From a virus, in IMG/VR virus record IMGVR_UViG_3300030117_005585, positions 1 to 64,000 of that record: a DNA stretch of 64,000 nt; one strand, written 5' to 3'. Positions within the stretch are counted from its first letter, which is position 1; every line of letters starts with the position of its first letter. Under the pieces are notes generated by a model, which saw only the letters and a program-made list of their open reading frames with translations, was not told the DNA's origin and ran no database searches. Position numbers and translations under genes: made by a program. This document shows, piece by piece, positions 1 through 64,000 of this stretch.

Positions 1-1
1 C

Positions 2-3000
2 AACACCAACATTCCCAATAAATCTACCATCACCAAACGAACCAGTTGAGGTTGCTGAACCACTTACATTACCAACCAACATCTCCAAACCAGCAGTAGA
101 TGAAAATCTGGCAGTTGCTGCTCCATTTGTAGCAACACCTATTTCGTTACTTGCATACTTATAAAGTCCATTTCCACCTTGTGGTATAACATTTATTGAT
201 GGTGAACTGGCACTACCATCTTTATTAACATAAACTTGATTGTTAAATAAACTGAAACCAAGTGTTGACATAGACTTAATTACACCAAATGAACCTGTTG
301 AAGTTGCTGAACCACTTATGTTTCCTGTGGCGAATATGTTACCACCAACATGAAGTCTCTCGGTTGGAACAAGATTAGAACCAATTGCAAAGTTTCCGTT
401 AGTATCAATTGTTACTCTATCTGCACTATTTCTTCTAAAAACAAAATTATTTGAACTTCGAGCCAAAAGAAACCATTTTTCATTCCCACCAATCTTGTAT
501 CTTAAAACCGCCTCACTATTGCCATCTAAAACAATATCAGCAGTTCCACTACCATCACCTATTATTACATCTTGATAAGCACCACCACCAAGTGTTATCG
601 GGCCACCACTAGGTTGAGCTGGAACTACTACTCTACCAAACGAACCAGTTGAGGCAGCTGAACCACTTATTTTATTACCTGTTAACTCTAAAACATAAGA
701 ACTTGCTCCTGTATAGCCAGTCGCAAATTGCATTTTATCTTCACCGTGAAGATAATATATTTGTCCAGAAAATCTACCATTTCCACTAGTAGAGTCCGCA
801 AAGAAAAGTCCAGAGGGATTAGTACCCCCAGCATATAAAGTTAAGTTTTCCTCTGTAGCACCAGTTCCAACAACCAATGATGAATTATGAAAACTACCGG
901 GCGTAGTGTTTCCTATGGCGACTTTATCAGCAATATGAAGTTCGCCAAACGAACCAGTTGAGGTTGCTGAACCACTTATACTACCAGTTATGAAAGCATC
1001 ACCATGTACTTCAAGATGAAAATCAGGTGTTTTATTTGTAAAACCTACTCCGAATTTCTTTTCAACATGACCAAATCCACGCACATCTAATTGTACATTG
1101 GGATTATCTGTTCCTACACCAATTCTTGCTGTAGAACCCTCTAGAGCTAATACACCTGTGGAACCATAGCTTAAATGAATAGTACCACTACTAATATCTG
1201 ATACTCCTGGTGTAATTCTAAATGCATCGGATTGGGAATTATCGATTCCCATGATATATCTTTTCGTACCAGTGAGTAAGAATTGTAGCACAGCATCACC
1301 AGTACCATCTTGTTCGATTAATATCCCATTTGTCGTATCTGTTGTAGAATCATCTCTGAATAAATGGAGTTGAGCAGTTGGATTTGATGTGCCTAAACCA
1401 ATCTTATCTGGTACATGAACCGAACCAAACGAACCAGTTGAAGTTATTGAGCCGCTTATGTCTGAATCTGAATATATTGTTCCTTCAGCTTTTATTCCAT
1501 GATCAATTAATGTGGCAGTTTCTAAAGCATAACTACCTCCAAGACCTATACCACCACTTGCACCAAACATTACTCTTTTATTTTCACCCGCAGAACCAAG
1601 TTTAAGCATAAGTGGTTTGTTACCAGATACAGAAATCAAACCTTCTCTGTAAGTTCCGCTGTGACCATCAGCTCCAATTTTAACTGTCATGCCATCTGTA
1701 TCAAATTGAGCAAAAGCATCGCCATTGGTAGTTGTTGTTTTAACTTTTAGTATACTACCATTTGTTGAACTACTTATTATCAAATCACCTTGAACTTTAT
1801 CCGATACTACTAATGAACCAAACGAACCAGTTGATGTTGATGAACCACTTATCGTATCACCAATAAACTCATGAACATCATCAGCAGTATCTCCAAATAT
1901 TGTACTACCACTACTGAATGATTGAGTTAGATGAACTACTGAAGAAGATACGATATAGTTTTCAGCTATAATATCACCAGTAGCTTTTATATCACCGACT
2001 ACATCAAGAGCACGTGTCGGATTTGAAGTTCCGATGCCGACATTACCATCTGACTTTACTGTTAGTCTATTTGCTACACCGCCCGTTTGAATATCAAAAT
2101 CATTTCCAGTTGCGAGTAAAAATACATTGGCACTCGTAGAATTATCCTTTAAGGCTATTCCACCTTGTGCGTCACCTGACTCAAACAATGCAACTGCATT
2201 TGTTGTACCGTTATAAACATGAAGTGGATTCTGTGGACTTTGATTCCCGATGCCGATATTTTTACTAGAATCTATTGTCATCGCTGGAGATGCATTTGCG
2301 TAAGTAGCATCTTCATTCAGCAACAAACCAATACCTAACTTATCTGCAGTTCCTGTATCTGAACCATGCATAACAATACCATATCTAATTGAACTATTAG
2401 AATTACTAAACATAACACGAGTACCACCACCGTTATGTTCCCCATGAAAACGGGCTACTCCGTAAGTTCCAGCGGGTGTCCAAGATGTACCTACACTAAA
2501 ATTTTTGCTAATTCTACCAAGACCAGACGAAACAGTTGAAGTTGCTGAACCGCTTATGTTACCACTCGCTATTATTCCCCCAAGAACATCTAGTTTATCA
2601 TTAGGATTTTCGTGTCCAATTGCGACATTACTATTACTATGAACTACAATGCCGTATGCACTTCCACCACCAGCTGCTAAACCTAAGTAATCACCAGCAC
2701 CAGCTCTAAATTGCACTCCGACATCACCACTTGGTGCTGAATCATTTAGTATTAAAGATAAGGTTCTGTTACCAGATTGAAAGTTGGCAACATTATCATT
2801 AGGCCCACGTATATTTAGATGACCAAACGAACCAGTTGAGGTTGATGAGCCACTTATAACTCCATTTGCCCCACCACTTAATTGTAAACTAACATCACCA
2901 TTACCAGTTACAAAATTTATAATACCACTAGCTCTAGTAGTTCCAATAGTCATCTTATTGTCACTTGTGCTACTATATGAAATTACGGCATCCCTATTAC

Positions 3001-3655
3001 TATTAGCTCCACCAAAATTTATACTCTTAAAATAACTATCGCTTCCTAATATACTGATACCAACACCATCAGTAGTGGAATTGTTAATAACTAAATCGTC
3101 AGCGTTAGTTCGAGCAGTCTGTGAGACACCACCCGCTCCTACTATTCCTGTAGTAGTCGAGACGCGACCAAACGAACCTGTTGAGGTTGATGAGCCACTT
3201 ATTAATGTGGCAGTTCCATCAGAAAAACTTGTTAATCTTGTTGATATAGAGGAACTAGCAGCAGTTCCCTCAAAAACCCTTGTTAATCCACTACCATCTC
3301 CAGTAAAGTGTCCGAATGAAGCAGTTGAAGTTGAAGAACCACTGACATCACCACTTACTGTCAAACTGCCTGTAATACTTGTATTATTTGTTAGATTTAG
3401 TCCAGCAAATGTCGGAGTAGCAGTAGTGTTTAAATCTTGTGCCCCTACATTACCTTCTATAATTGATATTCTGCCCGCTAAACCACCACTGACAGCAGTT
3501 GTAGAGCCAGATATTTCAGATTCAATTTGAGCACTGCTACTCAACATCCCTACAAATGTTGTAGCAGTCAACGGTCCTGTTATACCAAACGAACCACTTA
3601 CATTAAACGAACCCGTAAAGTTAGGATTTAATTGTTGGGATCTAATCTTTGCCAA
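2..3655 (-). CDS. Modular tail fibre / receptor-binding protein, 3' end truncated by the window edge
   Basis: Missing from the ORF track because it has no stop in the window. Manual reading gives a TTG start at 3655 (MAKIRSQQLNPNFTGSFNVSGSFG...), in frame with codons at 2-64 (SGSATSTGSFGDGRFIGNVGV). It has VGIGT/IGIG-type fibre motifs and 10 in-frame SGSxTSTGSFG repeats. Confidence 0.85.
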   Translation of the reverse strand, partial: MAKIRSQQLNPNFTGSFNVSGSFGITGPLTATTFVGMLSSSAQIESEISGSTTAVSGGLAGRISIIEGNVGAQDLNTTATPTFAGLNLTNNTSITGSLTVSGDVSGSSTSTASFGHFTGDGSGLTRVFEGTAASSSISTRLTSFSDGTATLISGSSTSTGSFGRVSTTTGIVGAGGVSQTARTNADDLVINNSTTDGVGISILGSDSYFKSINFGGANSNRDAVISYSSTSDNKMTIGTTRASGIINFVTGNGDVSLQLSGGANGVISGSSTSTGSFGHLNIRGPNDNVANFQSGNRTLSLILNDSAPSGDVGVQFRAGAGDYLGLAAGGGSAYGIVVHSNSNVAIGHENPNDKLDVLGGIIASGNISGSATSTVSSGLGRISKNFSVGTSWTPAGTYGVARFHGEHNGGGTRVMFSNSNSSIRYGIVMHGSDTGTADKLGIGLLLNEDATYANASPAMTIDSSKNIGIGNQSPQNPLHVYNGTTNAVALFESGDAQGGIALKDNSTSANVFLLATGNDFDIQTGGVANRLTVKSDGNVGIGTSNPTRALDVVGDIKATGDIIAENYIVSSSVVHLTQSFSSGSTIFGDTADDVHEFIGDTISGSSTSTGSFGSLVVSDKVQGDLIISSSTNGSILKVKTTTTNGDAFAQFDTDGMTVKIGADGHSGTYREGLISVSGNKPLMLKLGSAGENKRVMFGASGGIGLGGSYALETATLIDHGIKAEGTIYSDSDISGSITSTGSFGSVHVPDKIGLGTSNPTAQLHLFRDDSTTDTTNGILIEQDGTGDAVLQFLLTGTKRYIMGIDNSQSDAFRITPGVSDISSGTIHLSYGSTGVLALEGSTARIGVGTDNPNVQLDVRGFGHVEKKFGVGFTNKTPDFHLEVHGDAFITGSISGSATSTGSFGELHIADKVAIGNTTPGSFHNSSLVVGTGATEENLTLYAGGTNPSGLFFADSTSGNGRFSGQIYYLHGEDKMQFATGYTGASSYVLELTGNKISGSAASTGSFGRVVVPAQPSGGPITLGGGAYQDVIIGDGSGTADIVLDGNSEAVLRYKIGGNEKWFLLARSSNNFVFRRNSADRVTIDTNGNFAIGSNLVPTERLHVGGNIFATGNISGSATSTGSFGVIKSMSTLGFSLFNNQVYVNKDGSASSPSINVIPQGGNGLYKYASNEIGVATNGAATARFSSTAGLEMLVGNVSGSATSTGSFGDGRFIGNVGV
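32..3343 (-). repeat. Ten dispersed 33-nt in-frame repeats encoding SGS(A/S)TSTGSFG
   Basis: Plus-strand consensus accaaacgaaccagttgaggttgctgaaccact. Copies start at 32, 284, 635, 944, 1424, 1817, 2522, 2822, 3167 and 3311, all in the same frame. Confidence 0.95.
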
Positions 3656-3906
3656 TCTATTTCTCTCTTACCATCCCACCACTTTTGTACACTGTAAGAT
3701 ATTTTTCTTTTATGTTCAACAGTTTTAGGTTGTTTCATTTTTTCAATTGTTTCCATAGTTACCTTTCTGTCTGTCTGTGCGCATGATTTACAAACAGAAT
3801 TATTACCTACGGCTCTATCAAAGGAATCTTTTCTTGTATAGTAAATCACCCTTCTACAGTCGGGACATTTCCTATTCTTTCTATCTTTCCAATGTCTTTT
3901 TCTCAT
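3628..3906 (-). CDS. Small zinc-ribbon protein with NUMOD3-like basic segment
   Basis: CPDC...CKSC, then KMKQPKTVEHKRKIS. A late-promoter motif lies just upstream (3911-3918). Confidence 0.6.
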   Translation of the reverse strand: MRKRHWKDRKNRKCPDCRRVIYYTRKDSFDRAVGNNSVCKSCAQTDRKVTMETIEKMKQPKTVEHKRKISYSVQKWWDGKREIDWQRLDPNN

Positions 3907-3945
3907 AGTAATAAATATAAAGAAATGGTAAAAGAAAAGTGGTAT

Positions 3946-5496
3946 CTACGAATTAAATTTACCTGTAGCGATTATTTCATCATCAGATTCTAACTGATAA
4001 CCTATACTATCTGTATTAACTTTAAGAAGCAGTGCAGAGCCAGCTTGTTGTATCTCTACAGCATCATGTTCCATATACTGTCCATTTATAAAGAAAACAA
4101 AATCCTGTTCATTTGTTGCATCCATACTAGTCGGTGAAGATGCTGTTACAGCGTTAAAACTAGCAGTTGCACCAGCTGTAATGGATGTTGATTTCTTAAC
4201 AAACTGTTTTCTGAGGTATGCAAATTTTTCAGATTGTGCAATTCCGTCTTCAGTTATACCGCCAGTAACAACTAATGAACCTGTTACCGTCACAGAGCCC
4301 GTCAACTGATGAGTATCATCTGTAGTATCACCAAATATAGTTGAACCACTTAGTGACTGATATGTAATATCTGTTACGGATGAGGATACAACGTAGTTTT
4401 CTGCAATTATATCACCTAATACCACCCAATCTGTATTCACTTGAGCTTTACCATCACCTCTTTGTGTTATTTCAAATGATGTGTCTCCAATATGTAGTGC
4501 ATTTGACATACTTACACTAGCAAATTGGACAGTGCTAGTCGTTTCTACAGGTTGTCCTATACTGAATGTGAAGTTTGTTGGAGAGGTTCCGTCAAAAGTA
4601 TCACCGCCTGCGATTGACATACCTGTTCCTGCAATAACCTGAAGAGGTTTTACTTCAGGTCTTAAATCTGCTTGCTGTACACTTATTCTCACATCCTTTT
4701 TATCGCCAGTCAAATCAGCTATATCAATACCTATACCGTCATTGATTACAATTCTCTTTGGAGTCAATTGCTTTTGTGTTGTTACTACTTTACTAAATTC
4801 TTCGGGTATAAGATAACCATTGAGAGTTACAGTAAAATTTGTTCTAATCAATCTTTCTGTATTTACTGATACCTCACTGGCATCGGTATAGTTATCTATT
4901 TGTGTTCTAAACTTAAACTTTCCATCTTCTCCCCAATACGAACCTTCTGAATATATTATGTGTTCAACAATTTTATTCATTTGCTCTATGTAAGTTGTCC
5001 ATACTATAAATTCATATTGTAATGTTATGTAATCAGGCACAGCCACACTGTATAACTCTTTTTGTTCATTCAATCCTTGCTGTACTGCAAATTTATCATA
5101 CCTATTCCTATCAGAATATTGTTTTTGAAAAGTATAATGTAGTTTTGGGTCTAAGGGATTCAGCTTATCTACTGCTAAATTTTGGTCTTTTTCAATCGAA
5201 GTTCTTTTAAATGCTATTAAAGGAGTTATAACTTGTTTTTTATTATCTACTAAGAAACCTCTTTTTTGAACCATACTCCACCTTTGTGGATTGGAATACA
5301 TTATCGGTACTTTTACCTGCTCACCGTTTTCCTCAACTGTGGGTTTAATAACATTATTGAAATAAAACATTATGGTTGAATCTATATCCATCAACCCTAT
5401 AGAAAAGTTTTTTACATCGTCATTGTTTCTAGACCTTAAAAGGCCCCTATTTAGTAACTTTCTTTTACTTCTTGGTATTGGTTTTTCACGAGCCAT
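3946..5496 (-). CDS. Tail completion/terminator protein (T4 gp15-like) with fibre-like C-terminal extension
   Basis: KVPIMYSNPQRW and TPLIAFKRTSI resemble gp15-family motifs; position follows the neck genes. The C-terminal SGSTIFGDTTDDTHQLTGS module is shared with the tail fibre. Confidence 0.6.
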   Translation of the reverse strand: MAREKPIPRSKRKLLNRGLLRSRNNDDVKNFSIGLMDIDSTIMFYFNNVIKPTVEENGEQVKVPIMYSNPQRWSMVQKRGFLVDNKKQVITPLIAFKRTSIEKDQNLAVDKLNPLDPKLHYTFQKQYSDRNRYDKFAVQQGLNEQKELYSVAVPDYITLQYEFIVWTTYIEQMNKIVEHIIYSEGSYWGEDGKFKFRTQIDNYTDASEVSVNTERLIRTNFTVTLNGYLIPEEFSKVVTTQKQLTPKRIVINDGIGIDIADLTGDKKDVRISVQQADLRPEVKPLQVIAGTGMSIAGGDTFDGTSPTNFTFSIGQPVETTSTVQFASVSMSNALHIGDTSFEITQRGDGKAQVNTDWVVLGDIIAENYVVSSSVTDITYQSLSGSTIFGDTTDDTHQLTGSVTVTGSLVVTGGITEDGIAQSEKFAYLRKQFVKKSTSITAGATASFNAVTASSPTSMDATNEQDFVFFINGQYMEHDAVEIQQAGSALLLKVNTDSIGYQLESDDEIIATGKFNS

Positions 5497-5984
5497 TATA
5501 TACTCCTAACTCTCTCTATTTGTACCGAGCTCTTTCTTACTAAAAATGCGGTTGCAACAACTGAATAGTTTTGGTCAAACATCCCACCAATTAACTGATT
5601 TTCATTTATTGAGCCCACTTCAAAATATCCATAGTTCCAATCTATTAAATCTCCCAACTCCAAAACCATACTAGCATCGATAAAAGATTGTCGTAAAAAT
5701 GAAAATGTTGCATTCTGATTATTACTCGCACCGAATTCGTCTTCATTGTAATCAAAGTCTTCTGCAGCAACGATACAATTCATTTGAACTCCATTTTTGT
5801 AAATCCTATTACCATTAGAAGCCTCACCATACATATTGGTTGCTGACTCCTGTAATGATGGTTTATAAATAACAACTTCTTGATTTATTAATCCATCCTT
5901 ATTATTTTGTTTGTCACCAACCAATTCTTTGGTTACTCTGGTTATAAGATTGATGTCTTTTTGAGGTAAAAATCTACCAGCCAT
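5496..5984 (-). CDS. Neck/head-closure protein (gp14-like)
   Basis: TNMYGEA and ELGDLIDWNYGYFEV motifs; synteny between gp13-like and gp15-like genes. Confidence 0.6.
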   Translation of the reverse strand: MAGRFLPQKDINLITRVTKELVGDKQNNKDGLINQEVVIYKPSLQESATNMYGEASNGNRIYKNGVQMNCIVAAEDFDYNEDEFGASNNQNATFSFLRQSFIDASMVLELGDLIDWNYGYFEVGSINENQLIGGMFDQNYSVVATAFLVRKSSVQIERVRSI

Positions 5985-5988
5985 TTTA

Positions 5989-7155
5989 TTATCCTATGTA
6001 AATTGGGTATGGAACTTTAGCCAATTTTTCGTTCAAAAATTGTGCTTCATCTTTGTCAGCTTCTAATAAGGCTTTTCTACTTGTCTGTTCTAACATTTCT
6101 CTAAGTTGAGTCATAAGAATTTCCTTTTCAGATGCTGCTTCAGTCCTAAGTGTATCACCATCCAAAGTTGTTTCTGCGTTGGGTATAGGAAGTGAAGCAT
6201 ATTTACTTCGTATAGTGCCTAATAACTCTTTACAAAGAGCTAGAGCATATTTCTTAATCCACTGTTTTCCAACATCATTGATTTCTAAAAACTCCATATT
6301 ATTATATGGTGCGTTAGATACATCTGTTATGACTCCTGTCGATGTTCCTTGCAAAGTCGTATCTCTATCCTTCTTAACTAAATATTGAAAATGAAGATTG
6401 TAAGTTGACGTAGGATTAGGAAAGATTCTTAATTTGTTATTTCTTAATTCAAAAGAATATGCTGATTTTCTGATTTGGTCGTTAAATTCTATTGCTTGAA
6501 TTTTAAGTATGTCTGCATACATTGGCATCAACATAAATTGAACGGCAGGTGAATAATTTCCCCACCCAAAAGAATCCATCATATTGTAACTTCCATCGCC
6601 TGTTCCAGCGTAAGGGTCGAAATATCTAGTTATTGCTGGTGAGGCTTCATAAAATACTTTTCTAACCTCTATAGCATCCCCACTTTCTGAAACATCAGCC
6701 CATAGTGCATTTAAATCATATTCTTGAGAACCACTTGATACTTCTATTGAACCAGTTTTCCAATTTACGGTTCCACCAACTCCAGCTTCCGTACCATACT
6801 GTTCTGCGAGTTGTATATTTCTACCTATAGTTGGAGTTACTTTTCTATGAGTTAAGTTTTCTTTAGTCGCACCAGAACCCGTTTCTTGTCCTTGTAAAGA
6901 AAGTATATTGTCTTTTATGTTAAACTGATTAACTTGTGCAGAATATTCTGTAATAGCCTCTTCGTAACAGGCATAAAACTGAACATCTTGTAGTTCAACA
7001 GCAATTATTGGATATCCTAACCTCTTAGCTGCCCAATCTGAAAATTTATCTACTGAGTGTTGTCCTGAACCTGAAAATTCTGTATCACTGTCGTAAAATC
7101 CATATGGAGTATTACCAGCCTCAAACGAACTACTACCTGGCCATATTGCTTCCAT
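5989..7155 (-). CDS. Neck/head-tail adaptor protein (gp13-like)
   Basis: KRLGYPIIAVEL, WIKKYALALCKELLGTIRSKY and C-terminal PIYIG are gp13-type motifs. AGGAG RBS. Confidence 0.75.
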   Translation of the reverse strand: MEAIWPGSSSFEAGNTPYGFYDSDTEFSGSGQHSVDKFSDWAAKRLGYPIIAVELQDVQFYACYEEAITEYSAQVNQFNIKDNILSLQGQETGSGATKENLTHRKVTPTIGRNIQLAEQYGTEAGVGGTVNWKTGSIEVSSGSQEYDLNALWADVSESGDAIEVRKVFYEASPAITRYFDPYAGTGDGSYNMMDSFGWGNYSPAVQFMLMPMYADILKIQAIEFNDQIRKSAYSFELRNNKLRIFPNPTSTYNLHFQYLVKKDRDTTLQGTSTGVITDVSNAPYNNMEFLEINDVGKQWIKKYALALCKELLGTIRSKYASLPIPNAETTLDGDTLRTEAASEKEILMTQLREMLEQTSRKALLEADKDEAQFLNEKLAKVPYPIYIG

Positions 7156-7205
7156 TATATTCTCCTTAAAAGATGTAATTATTCAATAATAAATATACAA
7201 GGCAC

Positions 7206-7237
7206 AAAAAAAGGGTGAGAAAACTCCCACCCTTTTT
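7206..7237. terminator. Intrinsic terminator downstream of the major capsid gene
   Basis: AAAAAGGGTG-N10-CACCCTTTTT inverted repeat flanked by A/T tracts. Confidence 0.8.
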
Positions 7238-7259
7238 AAGTAGATTAATTGATATTCAA

Positions 7260-8894
7260 TTAAACTTGGTTGATATGTGTTACGATCACCTTACCATAGA
7301 ATTCAGGTCTTACCATCTTCTTAGCATAGCGAGTCATTACACCTTTTCTTGGTGTAAAGTTCTTAGGATCGTATACCAATGGTGTCATAATCATCGGTAC
7401 ATATGGAGCATATACAGCACCAGTTTCTAAGAAATTACTTCCTCTGAAACCAACAAGTATAGAATTATCCAACATGTAAGGATTCTTATAAACAGTGTAT
7501 CGGTTATTAATCGAACCAACAGCTTCAACACCCATAGCATAGGTTTTGCCAGAAGCATCACCTGTGTTTGCTATGTAACCACTAACTGATTCTAAGATTG
7601 TAGCAGTTTCAGGTGAAACAACAACAAAATTAGCACCACCACGTAGTGTTTTCTGATGTATTGCATTAGATACAGATTGTATCTTAATTCCAAGTGTTTG
7701 GAACCAAGATGGTTTAGTGTAAGCATTAGACTGTCCACTAATTTCTGTAAAAGCAGGTTCGCCGGTACCTGAACCATCGTACTCAAATCCAACTTTTGCT
7801 GACCAGTATTCTGTCTTTGCAGCAGCGTCTAGTTTCAACATATCGAGGATTTCAAGATCTATTTCCATAGCGATATACTCACTTAACATAGCAGTAAGTT
7901 CAGCTTCGGCATCAACAGAATGATAAGCGTTAAGGTCTTGAGCAAGCTCAGGAGTCCATACAGCTTTTAACTTTCTGGTTTTAGCAACGATAGCTTCACT
8001 TTTTAGAGCGATGTCTATTTCAGGAATATCGATATCTGTTTCAGGATTAGCATCAATCTGAGCTGCACTAGCTTCAAAATCACCACGTTGTGTAGCAGTT
8101 GGAGCTTCATGATACAATACAGATGCTGTAGCAGCAGTTCCTGTAGCATTACCATTTTCTTTAATAAGGAAAATTACATCACCATCACTATTAACAGTTG
8201 TATATGCTGGGAATGTATCAGATACATAAGAACCAGTAATTTCAAATGCCCTAGCACCTTTTTGGTCATGTCTGGTAAAACTACCTTGATCGACTGTTAC
8301 TTTTTGGATTTGTCCTAAAGCAACAGAAGCACTAAGATCTGGCTCAAACTCAACATCTTTCCAAGAAGCTGAAGCAACAGCCATACCACTATCTGTAGTT
8401 AGATTAAGTGGAACTGTGATCTTATCGTTAATTGAATATCCGAATTTGCCTGCACCATAAAGTCCACCACTTGCGTCAGCATTAGATGCTGAAGTGTTAC
8501 CAAATACATCTGAATTTTCAGCATGATTTGGTACATTAGCGGAACCATATTTGAAGTCCAAGAAGAAAATCAGACCAGAGGGTAGGTTCATTGGCTGAAC
8601 AGAAACGAATTCCTGAGCAGCTAATTCACCAAAGATTCTACGAACCAATGGTAAAGCAACACCTGACCACTCTTCTTTAGAACCACCAGTACCTGTTTGT
8701 GAAGCCTCTTTAAGAAGCTGCGTTGCCTGGTTTTCTAAAAGAACAGCCATACCTGTTTTCTTAGTGGAATCATCAATGCCATCTAGCAATCCGGTTGGCT
8801 CCCATTTGCCGACTAACTTACGAGTCTGCTTTAGAAGCTCTTGATGAGGGTTATGACCCGTCATCACATCACTTAGATTTTCAAAATTTGACAT
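7260..8894 (-). CDS. Major capsid protein (T4 gp23-like)
   Basis: Motifs LLENQ, VQPMNLPSGLIFFLDF, AKTRKLKAVWTPELAQDLNAYH, EIDLEIL, YAPYVP and PRKGVMTRYA. Start refined to ATG at 8894, after GGGAG. Confidence 0.97.
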   Translation of the reverse strand: MSNFENLSDVMTGHNPHQELLKQTRKLVGKWEPTGLLDGIDDSTKKTGMAVLLENQATQLLKEASQTGTGGSKEEWSGVALPLVRRIFGELAAQEFVSVQPMNLPSGLIFFLDFKYGSANVPNHAENSDVFGNTSASNADASGGLYGAGKFGYSINDKITVPLNLTTDSGMAVASASWKDVEFEPDLSASVALGQIQKVTVDQGSFTRHDQKGARAFEITGSYVSDTFPAYTTVNSDGDVIFLIKENGNATGTAATASVLYHEAPTATQRGDFEASAAQIDANPETDIDIPEIDIALKSEAIVAKTRKLKAVWTPELAQDLNAYHSVDAEAELTAMLSEYIAMEIDLEILDMLKLDAAAKTEYWSAKVGFEYDGSGTGEPAFTEISGQSNAYTKPSWFQTLGIKIQSVSNAIHQKTLRGGANFVVVSPETATILESVSGYIANTGDASGKTYAMGVEAVGSINNRYTVYKNPYMLDNSILVGFRGSNFLETGAVYAPYVPMIMTPLVYDPKNFTPRKGVMTRYAKKMVRPEFYGKVIVTHINQV

Positions 8895-8910
8895 TTTATT
8901 GTCTCCCAAT

Positions 8911-9978
8911 TTAAAGGATGTTAGCCAACTTCTTAAACCTATCTTTCAACTCATTTCCTTCAGAAATTACTTCCTTTTCAGATTTGGTTGAAGCGATTGG
9001 TTTTGAAGCTGCACCCTTAGATTCATTAATATTATTTCTAGCAGCACCAAAAGATTCACCAAGTGTAGAGTAAACTAACTTGACTTCTCTAAGGTTACTA
9101 GCTCTGTCGAATTGCTCAACGACTTTCATCTTCTGTTCATTATTCAAACCATACTTTCTGAATAGTTTGTTTGTAAACAAAAGTTTAGCATTTAACAAAT
9201 TGACTTCGTTTAGCTTTCCACGCAGTTCTTCGATTACGGAACGATGTTCTTTGAGATTAGATTTAAGTTCTGCAACTTCATCTTTTTTCTCATCTTCATC
9301 TTCTTCCTCAGAAAGAGCTTTAAGAACTTCATCAAGATCGATATCTTCATCAACATCTTCTTTTTCTTCACCCTCTTTGAGTTTTCCCTTACCTGGATCT
9401 TCTTCATCATTAGGACTTGGCTGTACAACTTTATTGTCACCAGCACCTATGCCAGATGACTTAGATTGTTCATCCATTTTGTCTTCATCATCATCTTCTT
9501 CTTCATTAAGTTCTTCCTCGAGTTCTTTGATTACAGCTTCTAAATCAAGATCTTCTTCCATATCTTCATCTTCATGCTCACCCTCTTCGACTTCATCGTC
9601 TTCTTCTTCAGATACCACTGGTGCGTATTTGACTCCATCAATTTCAATGATACCTTCATCAACATCATCGTCTTTTTCAATTTCATCCATATCATCGTCT
9701 TTTTCAATTTCGTCAACTTCATCTTCTTCACCAGCTTTCATCATTGATCTTTCTTCCATATCGTCATCATCATGTGCCCGTTCTTCCATATCATCATCAT
9801 CTTTGGCGATTTCATCTTTCTTTTCATCATCATCTTCCATTTCAGTTTGGATTTTTTGAGAAAGCATAGACTGTAATCTAGGTGTGAAAGCCTCTTCTAA
9901 AGCCATCTTTGCATTTTCTAAAGCTGTTTCACGAACTGCTTTAGCGTCAGCAATTGCTTCTTTTAAGAGATCATCCAT
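8911..9978 (-). CDS. Prohead core/scaffold protein (gp22-like position)
   Basis: Very acidic, coiled-coil, directly upstream of the capsid gene. Many L/I-x-E sites, C-terminal RFKKLANIL, AGGAG RBS. Confidence 0.8.
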   Translation of the reverse strand: MDDLLKEAIADAKAVRETALENAKMALEEAFTPRLQSMLSQKIQTEMEDDDEKKDEIAKDDDDMEERAHDDDDMEERSMMKAGEEDEVDEIEKDDDMDEIEKDDDVDEGIIEIDGVKYAPVVSEEEDDEVEEGEHEDEDMEEDLDLEAVIKELEEELNEEEDDDEDKMDEQSKSSGIGAGDNKVVQPSPNDEEDPGKGKLKEGEEKEDVDEDIDLDEVLKALSEEEDEDEKKDEVAELKSNLKEHRSVIEELRGKLNEVNLLNAKLLFTNKLFRKYGLNNEQKMKVVEQFDRASNLREVKLVYSTLGESFGAARNNINESKGAASKPIASTKSEKEVISEGNELKDRFKKLANIL

Positions 9979-10094
9979 TATTATTCTCCTATTTAGGATT
10001 TAGTATAGTTATTGGGAACTATAATAGAATTATTATATTTCGGTTACACCGTATAGATAAGAACGGTGTATTTAGTTTTGATATATATAAATAT
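9979..10094 (-). promoter_or_regulatory. Late promoter plus structured 5' leader of the scaffold-capsid operon
   Basis: ATATTTAT motif at 10087-10094. Hairpin TACACCGT-N10-ACGGTGTA at 10045-10070. Overlapping hairpins at 10004-10023 and 10020-10037. Confidence 0.6.
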
Positions 10095-10100
10095 AAGAAA

Positions 10101-10328
10101 CTAAAATTTTCTTCCTCTTTTGCGAGAATCTTCTTCCAAAAGCTTAATTTTTTTCCAATGATTTCTAGCTTTCGCTTTGTTTTGAGTTTCTTTTTTTACC
10201 ATTGATGGTTTTTTGTAGAACTCTCTTTCTCTGAGTTCATACATTAGATTTGAATCTTTAACTTTTCTCTTAAATATACTAAGAGCCTTTTCGTAATTAT
10301 TATTTTTTACAACAACCTTTATTGCCAT
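10101..10328 (-). CDS. rpsU: Phage-encoded ribosomal protein bS21
   Basis: VVVKNNNYEKALSIFKRKV...ELREREFYKKPS matches the bS21 signature (E.ALR.FKRK...E.R.R.FY.KPS). Confidence 0.9.
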   Translation of the reverse strand: MAIKVVVKNNNYEKALSIFKRKVKDSNLMYELREREFYKKPSMVKKETQNKAKARNHWKKIKLLEEDSRKRGRKF

Positions 10329-10342
10329 ATTTACCTCTTTTT

Positions 10343-10663
10343 TTAATAATCTATTATTTTTCCGTCTCTATCTCTTTTCATTCCACCTTCGGCTGGATAG
10401 TTTCTCTTATCATATAGCGCTTGTTCTAAATCGTTGACTGCTCTTTTGAGACCTGTTATAACATATCTGATATTGACAGCATCGTCATTTGCGGTTAGAT
10501 CTTTTATAAAGCTTGATTTAAGAATTTTACTTTGAAAGAGCTGTATCATACCTTTAGCAGCAGAATCTTTTAATTGATAATACCCTTTAGGGTCTTTCAA
10601 ATGTTTTTTTGGGTCAAACGCCCCACCTGGATGTTTTTCTAGTAGTAAATCTTTAAGTTTCAT
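10343..10663 (-). CDS. Putative internal head protein
   Basis: N-terminal MKLKDLLLE resembles a capsid-targeting/protease-cleaved leader; located in the head module. Confidence 0.5.
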   Translation of the reverse strand: MKLKDLLLEKHPGGAFDPKKHLKDPKGYYQLKDSAAKGMIQLFQSKILKSSFIKDLTANDDAVNIRYVITGLKRAVNDLEQALYDKRNYPAEGGMKRDRDGKIIDY

Positions 10664-11301
10664 TAATCAGTTTCCTTTTTCGCCTTATAGTTTCTATCTA
10701 CATAATTAAAGAAATCTTTTTTATCAGAATCACTCATATCTCCAATATCAGAAACATTAAATTTTTTCATAGCTTTTTGAAAGAAAGCTTTATAGTCATC
10801 TTCCTCTCTAAACATCATTTTGTCAGCTTCGTTCACATCATCTCTACTAACATCTCTGTCATCATCATCATGACCAGCTATATGTTTTTCACCTATTGAG
10901 TAATATCTACTCAAAATATTTCCCATATCTTCATATAGTCCACTCATTCTTTCCTGTAATGAATTAGCTTCCATAGCAACTTTACCGAACTGTTTTGATA
11001 AACCTGTAAGTTCTTTCATGTTACGGCTAACTGTAACTTTATCAAACATATCATCTACTTCTGAAAGTGTGTGTTGTGCTGCGCCCTCTGCTATTTTTGA
11101 AAGAGATTCGGCAACCTCTCTTAGATTACCCTTACCATAGATAGATTCACCTATAGAGTTAAAGTCACTAATTTTAGAGACAAGCTCTTTCACATTTATC
11201 TGTGGTTCGTCTTTTTCTTCCTTTACCCAAGGACTATGAGATACAATGCCACCGGCAACTCTCATTTCTTTTATTAAATCTTTTAATTTTATGTTAGCCA
11301 T
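10663..11301 (-). CDS. Putative head assembly/internal protein
   Basis: MANIKLKDLIKE leader. C-terminal YKAFFQKAMKKF...KKDFFNYVD basic module. Own late promoter and AGGAG RBS. Confidence 0.55.
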   Translation of the reverse strand: MANIKLKDLIKEMRVAGGIVSHSPWVKEEKDEPQINVKELVSKISDFNSIGESIYGKGNLREVAESLSKIAEGAAQHTLSEVDDMFDKVTVSRNMKELTGLSKQFGKVAMEANSLQERMSGLYEDMGNILSRYYSIGEKHIAGHDDDDRDVSRDDVNEADKMMFREEDDYKAFFQKAMKKFNVSDIGDMSDSDKKDFFNYVDRNYKAKKETD

Positions 11302-11328
11302 ATATTTTCTCCTTAGATATAAATATAT

Positions 11329-12699
11329 CTATTTTACAAATTTCATCGCAAGTTGTTGCATTTTTGGTAGTGAGAGATTAGAAAATTTCTTTTTGTTTGC
11401 GTTATTAATAGCATCATACACTTTAACAATGGCATTTGCAGTGTAGCCATCCATTCTCATTTTTCTTTTACTGACAGGATCGGTAAGAACTTTGTTCTGT
11501 CTGTTTTTAACCACATCTCTGATTTTAGCTATAATCGGTGGGTCTTTTACTTCCCTCAGGTTTTCTCTTACAAAATATTTTTTAACATCAGCGGATTCAT
11601 CTAGATCAGATTTCTTAAAATCCTTTAAATTCTTTAACACTTGAGGACTACCAGCTTTACCTAAGTGAAAACCACCAGCACTAACTCCTAACTCAACTTG
11701 ACCTATTCTACTAATATATACTGGTATAACAGCAGAACTTCTTTTTACTTTACCTTGGCCAGGCATATCTACCATATTACTTGACGCAACTGTATAGAAT
11801 CCACCCCAAGCACCATTATAAAAATTCTTTTTCATAGGGTCATATTTTATTACTCTAATTCCAGCTTGTTTAAAAACTTTATCCATATATTTTCTAAATT
11901 TACCTTTAGCATCAAAAAATTGTTCATTTACAGATTCTTTTTTAGAAAATCTATCTTTGATTCTTTGAAAAATACTTTTAGCTTTTTTATGTGCCGAAGG
12001 GTCTTTTTTCGCATATTTGGATTGACGAGCTGTATTTACAGATACTTTATTACCGGCTTTACTTTGAACAACCATACGTTGAGCAGCAGCGATAGCGGCT
12101 GGGTTCTCATTTAGTTTAGCTTCTGTAGTCACCTTCTTTAATAGTTTTTTCTTAAAAGCTTTTACTTTTTTGGAATCCATAGTTGCTAAAGCCCCACCAG
12201 TTAATACATCAGCTAACATATCTAATGCTTTTTTAGCACCGTGGTCTTTAACCAAATCTTTAAATGCATCTTTGATAGACATTTCTCTTTCATTCAAAGA
12301 TTCTTTTTTCAATCTACTTTTTTCAGCTCTTCCTCTGTTTTTAGATTGTGACTCAAAACCCACTATCTTTCCCCCTTTATGTGATGCATCTTTGCCATCA
12401 CCATTTCCATAAGTACCTTTCTTTCTGTTGTACTTATTTAATTCTGCTCTATATTTCTTCATCTTTGGAGATGATTGAAATTTTTTGTACTCAGCTTTAT
12501 AATCTCTCTTCTTTTCCTCTTTTACTTTTTTAGGTAAGTCATCATGCTTTGTTTTAGCATACTTTCTTACACTACTTTTTTTCATAGACTTAGCAGCCTT
12601 TTGAGCTGCTTTTGAAAATTTACCAGCAGGTGCCTCGCCTTTTTGTATAGCCCTAACAATGCCCATAAACTTCTGTTGTTGTTTGGACTTTGCTGGCAT
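11329..12699 (-). CDS. Basic multi-module internal head polyprotein (N-terminal DUF3008-like module)
   Basis: MPAKSKQQQKFMG...TKHDDLP module and RDYKAEY...GDGKDASH module. Modules are separated by VKEE, ESLNE, AKLNE, ESVNE and NLRE. Confidence 0.6.
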   Translation of the reverse strand: MPAKSKQQQKFMGIVRAIQKGEAPAGKFSKAAQKAAKSMKKSSVRKYAKTKHDDLPKKVKEEKKRDYKAEYKKFQSSPKMKKYRAELNKYNRKKGTYGNGDGKDASHKGGKIVGFESQSKNRGRAEKSRLKKESLNEREMSIKDAFKDLVKDHGAKKALDMLADVLTGGALATMDSKKVKAFKKKLLKKVTTEAKLNENPAAIAAAQRMVVQSKAGNKVSVNTARQSKYAKKDPSAHKKAKSIFQRIKDRFSKKESVNEQFFDAKGKFRKYMDKVFKQAGIRVIKYDPMKKNFYNGAWGGFYTVASSNMVDMPGQGKVKRSSAVIPVYISRIGQVELGVSAGGFHLGKAGSPQVLKNLKDFKKSDLDESADVKKYFVRENLREVKDPPIIAKIRDVVKNRQNKVLTDPVSKRKMRMDGYTANAIVKVYDAINNANKKKFSNLSLPKMQQLAMKFVK

Positions 12700-13301
12700 T
12701 ATCCTCTCAATATATCATTGATTACTGCTTCAACCCTACCATACTTAGTGTCACGTATCACAGTTTCACCTTCAACACTTTCATTCATCGGGTGAAGAAA
12801 AGCACCATGCGTAGATGGATTAGAAACAAAATCAAAAGCGATGAGTTCAAAATCATCCTGCACTTCGCTTGCGCCATTCTCATTCATAGGTTCAACCGAA
12901 CCCATACCACGCGAAGATATACCTAATTTAATACCATTTTTGAACAACTCCTTTAAGATATTACCACTGGGTGTAGTAAGAACTTCAACTGTACCAACTA
13001 AATCATCGCCGTTAAAATTCATCTCAGTTACATTATGAGATACATTCTGTAAGTTTACAACAGATGATTCAGGATGGTCTAGTTCACCCATAGCTCTTTT
13101 TTGTTGAACAAAATTTTGAGAATACTTTTTTGCTTCTCGTACTAAAATTTCTTTAGGGTATACCCTACCATTTTGATTTTTGGTATCAGCTCTTTGTAAA
13201 ATTCCTTTAACAACAAGCTTCCCATTATTTTCTTTCATAGACTCATTGATTTGATTTGCTTGTATTTCAAATGGTAAGTAATCTACTATTAATTGTTTCA
13301 T
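12699..13301 (-). CDS. Prohead protease (T4 gp21-like)
   Basis: NQNGRVYP, GELDHP, VSH, LGISSRGMGS and DFVSNPS. Confidence 0.95.
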   Translation of the reverse strand: MKQLIVDYLPFEIQANQINESMKENNGKLVVKGILQRADTKNQNGRVYPKEILVREAKKYSQNFVQQKRAMGELDHPESSVVNLQNVSHNVTEMNFNGDDLVGTVEVLTTPSGNILKELFKNGIKLGISSRGMGSVEPMNENGASEVQDDFELIAFDFVSNPSTHGAFLHPMNESVEGETVIRDTKYGRVEAVINDILRG

Positions 13302-13927
13302 TTCAAACTCCTAAATGTTCTATCATAAATTTCTTTCAATACACTGGGATTAGATTCTTTTAATTCTTTTATTGGTTTGTACTTAACTCCGTTTATTATT
13401 TTAGTCTCATCCATATCTTCTTCGTAATCCATAATTTGTTTTTTCAAATCGCCGAGAGTCATATTAGCGTTATTAGGTATAGATGCGATTGTATCATCGT
13501 CAAATTTTGAACTAACCAAATCCATACCATCCCAATATAAATCATCGTCATCACCTGTGCCTATCTTATCCATTATTTCAGAATCGTTCTTCAACATATC
13601 CATAATATCATCTGTATCAATAGGTCCGGAGTTAGCATCAGATATTTCTACATCATCACTTTCTGCATTGTCATCTGACTTATCTGAGTCACCACCATCT
13701 CTATCAAAATCACCACTACCTAATTTACCACCGGCATCCTTTTCACTATCATCACCACCTTTGTCAGCCATCTTATTGTAAGCAGTTTTTGCCGGATGGT
13801 CATCTGGCTGCTTTTTAGCAGCACCTGCAGTCATCTCCTGAGACTCACCCTCTTTGTCTTTATACTTAATGATTTCGTCATCATCAACCTCATTGATACT
13901 TTGTGCAATTTCTAATAGTGAAATCAT
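13298..13927 (-). CDS. Acidic hypothetical, putative internal head protein
   Basis: MISLLEIAQSINE leader; head module. Confidence 0.5.
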   Translation of the reverse strand: MISLLEIAQSINEVDDDEIIKYKDKEGESQEMTAGAAKKQPDDHPAKTAYNKMADKGGDDSEKDAGGKLGSGDFDRDGGDSDKSDDNAESDDVEISDANSGPIDTDDIMDMLKNDSEIMDKIGTGDDDDLYWDGMDLVSSKFDDDTIASIPNNANMTLGDLKKQIMDYEEDMDETKIINGVKYKPIKELKESNPSVLKEIYDRTFRSLK

Positions 13928-14112
13928 TAATCTTTCTCCATCATAATTTCTGTTTTAAGACTTTCCAACTGTTCTATCCATTGGTTAAGTCTTCTAATCA
14001 TGTAATTTTTATCTACATCTTTTTTCTGTATCTCAACCTGCCATCTTTTTAACAAAGTTGATATACTAAAAAGAGTGTCCATATAGGACTTCTTTTTATC
14101 TTCAAACGGCAT
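13927..14112 (-). CDS. Hypothetical protein
   Basis: 61-aa ORF with GGAG RBS, coupled to the next gene. Confidence 0.6.
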   Translation of the reverse strand: MPFEDKKKSYMDTLFSISTLLKRWQVEIQKKDVDKNYMIRRLNQWIEQLESLKTEIMMEKD

Positions 14113-14123
14113 AGTGACTCCGA

Positions 14124-14555
14124 TTATTGTAACTGCCCTACTTTATTCGCTAGCTTTACTAACCTCTCACTTATTTTGTTTAAAGCCTTATGTGTATTCT
14201 TCCAATAAGATTGTGAATTCACATTTAATTCATTTTTAAGACGAACATTCATCTTAACTAGTTTATCTAAATTATTGAGACTATCTCTAATCTCTCTCAT
14301 AGAACGACCAATTTTTTGTTTAGGAGTCATTGACTCATCATTTCTATAATCGTGATATCTACCTTCATTGACATAATCGTAGCCAGTTGAACCTAAATCT
14401 CTTTTCTTTTTCTTCTTTTTATCTTTCTTTGGGTCTGAAAAGGCATAAGGAGTTTGATATCCTGGCACATTAGCCGAAGTAGAAGCTTCCTCTAACTCTT
14501 TTTTGATTAACTCTCTGATAATCTCTTTGAGTTTATCCATTTTTGACATTTTCAA
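14124..14555 (-). CDS. Head-module protein with protease-type leader
   Basis: KLKEIIRELIKKELEE|ASTSANVPGYQTPYAF, with a C-terminal coiled coil. Confidence 0.6.
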   Translation of the reverse strand: MKMSKMDKLKEIIRELIKKELEEASTSANVPGYQTPYAFSDPKKDKKKKKKRDLGSTGYDYVNEGRYHDYRNDESMTPKQKIGRSMREIRDSLNNLDKLVKMNVRLKNELNVNSQSYWKNTHKALNKISERLVKLANKVGQLQ

Positions 14556-15396
14556 GCTCCTTAACTAATTGATAGTATCTCATTAGCGTAACTACTTGTT
14601 TGTCTTCCACAATTCTTCCTTTCATAAGAGTTTCTGCTTGATTAACTGCTTCATTAAGCTTTATCTTAGTAACTTTATCATTAACTTTAGGTAAAAGTGA
14701 TTGGAGTTTTGATTTTACCCTAATAGTTTCTGATTCTATAAACTCTTTAAGTGAATTTGTGTTCGAAATGTTGTTTATGTACTCTTTAAGTAGTTTTTTC
14801 TGCTGTTTACTCAAAGAACTGTACTTTTTATTGAATTTTTCAACTAAAATACCATAAGCAAGCAATCTTAAATCTTTTTCTTGCTTTTTGTAACCCTCAA
14901 CAAGTTCTTTATCCTTCTTTTTATTTGTAATTTGTTTTCTTGTGACGTGCTCAACAATAGTGTAGCGACTTTCTGTTTCACCAGCTGGATTTGAGTCATA
15001 ATCGACATCAAATATTTTATATATCGAAGCATTTACTTTATAATTAGGAATTCTTGACATAAAAAAATCACTCACATTGTAATTCTTTTTGATTTCTTTA
15101 ATTAAATTGTATTTTTCCCTTTTTAATTGAGAACTATTTAATTTTTGACGAGCTTTTACGACAGCATCTACTAAATGATTGGCTTTTATTTCAGATGTGT
15201 AGTTTTCTGTTGTTAACACTCTATATAATTCGTATTCTTTTCCTAATTGTGTTTTTTTATTGAAAAATTCTTTTAATATTTTAGCAGCGGCTGCTTTTTC
15301 ATCGTTATTAAGGACATCAACTGTTATCTGTCTTGTTAACAACTCAAATAAAATTCCTGTATTACGAATTTTTGAGTGCTTTGTATTTGAACTCAT
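14533..15396 (-). CDS. Conserved hypothetical head-module protein
   Basis: KHSKIRNTGILFELLTRQIT. Start refined to ATG at 15396, after GGAG. Late promoter at 15431-15438. Confidence 0.7.
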   Translation of the reverse strand: MSSNTKHSKIRNTGILFELLTRQITVDVLNNDEKAAAAKILKEFFNKKTQLGKEYELYRVLTTENYTSEIKANHLVDAVVKARQKLNSSQLKREKYNLIKEIKKNYNVSDFFMSRIPNYKVNASIYKIFDVDYDSNPAGETESRYTIVEHVTRKQITNKKKDKELVEGYKKQEKDLRLLAYGILVEKFNKKYSSLSKQQKKLLKEYINNISNTNSLKEFIESETIRVKSKLQSLLPKVNDKVTKIKLNEAVNQAETLMKGRIVEDKQVVTLMRYYQLVKELENVKNG

Positions 15397-15446
15397 ATTT
15401 AACTCCAATCATTTATGTAATTCTTCATATATAAATATATGATTAC

Positions 15447-17264
15447 TTAATTTTTGTTAGTATTAAGAGAAGAAACTTCTTCTTTATATTCTTTCTCAAC
15501 TTCTTTTGACTCAGATAGTAATGTTTTTGCTTTACTACCTAAGTGTTTGAACAGATTTTCGTAGTGATGTGTGGCAGTTGCACCATATGCTGTACTTTTA
15601 TCATTTGCACCTAGCGGGTCTCTACCTCTGGCACCACTATCTTGTCCATACTTATTAGCCTCTTTAGGTCTTCCAGCGCCTGGCTGCCCACCTTCCTCTG
15701 AACCACCTTTATCATCTAGCTCATGACCAGTTCTACCCATAGCTAAATCAGAGGGAGTGCCTTGAGATTGTCCACTTTTTGCGGGGTCATTACCTTCGGC
15801 TTCAATCTGTTGCCTTCTAAATTTGTTTTTGTAATCAAAAATTATCTGTTCATCATTTTCTTTAATATCATCATCTGTAAAATTAAAGATATTCTTATAT
15901 ATCCATTCAGATGATAATAATCCATCTCTTGTCATAGACTCTGCCAAAGAAGTTTTTTGATTCCATAGTTCTATTTTTTCTTGTTCATAGATTGTAGATG
16001 GATTAGTTAGTTTTAAATCGAAGTTAACAAGTTCTTGATCTCTGTATCCTTGAGCATACAAATGAACTACAGCAATTTTAGTCAATTCACTAACTACAAT
16101 TCTCTGTATTCTTTCAATTGTTCTGGCAAATCTAACATCCTCAGCCGCTAGTGTAGCTTTAGAACCCAATCCTTCTTCATATCCTAAGAAAGCTTTCGGA
16201 ACACGAAGAGATGCTAACATCTTATTTTTTAAATACTCAATATCATCTACAGCATCATAATTTAAACCACTTAGGGATTCAATAGAAGTTCCACTATCTC
16301 CACCTCTAACTGGTAAGAAGAAATCCTCTGTAAGATTTTGAATGTTATATCTTAAATTATAATCACCAGTCTTTTCATCAATGATAGGAGCCTTTTTCAT
16401 TTTATTAACCACTTGCTGCATGTAGTTATCAACTTCAGCTGGTGGTATATTACCAATATCTAATTTAAATATTCTCTTTTCAGGTGCTCTCATAATTCTG
16501 TGAATTAACATAGCATCTTCCATAAGCGTCATTTGTTTCCAAACCTTTCTACCAGCCTCTAACATTGAACGACCATAAGGAACATAATTAGCATCTGACA
16601 ATAATCTAAAGTGAGCTACCTCATAATTCTCATAAGTTACTTGTTCAGGATTTGTTGAAGAGTGTCTAGCAGCATCTTGATGAGGAGTCAACATAAACTG
16701 AACATTTTGTGAGTTTTCAACATCATGTCCTTCAAGTCTAGCAACATCATAGGCAGATAATGGTGTAACATTAACCACACCATATTTTTCAGCAACCTCT
16801 AATTGTAAAAAGAAATCACCATACTTGTTCATATTACGAATCCAAGGCCATAGATTGAATTCTATATTAATAACATCGTAAAACAAATTATGGAGTATGT
16901 CATATACATTGTCATTTGTAGTTTCTATAGAAAGAACTTCACCATACTCATTTTTCATTGTGGATTCATCTGAGTAGATGTCAAGCGCAGAAGCAATTAT
17001 AGCATCAGAATCCATTGATTCGTAGTCTCTGAATAGTCCTAGCCTTAGTTGCTGTTGATACAGTTGGTCATTGTATCCAAATTGTTGAGCAGTGCCAATA
17101 CCACCATATAATTTTTGATATCTGTCTACTAAATTAGTTTGCACATATCCTTGTAATTTTCCAGTATCTACTACTTTAAGTTTTCTACCACCTATGTTTC
17201 TAACAATAGTATTAGTAGAAAACAATCTTTTTAATCTTGAAAATATGTCTTTATTATCAGCCAT
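15447..17264 (-). CDS. Portal protein (T4 gp20-like)
   Basis: LMEDAMLIHRIMRAPEKRIFKLDIGNIP, EDFFLPVRGG and EDVRFARTIERIQ. Confidence 0.95.
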   Translation of the reverse strand: MADNKDIFSRLKRLFSTNTIVRNIGGRKLKVVDTGKLQGYVQTNLVDRYQKLYGGIGTAQQFGYNDQLYQQQLRLGLFRDYESMDSDAIIASALDIYSDESTMKNEYGEVLSIETTNDNVYDILHNLFYDVINIEFNLWPWIRNMNKYGDFFLQLEVAEKYGVVNVTPLSAYDVARLEGHDVENSQNVQFMLTPHQDAARHSSTNPEQVTYENYEVAHFRLLSDANYVPYGRSMLEAGRKVWKQMTLMEDAMLIHRIMRAPEKRIFKLDIGNIPPAEVDNYMQQVVNKMKKAPIIDEKTGDYNLRYNIQNLTEDFFLPVRGGDSGTSIESLSGLNYDAVDDIEYLKNKMLASLRVPKAFLGYEEGLGSKATLAAEDVRFARTIERIQRIVVSELTKIAVVHLYAQGYRDQELVNFDLKLTNPSTIYEQEKIELWNQKTSLAESMTRDGLLSSEWIYKNIFNFTDDDIKENDEQIIFDYKNKFRRQQIEAEGNDPAKSGQSQGTPSDLAMGRTGHELDDKGGSEEGGQPGAGRPKEANKYGQDSGARGRDPLGANDKSTAYGATATHHYENLFKHLGSKAKTLLSESKEVEKEYKEEVSSLNTNKN

Positions 17265-17275
17265 TTTTTTACCTC

Positions 17276-18853
17276 TTAGTTAATTAACCAATCTAAACTT
17301 TCTTTCTCTCTATTGGGTCCTACTTCCATCTCCCAAGAGTTAGTCTTATTGGTTGGTTTTTGTGGTATCATCTGTGATGCTACACCACTTAAAGTTCTTT
17401 TAGTTAGTTGTATTCCTTCATTTCTCAACCTTAATGCAGTATCTCTTACCCAAAGAGTCAAAGCAAAACTCATAACTAAGTCATCATTATATCCCTGCAT
17501 AGCTTCAGCTTTATTATTGTTATATATAAATACAAACAACTCATCAATTAATCGATTTGAACGAACAATTACCGACTTCTCTCTGAAATATTCCTCTAAT
17601 TTAGATACAACTAATGGTCTTGTTTTCATTGTCATACTAAATCCTGCAACCATATTCCTATCTGATACTCTGTACTTATTAGACATTTGATGTTCTGTAT
17701 CAACATACTTCAAATCTTTGCTCATATAAAATAAATTCTCATAACCTCTATCAATACATTGTTGTAGAGCAGCCCAACCAATATTGTTATTTTCAACTAC
17801 TAATAAAGCGTTATTGTATTCTGTGGCAACATTAACACACAAATTACCGAAATCTTTTGTAGACATTCTTCCTTTGTACTCTGCTACCTGTTCCATAGAC
17901 TCTACTTCCATAACGTGAAAAGCAGAGTAATCTGAACCATCACCTCTACTAACATCAGCACTTAGTACATAATCCTTAGTATAGTTTGCTGGTTGCCAAA
18001 TCCAAAGGTTGCTGTCTATTCCTCTTTTTTCTAAGGGGTCTTGTACTTGTCTTTCTCTATACTCTTCTAGTATCACACCATCAATTACAGATTGTCCTGA
18101 AGTTATAAAGTCACAATCACATTCTTGTGCTGCTAGTGAAGGACCTAAAAGACTATTTTGTTCTTCTCTCCATTCATCATTTCTCTCAGGATGTAAATTC
18201 CAATGTAATCTTATAAAGTTCCAATCGTTTGTTCCATTTTCAGCACCTTCCCAAGTTTTATGAAACCAATTTCCAACACCATTAGGTGTAGAGAGTGCAA
18301 TACATTGTCCACCAGTAGATAACGTCTGTGAAGCAGCAGCCCATATTGGTTCAATTTTATCAATAAAAGCAGCCTCATCTAATATTAATAATGATAGAGC
18401 TTCTGACCTACCAGCTTCCTCACCACTCGCAACAGCTTTTACCTGAGAACCATTTATGTATCTCAACGACAGCTTGTTATCCTCAACACATTTCTGTTTT
18501 AACCAACTTGGTAAGTTAGCGTGCATCACTCTTACCTTAGTCACTAAGTTCTTAGCAGTATCTTGTTTGGTAGCAATCACCAATATGTTTTTGTCACTAT
18601 GAAAAGTCATCATCCATAAAGAATATCCAGCAGTAAGTGTAGATAATCCTAACTGTCTAGCCTTCAATATAATATTGAATCTATGCTCTTCAAATGTTTG
18701 TAAAGACTTTTCCTGATATTCATACAAATGAAAAGGAACTTTACCTTTCATTGGATGCTGTACCACACAATACTTTTTCATAAAGTATACGGGATCTTTA
18801 GCACATTTTACATATTCTTTTTTGATGACTTCTTTTAGTGGTGCAGGTTTCAT
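17276..18853 (-). CDS. Terminase large subunit (gp17-like)
   Basis: Walker A LKARQLGLST, Walker B LLILDEAAF, STPNG, nuclease ADVSRG and NDDLVM. Start refined to MKPAPLKE. Confidence 0.95.
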   Translation of the reverse strand: MKPAPLKEVIKKEYVKCAKDPVYFMKKYCVVQHPMKGKVPFHLYEYQEKSLQTFEEHRFNIILKARQLGLSTLTAGYSLWMMTFHSDKNILVIATKQDTAKNLVTKVRVMHANLPSWLKQKCVEDNKLSLRYINGSQVKAVASGEEAGRSEALSLLILDEAAFIDKIEPIWAAASQTLSTGGQCIALSTPNGVGNWFHKTWEGAENGTNDWNFIRLHWNLHPERNDEWREEQNSLLGPSLAAQECDCDFITSGQSVIDGVILEEYRERQVQDPLEKRGIDSNLWIWQPANYTKDYVLSADVSRGDGSDYSAFHVMEVESMEQVAEYKGRMSTKDFGNLCVNVATEYNNALLVVENNNIGWAALQQCIDRGYENLFYMSKDLKYVDTEHQMSNKYRVSDRNMVAGFSMTMKTRPLVVSKLEEYFREKSVIVRSNRLIDELFVFIYNNNKAEAMQGYNDDLVMSFALTLWVRDTALRLRNEGIQLTKRTLSGVASQMIPQKPTNKTNSWEMEVGPNREKESLDWLIN

Positions 18854-19251
18854 TATATCTTTCCTAAAATAAATCCTATTCCCAACCAAAGGTATTGATT
18901 CTCATACCATTTAGGTTGAAGTGTTTTTATAAGTTCTTCATTTGCCTTATCACGTGATTGTAGTAACTGAATCTGTTTACTTTTAGCCGCTGATAAAACA
19001 GAATCTACCTTAGAATATTCCTCTAATTCTGTTATTAACTTTTCACCATCGGCAATAACATTTTTTTGTGACTCTATTAGTGAATCTGCTTTTGCTAATT
19101 TACCTTCCCATTGAGCATCACGTGCTTTTAACATTTCTAATGCTTCATCGTATGTAAATGAAGTTGGTTTTTCTCCACCCTTTTTAATCTCTTGACTTTC
19201 TGCTATTGACATAGCAAAAAATAATATCAAAAAATATTTCAAAATCTTCAT
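18853..19251 (-). CDS. Exported coiled-coil protein with C-terminal hydrophobic anchor (spanin-like candidate)
   Basis: Signal peptide MKILKYFLILFFAMSIAES, coiled coil, C-terminal KWYENQYLWLGIGFILG. Confidence 0.45.
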   Translation of the reverse strand: MKILKYFLILFFAMSIAESQEIKKGGEKPTSFTYDEALEMLKARDAQWEGKLAKADSLIESQKNVIADGEKLITELEEYSKVDSVLSAAKSKQIQLLQSRDKANEELIKTLQPKWYENQYLWLGIGFILGKI

Positions 19252-19259
19252 AGCAATCC

Positions 19260-19571
19260 TCATTTATTTTTTGCAAAATTTCTCAGAAAATCTTCAGCTG
19301 ATTCAACTTCATCATTATCATATGCTTCTTGCATTTTCTGTGTTTTCTTTTTACTATTGGTAAGTTTTCTTTTTAAATTACCAACTTCTTTCTTTGAAGC
19401 AGTTTTGGCTTCTTCTAATTCTTTAATTTTCTTTTCTACTTTCTTTTCTTCTTTTTTGTTTTCCTTAATAACCTTTTTAAGTTCTTTTACTTTTTTACTT
19501 TTAGTAGCATTAACTGCAAAAAGACCACCAACTAAACCTAAGAATCCAAGTATGATTTTCCAAATCTTCAT
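19260..19571 (-). CDS. N-anchored coiled-coil membrane protein (i-spanin-like candidate)
   Basis: N-terminal TM segment followed by a Lys/Glu coiled coil. Confidence 0.45.
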   Translation of the reverse strand: MKIWKIILGFLGLVGGLFAVNATKSKKVKELKKVIKENKKEEKKVEKKIKELEEAKTASKKEVGNLKRKLTNSKKKTQKMQEAYDNDEVESAEDFLRNFAKNK

Positions 19572-20098
19572 TCTTCTTTCTCCAATTGTTCTAAAACTTC
19601 TTTGTACTTTTTTAAAGCTTCATCCGCATCATCTTTAAATTTATCCATATCTATAGTCCATTTTTCTTTTTCCAATTCAGGATAATTTACACCAACATTA
19701 TTCAACCACTCAGGTGCTTTAGTTTCTCTCCATTCCTCGATAGCCTGAATTTGGTCTTTAACAAAAGCTATTTTATTTTCTTTTATTTTGTTTCTTTGCC
19801 ACTCATCATATGTTCCGGCAATACGCATTTTGTTTTCAATCTCTATCTGACAATCAAAACAATGATTGAATTTCATCCAAAATTTGTTATCGAGTCTCTG
19901 TTTCATAACTTTCTTACAACTTGGACAAAACCAAGGCATTCTAGCTTCTTTCATTACTTCACTTAAATGACTAATCTTATCACCACCCTCTGGATTTTTC
20001 CCTTCGTAACCTACCATTACTCTTTTCTCTGGTGTTTCTCCTTTTAACAGTGATTTCAATACTTCATTTTGTCTTTCTGATTCTTTACTATATCCCAT
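19568..20098 (-). CDS. Conserved hypothetical zinc-binding protein
   Basis: CPSC...CFDC; AGGAG-type RBS. Confidence 0.6.
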   Translation of the reverse strand: MGYSKESERQNEVLKSLLKGETPEKRVMVGYEGKNPEGGDKISHLSEVMKEARMPWFCPSCKKVMKQRLDNKFWMKFNHCFDCQIEIENKMRIAGTYDEWQRNKIKENKIAFVKDQIQAIEEWRETKAPEWLNNVGVNYPELEKEKWTIDMDKFKDDADEALKKYKEVLEQLEKEE

Positions 20099-20107
20099 AA
20101 CCTACTC

Positions 20108-23100
20108 CTATACGAACTTTAACATTCCTAATATTTGATTTGCCGGTGCAAATGCACCTGTATATTTATACAACTTTCCTTTAAACATAAAAGTTACACC
20201 CTCTGTTGGAACCACAGCCTTTAACCCACCTATGGCGTTTAATCTGTCCAACTGAGTTTTTAGTGTATACAATACTTTTGGGTCTTTAGAAGTTCTTACT
20301 TTTGAAATAGCCTTAGCTAAATCACTACGAATTTTTTGAACTGCTTGATTGGGATTAGCAGCAATAAAGTCGGATATATTTGACAGAACTTCAGCACCCA
20401 ACTCAAAGAAAAGAACTTCCCAATCTCTGATATGTTTCTTTTGTAACTTTGCATGGTCTAGTTTATCGGTTTTCAAAACCCAATTTAAAAACTTTGGATA
20501 CTTTTCTAAATCTTTTCTTATCTGTGGAATCTTATATGACTTATCGAAAAATGCCCACCTTTTTGTAAGTTTAACAAGCACATTGTTTACTGGATTCGGA
20601 TAATCTGTTTGCTTAGCACCATTGAAGATGTATTCCATCCAATACGCTTGATGATAATCGGCTAATGTATCACTGTCATTTAAATCGTACTGACTTTGTA
20701 ACTTTTTTAATTTATTTAAAAAATAACTTTGTTTATTACTGAAATCTTTTACTTTAGGTAATTTAGTCAAAAAAGGTCCTGTTACACTGAATGTCTTTTG
20801 TACATTTTGATTGATTTGTTTTATCATACCAGCTAAAACTCTGGCACTACCACTATCTGAACCAATTGGTGTACCGTTAGCATCGTATTCTATTGTTCCA
20901 TGAAACTGAAGTAGTGACTTATCATATGGTATTACATTTGATGTCGCTGGATAGATTATCTCTAATGACATAAACTTCTTACCATTACCAAATATTTTGT
21001 CTTTCTGTTTTTCATTCAATCCGCCTATAGCTTTCTGTAAATCAGTCATAGCATAAACAAATGCTTTTTCAATATCACCTCTACCACTGAACATACTTTT
21101 CACACCATTGATATCTAATGAAGCTGCTCCAAAGTTTTTCAAATGTCCTTTGTTTCTAGCAGCTCTTAGTTTACCATTCTTCCAAGTAACCATAATGTTT
21201 TGCCCATCTGTTTTTTCTGCAACTTGTCCTTCATTGTTTAGTTTACCTTGAAGTGTATTAATAATTAGTGTTTTAAAATCCCCAAATGTCAAATTTCTGT
21301 TATCAAAGGGATGATTTAGGTGTCCATAAGCTCCACCCATAAGTAATAACTCCTTTTCTTTACTTCTTTGTTTTAATAAACTTTTTGGATTAATTTGTTC
21401 AAATAAATCTACATCGTAAGAATCTCCATCAGCACCAGCTGCAAATAGTGTACCGATTATATTATCAATAGCAGATTCTGTTCCCATCCAACTAACTACT
21501 TCCCAACCTAATGGCTCCACAACACTACTCATCCAAGTTTTGTAATTATTGACGGCTTTGTTTGAACCCTTCGCCTGTCCATGATCTAAGTAAGAAAGAG
21601 GTACGGATGTGTAGTGTTTTTCGCCTGTCTTTCTTCTTTTATGTACATCATCTGCTTTTGCAACATTATCTTCGGGTTTGATAATCCCATCTCTGTACAT
21701 ATAATCTATGACTGTCCATCCTGTATCTGAGTATAGGGAATCCAACCACTCTTTTGATACCTTTTCGTAAGCACCTAAACTTTGATAATATGTAGAAGGC
21801 CCATCATCTAAGTTACCAGCAGGTGTGCCTGTTGATTCAATTAAAAATTCTTTGATTAATTCATCTGACAATGTGTAGGTTTCGAATAACTTTTTAAATT
21901 TGTTAGTCATCATATTATAAATGCCCCTATCGAAGTAACCGAAAACATCTCTAAATCTTTTCTGTCTTTCACTATCATCAACCATTGGACTACCCAATAA
22001 CTCTCTGGCTTTTGTACCACTAATACTTCCCTGCTGTGGTGCAGTAAGAATGTACCCATGTTCATCAAATCCTTTCATATCTGTTGTATACGGTTTGAAA
22101 TATTTACCACCTAATCTACCCGCATCTTTTTCTCCAACAACATATACAACTGCCGTAGTCTCAGGGTCATATTTTTTCAATAAGTTTTTTGCTACATACG
22201 GAGACTTCTCCATCACAATACGATTTTTCGGTACACCCATTTTAGTCATATGTCGTACCTTTTCTTTGAAACCCATTGGATGTCTTGGTGGTTGTTTAAT
22301 ATCTGATGTAGTTATAAAAGCATCATCCACTCTACCCTTAAGCCATTTGAATGTTGCTAGATGACCTTTATGAAATGGTTGGAAACGACCACCATATATA
22401 CCAATAACTTTTTTTATTTTTTGTTCTTTCAAATTAGACGCACTACTCTCATTTTCTATAATAGAAGCTACGAAATTTTTACTATACAAGTCAAGTACTT
22501 CTTTTATTTTTTTATATCCACTACCATAAGGAACTGAGGTGTTACCTTTTCTCTTCATCTTCTTTACCATCTTACGACTTGGTGATGGTAGTGTACCGGC
22601 AGGTGCTCCAAACTCTTCGTTCTTCTTTTTGGTTTTCTTTTTCATCTTATTGATGTATGCTCTATAGACAGCTGCTTGCGAACTTTTACCCATCTCTCTA
22701 GCTCTCTGTTCCATAGCGACAGCAGCTTGTATCTTATGTGCGTGTGATTTACCACTGCTCTTTATCTTATTTACAGAAGCTCGAGCATCTTTTACTGTGG
22801 CAAACTTCAACCCTTTGATAGTACCTTTAGGATTTTCATCTGTGTATAAATCTGAATGAGATTTTGAACCTCTGTGTTGTCCTTTTTTACGAGGTACGCG
22901 TGGAGCTTCATTTACTTTTTTCACCACTCTGAATTTCAATGCAGGTCTGCCATTGATAAGTAAGTCACCATTGTCATTGAAATTAATGGTTTTAACCACT
23001 ACTTTTTTATTCTTAAATCTACCCATAAGAATAGTATCACCTATTTCTACAGGTATTTTTATATCTTCTACCAGAAAAGGTTTTGTAAGGTATTTAGTGA

Positions 23101-23110
23101 GTTTTTTCAT
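20108..23110 (-). CDS. Multidomain protein: basic modules + HIGH nucleotidyltransferase (cytidylyltransferase-like) + KxDG ligase-like domain
   Basis: YGGRFQPFHKGH (HxGH) and ISGTKAR (KMSKS-like). C-terminal GGAYGHLNHPFD...EKTDGQN...PTEGVTF...YKYTG. Confidence 0.7.
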   Translation of the reverse strand: MKKLTKYLTKPFLVEDIKIPVEIGDTILMGRFKNKKVVVKTINFNDNGDLLINGRPALKFRVVKKVNEAPRVPRKKGQHRGSKSHSDLYTDENPKGTIKGLKFATVKDARASVNKIKSSGKSHAHKIQAAVAMEQRAREMGKSSQAAVYRAYINKMKKKTKKKNEEFGAPAGTLPSPSRKMVKKMKRKGNTSVPYGSGYKKIKEVLDLYSKNFVASIIENESSASNLKEQKIKKVIGIYGGRFQPFHKGHLATFKWLKGRVDDAFITTSDIKQPPRHPMGFKEKVRHMTKMGVPKNRIVMEKSPYVAKNLLKKYDPETTAVVYVVGEKDAGRLGGKYFKPYTTDMKGFDEHGYILTAPQQGSISGTKARELLGSPMVDDSERQKRFRDVFGYFDRGIYNMMTNKFKKLFETYTLSDELIKEFLIESTGTPAGNLDDGPSTYYQSLGAYEKVSKEWLDSLYSDTGWTVIDYMYRDGIIKPEDNVAKADDVHKRRKTGEKHYTSVPLSYLDHGQAKGSNKAVNNYKTWMSSVVEPLGWEVVSWMGTESAIDNIIGTLFAAGADGDSYDVDLFEQINPKSLLKQRSKEKELLLMGGAYGHLNHPFDNRNLTFGDFKTLIINTLQGKLNNEGQVAEKTDGQNIMVTWKNGKLRAARNKGHLKNFGAASLDINGVKSMFSGRGDIEKAFVYAMTDLQKAIGGLNEKQKDKIFGNGKKFMSLEIIYPATSNVIPYDKSLLQFHGTIEYDANGTPIGSDSGSARVLAGMIKQINQNVQKTFSVTGPFLTKLPKVKDFSNKQSYFLNKLKKLQSQYDLNDSDTLADYHQAYWMEYIFNGAKQTDYPNPVNNVLVKLTKRWAFFDKSYKIPQIRKDLEKYPKFLNWVLKTDKLDHAKLQKKHIRDWEVLFFELGAEVLSNISDFIAANPNQAVQKIRSDLAKAISKVRTSKDPKVLYTLKTQLDRLNAIGGLKAVVPTEGVTFMFKGKLYKYTGAFAPANQILGMLKFV

Positions 23111-23158
23111 ATAATCCTAAATCTATTTATTCAATAATAAATATAAAAAAGTTATGTT

Positions 23159-23449
23159 TTAGATTGAACCTGATACTTCTCTTTGATATCTACTTTGATA
23201 TGAGGAATGATTTACAACCTGTTGAACAAAATCGTCTCTACTCGCGGATATTGCGGCAATAGAAGAATCATCCATAAGAATGCTTACCCATTCATTTCTC
23301 ATTCTACTGTAGCAACTCTCAATTTTACCTGTTACTGCGCTTTCCGCCCAATTCTGTGCGGGATTATTCTCATTGTTGACATCCCATAAATCATATTTTA
23401 ATATCTCCATATCGGTATCTGATATAGATTGTGATACTATTGTTGCCAT
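23159..23449 (-). CDS. Small tail-fibre-associated protein (possible assembly chaperone)
   Basis: 96 aa, directly downstream of the C1q-tipped fibre; AGGAG RBS. Confidence 0.5.
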   Translation of the reverse strand: MATIVSQSISDTDMEILKYDLWDVNNENNPAQNWAESAVTGKIESCYSRMRNEWVSILMDDSSIAAISASRDDFVQQVVNHSSYQSRYQREVSGSI

Positions 23450-23465
23450 TTTTTTCTCCTTTGAA

Positions 23466-26400
23466 TTAACCTAAAAAATATCCACCAAAATAAGTCATTA
23501 AAACTGAAGAGTCTCCTTTGACATCAGAGGTGTCTCCTGCGCCACTTTGTGGTGCAACATGCACTTCAGCAGTATCACTAGCATCCATATCAGCTACTAT
23601 TGTGCCATGAAGTGTTATTCCTGATGTGGTGTTACCACTAACCTGACCTACCCTATAGGTTCTGTTACTTGTTACAAATTTCAATGTATAATGTTTACTA
23701 GTATCTAAACCACTTCCCTGAAATCTTATTACAGAGTAAAGAACATACTTACCAGTGCGAGCTGCCGAAAATGTACTTGATGCAAAATTACTCAGTACAT
23801 CATATACTTCAGTAGTGAATGTAATCTTATTATCTGAACCCGCAGTTAAATTATTTTGGTTTGAAGTTTTTCGGGCAAGAAAAGCAGGTTGACGGTCTAG
23901 CTTAATTCCCGAAGAGGTTAAATCTATTACCTTTTGGTTATTTGCATAGAACCGAAGTTGGTTACTATTTGAGGTATCAAAATATGTATCTGAATCACTG
24001 CCACGAAACATTGGTGCTTGAAACCTTTCGACAGCCTTATGAACGCCCCTTGTTGTAATTGCGTCATTAGGGGCCCGTGCATATAAATCAGCTATCACAG
24101 CATTCTCAGTCTCTAATACTGCAAGGTATGGTGCTCTTCTCATTCTCATTTCTGTTATGATGAACCCATCTAAGGTTCCACCACCACCACTGACATTAGC
24201 ATTCAGCTCACCCTTGCCTTGGTATGTACTCATCACATCTGATGTAAAGAAACCAACCTTTAACTCAATTTTGATAGCTGTAGTTAAGGTAAAGGCTTCA
24301 CCTTGAATAGCTGTTCCGGCCGATTTAATCAATTCTGCCTTAGTACACATTGGGATACTCCATATACTCCAATCACCAGTTCCGTTGTGTTTTTGTGCAT
24401 CACCATACATGACAGAATCATCAGAAGCCTTTAAGATTTTGACTTGTGACAGTTGCTGATATCCAGCAAAGTTTCCCGCATCTCTTATTGCGAATTCAAG
24501 AAAACATTCAAATAAATCGCTTTGTGTCAATGGTATGTTGATTTCTGCGCTTGTCAATGTAGTGAAGAGTGAGCCCTGAGTACGAGCAAAACCTGCGGTG
24601 GTTATATCACTTCCATTACCATCGGATAAGTCCACACCCATCTTTGGAATACCACCATGTGTACCAAACGTGCTACCGTAATCATTATGATAAACATTAG
24701 CATCGTATAAATATTTGGATTCTCTGCTATCTGCACTACCTTTTGCTCTACCTTCAGCCTGACCAACAGACTTGAAGACTGATGGTGGAGGATCCGCAGC
24801 CGCATCGCTCCTCGTATCCTCTGGAGTCAATTCCATCTGTGCTACGGTTGGGCTAATTCCATCACCATCAGAGAACTTTATAACGATATTTCTTGGATTT
24901 CCACTACTCAGAGTTGGAGTCCAGCCCCAAGATGAAGCAGATAAATCTGAAAGATGTGCAGATAGGAAACGATTGCTCACAAATGCACTTGTGGTTGTAG
25001 TTTCGTCTATCCAAGTCTCAACAACTTTAAATCCATCATTTGAGCCTGTTGCATTTGCATTAGGAACTAAAGAACCCATCACACTTATATCTTGAAATGT
25101 ACCTTCTTGTGCGCTCAAATCACCGCTCATTGTAACATTACCTTCAGGCGTTAAATGAAAGTTATCTGATTTCATTTCAATATTTCCATTTGAACCACTG
25201 ACGAATTGACTACCACCACCTAAGAGAAAATTAGATGAACTCATAATCAAATCAGTTCCATCAAATAATATTCTACTACCTGTTGGTTGTCCTACACTAA
25301 AAAATTCATTTTTACTATCGATATGAAATTTAGACGAACTGATTTCTATATTACTATTTGAACCACTGACAAAATTTTGATTCAAATCACCAAGTAAAAA
25401 TGTTGGAGCTTCTAATTTGATTTGTGAGCCTGATAGGAAAGCAACTTCACTCATCAATCCAAAGCCTGTAAAGCCTGATGGTACATTTCTACTGCCAGCC
25501 ACACCACTTAAATCTCCAAGTCTAACTTTTAATTCAGTATCATAAATAGCAGAACCAGTTCTTTCAACAATATCCATATAAGGTGTGGCAGTATCATTTG
25601 GATTAGCATTTATTCTTACAAAGCCTGTTCCTATTTTACCAGTAGAAACGATTACTTGACTGCCGGAATAAAATGTTGCAGCACTAGCAGTATCACCTAA
25701 TGATGAACTGTCTTGTCCAGTGGGTTGTGAACCTGAATAACCTCTGATTAAATAAAGTTGTCCCGATAAATCCGTATCACTGCCGGGTGCAGCTAACGAA
25801 GATGATTCAACCCTTACATATTCTGTGGAAAACCCTGTATCCGTTACTTTCTTTAGTACAAGTATTTCACCTACTGAAAAACCTGAAACATTTGCCACAG
25901 ACATTGTTGTTTCGTTTGCTGGATAATTACCTTCTGTTCTTCCGCCTGATGCTAATGTGGTTGGAAATGCAGAAGAGGTTAGTGTAGTGGAATTAGCAAC
26001 ATACAATTGTCCACCTACAGCATTGACACTCTCTTTTTCAAAAGTAGTGGTAGCCATCGTACCACGAATCTTCGCATTCTCTACCTCTAAGAAACCACCT
26101 TGTGCTGCTGTTAGTATAAAACCAGAACCGGCTACATCTTGTTGGAATCCGGCAGATTTAATCGTTCCATTTCTATCCAATACTAATTCACCACCTGTGA
26201 TTTGGTCAGCAGTAATTTCGAACCCACCAATTGTATTACCACCTTGTCCTAATTCTACAAGTATGTCACTATCGGCAACGCCCGTTCCATCAAAAATTTT
26301 CATACCGAATTCACCCGGCGCAGTTTGTCCAAGATGAACTCTGTCATTACTACCGTCACTTACTCTGAATTGCCTACCAGCAGGATCTAAAACCAAACTA

Positions 26401-29138
26401 CCACCAGCACTTTCTATAGAGCCTGTTCCAACAGTCCAACCACCTATTGATGCTGAAACAAATCTAGCTAATCCTTGTGAATTGATACTTGATGAAGCAT
26501 TTAAATCAGTAGATTGTGCAGGACTTCCACCACCATCAACTCCTATAAAAGCAGGTGTTCTGATTGTATTAGCAGTCAAGTCAGCATTAATTGTCGTACC
26601 CGCACCTATAATTAAACTGTCATTTGCAGGATCTAAATGAAATAAAGAAGAACTTATTTCTATGTCTCCACCACTACCACTAATAAACTGTCCAATACCA
26701 CTAGGAGAATTTTCGTGCCTTCTTCCAACAAAAAATGCATCTGCTCTCACATCAAACAGAGACGGATTAGTTCTGAATTTAAATGAACCACTAGCACCTA
26801 CTAATTCTAAACCAACACCAGAATAGTTATCCCCACTATCTGGCAAAACCGAACCACTATAAATCATAAATCCATATGAGCCTGACTGAGCTGATGCTGA
26901 TATAAATCCTTCATATCCAACTGACCTCATAAAGCCTGAACCCTCTGCACCTGCACCACCTGTTTCAGGTAAGGTTGATGTAACACCGCCTAAGTGCATA
27001 CCACCACCTATTGTATCTCCACCGATGAACAAACTACTTTCTAGTACATTATCGTTTCCAGTAATTGTCATATTGGTTCCTTGAAAGATTATATCTTTTT
27101 CATATATGACTGTATCGGAAATATTATTATTTACATCGTAAAATTCAACTAAAAACTCAAACTTATCAGGTCTTTTATGACTTAGAGCAGCAGGCAATTC
27201 TTGTTGAAACTGAAAGAATGATGGTGAAAAACCTGTATCATCTGAGGGTGTTATGGATAAATCAGATACATTCCATTCCCCATGCAAAGCCCTAAGTTGT
27301 AGAACACCACTACCACTAATATTAGGAGTAAAGTTATGAGTTAGTAATCCAAAATCTTTTTTCAAATCATCATCAGAATTTATCTCTAAGGCACCAAGTC
27401 TTTGTCCGTAATCTGATGATTCTTTTATATCTCTACGAGTGTTTGGATAATTATATAAAGACTTTTTTTGTTTCATAGATGAGCCTGAAACATACATTAA
27501 TAGAACGGCAGTTTTATTGTGTTTTCTCTCTCCAACTATTCTACCACTCAATGTGTAATCTATGCCAGGTTTTAATTGAAACGAATATTCGTCTTTTAGC
27601 TGAAATCTGATCTGATGTTCGTCATTGTTCAAGCTACCCGAAATTAGTATTGAGTCCAACATTTTTTCATTAGAATATGAAGCAGACAAATCTGCAGCTG
27701 CCGCCGGCATTTCAAATAAACCATCAGTTCCACCGTAAACATCCCAATAGTCTGATATGTCTTTTTGTTTGATTGGATAGCCTGTTCTTTCTCCCTGTCC
27801 AACTGATGCATCATCAACTAATAACTCACGACCCTCTAATGGAACTTCGGCTAGTAATTTAAAATCATCAAAACCACCTTCACTTTTTACATATACTTTG
27901 ACTTTAAAAATATCACCTGAGAATGTTCTCATAGTGTTTAATTGAATATCAGCATAAGAAACTAAATTTGCTTCAGCATAAGAGCCAGTAGGCATAGATT
28001 CAAAAAGTATCTGTCCTTTTGCAAAAATAGGTAGAACAATATTTTCACCATTATTATTTTTGTTTGTGAATGGAAATTCAACCATAGCAGTTCTGTCATT
28101 CACCAAATCAACTATCGATGCAGTATATGGTGTTGGTGTGACATTTGTGAGAGTGGGTACTTTTGAGGTATCGTATGTTGGAGTTTCTAAATTTAGTCCG
28201 ACATTATCTAGTACATCGGTTGGATAAAATTCTGAGTTTGTGAATAAGTTGCCTAAGGATGAATCAGAGAATTGAACTGTTCCACCAATATGTTTTGTAT
28301 TAAATCTGAATGTTTCATCCCCATCAAAATCACCAATTCTCAGTAAGTAAGGAAATTTAACAGGTGAATTTCTTTTTGCACTAAATCCCGACCTTTTACC
28401 CGCACTATTTTTTCTTAACCCTTTTCTGAACTTTAATTTTCTAGTTTCTACAAAGGCTTTAGAACCTTTTTGTTTTGATGGAGCAGTAGCATCGACTTCG
28501 GATAAAATTCCTTGTGAAATCTCTTCATCTACGGCACCGAATGGTTTAAATAGTAAATCTCTATCGGTTGGAGAACCTTCGATATTAAATAAAGAACTTG
28601 TTATCGAACCAGTAATTTCACTTCTCACCATAGTACCTAACTGAGTTTCAACTACTCTTATTGTTGGTTGATTAAAAAATTTGATTGGTTGAGTGTTTAC
28701 TGCTGTTGGATTGATAATAACTTCTTTTGTCAATCTCACATTGTAAAAACCATCAAACTCTGGCGGAATAGCAGTAGCATTACTGAAAATAGTACCGTCT
28801 TCAGGCACAGTCTCTAATTCACCGACTATAATCAATGTTGCTATTCCCGCAGCAGTATCCGAATATACTTCCATAGAAACTCTACGTGATGTTCCTTCCA
28901 AATAGTCAGCGACAGGTTCAGTGTATATACTATTACCTTCAGAGTCAATAAAATCTATTTGTAATTCTACACCATCCCTCATAAATGGTGAAGTTTCTAT
29001 GAGAAAGGAACTTCTACCTTGAGGTAAACTCTCTGGCATATCTGAGATGATTATATGTTTCGACTTATCTACATCATCAATCAGTACATCTATTTCATCA
29101 AGATCTAAAAGTTCTTTGAATCTTTTTACTATTGCCAT
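23466..29138 (-). CDS. Large virion structural/tail fibre protein with C-terminal C1q-like domain
   Basis: Three FxSGSxxxIExxSxxFHL repeats, IGGW/IGGF fibre motifs and LEVENAKIRG. C-terminal PAFLA...ITFTTEVYD...F...F.A...GKY C1q-type pattern. Confidence 0.7.
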   Translation of the reverse strand: MAIVKRFKELLDLDEIDVLIDDVDKSKHIIISDMPESLPQGRSSFLIETSPFMRDGVELQIDFIDSEGNSIYTEPVADYLEGTSRRVSMEVYSDTAAGIATLIIVGELETVPEDGTIFSNATAIPPEFDGFYNVRLTKEVIINPTAVNTQPIKFFNQPTIRVVETQLGTMVRSEITGSITSSLFNIEGSPTDRDLLFKPFGAVDEEISQGILSEVDATAPSKQKGSKAFVETRKLKFRKGLRKNSAGKRSGFSAKRNSPVKFPYLLRIGDFDGDETFRFNTKHIGGTVQFSDSSLGNLFTNSEFYPTDVLDNVGLNLETPTYDTSKVPTLTNVTPTPYTASIVDLVNDRTAMVEFPFTNKNNNGENIVLPIFAKGQILFESMPTGSYAEANLVSYADIQLNTMRTFSGDIFKVKVYVKSEGGFDDFKLLAEVPLEGRELLVDDASVGQGERTGYPIKQKDISDYWDVYGGTDGLFEMPAAAADLSASYSNEKMLDSILISGSLNNDEHQIRFQLKDEYSFQLKPGIDYTLSGRIVGERKHNKTAVLLMYVSGSSMKQKKSLYNYPNTRRDIKESSDYGQRLGALEINSDDDLKKDFGLLTHNFTPNISGSGVLQLRALHGEWNVSDLSITPSDDTGFSPSFFQFQQELPAALSHKRPDKFEFLVEFYDVNNNISDTVIYEKDIIFQGTNMTITGNDNVLESSLFIGGDTIGGGMHLGGVTSTLPETGGAGAEGSGFMRSVGYEGFISASAQSGSYGFMIYSGSVLPDSGDNYSGVGLELVGASGSFKFRTNPSLFDVRADAFFVGRRHENSPSGIGQFISGSGGDIEISSSLFHLDPANDSLIIGAGTTINADLTANTIRTPAFIGVDGGGSPAQSTDLNASSSINSQGLARFVSASIGGWTVGTGSIESAGGSLVLDPAGRQFRVSDGSNDRVHLGQTAPGEFGMKIFDGTGVADSDILVELGQGGNTIGGFEITADQITGGELVLDRNGTIKSAGFQQDVAGSGFILTAAQGGFLEVENAKIRGTMATTTFEKESVNAVGGQLYVANSTTLTSSAFPTTLASGGRTEGNYPANETTMSVANVSGFSVGEILVLKKVTDTGFSTEYVRVESSSLAAPGSDTDLSGQLYLIRGYSGSQPTGQDSSSLGDTASAATFYSGSQVIVSTGKIGTGFVRINANPNDTATPYMDIVERTGSAIYDTELKVRLGDLSGVAGSRNVPSGFTGFGLMSEVAFLSGSQIKLEAPTFLLGDLNQNFVSGSNSNIEISSSKFHIDSKNEFFSVGQPTGSRILFDGTDLIMSSSNFLLGGGSQFVSGSNGNIEMKSDNFHLTPEGNVTMSGDLSAQEGTFQDISVMGSLVPNANATGSNDGFKVVETWIDETTTTSAFVSNRFLSAHLSDLSASSWGWTPTLSSGNPRNIVIKFSDGDGISPTVAQMELTPEDTRSDAAADPPPSVFKSVGQAEGRAKGSADSRESKYLYDANVYHNDYGSTFGTHGGIPKMGVDLSDGNGSDITTAGFARTQGSLFTTLTSAEINIPLTQSDLFECFLEFAIRDAGNFAGYQQLSQVKILKASDDSVMYGDAQKHNGTGDWSIWSIPMCTKAELIKSAGTAIQGEAFTLTTAIKIELKVGFFTSDVMSTYQGKGELNANVSGGGGTLDGFIITEMRMRRAPYLAVLETENAVIADLYARAPNDAITTRGVHKAVERFQAPMFRGSDSDTYFDTSNSNQLRFYANNQKVIDLTSSGIKLDRQPAFLARKTSNQNNLTAGSDNKITFTTEVYDVLSNFASSTFSAARTGKYVLYSVIRFQGSGLDTSKHYTLKFVTSNRTYRVGQVSGNTTSGITLHGTIVADMDASDTAEVHVAPQSGAGDTSDVKGDSSVLMTYFGGYFLG

Positions 29139-29225
29139 TAATTTTTCCGTGATTTATTATTAATAAATATTACAAAATAAAATATTTATATTTAATAATA
29201 TGTATAATATACGGAGATTATCGGT

Positions 29226-29396
29226 ATGAAAAAGAAATATTCTTTCACTATAGAGGAGTCGCTAATGGATTGGTTTAGAATATATGTAAGAGATGAAAGC
29301 ACTACTATGAGCGCTGTTCTGAATCAACATATACTGAGACTTAAAAGAAATGAGTCTAAGCCTAAAAATTTATTAGTTAGTCAAAAAAGACATTAG
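29226..29396 (+). CDS. Ribbon-helix-helix DNA-binding protein (not in ORF track)
   Basis: Manual translation MKKKYSFTIEESLMDWFRIYVRDESTTMSAVLNQHILRLKRNESKPKNLLVSQKRH fits the RHH pattern. GGAG RBS and plus-strand ATATTTAT at 29182-29189. Confidence 0.7.
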   Translation: MKKKYSFTIEESLMDWFRIYVRDESTTMSAVLNQHILRLKRNESKPKNLLVSQKRH

Positions 29397-32300
29397 AAAA
29401 AGTATCTTCTTTTTTTACTTCTAATAATGTATCGACAGCATCTCTCATAGAATCTATGTGAGATACAATTAGTGTAAACTGAAATTGTGATTTCAAATAC
29501 TGAAATAAATTATAGACAGAATTTAGATTATCAGAATCCATAGTTCCCCAACCCTCATCAATAGCTAAAAAGTTAGCAGATGGTAGATTACTTACATTTA
29601 CTAATCCCACACGCATAGCTAAAGATGATATAAATCGTTCCATACCGCTAGATAGTTCAAGCGGCCATACATTGTCATCATCATATACTATGTAGCAATT
29701 TATGTTTTTTCCATCCATTTCAAGCACCATAGAAAAGTCAACTATTTGTGCCAGTATGTCGTTGACAGCACCCTCAATAGTTGGGAGTGCCTTAGAAATT
29801 AATTCATATGGTATACCATCTCTTTTGATAGCATCCATATAGTATTGATAAGCAGCATATTTATCCTCTAACTCTTCGACTTTCTTAATATTTTGCATAA
29901 TATTTTTTCTTTGAGTTTCTAATACCTTTATCTCACCATTAACAGATTGAAGTTTTTTATCTGTATCTTCTATGTGAATTTCCAAATTATCAGAATTATT
30001 TTGTGCTTGACTTATATCTTTATGCAAACCTTTGTTGAAAATAATGTCTTTTTCCTGCTCATGATACAAATTGATTTTATCTTCTATTATTGCTAATTGA
30101 CTAATTAGATTTTTTCTCTTTTCTGTAGTTAGTTTTTTCTCACTATCTAATTTACTGATATTAGAAGTTAGTAAGCTAAGACTATTTATAGATTCATCCA
30201 TCTGTTCTTTATGAGTTGTGATATGAGATAAACCATTTATAATATCGTTCAAGTTATCAGATTGTTTTACAAAAGTATCTGCTAACATCTTATCATCGTT
30301 TAACTTTTTCTTTGTTTCCATAGCATCTAATGTAAATGGATTGCTCATACAATAATCACAATTAGAATCATATTCTAAATTACCAAGCTTATCAATCTTA
30401 TCTAATTTGTTTTTCACTTCTATTTTTAGTTTGTCAATCTCAATTTGATTATTGCTCTTATCTAATTTATATTGTTCTAATTGAGCATACTTTTTGTCTA
30501 CTTCATTTTTCTTATAGATTTTAATTTTCTCATTGAGTTCAGTTTCTTCAACAGAATATTGTTCTGATAATGTGGCAATCTCACCAACTCTATCATCAAC
30601 CTTATTTAAAGAATTGGTGAGGTTCATTTTTCTTTCTTGCAATTCGTCTAAACTTTCAGCAGTCTCATCTACTTTTCTTAATTTTTTAGTAAGTTCAATA
30701 ATCCTCTTATCTTCTTCTTTTTTCTGTTTTACTAACTTTCTTTTAGATGAACTAAACTCTTTGGAATCTTTTTTCATACCAACTAAAGAATCTTTTATTT
30801 GAGCCAAATCCCTATCGTAAGTATTGTTAGTAAATGATTTGAGAAGAGATTGTACATCACTAATTTCATCTGCAGCTAATGTATATAATTGGTCGAATAC
30901 ACCGATACCCATAAATTGTGCTAGTAAATCTTTTCTTTCTTTTTGAGTCTTATCAATAAATACTGTAGAATTGGTTTGAAGTGATAAAGCAGTCATAATA
31001 AAATCTTCATAAGTTCCAATAACCTTACGAATATTTACATCGGTTGTTCGTCTTTGGTCTCCATTCAAAGATAATTTTTCATTAGCATCATCAAATGTGT
31101 AAAACTCTACATTTACTTTTACATGACCATTTCGTTGTTTCTTACCAGTCCTTTCAATAAAGTATTCAACACCTTCAACTTCTAATGTTGCCTTACAATA
31201 AAAGTCATTCTTTTTACTATTCAAAACATTGATAGCTTTAAAAGCTCGAGAAGATGTATCAAATAAACAGAATGAAAGAGCATCTAGTAAAGATGATTTA
31301 CCACTTGCGTTCGGTGCAAACATTCCAATGATTCCATTTAGTTTTGTAAAGTCTACAACATTACCTTCACCATAACTAAACATATTATCAAACTCAAACT
31401 TTTTGACTTGCCACATTACACCTCTGTTTACATTTTCTTCTGGCAATCTACCATTAAGTTCTTCATTAATTTTTTTAATATCTATTAAAGTGGCATCATC
31501 TACAAAGTGATTCTGTTTCAAATACTCTTCAACTAACCCATACTGATAGTCAGCATCACTCACATTACCAACTGTGATTCTCTGACCTCTAACTTTTTCT
31601 GTTGAACCTAACGAATCTGTTCTAGTTACTGAAACTTCTTTGACTCCATACTCACTATGAATTAGTGTCATAGCCTTTTTTAACTCAGATGGGGATGTGT
31701 TAGATACCCTTACTCTTAATCTAGCCTTTTTGGGAATATCTGGACAGTCAGGAACCTTACCATTTTCAATATTAATGGTATAGTAGCCGTAGTCATTCGG
31801 TATCTCTATATACTCTGATTTTCTCTTCGGAACATCCCACAATAAATAACCGTGGCTCAAACCTTCTCCATGATTTTGTTGAACCAGAGAACCACAATAA
31901 GATATGGTTTCTTTTTTATTGAGATGCTGTCTTTTGTGGATGTCGCCAAGCAATCCCAAATCGTAACCTTTGAACTTAGATATTTTCACATCTGATGGTA
32001 GATGGAATCCTAAATCCGTTTCTGATTTATCGACTGTTCCATGAAAGAGAACTATCTTAGTATCACCCTCTACATCTTTAGCCTCAATATAGTCATCTTC
32101 TTTTTCCCAAACATCCCATACAACGAACTTTACATCAGCGCATTTGTAAACACCACTACGCTTTAAGTAATGTAAATTAGGGTGTTGTAGATTATTTACT
32201 ATTGGGGAAAGAACATCCATTCTAGAAAGATTATTTAAATTACAATCGTGATTTCCTGCAATTAGAATTGTAGGGCATATGTCGGATAGATTTTTAAATA

Positions 32301-32532
32301 ATCTCGAAAGCTGGTCGACTAACTCAGGCGACATTTCGGTTTTTGAGTGTGCTATATCACCACCGATATAGACTACGGCATTATCTTTATGTTTTTTTAC
32401 CTGCTCGTATGTGCGTTCAAATACTTCTTCATATTCCTTATGTCGCTTAAGGTTACGGATTTGGATATCCGAAATATGATGTATGTATTTTAATTTACGA
32501 AAAGGTACTTTAACAACATTTTCTTTAATCAA
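29377..32532 (-). CDS. Mre11/SbcD-Rad50/SbcC fusion recombination exonuclease (gp47+gp46-like)
   Basis: Phosphoesterase motifs ISDIQ, GGDIAH, AGNHD, FHG and GDIH. Walker A APNASGKSS, zinc hook CDYC, signature SSGME, Walker B AIDEG, SH. Confidence 0.92.
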   Translation of the reverse strand: MIKENVVKVPFRKLKYIHHISDIQIRNLKRHKEYEEVFERTYEQVKKHKDNAVVYIGGDIAHSKTEMSPELVDQLSRLFKNLSDICPTILIAGNHDCNLNNLSRMDVLSPIVNNLQHPNLHYLKRSGVYKCADVKFVVWDVWEKEDDYIEAKDVEGDTKIVLFHGTVDKSETDLGFHLPSDVKISKFKGYDLGLLGDIHKRQHLNKKETISYCGSLVQQNHGEGLSHGYLLWDVPKRKSEYIEIPNDYGYYTINIENGKVPDCPDIPKKARLRVRVSNTSPSELKKAMTLIHSEYGVKEVSVTRTDSLGSTEKVRGQRITVGNVSDADYQYGLVEEYLKQNHFVDDATLIDIKKINEELNGRLPEENVNRGVMWQVKKFEFDNMFSYGEGNVVDFTKLNGIIGMFAPNASGKSSLLDALSFCLFDTSSRAFKAINVLNSKKNDFYCKATLEVEGVEYFIERTGKKQRNGHVKVNVEFYTFDDANEKLSLNGDQRRTTDVNIRKVIGTYEDFIMTALSLQTNSTVFIDKTQKERKDLLAQFMGIGVFDQLYTLAADEISDVQSLLKSFTNNTYDRDLAQIKDSLVGMKKDSKEFSSSKRKLVKQKKEEDKRIIELTKKLRKVDETAESLDELQERKMNLTNSLNKVDDRVGEIATLSEQYSVEETELNEKIKIYKKNEVDKKYAQLEQYKLDKSNNQIEIDKLKIEVKNKLDKIDKLGNLEYDSNCDYCMSNPFTLDAMETKKKLNDDKMLADTFVKQSDNLNDIINGLSHITTHKEQMDESINSLSLLTSNISKLDSEKKLTTEKRKNLISQLAIIEDKINLYHEQEKDIIFNKGLHKDISQAQNNSDNLEIHIEDTDKKLQSVNGEIKVLETQRKNIMQNIKKVEELEDKYAAYQYYMDAIKRDGIPYELISKALPTIEGAVNDILAQIVDFSMVLEMDGKNINCYIVYDDDNVWPLELSSGMERFISSLAMRVGLVNVSNLPSANFLAIDEGWGTMDSDNLNSVYNLFQYLKSQFQFTLIVSHIDSMRDAVDTLLEVKKEDTFSNVFFD

Positions 32533-32747
32533 GTATTATCCTTCAAGAACTTTTTAACTTTATCAATTTTACTATTTGGAACCACTACATCCCAAGATGT
32601 TTCTTCAGATAGTCTACCATTTTCATAGTATATAGTAGAACTGTCCAACTTAAAAGTGTCAATAAGTTTTTTACGAATGCTATCACTGTTGATGTGTACT
32701 TTCCACTCATCATCATTATATTTCCATATATTTTCGTTTTTTGCCAT
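32529..32747 (-). CDS. Hypothetical protein
   Basis: 72-aa ORF overlapping both neighbours in the operon. Confidence 0.6.
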   Translation of the reverse strand: MAKNENIWKYNDDEWKVHINSDSIRKKLIDTFKLDSSTIYYENGRLSEETSWDVVVPNSKIDKVKKFLKDNT

Positions 32748-33648
32748 TCAATTTCATCCTAACTAAATCAGAGAAAGAAGTTAACTTCGTATCTTTGATA
32801 AGGTTTATGGTTTTATAAAATCCCATATCGGAAGGGTCATCTTCTTTAATATTTACAAAATAAACATTAATGCCATTTTTCATAAAACCATCTATCATTT
32901 TAATAGAGTCTTTTATCGCATCTCTATCTAATAATATATATATAGTGTTAGTGCATTTTTCATATATTTTTTTCATAAGTAATTTCGGAACGGTTTTTCC
33001 AAAAAGAGGTATAGAATTTCTTTTTATTGCTATCGCATCAAATACTCCCTCACATAAAACTATTGGTTCATCCCAATTTATAAACAAATCAAATCCTATG
33101 ATGTTTTTGGAAATAGGTGGATTTTTATATTTCATCCCACCTTTGTATATATCTCTACCAACAAAATAATTTAATTCACCATCAGAATTGTAGCTTGGTA
33201 TTATTACTCTATTAGAGTATAAACCTTCATCACAATATCCGATACCGTAACGTAATATATCTCCTTTTGTAATACCTCTTCTTTTCAGATAAGCCATAGC
33301 ATGTTTTTGTATAATTCCACCATCTTTAGTCCACAGTGGTTTGAATTCTTTCGGTAGGTGAACACTTTCTTTTTTTGATGCTGATGATAGTGAATGTGAT
33401 GGTTTCCCAACTAAATCACCTAATTCAGTAAATTGCTCTCTACTGGCTTTTAATTTTTTGAATAACTGAAATAAATTATGTCCACCCTGATTACTTACCC
33501 AACAATGCCATTTACCAGTCTTAACATTTATTTGTAATTTGGGTTTATGATGTGAAGTAAAAGGAGACCAATACATATACTCATCGGCTTTCTTTAATCG
33601 TCTACCGTGATTTCCTATTACTCTATTAAGAAGATTTATTATTTTCAT
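32716..33648 (-). CDS. DNA primase (DnaG/gp61-like)
   Basis: YLKRRGI, NRVIIP, YFVGR, KYKNP, TOPRIM CEGVFDA and LDRDA, DPSD. Confidence 0.9.
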   Translation of the reverse strand: MKIINLLNRVIGNHGRRLKKADEYMYWSPFTSHHKPKLQINVKTGKWHCWVSNQGGHNLFQLFKKLKASREQFTELGDLVGKPSHSLSSASKKESVHLPKEFKPLWTKDGGIIQKHAMAYLKRRGITKGDILRYGIGYCDEGLYSNRVIIPSYNSDGELNYFVGRDIYKGGMKYKNPPISKNIIGFDLFINWDEPIVLCEGVFDAIAIKRNSIPLFGKTVPKLLMKKIYEKCTNTIYILLDRDAIKDSIKMIDGFMKNGINVYFVNIKEDDPSDMGFYKTINLIKDTKLTSFSDLVRMKLNGKKRKYMEI

Positions 33649-33976
33649 TTATTAATTCTATAAATTTTTCGACATTAAGTACGGCGTATGTTTTACTTCT
33701 GTTTCTTTTAAATATCAACACAGGATTGTAATCACCACTATTTTCTTCTGCCTGATTCAATGAATCCCATATGTTTAGTTTTTCTTGATTTTTACATTCA
33801 AATGAGTAAGGAATAAGTTTACGAGCTGCTGGTGATAATTTGATATCTTCACCAGATTCTCCCATAATTGCTGAACGAATGTCATCAGGTTCTAACTGAT
33901 TGAATGTTTCTAACAAAAGATCTCTTACAGAGTTTTGAAGTCTTTTGCCTTTATTCTTGGCACTTCTTGATTTCAT
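33626..33976 (-). CDS. Holliday junction resolvase-like PD-(D/E)xK nuclease
   Basis: SAKNKGKRLQ...GEDI...SFECKNQE...PVLIFKRNR. Confidence 0.75.
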   Translation of the reverse strand: MKSRSAKNKGKRLQNSVRDLLLETFNQLEPDDIRSAIMGESGEDIKLSPAARKLIPYSFECKNQEKLNIWDSLNQAEENSGDYNPVLIFKRNRSKTYAVLNVEKFIELINENNKSS

Positions 33977-34097
33977 ACTTAGTACTTGTTACTTGTTTAT
34001 TTATTAATATTTAATTGAGATTACTAATTCAGGGCAAAAAGGTATTGATAAAAAACCTAAAAGAATTTTTTTATAACCAAAATCAAATGTTAACATT

Positions 34098-34140
34098 AAT
34101 AATATATATATACAATTTTATTGTTATACAATTATTTTTT
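34098..34140 (-). promoter_or_regulatory. Promoter class II: AAAAAATAwTTGTAT-N17-TATATATTATT
   Basis: Same architecture as the promoter upstream of the tRNA at 58268-58310; precedes the resolvase-primase-SbcCD operon. Confidence 0.7.
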
Positions 34141-34564
34141 AATATATTTTGAAATTTGATGAGCCAGTCACATACCAATATTCATTTACTAAAAAAATTT
34201 TAATTTTGTAATCACCCTTTTCAAAAACCTTTAAGTGACTTTTGAATATATCTGTATTTTTTACTGAATATAAATCACGATATACTGTGTAATAGTTACC
34301 AATTAAATTCTGTTCGTGTATTGGAAAACGTATTCGTGGTGATGTTGGTCTAATAATGTAGTCAACTTGAATAATAAGTTTATTTGCGGGCCCTTCCCAT
34401 TTCACAATTAAAGGCACTTCACCATCTATTGTAATATGCTGAATATGGTAAGGTGTTTGAACTTTTTTGATTTGTATTCTAGATTGCCCTCTTTTTGTAT
34501 GTGGGGATATATGTGGTGGTTGGCATGAAAATAAAAGTATCAGTATTAGTAAAAAATTAACCAT
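34139..34564 (-). CDS. Putative lipoprotein
   Basis: MVNFLLILILLFSC lipobox. Confidence 0.55.
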   Translation of the reverse strand: MVNFLLILILLFSCQPPHISPHTKRGQSRIQIKKVQTPYHIQHITIDGEVPLIVKWEGPANKLIIQVDYIIRPTSPRIRFPIHEQNLIGNYYTVYRDLYSVKNTDIFKSHLKVFEKGDYKIKIFLVNEYWYVTGSSNFKIY

Positions 34565-34574
34565 CTCAGGCTAC

Positions 34575-35207
34575 TCAAATCCATCTCGATATTTCTCTTT
34601 TAGCAAACTTTTCTGCCTTTTCTTCCCATTTATTATCATCATGCGGGTCTAATCCATCATAAGCAGCCATTGTACCTGCTTGTGTATATTTTTTTATATA
34701 CTTTTTTACACCAATTCTTTTGGCATCAAGTGCGTGTCCTATTTCATGCAAAATAGTCATTAAGAAATCTCTTGTTGATTTATATGATGGTCGTAATGTT
34801 ATGGTGTCTGTTTCGGGCACATATTCACCAAAGTTTTTGCCAGTGCCCATTTTTATTTTTGATTTAAGTCCGTAATGTTTTAACAATTGTTTTGCAGTAT
34901 CCATAAAATCCATTCTTTCTAAAATAACTCCTTCTTTAACCTGAATCTTTGATTTGTAATTTCTTAAAACTTTTCTTGCACCAATTCCAATACCAGCATC
35001 CATCATTCGTTGTGTTATTTCATACTTATCTTTTCCTAAGTTTTTTATAAAATAATCTGCTTTACCAACTCTACCACTATCCATTTTTCTATTCAACATT
35101 TGTTTTACTATCTTTTTGTCTTTTGCTGTTAGGTGACCTGAAAGAACTTTTATTTTCATTTCATTAACTAAGTAAGAATGTTCCATCATCTTTTTAAACT
35201 TACCCAT
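34575..35207 (-). CDS. HExxH zinc metallopeptidase-domain protein (ImmA/IrrE-like) with protease-type leader
   Basis: TILHEIGHALD...EEKAEKFA; leader MGKFKKMMEHSYLVNE. Confidence 0.7.
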   Translation of the reverse strand: MGKFKKMMEHSYLVNEMKIKVLSGHLTAKDKKIVKQMLNRKMDSGRVGKADYFIKNLGKDKYEITQRMMDAGIGIGARKVLRNYKSKIQVKEGVILERMDFMDTAKQLLKHYGLKSKIKMGTGKNFGEYVPETDTITLRPSYKSTRDFLMTILHEIGHALDAKRIGVKKYIKKYTQAGTMAAYDGLDPHDDNKWEEKAEKFAKREISRWI

Positions 35208-36220
35208 TACGCATCAAACCTCACTACAAAACCTAGTGCTAAATCTTTGTCATTCTTAATAGGTGAAGATAATTGTCCTATAGCAAGTAATTCATTAAAA
35301 TCATTATATAAACCAACTTTAGTTACATATGGTCGGAATTCAGAGTGTGTGGTGAATGGTTCATATCTTGTTGCTTGTTCATAGAAGTGCTTGTAAGAAC
35401 CAGATTGATATTTTGCATCACCAGGTGGGAAAAATCTCCAAGAATCAGAGCCTGAAACACTAACACTTCCACTCTTTTCAAATGTTGCAGATATATTTGT
35501 AGTCGCATTGAATTCATTCTCTCCTATAACACAGAAGTAAGAGTATTCGTTTAAAGTGACCTGCGCTTTATATTCTAAATCAAACCCATCAGAACCTTCG
35601 CCTGTTCCAACATCTACAAATTTAGAACCTGTGTTTGTTATTACAATCACTCCTTCTTCATAAAAAACATTACCTGCAAAACTGGCAGTTGATTTAGTTA
35701 TATCGGTGTCTAAGAATCCACCAGATGCGAATGTGGCAAAACTCTGTGATAAATTTGTATCATATAAGTTACCTTCTCCATCATCAACCATTGTTACAGT
35801 GGATGCTGTACTGTCATCTTTTAAGGTTATGGATTTAGGTTTGATTCTTTCACCATATAAACTTTTTGGAACTGATATTACTGAAGCTGAAGCATGTAGT
35901 AATCTGTATTGTTTACTAGAATTGGAACCAAAATTATTGTAAGGGTTTAAAGCATTTCTGCCTGTGGTTTCTCTTTTCAAACCAGAACCCTTTTGTCTGT
36001 AGTATCTATTATTCAACATAAACCAAGCAGGTAAGTGAAAGAAAGAAGCAGATTGATATGTATCTACACCATCTGTTGTTTTGTCGTATCCACGATGACT
36101 ACCACTTACTGCTCTGAAATTGTATACAAAACTCCCACTATCCTCATTTGTTACAGTAAATTCTTTATATACTTTGAAAGGATTTCTATCAACATCACTT
36201 GGGTCTAGTCTTTTAAACAT
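35207..36220 (-). CDS. Tail/baseplate structural protein
   Basis: DDGEGNL, GNVFYEEG and VTKVGLYNDFNELLAIGQLSSPI. Paralogous to 36239-37291. Confidence 0.65.
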   Translation of the reverse strand: MFKRLDPSDVDRNPFKVYKEFTVTNEDSGSFVYNFRAVSGSHRGYDKTTDGVDTYQSASFFHLPAWFMLNNRYYRQKGSGLKRETTGRNALNPYNNFGSNSSKQYRLLHASASVISVPKSLYGERIKPKSITLKDDSTASTVTMVDDGEGNLYDTNLSQSFATFASGGFLDTDITKSTASFAGNVFYEEGVIVITNTGSKFVDVGTGEGSDGFDLEYKAQVTLNEYSYFCVIGENEFNATTNISATFEKSGSVSVSGSDSWRFFPPGDAKYQSGSYKHFYEQATRYEPFTTHSEFRPYVTKVGLYNDFNELLAIGQLSSPIKNDKDLALGFVVRFDA

Positions 36221-36238
36221 GACCTGTATCCCCTAAAA

Positions 36239-37291
36239 TTAGAAATCTAATTTTACTTTGACAATTGCTTCTCTTGAATATGATTTCAATAATGGTTTAC
36301 TTAATTTAGCGACTGCTAACAACTCACCACCATCATTATACAAACCAACTTGAGTTATGAATGTCTTTGGATTTTTGAAGAATGTAGATTGTGTAAACGA
36401 ACCATCAGAAGAAGTTGCAAATGATGGATTAGAACTAAAGTTAAATTCTTTGTTTGGTATTCTACAAAAAAAGTGTTGTGAAGTAATTATCTCTTCTCTA
36501 CGAGCAGCAAAATAATTAGCAGCTTCTATTTTCTCAAAAAACTTACCAACATTACCACCCTCTGTGTTTGAAGCAAGAGATGCTGATAAAGAAGCTGACA
36601 TCGGTGATGCTAATACAGGACCATTCAGTATAATAATACCTAAGTCAGGATAGAATAGTCCAAGTCCACCACCAGGTTGACTAGCAGCTGTAGTGTCAAT
36701 ATCAGCAGTTCCTCCTTGTATAGAACCACTTACAACATTGAATACCCTACCACCTTGATTGACTTTAGCTTCTGTTGTTGCCCCACTATCGTCAATAAGC
36801 TTCATTATACCTTTGTTATTACTTCCACTTATATGTAATTCCCAATTGCCAGGATCCATCTTTTCACGAAGTTGTTGTCTGGCAACTGATATAGCGTAAA
36901 CGTAATCAGGTGTAATGTGAGCACCAGTTCCAGCAAATGTAAATTTGTCTTCATTAGGTCCTAAAAGAGTTTGTGATAATTGTCTATATATACCAGCAGA
37001 TGCTCTATTTCCAGCAAGACCAGTACCACCTACGGAACCACTTCCGTGAAAGTGACCATAAGCAATTGAAAATTGAACTTTGGCACTTGAATCCGATTGA
37101 GGATTTGCAGAGAAAACATCTAAGTAATGAGCAGCATTACTGCCTGATTGTACTGAAGATGTAAAAAAAGTAGTTATAGAAGCAGCACCATCTGCCCACA
37201 TACCTGAAGATACAATATCTTTTACATTAGTTATAACATCACCAGATTCTGGACTATTTGGTGGTTGAATATTAAACTCTTTATAAATCAT
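36239..37291 (-). CDS. Tail/baseplate structural protein
   Basis: GLFYPDLG, EFNFSSNPSF and ITQVGLYNDGGELLAVAKLSKP...KLDF (tail-collar-fibre-like C-terminal pattern). Confidence 0.65.
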   Translation of the reverse strand: MIYKEFNIQPPNSPESGDVITNVKDIVSSGMWADGAASITTFFTSSVQSGSNAAHYLDVFSANPQSDSSAKVQFSIAYGHFHGSGSVGGTGLAGNRASAGIYRQLSQTLLGPNEDKFTFAGTGAHITPDYVYAISVARQQLREKMDPGNWELHISGSNNKGIMKLIDDSGATTEAKVNQGGRVFNVVSGSIQGGTADIDTTAASQPGGGLGLFYPDLGIIILNGPVLASPMSASLSASLASNTEGGNVGKFFEKIEAANYFAARREEIITSQHFFCRIPNKEFNFSSNPSFATSSDGSFTQSTFFKNPKTFITQVGLYNDGGELLAVAKLSKPLLKSYSREAIVKVKLDF

Positions 37292-37308
37292 CTTTTACTC
37301 CTATAAAT

Positions 37309-37980
37309 TTAAAGTAATCCAACCGATAGGATAACATTGTTAGTTACAGTAATTGATTTAGTAGCACCTGTATCATTTCCTATAATAGTTAATTGTGTTG
37401 ATTTACCTGCCGATGTTGTACTATCTGGAGATAAAGGTAATACACCAATTCTTACAGTTGAAGCAACAAGAGTTTTACTATTAGGTACATCATCATCACC
37501 TAAGAAAAATGGTGTGGTAGCACCAGCTCCAGTAGCACCAGCAGCCTGTCCAACATTCATACTCACAATACTTTGGTCATGTAAAATAAATGTGTATGAT
37601 TGATCTGAAACATTAGCAGTAGTTGGTGTGACTGTAACTCTTGGTTGATTTAAACCACCACCCGCATTGAAAGACACTGCTTCTGGCTGTACATTAAGTA
37701 TTGGCATCTTTTGAGTGTTCTTCGGAAGTGTTACTAACTTGTATCTTAATACATGATTTTCATCAGGAAAAGCTTCTAACAATGGCATGTTTTCTATAGC
37801 TGCTCCATAAAAATCGGTTCCATTTGGATGTGAGGTGTCGAATAAACGATAATCAACCTCATCATCTGATAAAGCAAATTTTGTAATATTAAATGCATTT
37901 GTACCTTGTGCTAATAACTCTCGACCTTTCTTAGTTAATATAGCATCTACGGTAACTGTAGTGTTATTCAGAAATCCCAT
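37309..37980 (-). CDS. Tail/baseplate structural protein
   Basis: DAILTKKGRELLA...ITKFALSDDEVDY (tail-collar-fibre-like N-terminal pattern). Late promoter at 38027-38034. Confidence 0.65.
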   Translation of the reverse strand: MGFLNNTTVTVDAILTKKGRELLAQGTNAFNITKFALSDDEVDYRLFDTSHPNGTDFYGAAIENMPLLEAFPDENHVLRYKLVTLPKNTQKMPILNVQPEAVSFNAGGGLNQPRVTVTPTTANVSDQSYTFILHDQSIVSMNVGQAAGATGAGATTPFFLGDDDVPNSKTLVASTVRIGVLPLSPDSTTSAGKSTQLTIIGNDTGATKSITVTNNVILSVGLL

Positions 37981-38061
37981 AAAAAACTCCTAATTTGTGT
38001 TTTGGATTGTATAATTTGATTCATATATAAATATTACCATTTTGATTTTTTATTAAAAAAA

Positions 38062-41000
38062 TTATCTCCTACCTCTACGACCTCTTCTTTTTTTCTTTCT
38101 AGTTTTCTTTCTTTTTCTATTTATCTTACTTCCTAAGTCACGCGCAGATGTATCACTGCGACCTGCAACACCAGGTAATATAGTTGGCGTAATTCTACCT
38201 GACATTCCTTTTACTTTTGGTTTTCTTTTCTTCTTTCTCTTTTTAATCCTTTTCTTTTTTCTGAAGTCATTGATAGTTTCTTCTAACTCACTTTGATTTA
38301 GAGGACGACCAAGAGATTCTTGAGCCTGCTTAATAGCAGCATCAGGTGAAGCTGGTACTCTTTTAATCTTATCACGTGTTCCTTTTTTACGTTTTCGTTT
38401 AAATTTAGCAACAATTCCTTCACCAGTATCTAATGTGGATTCACCTTCATCTTTTTGTACTAGTTTCGTAGGTGCTACTCTTGTTACCTCAACAGGTGGG
38501 CCGCCATCTTGTGTGGTTTTAAGTGTATTTTTAACTCCAGCGTAATATGAATTAAATCTTGCTTGACATTGTTCTACTAAATTGTCTATATCAACATTAA
38601 AGAATGAAGATGAGTTTGCTAATCCTAAAGATGCACTTGCTTGTGTACTAAAAAATTTCATTATCTTTTGATTATTACCGTAAATTCTAGACCCACTAAT
38701 AACTGGTTGTAGAACTTCTTTATAGTGTACATCATCCCCAAATGTAACCGAACCTGATACATAATCACCTGGTTGTTTCAAATTTTGCCAAAAAGGTATA
38801 TCGAGAAATCTATCTTTAATCTCAGAACCAGATGCTTCCTTTGTTAAATATTCTCCACTTGATGATAGAACAGAAGAGCCTGTCTCATAACTAAACATAT
38901 CAACTCTACCAGTCCACTGTTCGTAATCAGTAATTGATAATCCCGCATTGAAAGAAGCAGTAACAACTATTTGAGAGTCTACATCTATCGACTCACTAAA
39001 ATATGGTTGAGTAAAAACAGGATCTCTTCCAATAATTACTTTTGGTCTTTCAAAAATATTTGGTTCAACAAGAATACCCAAATTAGGTTTGGCTCTTGCC
39101 GGTATCATCTTTCTAACTTGTGGAAACAATGATTGGTCATAATACTTTAGTAGTCTTATATAATCCCAAAAATTATTTGGAGATGTATATTTTTGCCAGT
39201 AGTTATCGGCTACATTTTTTAAACCACGATAATCTTGTTCAGTTTTGTCTCTTGGGTCTCCTAAGAAATTATCAAAATTAAGATTTGCAACAGAATTTAT
39301 GATATCATTATTTATGACATCTGTTGGAGCAAAGAAAACACCAACCTTATTTGAGTCATTTGGGGCTGTATCGTAAGCACTTATTGTTGCTCTTTTGTCA
39401 GCATTTAAATTGAAACCTGGCCTTAGTTTATTAGACTCCACCCTAATTTTATTTGTAACTCTTCTCAAAGCACCAATACTTGGTATGTTTGTTTTTGTCT
39501 CATCTGTTATTGCTCTAAAAAAGTTGCCTGTAAATCCATCATGAGAACCTGAGTATGTAGTGGTTTGATTTGCACTTACATCACGAATACCATCTGTATC
39601 GGTGTTTAAATCTTTATTATCATCAAATGAATATCTCAATACTAAATTATTATAGGAAGATGATATTGTATTACCATCAAAAGCTTTAGGATTACCAATG
39701 TGATTTCTAAATGAGCCAGTATTTAATGTTTCTGTCCAATGCCTGTATTCCATTATCGAACCACTAAACTGAACACCTACTAATGGGTCATCTGCTTGAC
39801 CACCTATGTAGATTTCACCAGGTGTGGCGTAGGCACCTATGTAAGATGAAGAAGCAGCAACATTTAAATCCATTACTGAAGTGGAGAATTTGTCTATTTT
39901 ACTTCTTCCAGCATCATAATGTCCAACATGCAATTCAATCGATTGTGATATACCTAATGTCGAATCAGAACCAGACATTCTTCTTACCATTACAGAATAA
40001 AAATCACCATCATACACAGGAAAATTAGAAGAAGATATTTCCTTCAATCCATCAGAACCACTCAGTTGAAAAGCAACATGCCCAAAATTATCATCAGAAT
40101 CATTGTCTTTAAGTCTAATGTAAAAACTTGAGGACACATTAGGGCTGGTTGGTTCCTTTTCTACTAATATCTGATTTGAGCCGGTAGCAGCTCTAAATCT
40201 CAATTCAATAGTATCTGGCGTTCTATTAGAAGAATCATCAGTAGTCCAAATAGTTTTCACAAACTGACTATTTCTAAAATCTAGTGCTCTTGTAAACTTT
40301 CTGGCAATCTCAAACTGTGGTGTAGCATCGTCTGGTAAATCAGGACCACCGTATTCTTTGACTCTTAATATTGTTGATGGTATACCATAGGCACTTATCA
40401 AACCTTTTATAGCCCTTACACTTCCTTTATTCTTCAGGAAGAAAGGCATATTATTAATAATACGACTCCAAATTTCTCTTGATACGTCTCTTTCAGATGT
40501 AGTTGAATAATCGTTGTATGCTGAACCTGTCACCTCTTTACCTAAAGCATACTTTGATAAAGAAATCATATCCTTACCATCATTGAGTTCCCACCCAAGG
40601 GATTGACCAACACTTTTCAGTAAGTCTCGCGATATACCCTCTGTGAGTTTTTCCCTTCTATCAAAGACATCGGTTAAACCTTTTATATATACCCAAACAT
40701 TGTCGAAGTGGTGTGCTATCATATCAACTAAAGTTAAGTAAGTCTTATTCGAAACATCATTTCTGATATGTAATGGAATAATATTACTTAACTTATTAAA
40801 GTTTTCTAAATCGTATAATGAACCACTTTGCATCTGTTCCCCAAACCAACTTACAGCTTGAGAAGAAGTCGCGTGTGCCAAAATGTACGGATCGGTTATT
40901 GTGCCTGAACCACCTGTTTTTGGCCAAGCATTATCGTAAAACTCTCCTAAAGAACTTGTAACAAAAGAAGAACTTTTGTAATACATATAATTTTCGAAAG

Positions 41001-44000
41001 GGTCGAAATTATTCTTCACATCTTTTATTTCATTGTGATAAAAATTCAAATCGGATTGTGAACCACTTATTCCTATATAGGAGGAACTAACTATTTTTAA
41101 TGATTCAATTTGTTCTACTTTAAATTTAAAATTGGATATTCTTTTTTCAGCAGAACTAAAGTTTATAAAATTTTCGAATCTTGTAAAATCTACATTCAAT
41201 TCAACACTATCCAAACTTTGACTTAAAAATTCATTCTGTAGTTCATTTGATATAAATGCATCTTCAGATAATATATCACCTTCGGTTTTGTAATCAGTTG
41301 TTCTGACTTGAATAGGACTTTCAACATTCATCAAATCAGGATCTCTAAGAACAATATCACCCACTTCGGTGTCTATGAAATCAACGATTTCTACATTTTC
41401 AATTACAGGATCTGCCATTTCTTTCACAACTGTACATTCACTAAGCGGTGATATATCAGACGGTAATGCCTCATACATTTTATAAGTTACAGAGTAAGGA
41501 TATGGATTGCTTGTTACATCTTTTTTGAAGTTAGTCGTTAAAAAAGTTCTATTTCCAAATTTGAGATAAGTTCTTAAATCATATGGATTATACACCAAAT
41601 AAGAAATTTCAAAATTTGAATAATCTATTGGCTGATCACCTTCAACAAGATATTGCTGACCATCCTCCGTAGTTAGGGCATTTGCTGCCTCTTCATATGA
41701 ACGATTTATATCTATACGATTACCATTGTGATGAATATTTCTTATCTGTGCTGTGAACGGTTTGTAAATAGGTGTTTGTGTTTCTTGTGAATTCAATGTA
41801 ATATCGGCAAAGATATTATCAACCCAAGTAACACCATATGCTGTATCGGGTGTTAAACTGTCATCCCATACATTGTGTCCATTAATTTTCAAAAACCAAG
41901 GTGCAGAAAGATTCCAATCCTCAGGAATCTCTATTGCAGTTTCATAAGAAGCCCAGCCACCAGCAGTTGTTGCATAATAGGGTTCAACAATCGTACTATA
42001 GCTGTATACAGGTGCTCCCTCTAATGAGTTCCATTCCGCATTGTCTCCATCCCACCGCCATTGATTTTGTGGACTTAAAGCTCCATCTTTGTAAGGATCG
42101 GGATCGAAAGAAAGTATCTCAGTGCCATCGTCATATACTGCATTAGGATTATAGTTGTCAGCAGCTGGATTTCTAGGCCCAAATATTAAATCTGCTCCAC
42201 CAGTATCAACTTCACCTGCACCAAATGCGAAAGAAGTGACAGCTTTTTGACTACGCACTCCATCTTGTCTGGCATCATTGTTCATTTTGTAGTATGTATC
42301 ACCTATTATACAAGACCATACTGTAAAATGCCCACCATATATATCTCTTGAAAACGCAACATCCCATTCAGATGGTAAACCAGAAAATCCGTCTACCGCA
42401 AAATTTGCTGGGTAATCCTCATCAAAGAATGTACCACCACTACCTTCTTCAAAAAAGTCTCCATCTCCGTCACCCATTCTCCAAAACTGATTAGTACCTT
42501 TTATAGCAAAATAATGTTGAAATTTGCCTCCAGATCCACCTTTCTTTTGAAGCATAACTTCAAATTCACCACCATTACTATTTAATATATTATTAAAATC
42601 TTGATCTAGATCTATCCACTTTTTTAGTCCATCGTCATTTCCACCACCGCCTATTTCAGGAGAAAATTGTTCAACCATAAATGCTCTATTACAATCATCT
42701 TCACCTGAACCATTGGTGTAAAATACTATGAAAAAACCTACACGAATTGCGTTACTACCAGTTTTTCTTGTTCTTGTTATACTTTGTATTCTTCCATTTT
42801 CAAAAATATCATCGTAAAGTGTTTTGCCTGTGTCCTCAACTATAAAATTTCTAACAGCTGGAAAAAAATCATCAAATTTGTAAACTTCAACATCATTAGC
42901 ATTAGCAGTAAATGATTCTTTTAGTATCCAAATCAAGTCATCTTTAATCAACATAATTTTGTCTTGTGATCCTCCCGGATCCTCCTTTGATATTATCGTA
43001 CCAGTTTGCCATCCAGCATTTTCACCTGGTCTGGTGTTTCTTTGATAGATTGGCTCACCTTGTCCAGGAAACTGATACGGATGTGCATTAGCAACATTGT
43101 TATAATCATCGGGATTAACAGTACCAACAGGTGCACCTGGCGCTGAACCAGCAACAGTTGTATTCCAAGTACCAGCACCATCCCATCTCCATTCACCGCC
43201 AGGACTTAATTCACCTTGCTTTGTATATTCAGGACCTAAGTTTGGTTTCCATTGATATATTGTACCTGATTTGCTTTCGATTATCCACGCACCCTCCCCT
43301 ATTCTAGTGGTTTCAGTGGTGTCACCCACCTCACCAACAAAAAAGTCTAAATTGTATTGATTTAATATCTGAGCTTGTCTAGCTGGTGGCTGTGGTTCGA
43401 TAGTCTGTGCATTTCCACTCGTATTAGCTAAGTAGCCATTAGGTGTTGGCGGCACTGCTTCTGTTGGCTCTACAGGATTGAAGGGATCGAAGTATCCTTC
43501 AGGTGGAGCAGTTGGTTTTGGTTCATTGAATATGCCAAGTGGATATATTAACTCCATACTAACACCTTTACCGATAAGAGTGCTCTTCATATCAAATTCA
43601 ATATTTATTTCATCTCCTGCACTAGCTCCAAGCGATTGTAGTTCTAATATTTCCTGCTTGACAGATAATTCTCTATGCCCATCGGTTACAGGCCAAGACT
43701 CATAATCTACGAATACATTATTTTGGTCAATAAATTTAAGACAGTTTCCTCCTTGATTTCCTTCATTCCTAACAAACTTTGCATGATATCCTATACCAGA
43801 ACTCCCAGCATGAACGGTATCGGTTAAACCATTGTAGCCAGAAGTCCAATTTATTAATTTTATAGCATCACTGTGTAGACTTGAATCCCACGCCGCTTCT
43901 ATTATTGCAGGCTGACCAGTATTTGTATCAACCTCTATATCTTCAAAAGTATCATTTGAAATTATATTTAAATCAGTTCTTACTGTTTGTGTCTGATATC

Positions 44001-44823
44001 CCATTAGAAAAGCATCTGGTAAAGTAATCGTACCGCCAATCATATTATTAGTGAAAACAAAACCACCAGGTGCTGATGCTATTTCTAAAGTTTTAGAAGT
44101 GTTGTAATTTGTAGGTGGTGGTCCTGTTCCGGCATTGAAACCAGGTATAGAGGATGGGTCTTGATAAACTTCTTTAAATGATATACCCTCATCTATATAT
44201 TCTATTCTTGTTGATTCCTGTAATTTTTGAAAATCGGTTATATATTGATGTCCGTCAGCCCCACCAAGAAAAGAATCCTCAATGTTTTTAGCTCTTAACC
44301 TTACTTCTGTTCTAGAATTAGATACAGCATCGATTATATACTTGTAGTCGGTTATAAGTAGAGTTTCAGCAATATCAGGATTTGCGTTGTATTCTTCTTC
44401 CGTTCCTTTGAAAATTTTACCAGTATTATCGATAAATATATTTGATGCATCTTGATTCAATATGTATATTTCATCTTCAAAACCAGGCTTTGTTCTAAGT
44501 AATACAGGCTTTTCTCTACCACCTAATTCCCTTAAAAATCTGTATCTTATCTGAAATGTTCCTGTTTCAAAACCAAAATTTTCTTTTAAATTTTTTGCAG
44601 GTTTTAATTTTACAAAAACATCCTCTGTTTCTGCAAAAGCATCGGCAATACTTAAATCCTGATATTCAATAAAGTTACCACCGCTATCATACAACTCTAT
44701 CAATACTTTATCTTTTGTAGGATTAGCACCCCAATTACCATTCTCATATGGCTTATTGCCCACTCTTTTTGTGATTCCACGAAGTAATCTTTCTCTATCT
44801 GCTGGTTTTAAAGCACTGGACAT
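38062..44823 (-). CDS. Very large baseplate/virion structural protein with LamG-like region and Arg/Lys-rich C-terminal tail
   Basis: KNKGSVRAIKGLISAYGIP (baseplate-wedge-like) and TIELRFR...FSGSIMEYRHW (LamG-like). C-terminus ...RKKKRRGRRGRR. Confidence 0.65.
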   Translation of the reverse strand: MSSALKPADRERLLRGITKRVGNKPYENGNWGANPTKDKVLIELYDSGGNFIEYQDLSIADAFAETEDVFVKLKPAKNLKENFGFETGTFQIRYRFLRELGGREKPVLLRTKPGFEDEIYILNQDASNIFIDNTGKIFKGTEEEYNANPDIAETLLITDYKYIIDAVSNSRTEVRLRAKNIEDSFLGGADGHQYITDFQKLQESTRIEYIDEGISFKEVYQDPSSIPGFNAGTGPPPTNYNTSKTLEIASAPGGFVFTNNMIGGTITLPDAFLMGYQTQTVRTDLNIISNDTFEDIEVDTNTGQPAIIEAAWDSSLHSDAIKLINWTSGYNGLTDTVHAGSSGIGYHAKFVRNEGNQGGNCLKFIDQNNVFVDYESWPVTDGHRELSVKQEILELQSLGASAGDEINIEFDMKSTLIGKGVSMELIYPLGIFNEPKPTAPPEGYFDPFNPVEPTEAVPPTPNGYLANTSGNAQTIEPQPPARQAQILNQYNLDFFVGEVGDTTETTRIGEGAWIIESKSGTIYQWKPNLGPEYTKQGELSPGGEWRWDGAGTWNTTVAGSAPGAPVGTVNPDDYNNVANAHPYQFPGQGEPIYQRNTRPGENAGWQTGTIISKEDPGGSQDKIMLIKDDLIWILKESFTANANDVEVYKFDDFFPAVRNFIVEDTGKTLYDDIFENGRIQSITRTRKTGSNAIRVGFFIVFYTNGSGEDDCNRAFMVEQFSPEIGGGGNDDGLKKWIDLDQDFNNILNSNGGEFEVMLQKKGGSGGKFQHYFAIKGTNQFWRMGDGDGDFFEEGSGGTFFDEDYPANFAVDGFSGLPSEWDVAFSRDIYGGHFTVWSCIIGDTYYKMNNDARQDGVRSQKAVTSFAFGAGEVDTGGADLIFGPRNPAADNYNPNAVYDDGTEILSFDPDPYKDGALSPQNQWRWDGDNAEWNSLEGAPVYSYSTIVEPYYATTAGGWASYETAIEIPEDWNLSAPWFLKINGHNVWDDSLTPDTAYGVTWVDNIFADITLNSQETQTPIYKPFTAQIRNIHHNGNRIDINRSYEEAANALTTEDGQQYLVEGDQPIDYSNFEISYLVYNPYDLRTYLKFGNRTFLTTNFKKDVTSNPYPYSVTYKMYEALPSDISPLSECTVVKEMADPVIENVEIVDFIDTEVGDIVLRDPDLMNVESPIQVRTTDYKTEGDILSEDAFISNELQNEFLSQSLDSVELNVDFTRFENFINFSSAEKRISNFKFKVEQIESLKIVSSSYIGISGSQSDLNFYHNEIKDVKNNFDPFENYMYYKSSSFVTSSLGEFYDNAWPKTGGSGTITDPYILAHATSSQAVSWFGEQMQSGSLYDLENFNKLSNIIPLHIRNDVSNKTYLTLVDMIAHHFDNVWVYIKGLTDVFDRREKLTEGISRDLLKSVGQSLGWELNDGKDMISLSKYALGKEVTGSAYNDYSTTSERDVSREIWSRIINNMPFFLKNKGSVRAIKGLISAYGIPSTILRVKEYGGPDLPDDATPQFEIARKFTRALDFRNSQFVKTIWTTDDSSNRTPDTIELRFRAATGSNQILVEKEPTSPNVSSSFYIRLKDNDSDDNFGHVAFQLSGSDGLKEISSSNFPVYDGDFYSVMVRRMSGSDSTLGISQSIELHVGHYDAGRSKIDKFSTSVMDLNVAASSSYIGAYATPGEIYIGGQADDPLVGVQFSGSIMEYRHWTETLNTGSFRNHIGNPKAFDGNTISSSYNNLVLRYSFDDNKDLNTDTDGIRDVSANQTTTYSGSHDGFTGNFFRAITDETKTNIPSIGALRRVTNKIRVESNKLRPGFNLNADKRATISAYDTAPNDSNKVGVFFAPTDVINNDIINSVANLNFDNFLGDPRDKTEQDYRGLKNVADNYWQKYTSPNNFWDYIRLLKYYDQSLFPQVRKMIPARAKPNLGILVEPNIFERPKVIIGRDPVFTQPYFSESIDVDSQIVVTASFNAGLSITDYEQWTGRVDMFSYETGSSVLSSSGEYLTKEASGSEIKDRFLDIPFWQNLKQPGDYVSGSVTFGDDVHYKEVLQPVISGSRIYGNNQKIMKFFSTQASASLGLANSSSFFNVDIDNLVEQCQARFNSYYAGVKNTLKTTQDGGPPVEVTRVAPTKLVQKDEGESTLDTGEGIVAKFKRKRKKGTRDKIKRVPASPDAAIKQAQESLGRPLNQSELEETINDFRKKKRIKKRKKKRKPKVKGMSGRITPTILPGVAGRSDTSARDLGSKINRKRKKTRKKKRRGRRGRR

Positions 44824-45128
44824 TATAGCTCTCTTATATCTCTATCTATTATCTGATTTATTGTATCATCATCTTTTAATTGTTCCACAACAGTAGTGGC
44901 AAATAAAGTGGTTGTTTCATCATCATACAACTCCCCTGTGTAAGGATTTTCAAAAAGTTTTATAGTACCGCTTTCGTCTCTAGTAATTAAACTACCATCA
45001 TATGCTGAACCCGATACCGATATCTTTGTCTTTAGCCTTTCTATTTGTGTTAAATACTGCTGTTCATCTTCATCGATAAGATTTTGATAAAATGTATTGT
45101 TTTTAAGTTCTTCTTTTGTGTATGGCAT
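44823..45128 (-). CDS. Hypothetical protein (structural operon)
   Basis: 101-aa ORF translationally coupled on both sides. Confidence 0.6.
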   Translation of the reverse strand: MPYTKEELKNNTFYQNLIDEDEQQYLTQIERLKTKISVSGSAYDGSLITRDESGTIKLFENPYTGELYDDETTTLFATTVVEQLKDDDTINQIIDRDIREL

Positions 45129-45430
45129 TAATCCATCTCCCTACCGAAAAAATCATAATTTAGTTTTATGTACTTTTCCCACTCAGCCGGAACCTCTGAT
45201 TCTTCATAAATTGCTTCTACTGGACATTCGGGTTCACAAGCAGCACAATCTATACATTCATCAGGATCAATGTAAAGTGAATCGGTTTCCTTTGGGATAA
45301 AACCATCTGCTTTTGCCTCTTCACCTGAACCCTCTTTATCATAAGGCCCGTGAATACAATCTACTGGACAAACCTCAACACAAGCAGTATCGCAAGTTCC
45401 TACACATGGTTCTACTATTATATATGGCAT
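45128..45430 (-). CDS. Dicluster ferredoxin (FdxA-type)
   Basis: CVGTCDTACVEVCPVDCIH and IDPDECIDCAACEPECPVEAI...VP.EW. Confidence 0.93.
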   Translation of the reverse strand: MPYIIVEPCVGTCDTACVEVCPVDCIHGPYDKEGSGEEAKADGFIPKETDSLYIDPDECIDCAACEPECPVEAIYEESEVPAEWEKYIKLNYDFFGREMD

Positions 45431-45432
45431 TT

Positions 45433-46590
45433 TTATCTCACTACTTTAAATGAAAAATCATCATCGAAGTATTGTACAGTTTCTTCATCTGTATTACTTC
45501 CACTTACAACCTTAAATTCAAATTTATAATATCTTTCTGCTTGTAATCCATCTAACCATAGATTGAAGTAATTACCTGTAGAATCACAGCTAACTAAAGA
45601 GCCAGTTCCAAATGGTATTATTACATCGCCTGTTTGGTCGTCCAATACTGAGTAATAAACACCATCACCACCAATTCTGTCTATACTACCACTTGGTAGG
45701 TATTTGACTGTGAGATATTCAGAAGAAGTATTTGAATATGATTTAGCTGGGTATCTTTCTCTACCAACCACTCTAAATCTAACTCTTGACTTTTCTTTGT
45801 ATTCAGGTCTTAAACTTTTCATATAAAATTGTAAATCTTCGATATCGGTTGATGATAGTGATTCGAGAGAGCCTGTGCTCCATTTTGTGTCAAACCATTC
45901 AACTTCTAATTTTGGTGGATATATAGTGTTTGTTTGTCTTGAGAAAAATTTGAAATTACCTAAATGGTCGGTATTTCCCTCTTCACCAGAACCACTTCTT
46001 ACTGTTACACCATTATCTGTCACTTTAATACTTCCACTTCTTCTAACTATAAATCCTTCATTGGTGTAAGTTTCATCTAACCACTTATTTACAATTGGTG
46101 TGACATCCATTCTCATATCACCAGTTGACCAAAAGAAAGACTGTGATGCGTAAACTTCATCATGCCAAGTCCCACCTTGTTCATTAGTGAAAGATGAAGA
46201 AGCCGGATCCCAAAAGTCTTCTTCTTCAATTCCTGTTTTGTAAGCCCAACTAGCACCTTGTGTTGTAGTTGGATTATCCATATCAAATCCCTCTCCCTCA
46301 ACCCAACTTTGACTTACAGGCCAAGCCCATAAAGATTGACTGTATGATAAATCAGTAGGATTAGCATCGTACATATTGAGATAAAATTTAGGATTCACAA
46401 TCTGTCCTCTAACAATTGATTGTGAAATGTAAGATAAATCGAATTTTATGAGTATACGAGAAACTTTTATATTAGTTCCATCGCTTTTCATATTTTTTTG
46501 TACTTCTAATATTTCATCCAAACCTGTATTTTTACTACTTGAGGCTTGATATAAAGTTGTATCTATGTCTGGAAAAATAAAATAATGCAT
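45433..46590 (-). CDS. Virion structural protein (DNRLRE-like beta-sandwich)
   Basis: DTTLY...GLDEILE...SRILIKFD...W.EG.G...N.GFIV...FFSR..NTIYPPKLE. Confidence 0.55.
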   Translation of the reverse strand: MHYFIFPDIDTTLYQASSSKNTGLDEILEVQKNMKSDGTNIKVSRILIKFDLSYISQSIVRGQIVNPKFYLNMYDANPTDLSYSQSLWAWPVSQSWVEGEGFDMDNPTTTQGASWAYKTGIEEEDFWDPASSSFTNEQGGTWHDEVYASQSFFWSTGDMRMDVTPIVNKWLDETYTNEGFIVRRSGSIKVTDNGVTVRSGSGEEGNTDHLGNFKFFSRQTNTIYPPKLEVEWFDTKWSTGSLESLSSTDIEDLQFYMKSLRPEYKEKSRVRFRVVGRERYPAKSYSNTSSEYLTVKYLPSGSIDRIGGDGVYYSVLDDQTGDVIIPFGTGSLVSCDSTGNYFNLWLDGLQAERYYKFEFKVVSGSNTDEETVQYFDDDFSFKVVR

Positions 46591-48587
46591 TAGTAACTAC
46601 CTCCGGCAGAGCCACCACTATTAGTGTCGCCTACACATTTACCTTCAATATCAATTGATGGAAATTTTAGTTCGAAACAACTCGGATCCATAGATGGGTA
46701 AACAACACCACCTTTGGTGGCACTCTTTATGTCATACAAATTTCCTGAATATCCTTCCGCACGATTGAATTTGTTTACAATCTGAACGGGTGGTCTGTCT
46801 TGTGAACTTGTTTCTTCATCAACATCATCAGGTGGAACAACTGCTGCTACACCATCAACTAAAGATATCTGATAAGCTAAATCCGATAGAACTATTGGTT
46901 GTCCTATTTGCCACTTATCAGTATCAAAGAATTCTCTAACTTTTTGTACTGACTGTAGGACAACTTGTTCCTTATTATAACCTGATTTAGCTAGTAAATT
47001 GAACTTGACACCTACATTAATAACATAGGCGTCTTTAATATTAACAGCGTCTGTAATCATTCTAAACTGTGTTAGATAAGTTTGAATGTTTTCTTTGACT
47101 GCTTGATTAACCTGAGTTAATTGTTTACCCGCATCATACCCTAAGACATATAGGTTTAATGCTAAGGGATTTTCTACTCTCACCCTGTTACCAGGCAAAG
47201 TGAATGTATTAGCAGGCCCTTGGTCTATCTGAGAGTCTTGTACGATATATGCTTTAGCAATATTACCATACTTAGGTGGTAGGGCGTAGACTCTAGTTAT
47301 ATAGTCGGCTTTAGTTACTGCTCTTGATTGTGCTTGAAAGTAAGATAGTGTATTCTGTTTTACTTCTCCAACACTTTCCGCACCTTTACCACCGGATGTT
47401 GGATTTGGATTTATGACCGCTATAGAGTCTTTTACAGTGTTTACCAATGCTGAATCTAGTCCAACCTCATTCAATGAAATGGTTTGATTAGTTATCGAAG
47501 TTATTGAATTTGAATTTACATTATGATTAACACCACCACCATATCTGTATGTAATTACAAGTGTAGTATTCGATGGTGCTTGACCATATGTTCTAGTGTT
47601 CAAAAAGTTAGAAGGGTCGAAAGCCGTTCCTAAGTATGTTGGTGAGCCTGGCAAAGTTGAACCAACTGAGTCAGGATTAGGAACTAACTCTTCATCTGGA
47701 CTATCTGATATTCCAGCTCCAAATCTCAATTCTGTTCTATTATCTGTTCTGACATAGCATGTGAATCTACGTGCAGTTTTCAAAAGTTTTAACAAATACG
47801 GTGCTTGGTCTTTGTACTGAAAGTCATCATTACCTTCTGTATTTAAATTTTCAACATCTGTATACACAGTGTCTTGTGCTAAAAAAGGAACTTCGTACCA
47901 ACTATTACCGTCATCATCTGTACAACTTATTATTTCAGTAACATTTGAGTTAGCTAAAGCAATTCTAGTATATTTTTCAGAATCACCAAATGAAAATCTT
48001 TCGGTTGCAACTTCACCACTTTCTATTTTTGCAACCTTTTTAAGTAAGTATGTTACAGGTGTATTTCCAGAACTTTCATATACTGTTTTTGACATTGGGT
48101 CATATGAGCTTGAAAATTTAAAATTAACATCGCTTGTTGTTCTAAATGTAATACCCGTTTGGGAAGCTAATTGCATACCAGCGTCAATTTTCATAGCATA
48201 ATTTAAGTTTGGAAAAACTTTGTAATCCGCACCTGTTCCCGAAGATGCTGCTGGTACAAGTTGCATGACTTCAACTTCACCAAAAGATGGAGTTGCTAAT
48301 TTAGGTTTATATCCGAAAGACTGAGCCATATTGTATACGGTTCTTTTTTCTTCTGCAAAAGCCAGTAAAGACTCTTTAAATTGATTATCTATATAGTATG
48401 AAAGAACATCACCGACATAACTAGCCATTTCAATAAACATCATACCTGGCGAAGCCTCATTAAAATCATTGTATGTATTTGGAAAGTAAACTTTCGCAAA
48501 CTCTATTAAGTTGGATTTGAATGAACTAAAGTCTTTATTTAAATATCTGACTTCTTTTTTGGATGTTTTTGGTACATTGTACGGCAT
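46590..48587 (-). CDS. Baseplate wedge subunit (gp6/baseplate J-like)
   Basis: YLNKDFSSFK, DFNEASPGMMFIEMASYVGDVLSYY, LRFGAG, GG...ES...K and QSRAVTKADY. Confidence 0.88.
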   Translation of the reverse strand: MPYNVPKTSKKEVRYLNKDFSSFKSNLIEFAKVYFPNTYNDFNEASPGMMFIEMASYVGDVLSYYIDNQFKESLLAFAEEKRTVYNMAQSFGYKPKLATPSFGEVEVMQLVPAASSGTGADYKVFPNLNYAMKIDAGMQLASQTGITFRTTSDVNFKFSSSYDPMSKTVYESSGNTPVTYLLKKVAKIESGEVATERFSFGDSEKYTRIALANSNVTEIISCTDDDGNSWYEVPFLAQDTVYTDVENLNTEGNDDFQYKDQAPYLLKLLKTARRFTCYVRTDNRTELRFGAGISDSPDEELVPNPDSVGSTLPGSPTYLGTAFDPSNFLNTRTYGQAPSNTTLVITYRYGGGVNHNVNSNSITSITNQTISLNEVGLDSALVNTVKDSIAVINPNPTSGGKGAESVGEVKQNTLSYFQAQSRAVTKADYITRVYALPPKYGNIAKAYIVQDSQIDQGPANTFTLPGNRVRVENPLALNLYVLGYDAGKQLTQVNQAVKENIQTYLTQFRMITDAVNIKDAYVINVGVKFNLLAKSGYNKEQVVLQSVQKVREFFDTDKWQIGQPIVLSDLAYQISLVDGVAAVVPPDDVDEETSSQDRPPVQIVNKFNRAEGYSGNLYDIKSATKGGVVYPSMDPSCFELKFPSIDIEGKCVGDTNSGGSAGGSY

Positions 48588-48600
48588 AGAATTTCTCCGA

Positions 48601-49116
48601 TTATAAGGTATAGAAAGGGTCTAGTGTGTCGTACTCACCATCACCAATTATTGAATCTGTTAACTCATCATACATAGACTCACCGCCTGCTTGCCCAACA
48701 GTTGCGATATCATCTTTTCTCAAATTTAAATCTAGTGTAGCAACCCTTTGGTCTATGTCAATACTGAAATTCATCTTTACATTGATTTTATTTGGGTTTC
48801 TTTCATCAGATGTTGTAACTATATCTACCACTTTGACATATGGCAACCACTCAGTCAAAGCTGCTCTTATTGCCTCTTCTACTTTTTCAGCTATACTACC
48901 ATCATCTGGCTCAAAAATAACTTTCATCAATTCGCTTCCAAACGTGGGATTACCCAACCGCTCGCCCTTCATCGTCAATAATAAATTTCTTATGTTAGAA
49001 CGTGTTTGTTGTAAAGTTGTTCTTGTTTTATTAAAGAATCCTTGACTACCATAATCTAATGGTAGAGATATTCCTATAAAAACATCTGGATTTAAATCTT
49101 TTTCTAAATTAGACAT
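48601..49116 (-). CDS. Baseplate wedge protein (gp25-like)
   Basis: NIRNLLLTMKGER..NPTFGS.L..VIFEP...WLPYV. Confidence 0.9.
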   Translation of the reverse strand: MSNLEKDLNPDVFIGISLPLDYGSQGFFNKTRTTLQQTRSNIRNLLLTMKGERLGNPTFGSELMKVIFEPDDGSIAEKVEEAIRAALTEWLPYVKVVDIVTTSDERNPNKINVKMNFSIDIDQRVATLDLNLRKDDIATVGQAGGESMYDELTDSIIGDGEYDTLDPFYTL

Positions 49117-49586
49117 TATTTTTTCCCATCTTTTTTATCTAATGCTGCCATCACTCCTCTATAATCTTTTGTTAAATTACTCATCACATCTTGTACTGCT
49201 GGATTGGATGTGTCAGCACCAGCTGCTTGTGCTGTTTGTATAGCAGATGCTTGTCTTTTAGTTTCGGCATTACCTAACATATTACCGTAACCTAAAGCAT
49301 CAGCCATCTTTGAAGTATCAAATGTTCCCCCACCCATCGTTGGATATTCATCCATTTCTTGTGAGTGTGCTGTTTCATTGAGTATTTTGTTTAGAACAGG
49401 ATCTTTAACATAAGTTTTTTGTTCTTTGCGTTTGGGTAATACATCGGGTACATCAAACCCACCATTGGATTTAGACATTACTGACTTTTTACCTTCGTTA
49501 ATAAATATATCCGTTATCTGTTTTTTTACTTCTTGTTTAACTACTTCTCTAATTAAACCAACAAGTGCTTTTGTTTTATTAGCCAT
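49116..49586 (-). CDS. Conserved hypothetical protein
   Basis: LIREVVKQEV...INE, DPVLNKILNET and LTKDYRGVM. Late promoter at 49604-49611; AGGAG RBS. Confidence 0.65.
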   Translation of the reverse strand: MANKTKALVGLIREVVKQEVKKQITDIFINEGKKSVMSKSNGGFDVPDVLPKRKEQKTYVKDPVLNKILNETAHSQEMDEYPTMGGGTFDTSKMADALGYGNMLGNAETKRQASAIQTAQAAGADTSNPAVQDVMSNLTKDYRGVMAALDKKDGKK

Positions 49587-49626
49587 AATAACTCCTATTT
49601 TATATAAATATTTTACTTTTAATTAT

Positions 49627-50142
49627 TTATTTAATTCCAAGCTGTTTGTTCTTTTGTTCATTAACTTTATCAGATTCTTCCTTATCTTTGACTGCTTTTT
49701 GTAATCTGTCTTTTATTTGCTTTGTACTAACTTTTAGGTTATCGACAGTTGGCTCTAAAATGTCACTTACACTACCTAAGTCTTGAATCTCACCTTTAAA
49801 TTTGTCCATAAGTTTTTCTTGAATTAAAGATATGGCAGCAGCAGCCGGATTCAATGCTGAACCAATCACATTGGCTTCTCTTAACTTTTCAGCACCACTT
49901 AGTCCTGATTTGGCAGTTCTGAGTAAACTCGATAATTGATTTTTAAAATTATCAATAGTGACTTGTGTATTTTCTAAATTAGTTATTCTATCTAATACTT
50001 TATTAACTTCACTAATAGTATCAGAACCACCTTTACCTGACCTGATTTTAGCGACTAATTTTTTCGAGTCCTTTGACAAATCGTCAATCGGATTATTAAC
50101 ACTTCGTTTGATAAAATTTCTTACATTGTCTCCTAATCCCAT
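49627..50142 (-). CDS. Coiled-coil hypothetical (baseplate region)
   Basis: 171-aa helical ORF coupled to the hub gene. Confidence 0.6.
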   Translation of the reverse strand: MGLGDNVRNFIKRSVNNPIDDLSKDSKKLVAKIRSGKGGSDTISEVNKVLDRITNLENTQVTIDNFKNQLSSLLRTAKSGLSGAEKLREANVIGSALNPAAAAISLIQEKLMDKFKGEIQDLGSVSDILEPTVDNLKVSTKQIKDRLQKAVKDKEESDKVNEQKNKQLGIK

Positions 50143-51431
50143 TATCCTCTAACTCCTGCAGGATCAGTAATTTTTTCCACTTCGTAATTCTTACTAACAA
50201 TGTTTTCATCTAATTCAGGCCACTCTGCATTACTAAACAATTCTTCTACATCTAAATCATCTTCAGGTAGAGGTGGTGCTTTTCTATTTGGAACAAAAAC
50301 CTTATCACTGTAAAACCTAGGTACTCCTTCAAGTTCACTTCTTAAATCTTGTATTGATTTTCTAAATTTTTCTCTCGCATTTGTAATATCTGTATCTTGT
50401 TTGGCTTTTATCATTTCGTTTAGGAAAGCTAAATTTGCTAATAACATATCATCTAAAAAATCGTTCAATGCTTTTCCTATGACTGCAGGCCCGGCTTTAG
50501 AATCACCAACATATGTTCCTAAGTTTACAGTTCCATTTTCTGTTTCTAAATTAATTGAAGTCTGTGCTGATAAGTTTATATTTCTGTCAGCAAATCCGAA
50601 AATATCACCACCTGGTGAAGAAACTTCTCCGAACCCTTTGGCATTAAGAGATACGCTATCTGCGTTCAACGATATTACAGAACTTAGAGCTCCACCTAAA
50701 TTTTTAGATAACATCTGACTCGGTGAGGCGTTTCTAAGAGGTATATGTCCATTGTTAGTAATGTAGATATTTGCCTCATCTAAATTTACATCTTCGACAT
50801 GAGCTAAGTCTTCATTAAATCTTTTAGCAGTAATATTACCAGAACTTTTACTCTGACCTACAGTCAACTTCATAAAAGGTTGTACAAAATTATTATCGCT
50901 ACCAAAATGTATAGATTGTCCAAATCTACCTTGTATGACAGTATCTCCTTGTTCACAATAAATCTTTCTGTTGAATTTTGTTAATTGTTCATAAGGTTTA
51001 CCATCTCCTTTTGAAAAGGGAACTCTATTCATATTGACTTTTCCAAACAAATTCAAAGGATTAAAGTAATAGAGTTGTCCTAAATAACTAGCAACATTAA
51101 CCACTTCACCTATAATTGGATATTGAATTATATGTGGGGATAAAGGTTTTGCTAAATCATCTAAAACTTCTCCTGTGGGTTGACTATATTTTAGACTAAC
51201 GGTTACAGCACCCAACATTGATAAATCAACATTACCATCAGGACCTACTGGAAAATCTTTATCTTTTGGGTCTAAATGACATTTAACAACTTGCGCTGGT
51301 TCTATTTCATAAAACTCATCTGATGTAGACATTTGTTCTATTAAATCTACAACATTACTTTGATTCATAAAACCAGTGCTACTACCTATTGAGGCAACAG
51401 AGTTAGTAACTTTTCTATAGCCAGGTTGCAT
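50142..51431 (-). CDS. Baseplate hub/spike protein (gp5/VgrG-like)
   Basis: OB-fold-like YPIIGEVV; GDTVIQGRFGQSIHFGS; beta-helix-like INLSAQTSINLE; PAVIG. Confidence 0.6.
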   Translation of the reverse strand: MQPGYRKVTNSVASIGSSTGFMNQSNVVDLIEQMSTSDEFYEIEPAQVVKCHLDPKDKDFPVGPDGNVDLSMLGAVTVSLKYSQPTGEVLDDLAKPLSPHIIQYPIIGEVVNVASYLGQLYYFNPLNLFGKVNMNRVPFSKGDGKPYEQLTKFNRKIYCEQGDTVIQGRFGQSIHFGSDNNFVQPFMKLTVGQSKSSGNITAKRFNEDLAHVEDVNLDEANIYITNNGHIPLRNASPSQMLSKNLGGALSSVISLNADSVSLNAKGFGEVSSPGGDIFGFADRNINLSAQTSINLETENGTVNLGTYVGDSKAGPAVIGKALNDFLDDMLLANLAFLNEMIKAKQDTDITNAREKFRKSIQDLRSELEGVPRFYSDKVFVPNRKAPPLPEDDLDVEELFSNAEWPELDENIVSKNYEVEKITDPAGVRG

Positions 51432-51433
51432 AA

Positions 51434-51820
51434 TTAATTCTCCACCTTTCCTATTTCATTTATATCATCAGAGTGTTTTTGTGCATCAGCTGCTACCTCT
51501 TCTACAGCAGACATTAGTTGTTCCTTTTCCGCATCACTCAAACCAAACTCTTCTTCAGCACCACCTTTGTTTTCTGTGGATATAAGTCTTTGAACTATAC
51601 TGGCAACTTTAACTAATTGGTCGTCGTTCTTTACATTAATTTCTAAGTATTCTTTTAACATAGGAATTATTTGAACTGCTGTGTCACCGTCTTTAATAAA
51701 TCCAACAACTTCTTTCATCAGAACTTCCAATTGTTCTTTATTTCTTGCCGTATTATCGTATATATCTTTAAATAAGTCTGACAATGACTTACCATCAAAG
51801 ATTTCATAATCATTTGCCAT
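51434..51820 (-). CDS. Helical hypothetical protein (possible terminase small subunit)
   Basis: 128 aa, all helical, with its own late promoter (51857-51864). The TerS assignment is only architectural. Confidence 0.35.
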   Translation of the reverse strand: MANDYEIFDGKSLSDLFKDIYDNTARNKEQLEVLMKEVVGFIKDGDTAVQIIPMLKEYLEINVKNDDQLVKVASIVQRLISTENKGGAEEEFGLSDAEKEQLMSAVEEVAADAQKHSDDINEIGKVEN

Positions 51821-51948
51821 TTTTATCCTCTGAATTGTTATAGAATTGTATCATATATAAATATTTAGATTTTCAACTTTTGATTAATATATATTATATT
51901 TATATATAGGGTGAAACTCCCTTTTTTGTTAACTAATGGAGAATAAAC

Positions 51949-52170
51949 ATGAAGGAAATAATAACAATGGTAAAAGGCTACATAGATGATTTAGCTCATC
52001 TTATGATGTCTTTTGTAGCCATAGGTGCTATATCTGAAGTAATATTCGGTACTGGCGTCTTTGGTGTCAATGTTATTGGTAACCTGACATCTATCATAAA
52101 CACATTCGGCGAATCTGGTTTCGCTGGGTTAGTCGCGTTGTTGGTGTTGGTGGGTTTGTTTCGTAAGTAG
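51949..52170 (+). CDS. Small membrane protein (holin-like candidate)
   Basis: 73 aa with 2-3 hydrophobic segments and C-terminal RK. GGAG RBS; plus-strand ATATTTAT at 51896-51903. Confidence 0.7.
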   Translation: MKEIITMVKGYIDDLAHLMMSFVAIGAISEVIFGTGVFGVNVIGNLTSIINTFGESGFAGLVALLVLVGLFRK

Positions 52171-52183
52171 TTCTAAAACAAAG

Positions 52184-52212
52184 AAGGGGAGTGAAAACTC
52201 CCCTTTTTTTTT
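52184..52212. terminator. Bidirectional intrinsic terminator between convergent genes
   Basis: AAGGGGAGT-GAAA-ACTCCCCTT followed by a T tract. Confidence 0.85.
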
Positions 52213-52972
52213 ATTCTCTAGTTAAAGAGCCTGTATAAGATACATCAACGACACCCTCTTTTTCGAATTCAGAATATAATCTCTTATTATACTTTTTCAT
52301 AACATTAATAATACGAGTTATATGTTGTGTATTAGAACCTGTCATTTCTCGAATAAGAATATACAGTGCCTTTTTATTGAAGTTTTCTAAGTTTTGTTTT
52401 ATCCTAAAGAGATGTAGTACAGAGTCGGCAACTCTAATATCTTTATCTCTACGAAATATATTTGTTAGATTATATTCCCAAAATCTAACCAACTCTTCTG
52501 TAAATAAAGAATTAATTTCGGTTCTCTCACTTAAATTAGTTTCACCTGTTATGTTTCTTTTATAATCTAAAACATCTATTCCATCGTGTATCTTACCCAT
52601 TTTGTAATTCTTATTATTATTTAGAATAAGGTAGTTTTTAGCAACAATACTAAAGTAAGAAAATGCTTTTCCTTTACCTTCTTTAAATTTGTGCATGTTC
52701 ATCACAAGAAAAGATACCACTTCATTCTTTACTTCTTCAGATGTTGTATCGAAGTAATAAAACTTAAACGTATGAATTATGTTCTCTGCTAATTTATCAA
52801 AAGCAGCTCTTATATGTTCATTGTAAATCTTATTTCTTAAACTTGGACTGTCACTATTATTATATCTTATTATTGCTTTCTCAGTTCCCTGATGAAAATA
52901 ATAGTTCTTTGGTCTCTTCTTTCTTTTCTTTCTTTTCTTTGCTACTGAGCCTGATGTTTGCATTGATGGCAT
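52211..52972 (-). CDS. Late-transcription sigma factor (T4 gp55-like)
   Basis: NYYF...KLAENII..F.F..Y...E.V......KF...KGKAFSYFSIVAKNYL parallels gp55 region 2 (NPFAYFT). Confidence 0.7.
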   Translation of the reverse strand: MPSMQTSGSVAKKRKKRKKRPKNYYFHQGTEKAIIRYNNSDSPSLRNKIYNEHIRAAFDKLAENIIHTFKFYYFDTTSEEVKNEVVSFLVMNMHKFKEGKGKAFSYFSIVAKNYLILNNNKNYKMGKIHDGIDVLDYKRNITGETNLSERTEINSLFTEELVRFWEYNLTNIFRRDKDIRVADSVLHLFRIKQNLENFNKKALYILIREMTGSNTQHITRIINVMKKYNKRLYSEFEKEGVVDVSYTGSLTRE

Positions 52973-53229
52973 TACTGTTGTTCTCCTCTAAAGTTATCTA
53001 ATTGTTTTATTATATTTTTTATTTCATCAAAGATTACACCTGTTTCATCATCAGATTCAAATGAACCTCTGTAATCTATTTTTTTCAAATCAAATTGAAT
53101 TTTTTCTACTGCTTCCATAAAATTTGAAACCCAATCTTCTAACATTTCTTGTTTGAGATTTAAATTCCATATCACATAACAAGATGTTAAAAACAGTAAG
53201 GTTACAATTGTAAAAGATACTTCTAACAT
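52972..53229 (-). CDS. Small membrane-anchored hypothetical protein
   Basis: N-terminal TM; IDYRGSFESDDETGVIF. Confidence 0.6.
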   Translation of the reverse strand: MLEVSFTIVTLLFLTSCYVIWNLNLKQEMLEDWVSNFMEAVEKIQFDLKKIDYRGSFESDDETGVIFDEIKNIIKQLDNFRGEQQ

Positions 53230-54005
53230 TACTTGGTTTCTCCAAAGAGTTCATCAAAAAGGTCTTGTGACTTAGAACTCAGTTTAGGTGATGGTTCAGA
53301 TTTCTTCTCTCCGTTAACCGCTTTCTTCATATTCGTAGTAAGGTTTGTATTATAGTCTTCATCTGCTCGTTTCCATTCGTCACCTTCGATGTGTGTTGCC
53401 ATCATATCGGCTTGATGAAGTATGTATGCTATATTGGATTTCAACGCCCAATCAGGATTGTAACTAAGGTAGTAGGTTTTATTTGCTTCCTCATACAAAC
53501 CATCAGTTAAACGTAATCCGATATATTCCCATTGTGTCATTGGAATACCGAAGTGATTTAAAAGAAAAATAGCTCGGTCGGTAACAGACATATATTGAAG
53601 TTTCGGATTGTGTTTGAATATCTCACCTCTATTCTTACGATGCCATTCGGAGTCTTGTGGTATATAATAATCTTCATCTAAATCACCAACCTTACCTAAG
53701 TCGTGATGCATAGCAGCGAAGATAAGTTCCTCATCGGTGAAGTTGATGGTGGCTCCATTTTTCTCCCACAGCTCTTTGATTTGAAGAGCTGAATCAACTA
53801 CATGCAACACATGCTCTACATAACCACCTACCATAGCATTGTGATAAGCTGCCTTACCACTGGCTGGTGCTACTGACATTCTATCTTCAAAGTAGACATA
53901 CATAGTCTTAAGCTTTTTTAATCTATCTCCTTCGAATGTATCTTCTATAAGTTTCATTAACTTATTCCAATTCTCTACTATTTGTTGTTCTGAAAGTTGT
54001 TTCAT
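53229..54005 (-). CDS. HD-domain phosphohydrolase (YhaM-like HD domain)
   Basis: APAS...HNA..GGYVEHV...HHDLGKVG...HQAD. Confidence 0.85.
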   Translation of the reverse strand: MKQLSEQQIVENWNKLMKLIEDTFEGDRLKKLKTMYVYFEDRMSVAPASGKAAYHNAMVGGYVEHVLHVVDSALQIKELWEKNGATINFTDEELIFAAMHHDLGKVGDLDEDYYIPQDSEWHRKNRGEIFKHNPKLQYMSVTDRAIFLLNHFGIPMTQWEYIGLRLTDGLYEEANKTYYLSYNPDWALKSNIAYILHQADMMATHIEGDEWKRADEDYNTNLTTNMKKAVNGEKKSEPSPKLSSKSQDLFDELFGETK

Positions 54006-54322
54006 CTTATTCTCCTAAAAGTATTTTTTACTAATTTAAATGGATATCTTCCTGGCACATAGCCGTTTGTTTTTTTGTTCCAATTAAGCATTTCTTTTTT
54101 GATTTTTTTACCCCAACCAATATATTCTAGTTCTTCTTTGGGTTGAAACTCCCACCATTGTGTTTCTATATCCTTAGCATCATTTAATATATTAAGCATC
54201 GCCACAGCTTTACTACCTATCTTACTTACTAAGTAAGCAGCATCTTCTTCGTTTGAAGCATAATATACTTCTTTATCTTCCTTAAAAGCCTCAGGTGTCC
54301 AACTCACAATGTATGGTTTCAT
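54002..54322 (-). CDS. Hypothetical protein
   Basis: 106-aa ORF coupled on both sides. Confidence 0.6.
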   Translation of the reverse strand: MKPYIVSWTPEAFKEDKEVYYASNEEDAAYLVSKIGSKAVAMLNILNDAKDIETQWWEFQPKEELEYIGWGKKIKKEMLNWNKKTNGYVPGRYPFKLVKNTFRRIR

Positions 54323-55660
54323 TTATCTAACCTCATAACCGCTTTTTGTTAATTTAATTGTTGGTTCTTCTCTAAGTCTATTTCTATAGATGTCAAAAGG
54401 TATTCCTCTACCCCAACCAAGATAATCCATAATTTGTTCTTTAGTTACCGAGCCAACTTTGTGAATGTAATTTAATATTTTGTTATAACCATCTGTATCT
54501 TTTTTTACTTTTTTGAATTTCTCTTCCGCTCTTACAAAATGACTATTATACTTTTTTATAATATTTTCCCACGAGTTTTCTTTTCCTAATTCTATACACC
54601 TATTGGAATATTCTTCTCTTAGATTTTCGTTATCTAACATCATATTCATCTTCTTTAGAAACTCTTCATCTTTATCAAAATAAATACCAGCATTCTCAGC
54701 ATACTGTGAATAGTAGTCAGCATTGTAGAATATATAAGGTACACCAACTGCCATACCATCAGAAGCAGAGTTAGCCCAACCCGTATGGTGTGATTGTCCA
54801 CACACACCAACCCAACATTTAGATAACTCTGTAAAGTAACCTTGTCTATCAAATTTTTTATTGTAGATATACTCTCTATCTATTGAGTCTGATAAAGGAA
54901 CCCATGCCGTAAAGTCTTTTCTCTGTTCCCATAATTTATCAATCTGTTGTAGAAACCAAGGATAACTTTTATAACTATTAGCCCTATGATTCCAAACTAT
55001 TATCTTTGGTTCTTTTTGTGGTTTCTTTCGTGGGCCTTCTACATTATCCCAACCACGTGGTAGTGGTTCTATCTTATCTTTCAATATCTCCACATCACTA
55101 TCTGGCAAGCAAGTCGGTGCGTTCTCTATTATAGTATCTTTCACTGCTTGTGAGTTAACACCACAACTGTTCATAGACATCAAACCAGCATAGTGCTGTC
55201 TAAGTAAACTAGCTTCATAACCAGTAGTCTTTGGTATTTCTATATATGCATCGTAACCAAATATTACAGGTCTGCAGTTAGTCAAATTTCTAAAATGATT
55301 CTCCAACTGTAATGTATGTTCTGGCAAATATGTATATAAAAAATCCCAATCTTTAGTTTTGAAATCAGTTATTTTAGATAACTGATAAGTATCAAAATGT
55401 TGTCTCATCTCATTTGGATATGTAGGTTGTTTGTAGATAATCTGTTCAGTATTTTCATATTGAAAGCCTGGCATAATTTCAGGAGTTAATACTACAAAAA
55501 ATATATCCGGCCTTAACTTTGTTAAATGTTTTAAAATGTTAGACATTATTATGTAGTAACTATCCTTAGTAAAATCTTTTTGAAAGGTTATATTAGGATA
55601 AACTAAACATCTAAAAGGATATTCTCTATCCTCATCGGTATCTTGAAAGAAGTTGTTCAT
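54323..55660 (-). CDS. GT-B fold glycosyltransferase (GT4-like)
   Basis: NSQAVK, IVWNHR...K, GWANSASDGMAVGVPYI and SWE; small C-terminal helical domain. Confidence 0.8.
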   Translation of the reverse strand: MNNFFQDTDEDREYPFRCLVYPNITFQKDFTKDSYYIIMSNILKHLTKLRPDIFFVVLTPEIMPGFQYENTEQIIYKQPTYPNEMRQHFDTYQLSKITDFKTKDWDFLYTYLPEHTLQLENHFRNLTNCRPVIFGYDAYIEIPKTTGYEASLLRQHYAGLMSMNSCGVNSQAVKDTIIENAPTCLPDSDVEILKDKIEPLPRGWDNVEGPRKKPQKEPKIIVWNHRANSYKSYPWFLQQIDKLWEQRKDFTAWVPLSDSIDREYIYNKKFDRQGYFTELSKCWVGVCGQSHHTGWANSASDGMAVGVPYIFYNADYYSQYAENAGIYFDKDEEFLKKMNMMLDNENLREEYSNRCIELGKENSWENIIKKYNSHFVRAEEKFKKVKKDTDGYNKILNYIHKVGSVTKEQIMDYLGWGRGIPFDIYRNRLREEPTIKLTKSGYEVR

Positions 55661-56928
55661 TATTTAATTTCGAGAGGATTTTTAGAATTTATAACTACTT
55701 TACCACTTGACTTTTCATACCATTCTCCAACTAAAATTTTAGATGTTGGATTATGATATAAAGCAGGCAAACCCATTTTACAACCTCTCCATTTTCCACC
55801 GACAGGTCTCCAATCTTCTTTTTTTACATATGCTAAAATTACTACTACTCTATCAACATTATCTTCATAACCAATAAATACTGTCCAAGCATCTCTTTCA
55901 GTATCAGCGCCTGTTGAAAATTTGGTTAGAGAGGGGTTATCAGTAATTTTACTTGCTTTAATTTCCATAGAATCGAAAAACAGAGGAAAGAACCAATCTG
56001 GATCATTTACTGATGTTGATGTTTCAACTTTTAAATTAGGGTTTACCATCTCTATACATTCCCCACCAATAATCATAAATTGGTCGGATACTAATCCACT
56101 TCTTGTTTTTGTTTCAAGTTTTGGGCCAGGTGTAATAATTTTCTTCTTACCATTGTGAGCCAATCCAATTTCTATTTTATCATGTTGATGAATATAATTT
56201 CTAACAGCAATACAAGTCATTAAAGCCATTTCTGTAGTATATATACTCTCAAAATCAGTATTTCCTTGATATTGTGGAGTATTAACTTTTTTTGGAGTTG
56301 GTGGAAATAACAAATCAAAAGCTTTTGAATATTTCATACCATCATCTATTTTTTTTAAATATGTCTGCCCCTGATTATGTTTACCAATTCTCCAAAGCTT
56401 TTTTATATAAGTCAAAGATTTATTAGAATCATCTTTCCATAAATAGTCATAAATTGATTCAATATTTATTTTATCTTTTCCTTTTACTAATCTCATTTTT
56501 TCATGTACTAACTTTATCTGATTAAAAGTTCTAACTGCACTGTCTTTACGAACTCTTGAAGCTGCTTCCAACACTTGAATTGCATTTAAAGGATCGCTTA
56601 AATCTAAGTCAGTTTCATATTCAGTAATCTTCATCCAATTATGATCTTCGCCGGTATCCTTATCAATACCATTATGAAAACTATCTCTTGTTTCTTTCTT
56701 CTCAAACCACCTAGTATGGCCAGAAACCACAGTTCCAGCAGGATAAGGACCATTTTTCTTTTTCAAAACTGATGGTGGATGTATTAAACCAACTCCATTG
56801 TCAATTGTTTCTGATATATGTTGCGTATCATACTCATTACTTTGCCAATCGTCATTCAATGCGTGTTTCTTTAGAGAATCTATATGTGCATATAAAACAC
56901 CGTCTATAACTTTTGTTTCGTATTTCAT
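55660..56928 (-). CDS. ParB/Srx-like N-terminal domain fused to a PD-(D/E)xK endonuclease-like domain
   Basis: IDSLKKHALN...GLIHPPSV...VVSGHTRW (ParB-like GxxR); C-terminal NDPDW...MEIKAS. Confidence 0.55.
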   Translation of the reverse strand: MKYETKVIDGVLYAHIDSLKKHALNDDWQSNEYDTQHISETIDNGVGLIHPPSVLKKKNGPYPAGTVVSGHTRWFEKKETRDSFHNGIDKDTGEDHNWMKITEYETDLDLSDPLNAIQVLEAASRVRKDSAVRTFNQIKLVHEKMRLVKGKDKINIESIYDYLWKDDSNKSLTYIKKLWRIGKHNQGQTYLKKIDDGMKYSKAFDLLFPPTPKKVNTPQYQGNTDFESIYTTEMALMTCIAVRNYIHQHDKIEIGLAHNGKKKIITPGPKLETKTRSGLVSDQFMIIGGECIEMVNPNLKVETSTSVNDPDWFFPLFFDSMEIKASKITDNPSLTKFSTGADTERDAWTVFIGYEDNVDRVVVILAYVKKEDWRPVGGKWRGCKMGLPALYHNPTSKILVGEWYEKSSGKVVINSKNPLEIK

Positions 56929-56949
56929 TTATTATTTCCTAATTGTTAA

Positions 56950-58143
56950 TTATCTACCTACTTCTGATAGGTACATTTCTTTAGTTTCTTCCCAAGTCTT
57001 TCCTACGATATCTCCGTAGAAAAGTTTTTCAGGCTTCAATCTATTTTCGTCAAATAATTTACTGTATCTTCTGATAGCTTTAGGTTTCCACCAATTAATA
57101 ATGTAATCGCTATCATCACTATACTTTTTCTTCATCTTCAAATCTTTTTCTTCTATCTCTCCACGCAAAAACTCTCTACCATTTTCATATATGTCAGCGT
57201 AGAAGATACCTCTTTTAAATCCATGTTGGTAATCAGAACCCTTCACACCAACTGCTTTAAAAATCATATTAATTGTTTTTTGTTTCACACCTGTAGGAGG
57301 ACCGGCAACCCCTTCTTTTTGAGTAGTTTGTCTAAGGTACTCATCTTTTTGGTTTTCTTTCAACCACTGATGCCATACATCATAAGTGGAATCATCAGGC
57401 TTCAGTGCTATTCTACCTTTAGACTCACCAAGTGTTTTCCAAAGTGGAATACTGTTATACATTGAGTGTATGCCGTATAGGGATGTGGTTGATGCTCCTA
57501 CTAAGGTCTGACCATAAGTCTCTTTCCAAGCATCTCTAACTACTGATGATGTTACGAAACAAGCCACCAACTTACCACCTAAGAAATTGAATCCCAATGG
57601 TTGAGCACAACATATCGTTGTACCTATGGAAGTATATTTAAGTTTACCATCTTTAAATTTATTTTCTTTTGTCCATCCAATATAGTTATCTCTGGCACCT
57701 AATGAAGTAACATCTGAACCCATACAAACAATTCCTAATATTTTGCCAGTTACTTTATCTTTCAAATAAAACTTTAGGTTTCTGCCAGGGTTAGCAGTAA
57801 ACTCCATAGTGTGAATCAACCTACGAACTAATGTCCACTCTTCATTGTGTTTAGCATTACCTTGTTCTGTCATTTCTAAGTAAGGTTCTAATGCTTCGAT
57901 TTCTTTTATGGTTTGTTCTTTATTATTTATATCAGTAGGTGTCCAAATAGACTTTTCTATCTTAGAGAACTGAGTTGCTTTCTGAGTCATAGAGTAAACA
58001 TCAGCATTAAACTCTTGCCATTTCTTATATAGTGTTTGTTCTTGTACAGACATAGACTTTAGAAAGTCTAAGTTATCGATAAACTTCTTGCGTTCAGCTT
58101 CGAAGTCAAATTGTGGCTCGTCAAAAAAATTGTTAAAACCCAT
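56950..58143 (-). CDS. DUF4338/DruA-like protein (Mom-like GNAT-fold candidate)
   Basis: PGRNLKFY, ILGIV.MGSDV, RDNYIGW, QPLGFNFLGGKL, WKETYG, TTSLYG, SMYN and WKTLGESKG. Confidence 0.75.
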   Translation of the reverse strand: MGFNNFFDEPQFDFEAERKKFIDNLDFLKSMSVQEQTLYKKWQEFNADVYSMTQKATQFSKIEKSIWTPTDINNKEQTIKEIEALEPYLEMTEQGNAKHNEEWTLVRRLIHTMEFTANPGRNLKFYLKDKVTGKILGIVCMGSDVTSLGARDNYIGWTKENKFKDGKLKYTSIGTTICCAQPLGFNFLGGKLVACFVTSSVVRDAWKETYGQTLVGASTTSLYGIHSMYNSIPLWKTLGESKGRIALKPDDSTYDVWHQWLKENQKDEYLRQTTQKEGVAGPPTGVKQKTINMIFKAVGVKGSDYQHGFKRGIFYADIYENGREFLRGEIEEKDLKMKKKYSDDSDYIINWWKPKAIRRYSKLFDENRLKPEKLFYGDIVGKTWEETKEMYLSEVGR

Positions 58144-58195
58144 TTTAATTCCTGTTAATTTTCAATAGTTAAATAGCCTAGCTGGCCAAAAGTTG

Positions 58196-58267
58196 AGCGG
58201 AGGGTAGGAGTCGAACCTACATCTCTTCTTTGGAAAAGAAGTGTGTTTCCTATAACACTTCCCCCGC
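58196..58267 (-). tRNA. tRNA-Gly(TCC), atypical (A8/U14), CCA not encoded
   Basis: GCGGGGG AA GTGT TATAGGAA ACAC A CTTCT TTTCCAA AGAAG AGAT GTAGG TTCGACT CCTAC CCTCCGC T. Full cloverleaf with U73 discriminator. Confidence 0.92.
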
Positions 58268-58310
58268 AATAATATATATATTTAAATTTCACCAAATACA
58301 AATATTTTTT
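58268..58310 (-). promoter_or_regulatory. Promoter class II driving tRNA-Gly and the downstream operon
   Basis: AAAAAATATTTGTAT-N17-TATATATTATT, ending immediately before the tRNA 5' G. Confidence 0.75.
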
Positions 58311-58320
58311 CAACAACCCA

Positions 58321-58554
58321 CTAAACAAGTGGGTCGTTGAATGTATCATAGTCTTCAGAATCGAAGGAAGAACTCTCATAGTACCCAGCAGGCACATCAA
58401 GTACTTCATCCAACGAATCCATACCATCATCATAGTCTGATATCCCTGTGAGGGAATCATCAGGACCAATGACAGGTACATCAATGATTTTGTCAAGACC
58501 GAAGTCTTTGAGTTGATTATCATCTACGATGAAATCATTTACATCTATTTTCAT
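58321..58554 (-). CDS. Highly acidic small hypothetical protein
   Basis: 77 aa, Asp/Glu-rich; AAAGGAAAA leader like other early genes. Confidence 0.6.
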   Translation of the reverse strand: MKIDVNDFIVDDNQLKDFGLDKIIDVPVIGPDDSLTGISDYDDGMDSLDEVLDVPAGYYESSSFDSEDYDTFNDPLV

Positions 58555-58572
58555 TTTCTGTTTTCCTTTACT

Positions 58573-58917
58573 TTAGTTGTTGTTTAAAACTTTGTTAAAA
58601 AATTCATCTTTAGTAATACCAAGTCTACCTTTGGTGTTTCTACCCCAAGCATACTCATTCTTCAGTTGTTTGTTAGCCAACACTTTAGTCCAAAACTCAG
58701 TAGTTGGATTCTCACAAATAAACTCATAGTTTTTGAGAAATCTATCAACAGCACCTTTTCTGAAAAAGTACATTCTTTCATTTCTGAGATTCAGTGTAGT
58801 AGTGCTTAATTTCAAACCAAAATAACCAATCTCAGCTCTAACCATATGGGTAGTGCCGGTTTTTTTATTTACCCAATAAGTGTAGGTATTTTCATTTTTG
58901 AATTTTCCGAAGTTCAT
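58573..58917 (-). CDS. Early hypothetical protein
   Basis: Start refined to MNFGKF, after the AAATAAAGGAAAAACA leader. Confidence 0.7.
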   Translation of the reverse strand: MNFGKFKNENTYTYWVNKKTGTTHMVRAEIGYFGLKLSTTTLNLRNERMYFFRKGAVDRFLKNYEFICENPTTEFWTKVLANKQLKNEYAWGRNTKGRLGITKDEFFNKVLNNN

Positions 58918-58985
58918 TGTTTTTCCTTTATTTCTCATATGTAAAGCTACGAAGAATTTTGCTAATATACAAGGATTATTTCTAG
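58911..58985 (-). promoter_or_regulatory. Promoter class I (early) cassette TTGTAT-N17-TAGCTT + AAATAAAGGAA leader
   Basis: -35 at 58967-58972, -10 at 58944-58949. Near-identical copies at 59832-59860 and 63879-63907. Confidence 0.85.
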
Positions 58986-59001
58986 TTTTTTTGATCTTTT
59001 T

Positions 59002-59514
59002 TTAGAAATCACCTGGCGCTACCTGAAATGTATTTAGTCCTAAATCTCTCCACATTTTGACAACTTTATCTCTGTCATCTACAACAAGAAATACATCATC
59101 AATATCTACAAAAGCATCTAACATTTTTCTTTTCAAAATTTCATCAGGTGCGAATCTCCAATTTGAAACTGCGGGATTACCGGCAGCTACAGGAAAATCA
59201 TCCTTCTGATATTTGTCTGGTCTCATAACCAATAAGTCGTAAGGTACATCATTCCACTCTAACCATTCTTTTGTCCTATCAAACATTCTATCATTTCTGC
59301 CTGAAAATATAACAATCTTAAATCCATCTTGTTTGAACAACTGAGCCATTTTTATTACTGGCTCATTTGGTTCATCGAATGCTATATGGGCTGGATTGAA
59401 AAACTCATTCCAATTCATCTTACCATTTTTACCCATTTTGAGTGCATGGTCTCTTCGTCTATCTATGTTAGCCAGAGTACCATCTAAATCGAATATGACT
59501 GTATTTTTGTCCAT
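59002..59514 (-). CDS. HAD phosphatase (T4 PseT/PNK phosphatase-domain-like)
   Basis: FDLDGTLA, FSGR, LVMRP, D..K and VDDRDKVVKMWRDLG. Confidence 0.88.
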   Translation of the reverse strand: MDKNTVIFDLDGTLANIDRRRDHALKMGKNGKMNWNEFFNPAHIAFDEPNEPVIKMAQLFKQDGFKIVIFSGRNDRMFDRTKEWLEWNDVPYDLLVMRPDKYQKDDFPVAAGNPAVSNWRFAPDEILKRKMLDAFVDIDDVFLVVDDRDKVVKMWRDLGLNTFQVAPGDF

Positions 59515-59526
59515 TTGAATTATTCC

Positions 59527-59805
59527 CTATTTAAAAGGATTAACCATAGTTAAATCTGCTCCAACCCAACCTTTAGATTCAGAGTAAACCATTTTAAACC
59601 TACGACCTAAACCACTAACATCCTTAGATACTCTAACGACATCGTAATTTTTGTTCCATTTATCACTGAACATTCTTTTCATAACTTTGGTGATATACCA
59701 AGATTTGCTTGTATCGTCAGTAGTGACATGATCTGTAAAACTCATAGTTTTACCATTGACTTTATTTCTCATTAAAAACCTAAATGATTCCATTTTTAAT
59801 CTCAT
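59527..59805 (-). CDS. Early hypothetical protein
   Basis: 92 aa, directly downstream of a class I promoter. Confidence 0.7.
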   Translation of the reverse strand: MRLKMESFRFLMRNKVNGKTMSFTDHVTTDDTSKSWYITKVMKRMFSDKWNKNYDVVRVSKDVSGLGRRFKMVYSESKGWVGADLTMVNPFK

Positions 59806-59870
59806 TGTAATTCCTTTATTTTTCTTACCTAAAGCTACGAAGAATTTTGCTAAGATACAAGGAAAAGATC
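59806..59870 (-). promoter_or_regulatory. Promoter class I (early)
   Basis: TTGTAT CTTAGCAAAATTCTTCG TAGCTT at 59832-59860. Confidence 0.85.
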
Positions 59871-59883
59871 AAAAAAAGTCAAA

Positions 59884-60312
59884 TTATTTTTGTGGTTTTA
59901 CTAATAAATTTTCTATTATTTCATTTAGAGCTTTGAATGATGTAACTACGCTTTCAGTACCAGTCGTAAATGCTGGTTCTAAGGGAGCGCCAGATGCTGC
60001 TACAGATGACGTAATCGTAGATGTAATAGCAGTAGAAACACTTGTTGCTAATGTTATAGCAGCGTTCACAGATTGTATAGATATTATAAACGGTGGAGTT
60101 GTAATGGCAACCGGCGGTAAACCAATAGGCGGTGGTAGTAACATTCGAGCTAACTGAAGATTTACTTCTGTTAAGTTAGCTACCGCTGGGGCAATCTGAG
60201 TTGCATAAGCAGGTCCTGATGCTTTGACTGCATTATTATCTGCCACACTAGTTCCACTTTTAGAAGCATCTAATGCTTTTTCGGCTGATTCTAATAGTTT
60301 TGTTTTTGCCAT
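59884..60312 (-). CDS. Ala/Pro-rich hypothetical protein
   Basis: Start refined to MAKTKLLES (ATG 60312); the track's longer start overlaps the tmRNA 3' end. Confidence 0.6.
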   Translation of the reverse strand: MAKTKLLESAEKALDASKSGTSVADNNAVKASGPAYATQIAPAVANLTEVNLQLARMLLPPPIGLPPVAITTPPFIISIQSVNAAITLATSVSTAITSTITSSVAASGAPLEPAFTTGTESVVTSFKALNEIIENLLVKPQK

Positions 60313-60329
60313 TTTTTTCCTAAAGGTTG

Positions 60330-60738
60330 TGGAGCTGAGGGGAGTCGAACCCCTGTCCAAGTAGTTTTCTTCAATAAGTCATTTACAGCTTAGCTGGTTT
60401 CCATCGGTAGAAACCAGCAAACAACCATGTGGATTCCTTTTACTCAGAACATACCCTTTAACTGATATACTTTATACTCGCATATTAGAGTTGGTGTCTA
60501 ACTCATTTTATGACCGAGTGTTAGACAACTCAGTAACTTATGCAGCGTATGCGTAAGTTGGTTGGTCTTGATTATAAGCAACCATAGGTGAGTAATCATA
60601 CTCAGCTAAATGCCAATCAATTACCAACCCGTCTAGCGATTCATCGCCAATTAGGTTAGTTGAGTTTTATTTAAGAGTCTACTCAAACTCTGCTGCACTT
60701 AATTGTCAAATAACACCTGTCGAAACCATTACAGCCCC
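60330..60738 (-). ncRNA. ssrA: tmRNA (transfer-messenger RNA)
   Basis: 5' GGGGCTGTAATGGTTTCGAC; 3' GGGGTTCGACTCCCCTCAGCTCCA with G3-U Ala identity; internal tag ORF ending YAYAA-stop (60538-60648). Confidence 0.93.
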
Positions 60739-60792
60739 AAATTTTTCACTATCATCACTATCACATTTTTTTGTGTGTGTCAAGTATTTTTT

Positions 60793-60954
60793 TCAATCTT
60801 TATCGTCTGCGCCTTTCCACCAATCCTCATCTTCTCTATATTGTTCAAAAACATCATCATCGCTTAAGTAAGCTATCACTTCTCTAACTAATTCCCAATC
60901 TTCTTTTTCAATAGCTTCTTTTAACGTCTCTTTCATCCAATCTAAGTCTAACAT
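60793..60954 (-). CDS. Small acidic hypothetical protein (not in ORF track)
   Basis: Manual translation MLDLDWMKETLKEAIEKEDWELVREVIAYLSDDDVFEQYREDEDWWKGADDKD. GGAG RBS and TATTTAT motif at 60977-60984. Confidence 0.7.
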   Translation of the reverse strand: MLDLDWMKETLKEAIEKEDWELVREVIAYLSDDDVFEQYREDEDWWKGADDKD

Positions 60955-60986
60955 AATTAACTCCAAATGTTCTGATATAAATAGTG

Positions 60987-61307
60987 TTATGCGTCAAAAT
61001 GTTTCCAATTTTTTTCAAAATCATCAAATAGATTTTCTAACTTTTTATTCAACTTATTAGAGTCAATCGGATTAACTTCATTTCTTTTTAATTCAAGAGG
61101 TTTTGGATTTAACAGCGTAACTATTGCTGATAACCCTAACGCTTCCAAAATATTAATTGTAGGTAATCCAAATATATTTGGCATTAACCAATTCCAAAGT
61201 AAACATAATGGAATACTCAAAACCATACCAATCAGTAAAAATGAAATCAATGCTACCAACCCCAACTTTAGCATATCCCAATAAAATCCATACTTTAAAT
61301 TTATCAT
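60987..61307 (-). CDS. Membrane hypothetical protein
   Basis: Hydrophobic, LWNWLMP.IFGL motif; start refined to MINLKY, after GGAG. Confidence 0.7.
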   Translation of the reverse strand: MINLKYGFYWDMLKLGLVALISFLLIGMVLSIPLCLLWNWLMPNIFGLPTINILEALGLSAIVTLLNPKPLELKRNEVNPIDSNKLNKKLENLFDDFEKNWKHFDA

Positions 61308-61933
61308 TGTTTTATCTCCCAACCATCATTTAAAAACCTCTGTGATTTTTTGTACTTCAATACTTTTACAGCATCACCTTTTTTAATAGTAACTAATTGA
61401 TTACGACCAATCTTTTTTTCAGTTCTTTTAACTGTAGTTTCTATTCTTCTATCCATAATTAATTTACCATTTAGGTGATCTATTTCGTGTTGAACACAAA
61501 CTGCTTCTAATAGTCTTAACTCCTTATCATTCTTAGATTTCTCTTTATCTTCCCAGCTACCTGTACCAGTTTCACCTGTATCACATCCACTAAATATCCA
61601 ACCACTTTCCGATTGAGCAGTTTTAATCTCTACCGTTTCGTATCGCTTGGTATGTACTCCTTTGCCAGGAAAAGACAAACAACCCTCATAATAATTAATC
61701 TCATCCGTCTTCGATACAACCTTCGGATTGATGAGTACCAAAGGTTCACGAACATTGACAACGGCCACTTGTGCATCAATTCCCACTTGATTAGCTGCCA
61801 GCCCAATACCGTCTTTTCTTTCGTTAAGTATCGAAAATAATTTTGTTGCGATTTCCAATCCTTCTTCAACTGTAACCTCCTTGAGTTTCTTATGAATTAG
61901 AGGGTTATTATCTTTAGTACAATCTACAATCAC
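61304..61933 (-). CDS. def: Peptide deformylase
   Basis: GIGLAANQVG, EGCLS and QHEIDHLNG. Confidence 0.95.
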   Translation of the reverse strand: MIVDCTKDNNPLIHKKLKEVTVEEGLEIATKLFSILNERKDGIGLAANQVGIDAQVAVVNVREPLVLINPKVVSKTDEINYYEGCLSFPGKGVHTKRYETVEIKTAQSESGWIFSGCDTGETGTGSWEDKEKSKNDKELRLLEAVCVQHEIDHLNGKLIMDRRIETTVKRTEKKIGRNQLVTIKKGDAVKVLKYKKSQRFLNDGWEIKQ

Positions 61934-62362
61934 TTAATCCTCAAACTTATGATTCAAAAAATCTTTTTGTTTCTGATGTGCTTTTTTAAGTGCAGCTTTT
62001 TTCTCCATCTGTCTAGCAATAAGTATCTCATCTTTGGTTCTTCTTTTAGTTTTTTTCTTAGGTGTCACTTTTGTAGGTGAAAGAGTGCCCTTTAATTTAG
62101 GTTGTTCTACACCTTTATGAAACACATTACCATCTTTATCTACGAACTCATTCATAAAATGCCATCCAGCAGGCCTACCTGTTGAAACCCTCTTAGGTTT
62201 ATCTTTTGGCATCCCCACCATACCCATCACAGCCCTACTACCCACTACGGATACTGCTTCCGTACTTACGTTAGCAACAGGGTCTCCTGTAACTTTACAA
62301 TCCATGTAAGCTACTCCATCTATAAAGTAACCACCATTTTTTTCAAATGTATTTTTATCCAT
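61934..62362 (-). CDS. Conserved hypothetical protein
   Basis: GRPAGWHFMNEFVDKDGNVFHKGVEQPKLKGTL; N-terminus is a degenerate zinc finger. Confidence 0.7.
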   Translation of the reverse strand: MDKNTFEKNGGYFIDGVAYMDCKVTGDPVANVSTEAVSVVGSRAVMGMVGMPKDKPKRVSTGRPAGWHFMNEFVDKDGNVFHKGVEQPKLKGTLSPTKVTPKKKTKRRTKDEILIARQMEKKAALKKAHQKQKDFLNHKFED

Positions 62363-62531
62363 TTTTTATTTCCTTTTCTTTTTTTATATTTAAAGTTTTC
62401 ATAATACAACCCCAACAGGTTGTTGAAATAGTTGTTTTTCCAACCACTTCGTAATTTCCACAATTATTTTTACACGCCATAAAAAGTTTTCCATCTTCCA
62501 CATACTGATGATATTTCATTTCAGTTGCCAT
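62355..62531 (-). CDS. Small C4 zinc-finger protein (not in ORF track)
   Basis: Manual translation MATEMKYHQYVEDGKLFMACKNNCGNYEVVGKTTISTTCWGCIMKTLNIKKEKEIKNG fills the gap; its stop overlaps the next ATG. Confidence 0.65.
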   Translation of the reverse strand: MATEMKYHQYVEDGKLFMACKNNCGNYEVVGKTTISTTCWGCIMKTLNIKKEKEIKNG

Positions 62532-62534
62532 AAC

Positions 62535-63056
62535 TTACCCCTTGCTATCTGTATCCACCCAAGGTAGTTTAAAGATATGAGCATTGGTAAACTTATATGG
62601 TCTTACATCTTCTGATTCTAAAATATCTACGACATTAACCCATTTAGGATTCATAGTATCTCTTACTTGATAAACACCATCTTTATGTCCGGCATTTTTA
62701 ATTAAGATAAAGTCACCATAATCAAAAGGCCCTCCCCATCTTTTCAAAAGGTTACGAGATAGTGCAACAAATTTATACTCTGAAGCTTTGTGTATTCTGA
62801 TACGAGTACCATCAGCAGTTATATCTGGCGTCTTATCGGTTTGTGGATACACAGGCTGATACATAGTCACATCTACTATTATACCATACTCTTCATATTC
62901 AGACAATCTATGTTTTAACTTTTCATTAGTCAACCTTAGTTCAGTAATTTGATTACTGTACATATTACCATACTTTTTAAACATATTGGTTGAGAAAAAA
63001 CCATTTACTAGAGTAACTGCTATTAAAGCAGCAATTGCTGAGTTATAGGTTATCAT
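62535..63056 (-). CDS. 3D-domain (MltA-like) cell-wall-related protein with N-terminal anchor
   Basis: VTMY...QTD.TPDITADG...VALSRN...YGD...VRDTM...VDIL. Confidence 0.7.
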   Translation of the reverse strand: MITYNSAIAALIAVTLVNGFFSTNMFKKYGNMYSNQITELRLTNEKLKHRLSEYEEYGIIVDVTMYQPVYPQTDKTPDITADGTRIRIHKASEYKFVALSRNLLKRWGGPFDYGDFILIKNAGHKDGVYQVRDTMNPKWVNVVDILESEDVRPYKFTNAHIFKLPWVDTDSKG

Positions 63057-63496
63057 TACTTATCCCCTTTTTTATTGATATTATTTTTAATTCTGGCATA
63101 CATTTTAGAAACTGATTCCATTTGTTTCTTTGAGAGTGATTTTCTACCCTTTGCTTGTTTGATAATACTCTCCATAAAATTTACTGAGCCTGTTTTATAT
63201 TCATTACTCCAACTTGTGAAGTTAATCTGCTCTTTTACCATTACTAACTTTGGTAATACGCTCTGTAACCACTCATCTCTTTTGAACTGTTCTTGAGGCG
63301 AATTACGTTTTATTATATTATTTATAGCTTCTTCCATCTTAGGCGTAATCTTCCTACCACTAACTAAAGCCACTAACATATCAGAAGTAAACTCATCTGA
63401 TTTGCCGGCAGCTCTAATCTGATTTTCAATAATTTTTTTGAGTTCGATGATTTGTACACCGAACTCTTTTTTATTATGTTCAACCCACTTATTCAT
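63056..63496 (-). CDS. Hypothetical protein
   Basis: 146 aa with an internal two-fold pattern F..xM/I....GRK.(T/S).K. Confidence 0.65.
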   Translation of the reverse strand: MNKWVEHNKKEFGVQIIELKKIIENQIRAAGKSDEFTSDMLVALVSGRKITPKMEEAINNIIKRNSPQEQFKRDEWLQSVLPKLVMVKEQINFTSWSNEYKTGSVNFMESIIKQAKGRKSLSKKQMESVSKMYARIKNNINKKGDK

Positions 63497-63852
63497 TATA
63501 AGTAGTTAGGTCCTGTCCAAGTAAACCAATTAGTTTCGTTAGAAAAAATAGAACCCCTCACGTGTTTTGCCGGAGCTCTCCAACCAGCTGCTTTGAATAC
63601 ATCACCTTTGAAGTAAGGAATACCTTTTAGTACACCATCAGCATTAGCGACAAATCCCCAAACTCTATTCTTCTCAATGACTTTGGTAAATTTTCTACCT
63701 TTGTTGATTCTTAACCCATCTCTAAAGTTTTGGGTTCTTTCTTCGTTTTGAGTCCAATTGGCAAAACTATTACCAATGTTTTCTAATAATTTTTCAACAC
63801 CGTTGTTGAAATCAGTAGCTGCATCTTTATTTAGTTGAGTTTCTAAGTTCAT
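63496..63852 (-). CDS. Conserved early phage hypothetical protein
   Basis: GRKFTKV...VWGFV...GDVFKAAGWRAPAKHVRGSI; start refined to MNLETQ. Confidence 0.75.
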   Translation of the reverse strand: MNLETQLNKDAATDFNNGVEKLLENIGNSFANWTQNEERTQNFRDGLRINKGRKFTKVIEKNRVWGFVANADGVLKGIPYFKGDVFKAAGWRAPAKHVRGSIFSNETNWFTWTGPNYL

Positions 63853-63930
63853 TGTTTTTCCTTTATTTTTCATATATAAAGCTACGAATAAATTTGCTAA
63901 CATACAAGGAAAAGATCAAATTATTTCTAG
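63846..63930 (-). promoter_or_regulatory. Promoter class I (early)
   Basis: TTGTAT GTTAGCAAATTTATTCG TAGCTT at 63879-63907, plus AAATAAAGGAAAAACAATG leader. Confidence 0.85.
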
Positions 63931-64000
63931 TTATTTCTTGTAAAAGAGCCCTTCAACGATTTTTCACTATCACTATCATCATTTTCTTGATTGTCAAGTC

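What the first reader, a model, noticed from the sequence alone, without database searches (positions are those of the whole stretch)
52211..58310. Candidate tRNA-dependent DNA hypermodification/restriction operon: atypical tRNA-Gly + DUF4338 (Mom-like GNAT) + ParB-endonuclease + glycosyltransferase
Seen: one class II promoter directly precedes tRNA-Gly. The DUF4338/DruA-like gene starts 52 nt after the tRNA, followed by closely spaced or overlapping genes for a ParB-PD-(D/E)xK fusion, a GT-B glycosyltransferase, an HD hydrolase and the late sigma factor, ending at one terminator. Known: FemABX-type GNAT enzymes use Gly-tRNA(Gly) as donor. Phage Mu Mom is a GNAT-fold adenine-modifying enzyme that, as I recall (verify), has been reported to use Gly-tRNA. 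ParB-like domains and glycosyltransferases recur in phage DNA-modification loci. Inference: the phage makes a dedicated glycyl donor tRNA for a Mom-like base modifier, possibly glycosylates the product, and encodes a nuclease that spares modified (self) DNA.
Basis: partly seen in the sequence, partly recalled or inferred. Interest (0 to 1): 0.9.

Follow-up and report, generated by a model that had tools for sequence, protein, structure and literature searches.

The report
Glycine tRNA paired with Mom-like enzyme

Summary
The sequence features are real: a conserved promoter, tRNA-Gly(UCC), a DUF4338/DruA gene 52 nt later, then tightly packed genes ending at a terminator.

The DUF4338 model (pLDDT 94) is a GNAT. 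Mu Mom (8bv8) is its best match among 48,161 solved chains (Z 9.9-10.0, next 8.7-8.9). There is no sequence-level link to the Mom family.

A tRNA within 300 nt upstream of DUF4338 is always tRNA-Gly. It occurs at three places on the DUF4338 tree, but 90 of 111 distinct homologues lack it. It is the only tRNA in this record and in a 165-kb relative. HTVC008M and S-SSM7 also have a lone tRNA-Gly 3-4 kb from DUF4338. Relatives carry 2-3 true Mom genes.

The six genes are not one system:
- The ParB-like/PD-(D/E)xK protein is near-orphan cargo in a swap slot that holds restriction-modification genes in relatives.
- The glycosyltransferase is a fast-evolving slot gene.
- The HD gene and the supposed sigma factor are backbone genes also found in a phage without DUF4338. 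The sigma call is unsupported.

Tentative best reading (about 0.4): a tRNA-Gly plus Mom-like transferase module. The main rival (about 0.33) is a CoA-dependent GNAT next to an ordinary decoding tRNA.

The scan has noted this same unit on other DNA.

The parts
58268..58301 (-). Sigma-70-like promoter TTGTAT (58301-58296), 17-nt spacer, TATATA (58278-58273), then 5 nt to the first base of the tRNA
   Evidence: Read. The motif and its spacing are conserved upstream of the tRNA in about 20 related loci whose more distal upstream DNA is unrelated. It scores below the threshold of the generic scan.
58195..58267 (-). tRNA-Gly(UCC). It carries G1-C72, C2-G71, G3-C70, U73, C35 and C36, a canonical T-loop and G18G19. 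The tertiary pair is swapped to A8/U14. CCA is not encoded.
   Evidence: ARAGORN and Rfam RF00005 at 60.4 bits. The alignment of 18 copies shows many compensatory stem changes and an invariant A8/U14. It is the only tRNA in the 77.7-kb record and in the 165-kb relative G001.
58174..58188 (-). Small conserved hairpin (UGGCC, 5-nt loop, GGCUA) just 3' of the tRNA. It could be a processing site or a weak attenuator.
   Evidence: It is the centroid structure, although the energy z-score is not significant. It is conserved, with compensatory changes (L168 G-C to A-U, L157 C-G to U-A), across the window clade and L045.
56950..58143 (-). DruA/DUF4338-family protein, 397 aa. It has a GNAT core at about residues 80-343 with a three-helix insertion between beta6 and beta7, plus helical N- and C-terminal extensions.
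   Evidence: Pfam PF14236 E 3.9e-25, PADLOC DruA, AF2 pLDDT 94.2 and pTM 0.90. Mom 8bv8 is rank 1 in the structure searches: Z 9.9 with 167 residues aligned and Z 10.0 with 178 aligned. All other top hits are GNATs.
55660..56928 (-). Near-orphan 422-aa protein: a ParB/Srx-like N-terminal part (SGHTR) plus a PD-(D/E)xK nuclease-like C-terminal part (D309, D311, E322-x-K324). This is the genome's cargo in the swap slot.
   Evidence: One homologue (91% identity) in 5.8 billion proteins and none in 83 loci. ESM Atlas gives ParB_N look-alikes and TM 0.79 to a cluster in which 21% carry RE_ScaI. The motifs are invariant in alignment A5. AF2 failed.
54323..55660 (-). GT1-family (GT-B type) glycosyltransferase, 445 aa. 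It is a semi-conserved but fast-evolving resident of the slot.
   Evidence: Pfam PF00534 E 1.4e-3, below the cut-off. PHROG glycosyltransferase 6.8e-4. ESM Atlas 0.99. A gene of this GT cluster is present in most of the 44 distinct island versions, at 27-87% identity.
54002..54322 (-). 106-aa protein of unknown function (slot gene)
   Evidence: ORF. Its only clear homologue is in L006 (40% identity). No family hit.
53229..54005 (-). HD-type phosphohydrolase, 258 aa. It is a backbone gene, not part of the unit.
   Evidence: Pfam HD 19.8 bits against a cut-off of 22. PHROGs 5889 and 28876. It is conserved at 49-83% identity in most loci. Its homologue in phage immuto, which lacks DUF4338, is annotated phosphohydrolase.
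52211..53229 (-). Backbone genes of 85 aa (52972-53229) and 253 aa (52211-52972).
   Evidence: No family hits. No similarity to gp55. Homologues occur in Flavobacterium phage immuto and Microcystis phage Mel-JY01.
52180..52209 (.). Bidirectional intrinsic terminator closing the gene array
   Evidence: 13 pairs on the plus strand and 9 pairs on the minus strand, each followed by a T-rich tail.

Best explanation
The finding contains three separate things.

1. A conserved core unit. An early sigma-70-like promoter fires at the first base of a chargeable tRNA-Gly(UCC). A small hairpin follows, and 52 nt after the tRNA comes a DruA/DUF4338-family GNAT gene, probably read from the same promoter.

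2. A swap slot downstream of that gene. In this genome it holds an orphan ParB-like/PD-(D/E)xK nuclease, a fast-evolving GT1 glycosyltransferase and a small ORF. In relatives the same slot holds restriction-modification genes.

3. Backbone genes (HD hydrolase, 85-aa and 253-aa proteins) that belong to neither.

The mechanism I think most likely for the core unit is inferred, not shown. The GNAT would work like Mu Mom: it would take glycine, or another acyl group carried on the tRNA's 3' end, from Gly-tRNA(Gly) and put it on a nucleic-acid base, probably in phage DNA. The phage tRNA would top up the glycyl-tRNA pool for this enzyme and for the 2-3 true Mom paralogues that relatives of this phage carry. 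The same tRNA would still be able to decode GGA.

Shown here: the anatomy, the fold, the linkage statistics and the Mom genes in relatives. Inferred: the donor, the target and the co-transcription.
For: Fold:
- The AF2 model has pLDDT 94.
- Mom 8bv8 is rank 1 of 48,161 chains, at Z 9.9 against 8.7 for the next. It is rank 1 again on the second look, at Z 10.0 with 178 residues aligned.
- The helical insertion sits between beta6 and beta7, the topological site of Mom's essential insertion.

Linkage:
- Every locus at 80% identity or more that has upstream DNA carries tRNA-Gly about 52-60 nt before DUF4338. The more distant L045 and L139/142/146 lineages carry it too.
- No other isotype is ever adjacent, although Ala, Cys, Glu, Tyr and Thr tRNAs occur in the same loci.
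- All 19 occurrences of this tRNA's D-arm in 2.9 million viral contigs lie next to DUF4338.
- The unit keeps its promoter, hairpin and spacer while the DNA on both sides varies.
- It is the sole tRNA in G000 and in the 165-kb G001.
- The sole tRNA of HTVC008M is a tRNA-Gly 3.9 kb from its DUF4338, and that phage has no Mom.
- In S-SSM7 four tRNAs cluster elsewhere, while tRNA-Gly sits alone 3.2 kb from DUF4338.
- L017 carries a second, canonical tRNA-Gly(UCC) besides the adjacent one.

DNA context:
- In three cyanophage genera DUF4338 lies between the clamp-loader genes gp44 and gp62.
- In the window's family it borders a slot of methyltransferases and restriction enzymes.
- Relatives carry Mom-family genes at E 1e-44 to 1e-50. 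In G001 they retain H58, Y59, R111, S124, D149 and Y159.

Precedent:
- Mom uses Gly-tRNA(Gly) (PMC13219725).
- Staphylococci keep dedicated tRNA-Gly species for Fem transferases (PMC7826273).
Against: - There is no sequence-level relation to Mom. The HMM of A1 against PDB sequences finds nothing, hhalign of A1 against the Mom family gives probability 0.3%, and PF25680 does not match.
- By secondary-structure register, Mom's R111, S124, D149 and R151 have no obvious equivalents.
- DUF4338 keeps a conserved glycine-rich Q181-P-x-G184...G189-G190-K191 loop between beta4 and alpha3, the position of the acyl-CoA pyrophosphate loop of ordinary GNATs. Mom lacks such a loop.
- Mom's margin over generic CoA-dependent GNATs is only about 1 Z unit.
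- 90 of 111 distinct homologues have no adjacent tRNA.
- Mosig has DUF4338 but no tRNA-Gly at all.
- The tRNA looks fit for translation: canonical T-loop, G18G19, U33 and A37.
- Its anticodon variants, UCC and ACC, match the two commonest Gly codons: GGA 27% and GGT 59%.
- Its T-stem pairs are not consistently weak binders of EF-Tu.
- The three adjacent lineages may descend from a single ancestral arrangement, so the number of independent events is small.
- The window's own record holds no Mom gene.
Confidence: 0.4

Rival explanations
1. Ordinary GNAT plus ordinary tRNA. DUF4338 is an acyl-CoA-dependent acyltransferase with an unknown target (protein, small molecule or nucleic acid), expressed early. 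The tRNA-Gly is a normal decoding tRNA that helps an AT-rich phage read its Gly codons. The two are neighbours only because they share one strong early promoter at the edge of a recombination-prone region.
For: - The conserved glycine-rich loop sits at the GNAT motif-A position.
- All structural neighbours other than Mom are CoA-dependent GNATs within about 1 Z unit.
- The tRNA has canonical features and many compensatory changes.
- UCC and ACC match GGA and GGT, which together make up 86% of Gly codons.
- 81% of homologues lack the tRNA.
- tRNA-less relatives drive DUF4338 from their own TTGACA-N17-TATATT promoter.
- Mosig has DUF4338 without any tRNA-Gly.
Against: - The adjacent tRNA is always Gly and never another isotype.
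- It is the only tRNA in 165 kb of G001.
- A lone tRNA-Gly sits close to DUF4338 in two unrelated phage groups.
- L017 carries a second, canonical tRNA-Gly with the same anticodon, which is hard to explain by decoding alone.
- Mom is the single best structural match.
Confidence: 0.33
2. The tRNA-Gly serves the true Mom paralogues of this phage lineage, which are known-type Gly-tRNA users. DUF4338 is an unrelated neighbour.
For: - Relatives in all three tRNA-bearing lineages carry 2-3 PF25680 genes wherever the contig is long enough: G001, G003, G014, G015 and G016.
- In G001 the key Mom residues are mostly retained.
- G004, which is complete and has 2 Mom genes, carries tRNA-Gly(GCC) among only 5 tRNAs.
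- Immuto has no Mom and no tRNA-Gly.
Against: - HTVC008M has tRNA-Gly as its sole tRNA and no Mom.
- In S-SSM7 the Mom gene follows an Ile-Thr-Arg-Leu cluster, while tRNA-Gly lies near DUF4338 instead.
- In the window's lineage the Mom genes lie tens of kilobases from the tRNA.
- Mu Mom works with host tRNA.
- The marine paralogues lack R151, which is essential in Mu Mom.
Confidence: 0.12
3. All genes from the tRNA to the terminator form one hypermodification/restriction system: DUF4338 glycylates DNA, the glycosyltransferase decorates the product, and the ParB-nuclease cuts unmodified DNA.
For: - The genes are tightly packed and co-oriented between one promoter and one terminator.
- The slot carries restriction-modification genes in relatives.
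- The nuclease has no partner methyltransferase in this genome.
Against: - The nuclease is absent from all 83 related loci first compared.
- Glycosyltransferase alleles vary from 27 to 87% identity, and some loci have none.
- HD and the downstream genes occur without DUF4338 in immuto.
- The restriction-modification cargo in relatives brings its own methyltransferase.
- No hydroxymethylase was found in the clade, though the records are incomplete.
Confidence: 0.04

Closest known systems
Bacteriophage Mu Mom (Pfam PF25680; PDB 8bv8), a Gly-tRNA(Gly)-dependent GNAT that makes N6-carbamoylmethyl-adenine in dsDNA (PMC13219725)
   Same: Both have a GNAT fold, and Mom is the best structural match (Z 9.9-10.0). 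Both have a helical insertion between beta6 and beta7. Both are phage-encoded. The window's gene has a glycine tRNA in its immediate context, and true Mom genes occur in the same phage lineage.
   Different: There is no detectable sequence homology, and the two belong to different Pfam families. Mom's catalytic R111, S124, D149 and R151 are not recognisably kept. DUF4338 has a glycine-rich motif-A-like loop that Mom lacks. It is about 160 residues longer, with extra helical ends. It is expressed from an early-type promoter, whereas mom is a late gene. Mu carries no tRNA of its own.
DruA (DUF4338, PF14236) of type I Druantia anti-phage systems
   Same: It is a clear family member by HMM (89 bits; PADLOC DruA 4.9e-23). 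The Aravind group has called DUF4338 a GNAT domain (PMC10853773).
   Different: It is encoded by a phage, alone, with no DruB-E partners. The biochemical function of DruA is itself unknown.
Staphylococcal non-proteogenic tRNA-Gly (NP1-3), which feed the FmhB/FemA/FemB GNAT-fold transferases (PMC7826273)
   Same: In both cases a tRNA-Gly(UCC) with unusual D-arm features is kept beside the normal decoding supply and is associated with a GNAT-fold enzyme. One relative (L017) carries both a canonical and an atypical tRNA-Gly(UCC).
   Different: The T-loop and G18G19 are canonical here. The T-stem pairs that set EF-Tu affinity vary among relatives and include strong G-C pairs. Nothing shows that the tRNA avoids the ribosome.
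Accessory-gene hotspots ('swap slots') of T4-like phages that carry restriction-modification, homing-endonuclease and glycosyltransferase genes, and GmrSD-type nucleases with a ParB-like (DUF262) domain fused to a nuclease
   Same: The slot lies at one fixed position between conserved genes and has very varied cargo: an EcoRI-like enzyme with a Dam-like methyltransferase, an N6_N4 methyltransferase with ResIII, a GmrSD_N-like protein, and an HNH endonuclease. The window's cargo likewise combines a ParB-like domain with a nuclease domain.
   Different: The window's nuclease domain is of PD-(D/E)xK type, not the DUF1524 His-Me type. The protein is a near-orphan, and its specificity is unknown.

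Membership tests
Mom family (PF25680) | Match to the Mom profile or detectable sequence homology | tested here: not met
   PF25680 is not among the Pfam hits. There is no match in the whole record at E<=1. hhalign of the DUF4338 alignment against a 39-sequence Mom alignment gives probability 0.3%. The profile against PDB sequences gives no Mom hit.
Mom family (PF25680) | GNAT fold with an extra helical (HTH-like) insertion before the last strand, essential in Mom | tested here: met
   Mom 8bv8 ranks first at Z 9.9-10.0, with 167-178 residues aligned over model residues 80-329. DSSP shows beta 236-240, three helices at 251-298, then beta 312-317. Whether the two insertions are homologous was not resolved.
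Mom family (PF25680) | Catalytic residues R111, S124, D149, R151 (also H58, Y59, Y159) | tested here: inconclusive
   No residue-level superposition was available. By secondary-structure register the equivalent sites read Q181-P182, G189-G190-K191 and T219-T220-S221. Only the alpha4 tyrosine (Y229, invariant) has a counterpart.
Mom family (PF25680) | Uses Gly-tRNA(Gly) as donor and dsDNA adenine as acceptor | not testable with these tools
   This needs biochemistry. Only gene-context evidence was obtained.
DruA / DUF4338 (PF14236) | Profile match above the curated cut-off | tested here: met
   89 bits against a cut-off of 27, E 3.9e-25. PADLOC DruA1 at 4.9e-23. phrog_19197 at 1.1e-27.
Druantia type I defence system | DruA accompanied by DruB-DruE, including the large DruE helicase | tested here: not met
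   None of the eight neighbouring proteins matches any PADLOC model at E<=0.1.
Acyl-CoA-dependent GNATs | Q/R-x-x-G-x-G/A pyrophosphate-binding loop between beta4 and alpha3 | tested here: inconclusive
   A conserved Q181-P-x-G184-x-N186-x-x-G189-G190-K191 lies at that position. It resembles the motif but does not equal it, and no ligand modelling was possible.
Non-proteogenic tRNA-Gly (staphylococcal NP type) | D- and T-arm features that lower EF-Tu and ribosome use, while GlyRS identity is kept | tested here: inconclusive
   The GlyRS elements are present and the A8/U14 swap is invariant. The T-loop is canonical, and pairs 50-64 and 51-63 vary, with G-C/G-C in L010. Binding was not testable.
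ParB/Srx N-terminal domain (PF02195) | Profile match or the conserved GxxR motif in a ParB-like fold | tested here: inconclusive
   There is no Pfam hit even at E<=10. ESM Atlas feature and structure look-alikes carry ParB_N. G70 and R73 are invariant in relatives at 20-22% identity. AF2 failed.
PD-(D/E)xK nucleases | D...(D/E)-x-K catalytic motif in a restriction-endonuclease-like fold | tested here: met
   D309, D311, E322 and K324 are invariant across four divergent homologues. The C-terminal part scores TM 0.79 to a cluster in which 21% carry RE_ScaI. The motif is met; the fold rests on the Atlas model only.
GT1 / GT-B glycosyltransferases (PF00534) | Profile match to the C-terminal Rossmann domain | tested here: inconclusive
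   18.7 bits against a cut-off of 26.4. PHROG glycosyltransferase at 6.8e-4. ESM Atlas 0.99 with 237 of 256 features shared with clusters in which 92% carry PF00534. It is probably a member, but the acceptor is unknown.
T4 gp55-type late sigma factor | Similarity to gp55 or to sigma regions | tested here: not met
   The 253-aa protein has no Pfam, PHROG or NCBIfam hit. BLASTP against gp55 of Mosig and HTVC008M gives E 0.40 and 0.24.

The most novel reading that the evidence does not exclude
DruA/DUF4338 would be a second, sequence-unrelated family of aminoacyl-tRNA-dependent nucleic-acid-modifying GNATs. Abundant marine T4-like phages would carry a dedicated tRNA-Gly, transcribed with the enzyme, as its glycyl donor. 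They would make a Mom-like adenine adduct, or a new one, in their DNA. The same chemistry would then also explain the unknown role of DruA in type I Druantia defence.
Probability: 0.25. Interest if true: 0.9.

Novelty: new variant of a known kind. Interest (0 to 1): 0.62.

Why it matters
Mom was shown only in 2023-2026 to modify DNA using charged tRNA, and it is so far the only enzyme known to do so. A second family with the same fold, physically tied to a glycine tRNA, would broaden that chemistry. This family is very common in ocean phages: more than 3,000 homologues were found in metagenomes, and it lies inside the clamp-loader operon of cyanophages.

If confirmed, the link would have several consequences:
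- It would give the first known case of a virus encoding its own acyl-donor tRNA for DNA modification.
- It would offer a biochemical handle on DruA in Druantia defence.
- It would affect how marine viromes are sequenced and cut by restriction enzymes.

The experiment to test it is direct and cheap.

If the link is false, the finding reduces to a well-documented accessory-gene hotspot beside an uncharacterised acetyltransferase.

Tried and rejected
- DNA search of the region against 50,697 phage records found no match.
- tblastn of the 422-aa protein against phages found none.
- phmmer of DUF4338, the glycosyltransferase, HD and the 422-aa protein against PDB sequences gave nothing meaningful. 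The same was true for the profiles of A1 and A5.
- Foldseek against the PDB gave only weak GNAT rows (best E 6e-3, Mom at rank 38). The exhaustive aligner was needed to rank Mom first.
- hhalign of DUF4338 against Mu Mom alone gave a 17-residue match (E 0.052). I rejected it because its register (offset 115) disagrees with the structural alignment (offset about 97).
- AF2 of the 422-aa protein from a two-sequence alignment failed (pLDDT 27.9).
- The search for related loci with P0128 found nothing.
- The first DNA pattern for the tRNA had too few specified bases.
- Thymidylate synthase or hydroxymethylase (PF00303) and ThyX searches in the window's record found nothing. Among relatives, only G004 has a ThyA-type gene. 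The records are 42-79% complete, so this does not exclude a hydroxymethyl-pyrimidine pathway.
- The spacer hairpin is not energetically exceptional (z 0.58). Its only support is conservation with covariation.
- I first read the A34 (ACC) variants as a sign of relaxed decoding constraint. I rejected this because ACC matches GGT, the commonest Gly codon.
- Short contigs of DUF4338 occur in marine metatranscriptome libraries of three studies. None bridges the tRNA-gene junction. The one contig that does bridge it (57817-58248) is from a run of unknown type. There is therefore no evidence on co-transcription.
- The supplementary files of the Mom paper are not held, so the two active 'Mom homologs' could not be compared.

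Full report
WHAT THE RECORD IS. The window is the first 64 kb of a single 77,753-bp viral record with about 34% G+C, estimated 42% complete. All long ORFs lie on the minus strand. Its relatives are uncultured marine T4-like myophages with contigs up to 178 kb. Some backbone genes match Flavobacterium phage immuto.

OBSERVATION: THE tRNA AND ITS FLANKS. ARAGORN and Rfam find one tRNA, tRNA-Gly(UCC), at 58195-58267 on the minus strand, and a tmRNA at 60329-60738. An element TTGTAT-N17-TATATA-N5 lies immediately upstream of the tRNA. It is conserved in position and sequence in about 20 related loci whose more distal upstream DNA is unrelated, so a promoter that fires at or next to the tRNA's first base is well supported. 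A 5-bp hairpin follows the tRNA and shows compensatory changes in relatives.

OBSERVATION: THE GENE ARRAY. A 397-aa ORF (56950-58143) starts 52 nt after the tRNA. It is a clear DruA/DUF4338 family member (Pfam 89 bits, cut-off 27; PADLOC DruA). It is followed, with gaps of -4 to +21 nt, by ORFs of 422, 445, 106, 258, 85 and 253 aa and a strong bidirectional terminator. The ORF at 58155-58523 overlaps the tRNA, and its apparent conservation is just the tRNA DNA.

THE DUF4338 PROTEIN: FOLD. More than 3,000 homologues exist in metagenomes, and 1,086 representatives at 50% clustering match it. An AF2 model built from 58 diverse sequences is confident (pLDDT 94.2, pTM 0.90). Foldseek gives only weak GNAT hits. 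An exhaustive alignment against 48,161 PDB representatives puts phage Mu Mom (8bv8_B) first: Z 9.9, rmsd 3.9 A, 167 residues, model 80-329 against Mom 20-232. Generic GNATs follow at Z 8.7 and below. A second look over Foldseek's top 1000 chains again ranks Mom first: Z 10.0 with 178 residues aligned, against 8.9 for the next. The model has three helices inserted between beta6 and beta7. This is the site of the HTH-like insertion that is essential in Mom.

THE DUF4338 PROTEIN: NO SEQUENCE LINK TO MOM. The resemblance stops at the fold. Neither the DUF4338 profile against PDB sequences, nor hhalign against a 39-member Mom alignment (probability 0.3%), nor the Pfam Mom model detects any relation. 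DUF4338 also keeps a glycine-rich Q-P-x-G...G-G-K loop where ordinary GNATs bind the pyrophosphate of acyl-CoA. Mom has no such loop. The fold claim is therefore supported, and 'Mom-like' holds as nearest neighbour. The donor substrate stays open.

LITERATURE. Mom transfers glycine from Gly-tRNA(Gly) to adenine N6 of dsDNA, after which the adduct rearranges to N6-carbamoylmethyl-adenine (PMC13219725). Staphylococci keep non-proteogenic tRNA-Gly species for the Fem transferases (PMC7826273). Only four papers in the library mention DUF4338. One of them calls it a GNAT domain (PMC10853773). None links it to tRNA.

LINKAGE: ADJACENCY IN VIRAL CONTIGS. Across 171 loci with a DUF4338 match, 43 have a tRNA within 300 nt upstream on the same strand (several are duplicate fetches of the same contigs). 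In all 43 it is tRNA-Gly. Ala, Cys, Glu, Tyr and Thr tRNAs occur elsewhere in the same loci. Every locus at 80% identity or more with upstream DNA has it.

LINKAGE: POSITION ON THE TREE. On a tree of 111 distinct DUF4338 proteins the adjacency occupies three places: the window's clade (19 rows, support 99), L045, and L139. 90 rows lack it. The tRNAs of the three places share A8 and the G10-U13 stem, so one ancient arrangement with later losses is as likely as repeated gain.

LINKAGE: THE REVERSE TEST. All 19 exact matches to this tRNA's D-arm pattern in 2.9 million viral contigs are on contigs where it abuts DUF4338.

LINKAGE: WHOLE GENOMES.
- The tRNA is the only one in this record and in the 165-kb relative G001.
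- HTVC008M's only tRNA is a tRNA-Gly(ACC) 3.9 kb from its DUF4338.
- In cyanophage S-SSM7 four tRNAs cluster at 216 kb, while tRNA-Gly sits alone 3.2 kb from DUF4338.
- Against this, Mosig has DUF4338 but only Pro, Arg and Leu tRNAs. S-SCSM2R and G004 have their tRNA-Gly far from DUF4338.
- A rough post-hoc estimate, with three of about six lineages having tRNA-Gly within 4 kb in genomes of 150-230 kb, gives a chance probability near 1e-3. The sample is small and was not drawn blind.

IS THE tRNA SPECIAL? It has full GlyRS identity (G1-C72, C2-G71, G3-C70, U73, C35, C36), a canonical T-loop, G18G19, and abundant compensatory stem changes. It is therefore a working glycine acceptor.
- Its one constant oddity is the swapped tertiary pair A8/U14.
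- Position 34 is U or A. These read GGA (27% of Gly codons) and GGT (59%), which fits decoding.
- One relative (L017) carries both this tRNA and a canonical tRNA-Gly(UCC).
- L139 has a second tRNA-Gly-like gene with a six-base anticodon loop in tandem.
Nothing shows that the tRNA avoids the ribosome.

THE REST OF THE 'OPERON': SWAP-SLOT CARGO. The 422-aa protein has a single homologue (91% identity) in 5.8 billion proteins and none in the 83 loci first compared. Later, three island ORFs at 20-22% identity were found. They share an invariant GxxR and D..D...E-x-K. Together with the ESM Atlas look-alikes (ParB_N, and a cluster in which 21% carry RE_ScaI), this supports the ParB-like plus PD-(D/E)xK reading at motif level. 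AF2 failed.

THE REST OF THE 'OPERON': THE ISLAND IN RELATIVES. The stretch between DUF4338 and the HD gene is a hypervariable island of 6 nt to 4.8 kb, with 44 distinct versions. Most versions include a glycosyltransferase of 360-473 aa belonging to one cluster, at 27-87% identity to the window's. Depending on the phage, the island also holds:
- an N6_N4 methyltransferase with a ResIII helicase;
- an EcoRI-like endonuclease with a Dam-like methyltransferase;
- a lone Dam-like methyltransferase;
- a GmrSD_N-like protein;
- an HNH endonuclease;
- a PLOD-type glycosyltransferase;
- many ORFs with no family hit.
The nuclease and the glycosyltransferase are therefore slot cargo, not fixed partners of DUF4338.

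THE REST OF THE 'OPERON': BACKBONE GENES. The HD gene and the 85-, 253- and 128-aa genes are conserved in nearly all loci. They recur in Flavobacterium phage immuto, which has no DUF4338, glycosyltransferase, Mom or tRNA-Gly. The 253-aa 'late sigma factor' has no family hit and no similarity to gp55.

NEW CONTEXT: TRUE MOM GENES IN RELATIVES. G001 (DUF4338 89% identical) has three. G003 has three. G014 has two, G015 and G016 have two each, G004 has two and G005 has three, all at E 1e-36 to 1e-50. The G001 paralogues keep H58, Y59, R111, S124, D149 and Y159 of Mu Mom, but not R151. By synteny with G003, the nearest Mom gene would lie about 42 kb upstream of DUF4338, which is beyond the end of the window's record. 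Its absence there is therefore uninformative.

NEW CONTEXT: WHAT IT IMPLIES. This phage lineage very probably modifies adenines in the Mom manner. That gives a second possible customer for a phage tRNA-Gly. HTVC008M has no Mom and carries tRNA-Gly as its sole tRNA. In S-SSM7 the Mom gene sits beside a different tRNA cluster while tRNA-Gly sits near DUF4338. Both cases argue that the tie is to DUF4338. In three cyanophage genera DUF4338 lies between the clamp-loader genes gp44 and gp62, which is an independent hint at a DNA-directed role.

VERDICT. It is wrong in extending that idea to a six-gene machine.
- DUF4338 is a Gly-tRNA-dependent nucleic-acid modifier served by the adjacent tRNA: about 0.35-0.4.
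- It is a CoA-dependent GNAT beside an ordinary decoding tRNA: about 0.33.
- The tRNA serves only the Mom paralogues: about 0.12.
- The full operon model: below 0.05.
Earlier follow-ups of this scan on other genomes reached compatible conclusions. New here are the Mom paralogues in the same lineage, the sole-tRNA observation, the reverse pattern test, and the S-SSM7 and HTVC008M parallels.

Noticed in passing
window 60329-60738 (-): Phage-encoded tmRNA (Rfam 106 bits, full length). tmRNAs with related tags (…YAYAA) lie 1-2 kb upstream of the tRNA-Gly in many relatives (L004, L005, L017, L019-L021, L045, L053).
   Followed up: partly
window 59002-59514 (-): HAD-type PNKP phosphatase domain protein (Pfam PF25109, 7e-29). 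It lies at variable distances upstream of the tRNA in relatives, so the DNA upstream of the tRNA-DUF4338 unit is also variable.
   Followed up: partly
window 58155-58523 (-): This ORF overlaps the tRNA gene. Its tblastn 'conservation' in relatives coincides exactly with the tRNA, so it is probably not a gene. The acidic 77-aa ORF at 58321-58554 is the more likely upstream gene.
   Followed up: partly
window 58102-58143 and 55619-55660 (-); relatives: DUF4338 proteins start with a conserved aromatic-acidic peptide (M-x-F-x-D/N-F-F-D/G-E...F-D-F/Y). The slot glycosyltransferases start with a similar one (MNIFDFT, MNNFFQD, MDNFFEH). It might be a shared docking motif, for example for the sliding clamp. 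This is untested.
   Followed up: partly
L139:5803-5874 and 5886-5958 (also L142, L146): Two tandem tRNA-Gly-like genes lie directly upstream of DUF4338. The first (Rfam 36 bits) has a six-base anticodon loop and T-stem mismatches. It is either a decaying copy or a tRNA that cannot decode normally.
   Followed up: partly
L017:4188-4259 and 5568-5640: One relative carries two tRNA-Gly(UCC) genes: a canonical U8/A14 one 1.4 kb upstream, and the A8/U14 one next to DUF4338.
   Followed up: partly
L002:10947-11020 (Pelagibacter phage HTVC008M): The phage's only tRNA is a tRNA-Gly with the rare anticodon ACC. Its T-loop reads AGCGUUA instead of UUCGAAU, and its D-loop has no GG (lowest Rfam score of the set, 49.5 bits). 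It lies 3.9 kb downstream of DUF4338 in a genome without Mom.
   Followed up: partly
W05 (Synechococcus phage S-SSM7) 216422-217392: The single Mom-family gene follows a cluster of Ile, Thr, Arg and Leu tRNAs by about 100 nt. So a true Mom gene also sits next to tRNA genes, but not next to tRNA-Gly.
   Followed up: partly
L132:8811-10635; L024/L125:7191-9894; L009:3292-4137; L017:7052-8818; L005:7298-8197: The slot downstream of DUF4338 carries complete or partial restriction-modification sets in relatives: an EcoRI-like enzyme with a D12 methyltransferase, an N6_N4 methyltransferase with ResIII, a lone Dam-like methyltransferase, a GmrSD_N-like protein, and an HNH endonuclease.
   Followed up: yes
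L187:724-1485, L187:3168-3809, L188:761-1534 (record G001): Three Mom paralogues in a close relative keep most catalytic residues of Mu Mom but replace R151, which is essential in Mu, by E, H or Q. They may have a different chemistry or specificity.
   Followed up: partly
L087:4160 region: ARAGORN calls a tRNA-SeC(UCA) beside tRNA-Ala and tRNA-Thr about 3 kb downstream of DUF4338 in a relative. This fits another first-stage note of a possible phage selenoprotein in this genome.
   Followed up: no
L001:5355-5909 and L002:5382-5909: In pelagiphage Mosig, DUF4338 directly follows a gene annotated as peptide deformylase and lies about 5 kb from the gp55 late sigma gene. HTVC008M has an unannotated gene in the same position. 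In Mosig a MazG gene follows DUF4338.
   Followed up: no

Follow-up and report, generated by a model that had tools for sequence, protein, structure and literature searches.

The contact between U8 and A14 is one of the most conserved in tRNA, and a tRNA-Gly gene of an ocean phage carries the two bases in reverse, as A8 and U14. From this swap and from the T stem, a sequence-only reading of the DNA had proposed that the tRNA can be charged with glycine but is diverted from ribosomes, or that it evades host tRNA-targeting nucleases. The locus raises the question of whether such a tRNA serves translation, another consumer of Gly-tRNAGly, or both. The window, by which we mean the whole stretch of DNA that was analysed (64,000 nt), is part of a 77.7-kb IMG/VR record of about 34% G+C with an estimated completeness of 42%. 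ARAGORN called tRNA-Gly(UCC) at 58195-58267 on the minus strand as the sole tRNA of this record, and Rfam RF00005 matched 58196-58267 with 60.4 bits, where the gathering score is 29 (Table 1). The gene thus folds into a cloverleaf whose four stems place it above the family threshold, yet the conserved tertiary bases U8 and A14 are absent. Among cultured phages, megablast of the region gave no match and blastn of the tRNA matched only the tRNA-Gly of Leptolyngbya phage Lbo-JY46.

In the RF00005 alignment, the acceptor stem consists of G1-C72, C2-G71, G3-C70, G4-C69, G5.U68, G6-C67 and G7-C66, and is followed by A8, A9, a D stem GUGU/ACAC and the D loop U14 A15 U16 A17 G18 G19 A20 A21. The anticodon loop is UU-UCC-AA, the variable loop has four nucleotides (AGAU), and the T arm pairs G49-C65, U50-A64, A51-U63, G52-C62 and G53-C61 around the T loop UUCGACU, with U73 as the discriminator. 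Elsewhere the core is canonical (G18, G19, U54, U55, C56, A58). Both structural claims of the sequence-only reading, the exchange of U8/A14 for A8/U14 and the T-stem pairs U50-A64 and A51-U63, agree with this alignment, and the strand, which that reading had left out, is the minus strand. The GlyRS identity elements that it had described as intact (G1-C72, C2-G71, G3-C70, C35, C36, U73) are all present, and they are invariant across the family of relatives described below. The published bacterial glycine identity set comprises U73, G1-C72, C2-G71, C35, C36 and the G10-Y25:G45 triple (PMC9976931); this set and G3-C70 are complete in the tRNA and coincide with the family-invariant positions. From these identity elements we infer that the tRNA would be a substrate chargeable by bacterial GlyRS.

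Table 1. Coordinates of the tRNA-Gly, its neighbours and the tRNAs with two apparently reversed pairs
Feature	Position	Strand	Details or basis
Promoter-like element	58273..58301	-	TTGTAT 58296-58301, 17-nt spacer, TATATA 58273-58278; G1 of the tRNA 6 nt downstream
tRNA-Gly(UCC)	58196..58267	-	72 nt, CCA not encoded; A8 = 58260, U14 = 58254, anticodon = 58232-58234
Hairpin UGGCC-AGCUA-GGCUA	58174..58188	-	5 bp, just 3' of the tRNA, before the GNAT gene
DruA/DUF4338-family GNAT gene	56950..58143	-	Pfam PF14236, E 3.9e-25; starts 52 nt after U73
Four genes downstream of the GNAT gene	53229..56928	-	PHROGs and Pfam
Stand-alone PNKP-type HAD phosphatase domain	59002-59514	-	
One-piece tmRNA	60327-60738	-	Rfam 106 bits
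Peptide deformylase	61304-61933	-	
Apparently doubly reversed tRNAs	L243:8469-8543, L236:12414-12488, L263:23-97, others		A8/U14 and A54/U58

Relatives were collected in two ways: with the neighbouring protein as bait, which gave 298 IMG/VR relatives, the longest contig measuring 178 kb, and with sequence patterns that left positions 8 and 14 free. The resulting sets overlap and comprise 19 distinct IMG/VR sequences (alignment A2) and at least 49 distinct marine-metagenome variants from at least 120 marine contigs, TARA contigs among them. Every true tRNA recovered among the relatives carries A8/U14. Positions 8-14 are A-U without variation in 19/19 sequences of alignment A2 and in all 49 metagenome variants among the matches listed, where two U8/A14 matches belong to a separate, canonical lineage. 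The stems do covary: in alignment A2, 98.9% of cells are paired and two-sided pair changes occur at 14 pairs, which none of 500 shuffles equalled. The 15-48 pair is A-U in 18/19 sequences. Invariant in the 19-sequence alignment are G1-3/C70-72, U73, C35, C36, G10-C25 and G45; invariant in the 49 metagenome variants among the matches listed are G1-G3/C70-C72, U73, C35, C36, U33, A37, G18, G19 and UUC. The compensatory stem changes together with the invariant A8/U14 and identity elements indicate that the gene is real and under selection, and they rule out a decaying gene. A sequencing error at positions 8 and 14 is also ruled out, since A8/U14 is invariant in the relatives and positions 58254 and 58260 are covered by marine metagenome contigs of separate studies (2014, 2025) with no listed difference.

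Only one relative (L018) holds both kinds of tRNA-Gly gene, an A8/U14 copy at 5568-5639 and, 1.3 kb upstream of it, a canonical tRNA-Gly(UCC) at 4188-4259. This A8/U14 copy has A18 and G55, having lost G18 and U55 at positions that are otherwise invariant, which may reflect either decay or covariation of the 18-55 contact. The loss beside a canonical copy suggests, from this single case, that the A8/U14 and canonical tRNA-Gly are redundant.

The A8/U14 pair is not confined to this family. The tRNA-Gly(UCC) of Lbo-JY46 reads A8 A9 GUGU U14 and stands in a tRNA array, with 15 tRNAs in its 6-kb locus, and the cultured Microbacterium phage Cece has a tRNA-Trp with A8/U14; a blastn search of cultured phages with one A8/U14 tRNA-Asp found no match. 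Among about 1,000 distinct tRNAs from unrelated IMG/VR arrays, a semi-random sample among the matches listed that gives no estimate of rarity, 30 further A8/U14 tRNAs were found, for Asp, Gly, His, Lys, Pro, Thr and Trp. They nearly always have purine 9, G10 and U13, and a GUGU D stem occurs in 23/30 of them, against 8% of canonical tRNAs. A54 is present in 8/30, seven of these with U58, so that the 54-58 pair is reversed too. Both reverse-Hoogsteen pairs thus seem to be reversed, with a T loop AUCGUUA, in phage tRNAs for Asp, Lys and His (Table 1). The sequence-only reading had taken the swap as a sign of non-proteinogenic use. This does not hold: A8/U14 recurs in large arrays for Asp, His, Lys, Pro, Thr and Trp and also in phages without Mom, the glycine-transferring enzyme discussed below, and a trait shared by phage tRNAs for at least seven amino acids is no mark of a non-ribosomal tRNA.

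In prokaryotes, a glycine-specific pattern (A8-R9-G10..U13-U14) was searched in 185,579 species and yielded only seven real A8/U14 tRNA-Gly, none of them an ordinary chromosomal copy. Six of the 7 are on MAG contigs with dense arrays of 14-25 tRNAs, and the remaining one, a member of the phage family, comes from a contig of 7.5 kb that was assigned to the bin 'bacterium TMED198'. The MAG contigs (L282, L290, L291, L292, L294, L299) pack 14-25 tRNA genes within 8 kb or less; these arrays are from Myxococcota, Elusimicrobia and Lachnospiraceae, and many of their tRNAs have non-canonical 8/14 bases (A/A, G/G, A/U). As far as these searches reach, A8/U14 seems restricted to viruses and to dense tRNA arrays, and its absence from ordinary chromosomal tRNA-Gly suggests that selection particular to mobile elements is at work. 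Our literature search found no paper describing an 8-14 swap in phage tRNAs, which is not proof of absence. Engineered swaps have been described: U8A/A14U fails to restore LeuRS charging (PMC6614811) and TrmK methylation (PMC9801127), and a scan of yeast SUP4oc found U8-A14 replaceable by A8-G14 only (PMC4117946). Since the engineered swaps behave badly, the natural one would depend on its sequence context. Either A8 pairs with U14, or U14 pairs with A21 and makes a 5-bp D stem. Because A8, U14 and A21 are all invariant in the family, the U14-A21 pairing is indistinguishable there; of the 30 other A8/U14 tRNAs, 21 have a purine (A or G) at position 21 and 9 a pyrimidine (C or U).

The family's anticodon arm is of the decoding type. 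Its stem is 100% paired, its 7-nt loop has invariant U33 and A37, and positions 32 and 38 are always complementary (A-U in 10 and U-A in 9 of the 19 sequences, and one or the other in the metagenome variants listed too). The elbow is also kept, with G18 G19 and UUCGA invariant, and the loss of ribosome-related or elbow features seen in staphylococcal non-proteinogenic (NP) tRNAs is absent from the 19 IMG/VR and 49 listed metagenome variants. At position 34, 47 variants have U, 4 have A and none has C or G, and A34 is found on at least three backbones. The members with A34 (anticodon ACC) are L008:5867-5938, L020:1901-1972, L025, L097, L113 and four distinct metagenome variants, always with an A32...U38 loop; L021 is the same as L008 except for U34. 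The recurrent change from U34 to A34, with no C or G at this position, suggests selection on decoding. Glycine codons (n=1144) are GGU in 57.7%, GGA in 28.7%, GGC in 9.4% and GGG in 4.2% of cases. The proposal of a tRNA that is charged but diverted from ribosomes therefore stands in one part and not in the other: the identity elements are kept and relatives encode a consumer of Gly-tRNAGly (Mom), but the elbow and the decoding features are kept as well.

Affinity for EF-Tu was predicted from pairs 49-65, 50-64 and 51-63 with Table 2 of PMC3239215 (baseline -10.1 kcal/mol), whose values were measured with E. coli and Thermus EF-Tu, from which the host's EF-Tu may differ. The window tRNA-Gly (GC/UA/AU) is predicted at -9.4 kcal/mol, and the S. 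aureus NP tRNAs (AU/UA/AU) at -9.5 with the same model; for the latter, -9.6/-9.7 kcal/mol has been quoted, against a mean of -10.8 for bacterial tRNA-Gly (PMC7826273). As a control, 115 other (canonical) phage tRNA-Gly had a mean of -10.47 +/- 0.42, with only 3.5% at -9.5 or weaker, and the window tRNA-Gly is about 1 kcal/mol weaker than these in the model. These values predict that the window tRNA-Gly binds EF-Tu more weakly, though with a difference of about 1 kcal/mol it may still bind. The family mean is -9.76 for the IMG/VR sequences (n=17) and -9.56 for the metagenome variants among the matches listed (n=49); the range is -9.1 to -10.5, with about 12-30% of variants at -10.3 to -10.5, and pair 51-63 varies between A-U, U-A, G-C and A.C. 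A8/U14 tRNA-Gly outside the family have normal values (-9.9 to -11.2). By this model, a weak T stem is enriched in the family, is not fixed, and is independent of A8/U14. The weak EF-Tu T stem of the sequence-only reading is thus borne out for the window tRNA-Gly, which lies near the staphylococcal NP level, but not as a family trait, because A51-U63 is not conserved and family values extend to -10.5.

The tRNA stands at the head of a group of genes on the same strand (Table 1). In the promoter-like element upstream, all 11 aligned relatives have TTGTATTT and ATATATATTAT unchanged, and the flanking sequence varies. Given this conservation, the element is probably the tRNA's own promoter; a simple sigma-70 scan did not call it. 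The hairpin 3' of the tRNA keeps its stem and varies in its loop in the 11 relatives, with a compensatory change GACC..GGTT in one of them (L014). No terminator separates the tRNA from the GNAT gene, and a shared transcript is therefore probable. In 18 loci the GNAT gene follows the tRNA at a distance of 49-62 nt, but no tRNA is found upstream in 52/70 DruA-like loci, which counts against an obligate link, and none precedes the DruA-like gene of Pelagibacter phage Mosig. The genes downstream of the GNAT encode a 422-aa protein without a family match, a 445-aa protein with a weak glycosyltransferase match, a 106-aa ORF and a 258-aa HD-type phosphohydrolase. Judged by spacing alone, the tRNA, the GNAT and these genes would constitute one operon. 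In the one metatranscriptome run, coverage was of two pieces of the GNAT gene only. The tRNA-Gly is the sole tRNA in each of two close relatives, G001 (165 kb) and G005, and in L046, L274 and L298 it stands within an Ala-Cys-Gly array.

On the other side of the tRNA, the window encodes a tmRNA, placed by ARAGORN at 60329-60738 with the predicted tag EYDYSPMVAYNQDQPTYAYAA; L004 and L005 have a tmRNA as well, and the region further holds a PNKP-type phosphatase domain and a peptide deformylase (Table 1). The tRNA, tmRNA, phosphatase and deformylase form a small translation and RNA-repair gene cluster. RNA ligase (PF09511, PF09414) and CCA-adding enzyme (PF01743) had no match in the 77.7-kb record, a result that is uninformative given a completeness of 42% and a PF09511 control that was missed too.

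A known phage consumer of Gly-tRNAGly is Mom of phage Mu, a GNAT that moves glycine from Gly-tRNAGly to adenine N6 in dsDNA (PMC13219725). It works with all three E. coli tRNA-Gly isoacceptors, probably recognizing them via the acceptor end, and the same report does not mention phage tRNA genes (PMC13219725). That Mu Mom accepts every host isoacceptor means that no special tRNA is needed, which argues against a donor role. Mom-family genes (PF25680, E about 1e-45) are present in relatives, three in G001, three in G027 and two in G003, these being the only family-bearing contigs that extend more than 40 kb upstream of the tRNA. They lie 40-80 kb from the tRNA, and the paralogs keep counterparts of Mu H58/Y59, R111, S124 and D149 (alignment A5). 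PF25680 had no match in shorter family fragments, including the 77.7-kb record (42% complete); judging from the relatives, the window's own phage would have Mom genes too.

The AlphaFold model of the GNAT next to the tRNA (pLDDT 85) has Mu Mom 8bv8 as its best fold match (Foldseek E 1.6e-3; Z 10.3 over 164 residues), nearly tied by AAC(6')-Ib (Z 10.2). At the sequence level, PDB hmmsearch, hhalign against Mu Mom and hhalign against a 9-sequence Mom alignment (hhalign E 0.12) all failed to connect the DruA-like GNAT with Mom, and the Pfam assignment is DruA, not Mom. In this predicted model, the DruA-like GNAT is no nearer in fold to Mom than to generic acetyltransferases. FemAB, Acetyltransf_6 and LPG_synthase_C had no match in G000, G001 and G005.

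Any tRNA within 10 kb was found at only 3/80 Mom loci, which likewise speaks against an obligate link. That A8/U14 tracks Mom was considered and rejected, as a Mom match occurred in 1/15 unrelated A8/U14-tRNA records and that one has stop codons. Two Mom-bearing marine phages (L470:19357-19429, L496:19835-19907) carry a Gly-like A8/U14 tRNA with the same acceptor stem as the family, a 6-nt anticodon loop AUUCCA, encoded CCA and G50.U64 (T-stem model -8.1), each adjoining a canonical tRNA-Gly and about 9 kb from the Mom gene. Separately, a U8/A14 tRNA-Gly(UCC) with two anticodon-stem mismatches and a T arm GGUGG/CCAUC, very weak like those of L470 and L496, was seen in L125 and L132 (G004:C1:129692-129848), in a 40-tRNA relative and away from its main tRNA array.

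We give an even chance to the reading that the A8/U14 tRNA-Gly can decode and feeds both translation and Mom-type DNA glycylation. It would be transcribed from its own conserved promoter, processed, given its CCA by the host and probably charged by host GlyRS, as one of a lineage with a reversed 8-14 pair (A8, purine 9, G10, U13, U14) that occurs in viruses and dense tRNA arrays. For the marine T4-like clade that keeps tRNA-Gly as its only tRNA, the main value would be a larger pool of Gly-tRNAGly. Ribosomes would draw on this pool at GGA and GGG, possibly at all GGN, and phage Mom-type GNATs may draw on it to place glycine onto adenine in DNA. The AU-rich T stem, with EF-Tu binding predicted about 1 kcal/mol weaker, would tilt the pool toward non-ribosomal use. 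A second account is possible, though we think it somewhat unlikely: the tRNA is an ordinary translational helper, which decodes GGA/GGG or all GGN or replaces a scarce, degraded or cleaved host tRNA-Gly, with the Mom genes and the neighbouring GNAT coincidental; its A8/U14 core may make it insensitive to recognition of U8 by the host, be it through s4U8 thiolation, through quality control or by a nuclease. The canonical elbow and anticodon arm, the covarying 32-38 pair, the restriction of position 34 to U or A, and the 33% share of GGA and GGG among 1144 glycine codons all fit it. The same type of A8/U14 tRNA-Gly also occurs in arrays of 14-25 tRNAs and in the complete Mom-less phages Lbo-JY46 and G007, the Ala-Cys-Gly array of L046, L274 and L298 indicates that the spot before the GNAT may be an old tRNA island, and cleavage-resistant phage tRNAs are already known (PMC10264068, PMC11464382, others). 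However, this account leaves unexplained why glycine is the sole tRNA kept in a clade with 2-3 Mom genes that consume Gly-tRNA, and why it has T stems of a weakness unusual in tRNA-Gly, and none of the nucleases in the published tRNase cases considered here targets tRNA-Gly or the 8-14 region.

At the other extreme, the tRNA would be a dedicated non-ribosomal donor, charged, kept off ribosomes and serving only Mom-type or DruA-like GNATs, by analogy with the staphylococcal NP tRNA-Gly that serve Fem transferases. We consider this improbable. It draws on the predicted affinity of -9.4, similar to that of S. aureus NP1-3 (A49-U65/U50-A64/A51-U63, -9.5 to -9.7), on the probable co-transcription with the GNAT gene, on homologues in other Mom-bearing marine phages, namely Gly-like A8/U14 tRNAs whose anticodon loop has 6 nt and whose T stem is predicted at -8.1, and on the engineered U8A/A14U that cripples other tRNAs and the SUP4oc tolerance of A8-G14 only. 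Against it, the decoding features are all under purifying selection with G18 G19 and UUC intact, T stems of normal strength (-10.3 to -10.5) occur in part of the family, the shift of about 1 kcal/mol is compatible with EF-Tu binding, the pattern at position 34 suggests selection on decoding, a role shared with the canonical tRNA-Gly(UCC) is suggested by their possible redundancy in L018, and Fem-type enzymes are among those not found in G000, G001 and G005. A bolder form, unlikely in our judgement though less so than the plain dedicated donor, makes the tRNA a private, insulated glycine carrier for the Mom paralogs, perhaps also for the DruA-like GNAT, with the reversed 8-14 (and 54-58) pairs marking an undescribed tRNA class; the reversed core and weak T stem together would bar s4U8 thiolation, EF-Tu and the ribosome, and tRNA nucleases, with GlyRS charging kept. 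Finally, a relic or an RNA-processing element, in which the tRNA acts at the operon mRNA's 5' end as an RNase P/Z signal or stabiliser and is no longer an amino acid carrier, would suit its place at the extreme 5' end of the transcription unit and the conserved hairpin after it. Such an element has no need of GlyRS identity, C35 C36, U33, A37 and the elbow, which are strictly conserved across more than 60 variants, and we regard it as extremely unlikely.

Whichever role it has, a natural, strongly conserved tRNA that is abundant in ocean phages and has the reverse 8-14 pair means that a working alternative core exists, and dozens of natural A8/U14 variants are on hand for structural and biochemical study. 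As Mom has been shown to use Gly-tRNAGly, the clade with tRNA-Gly as its only tRNA and 2-3 Mom genes offers a direct test of virus-encoded amino acid donors for DNA hypermodification.

Among known systems, the NP tRNAs of S. aureus have lost G18 G19, whereas the elbow of the phage tRNA is intact, and the A8/U14 swap is not known as a trait of NP tRNAs. NP1-NP3, the donors for FmhB/FemA/FemB, and the phage tRNA have in common the glycine identity, the UCC anticodon, U50-A64 with A51-U63, and a predicted affinity of about -9.4 to -9.6, more than 1 kcal/mol below the tRNA-Gly norm (PMC7826273, PMC3239215). In both systems there is a GNAT-fold enzyme family that uses Gly-tRNAGly; on the phage side this would be the Mom family, present in relatives. 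The phage tRNA differs in having G49-C65 in place of A49-U65 and in weak pairs that are not conserved in its family; its consumer would modify DNA rather than peptidoglycan, and the phage record has no paired 'proteogenic' copy. Cleavage-resistant phage tRNAs, such as mycobacteriophage tRNAs whose anticodon loops are altered (PMC10264068) and the tRNA-Lys by which T5 neutralises PARIS (PMC11464382), are similar in being phage copies of a host tRNA species altered at otherwise conserved positions. Their changes are in the anticodon arm or variable loop, where nucleases cut, whereas the A8/U14 tRNA-Gly is changed in its structural core and no nuclease is implicated. A canonical T4-type tRNA-Gly(UCC) (L018:4188-4259) shares the anticodon, the identity elements, the 4-nt variable loop and the genomic neighbourhood; it has U8/A14, C9 and a 7-nt D loop, and is missing from most members of the A8/U14 clade. 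The likeness to Mu Mom (PMC13219725; bioRxiv 10.1101/2023.03.24.534169) lies in the relatives' PF25680 genes, which keep the R111, S124 and D149 counterparts, and in the glycine acceptor end of the phage tRNA (G1-C72, C2-G71, G3-C70, U73). The gene adjacent to the tRNA is of another GNAT family, DruA/DUF4338, with the relatives' Mom genes 40-80 kb off, and, unlike the phage clade with its tRNA-Gly, Mu has no tRNA gene of its own and can use every host isoacceptor.
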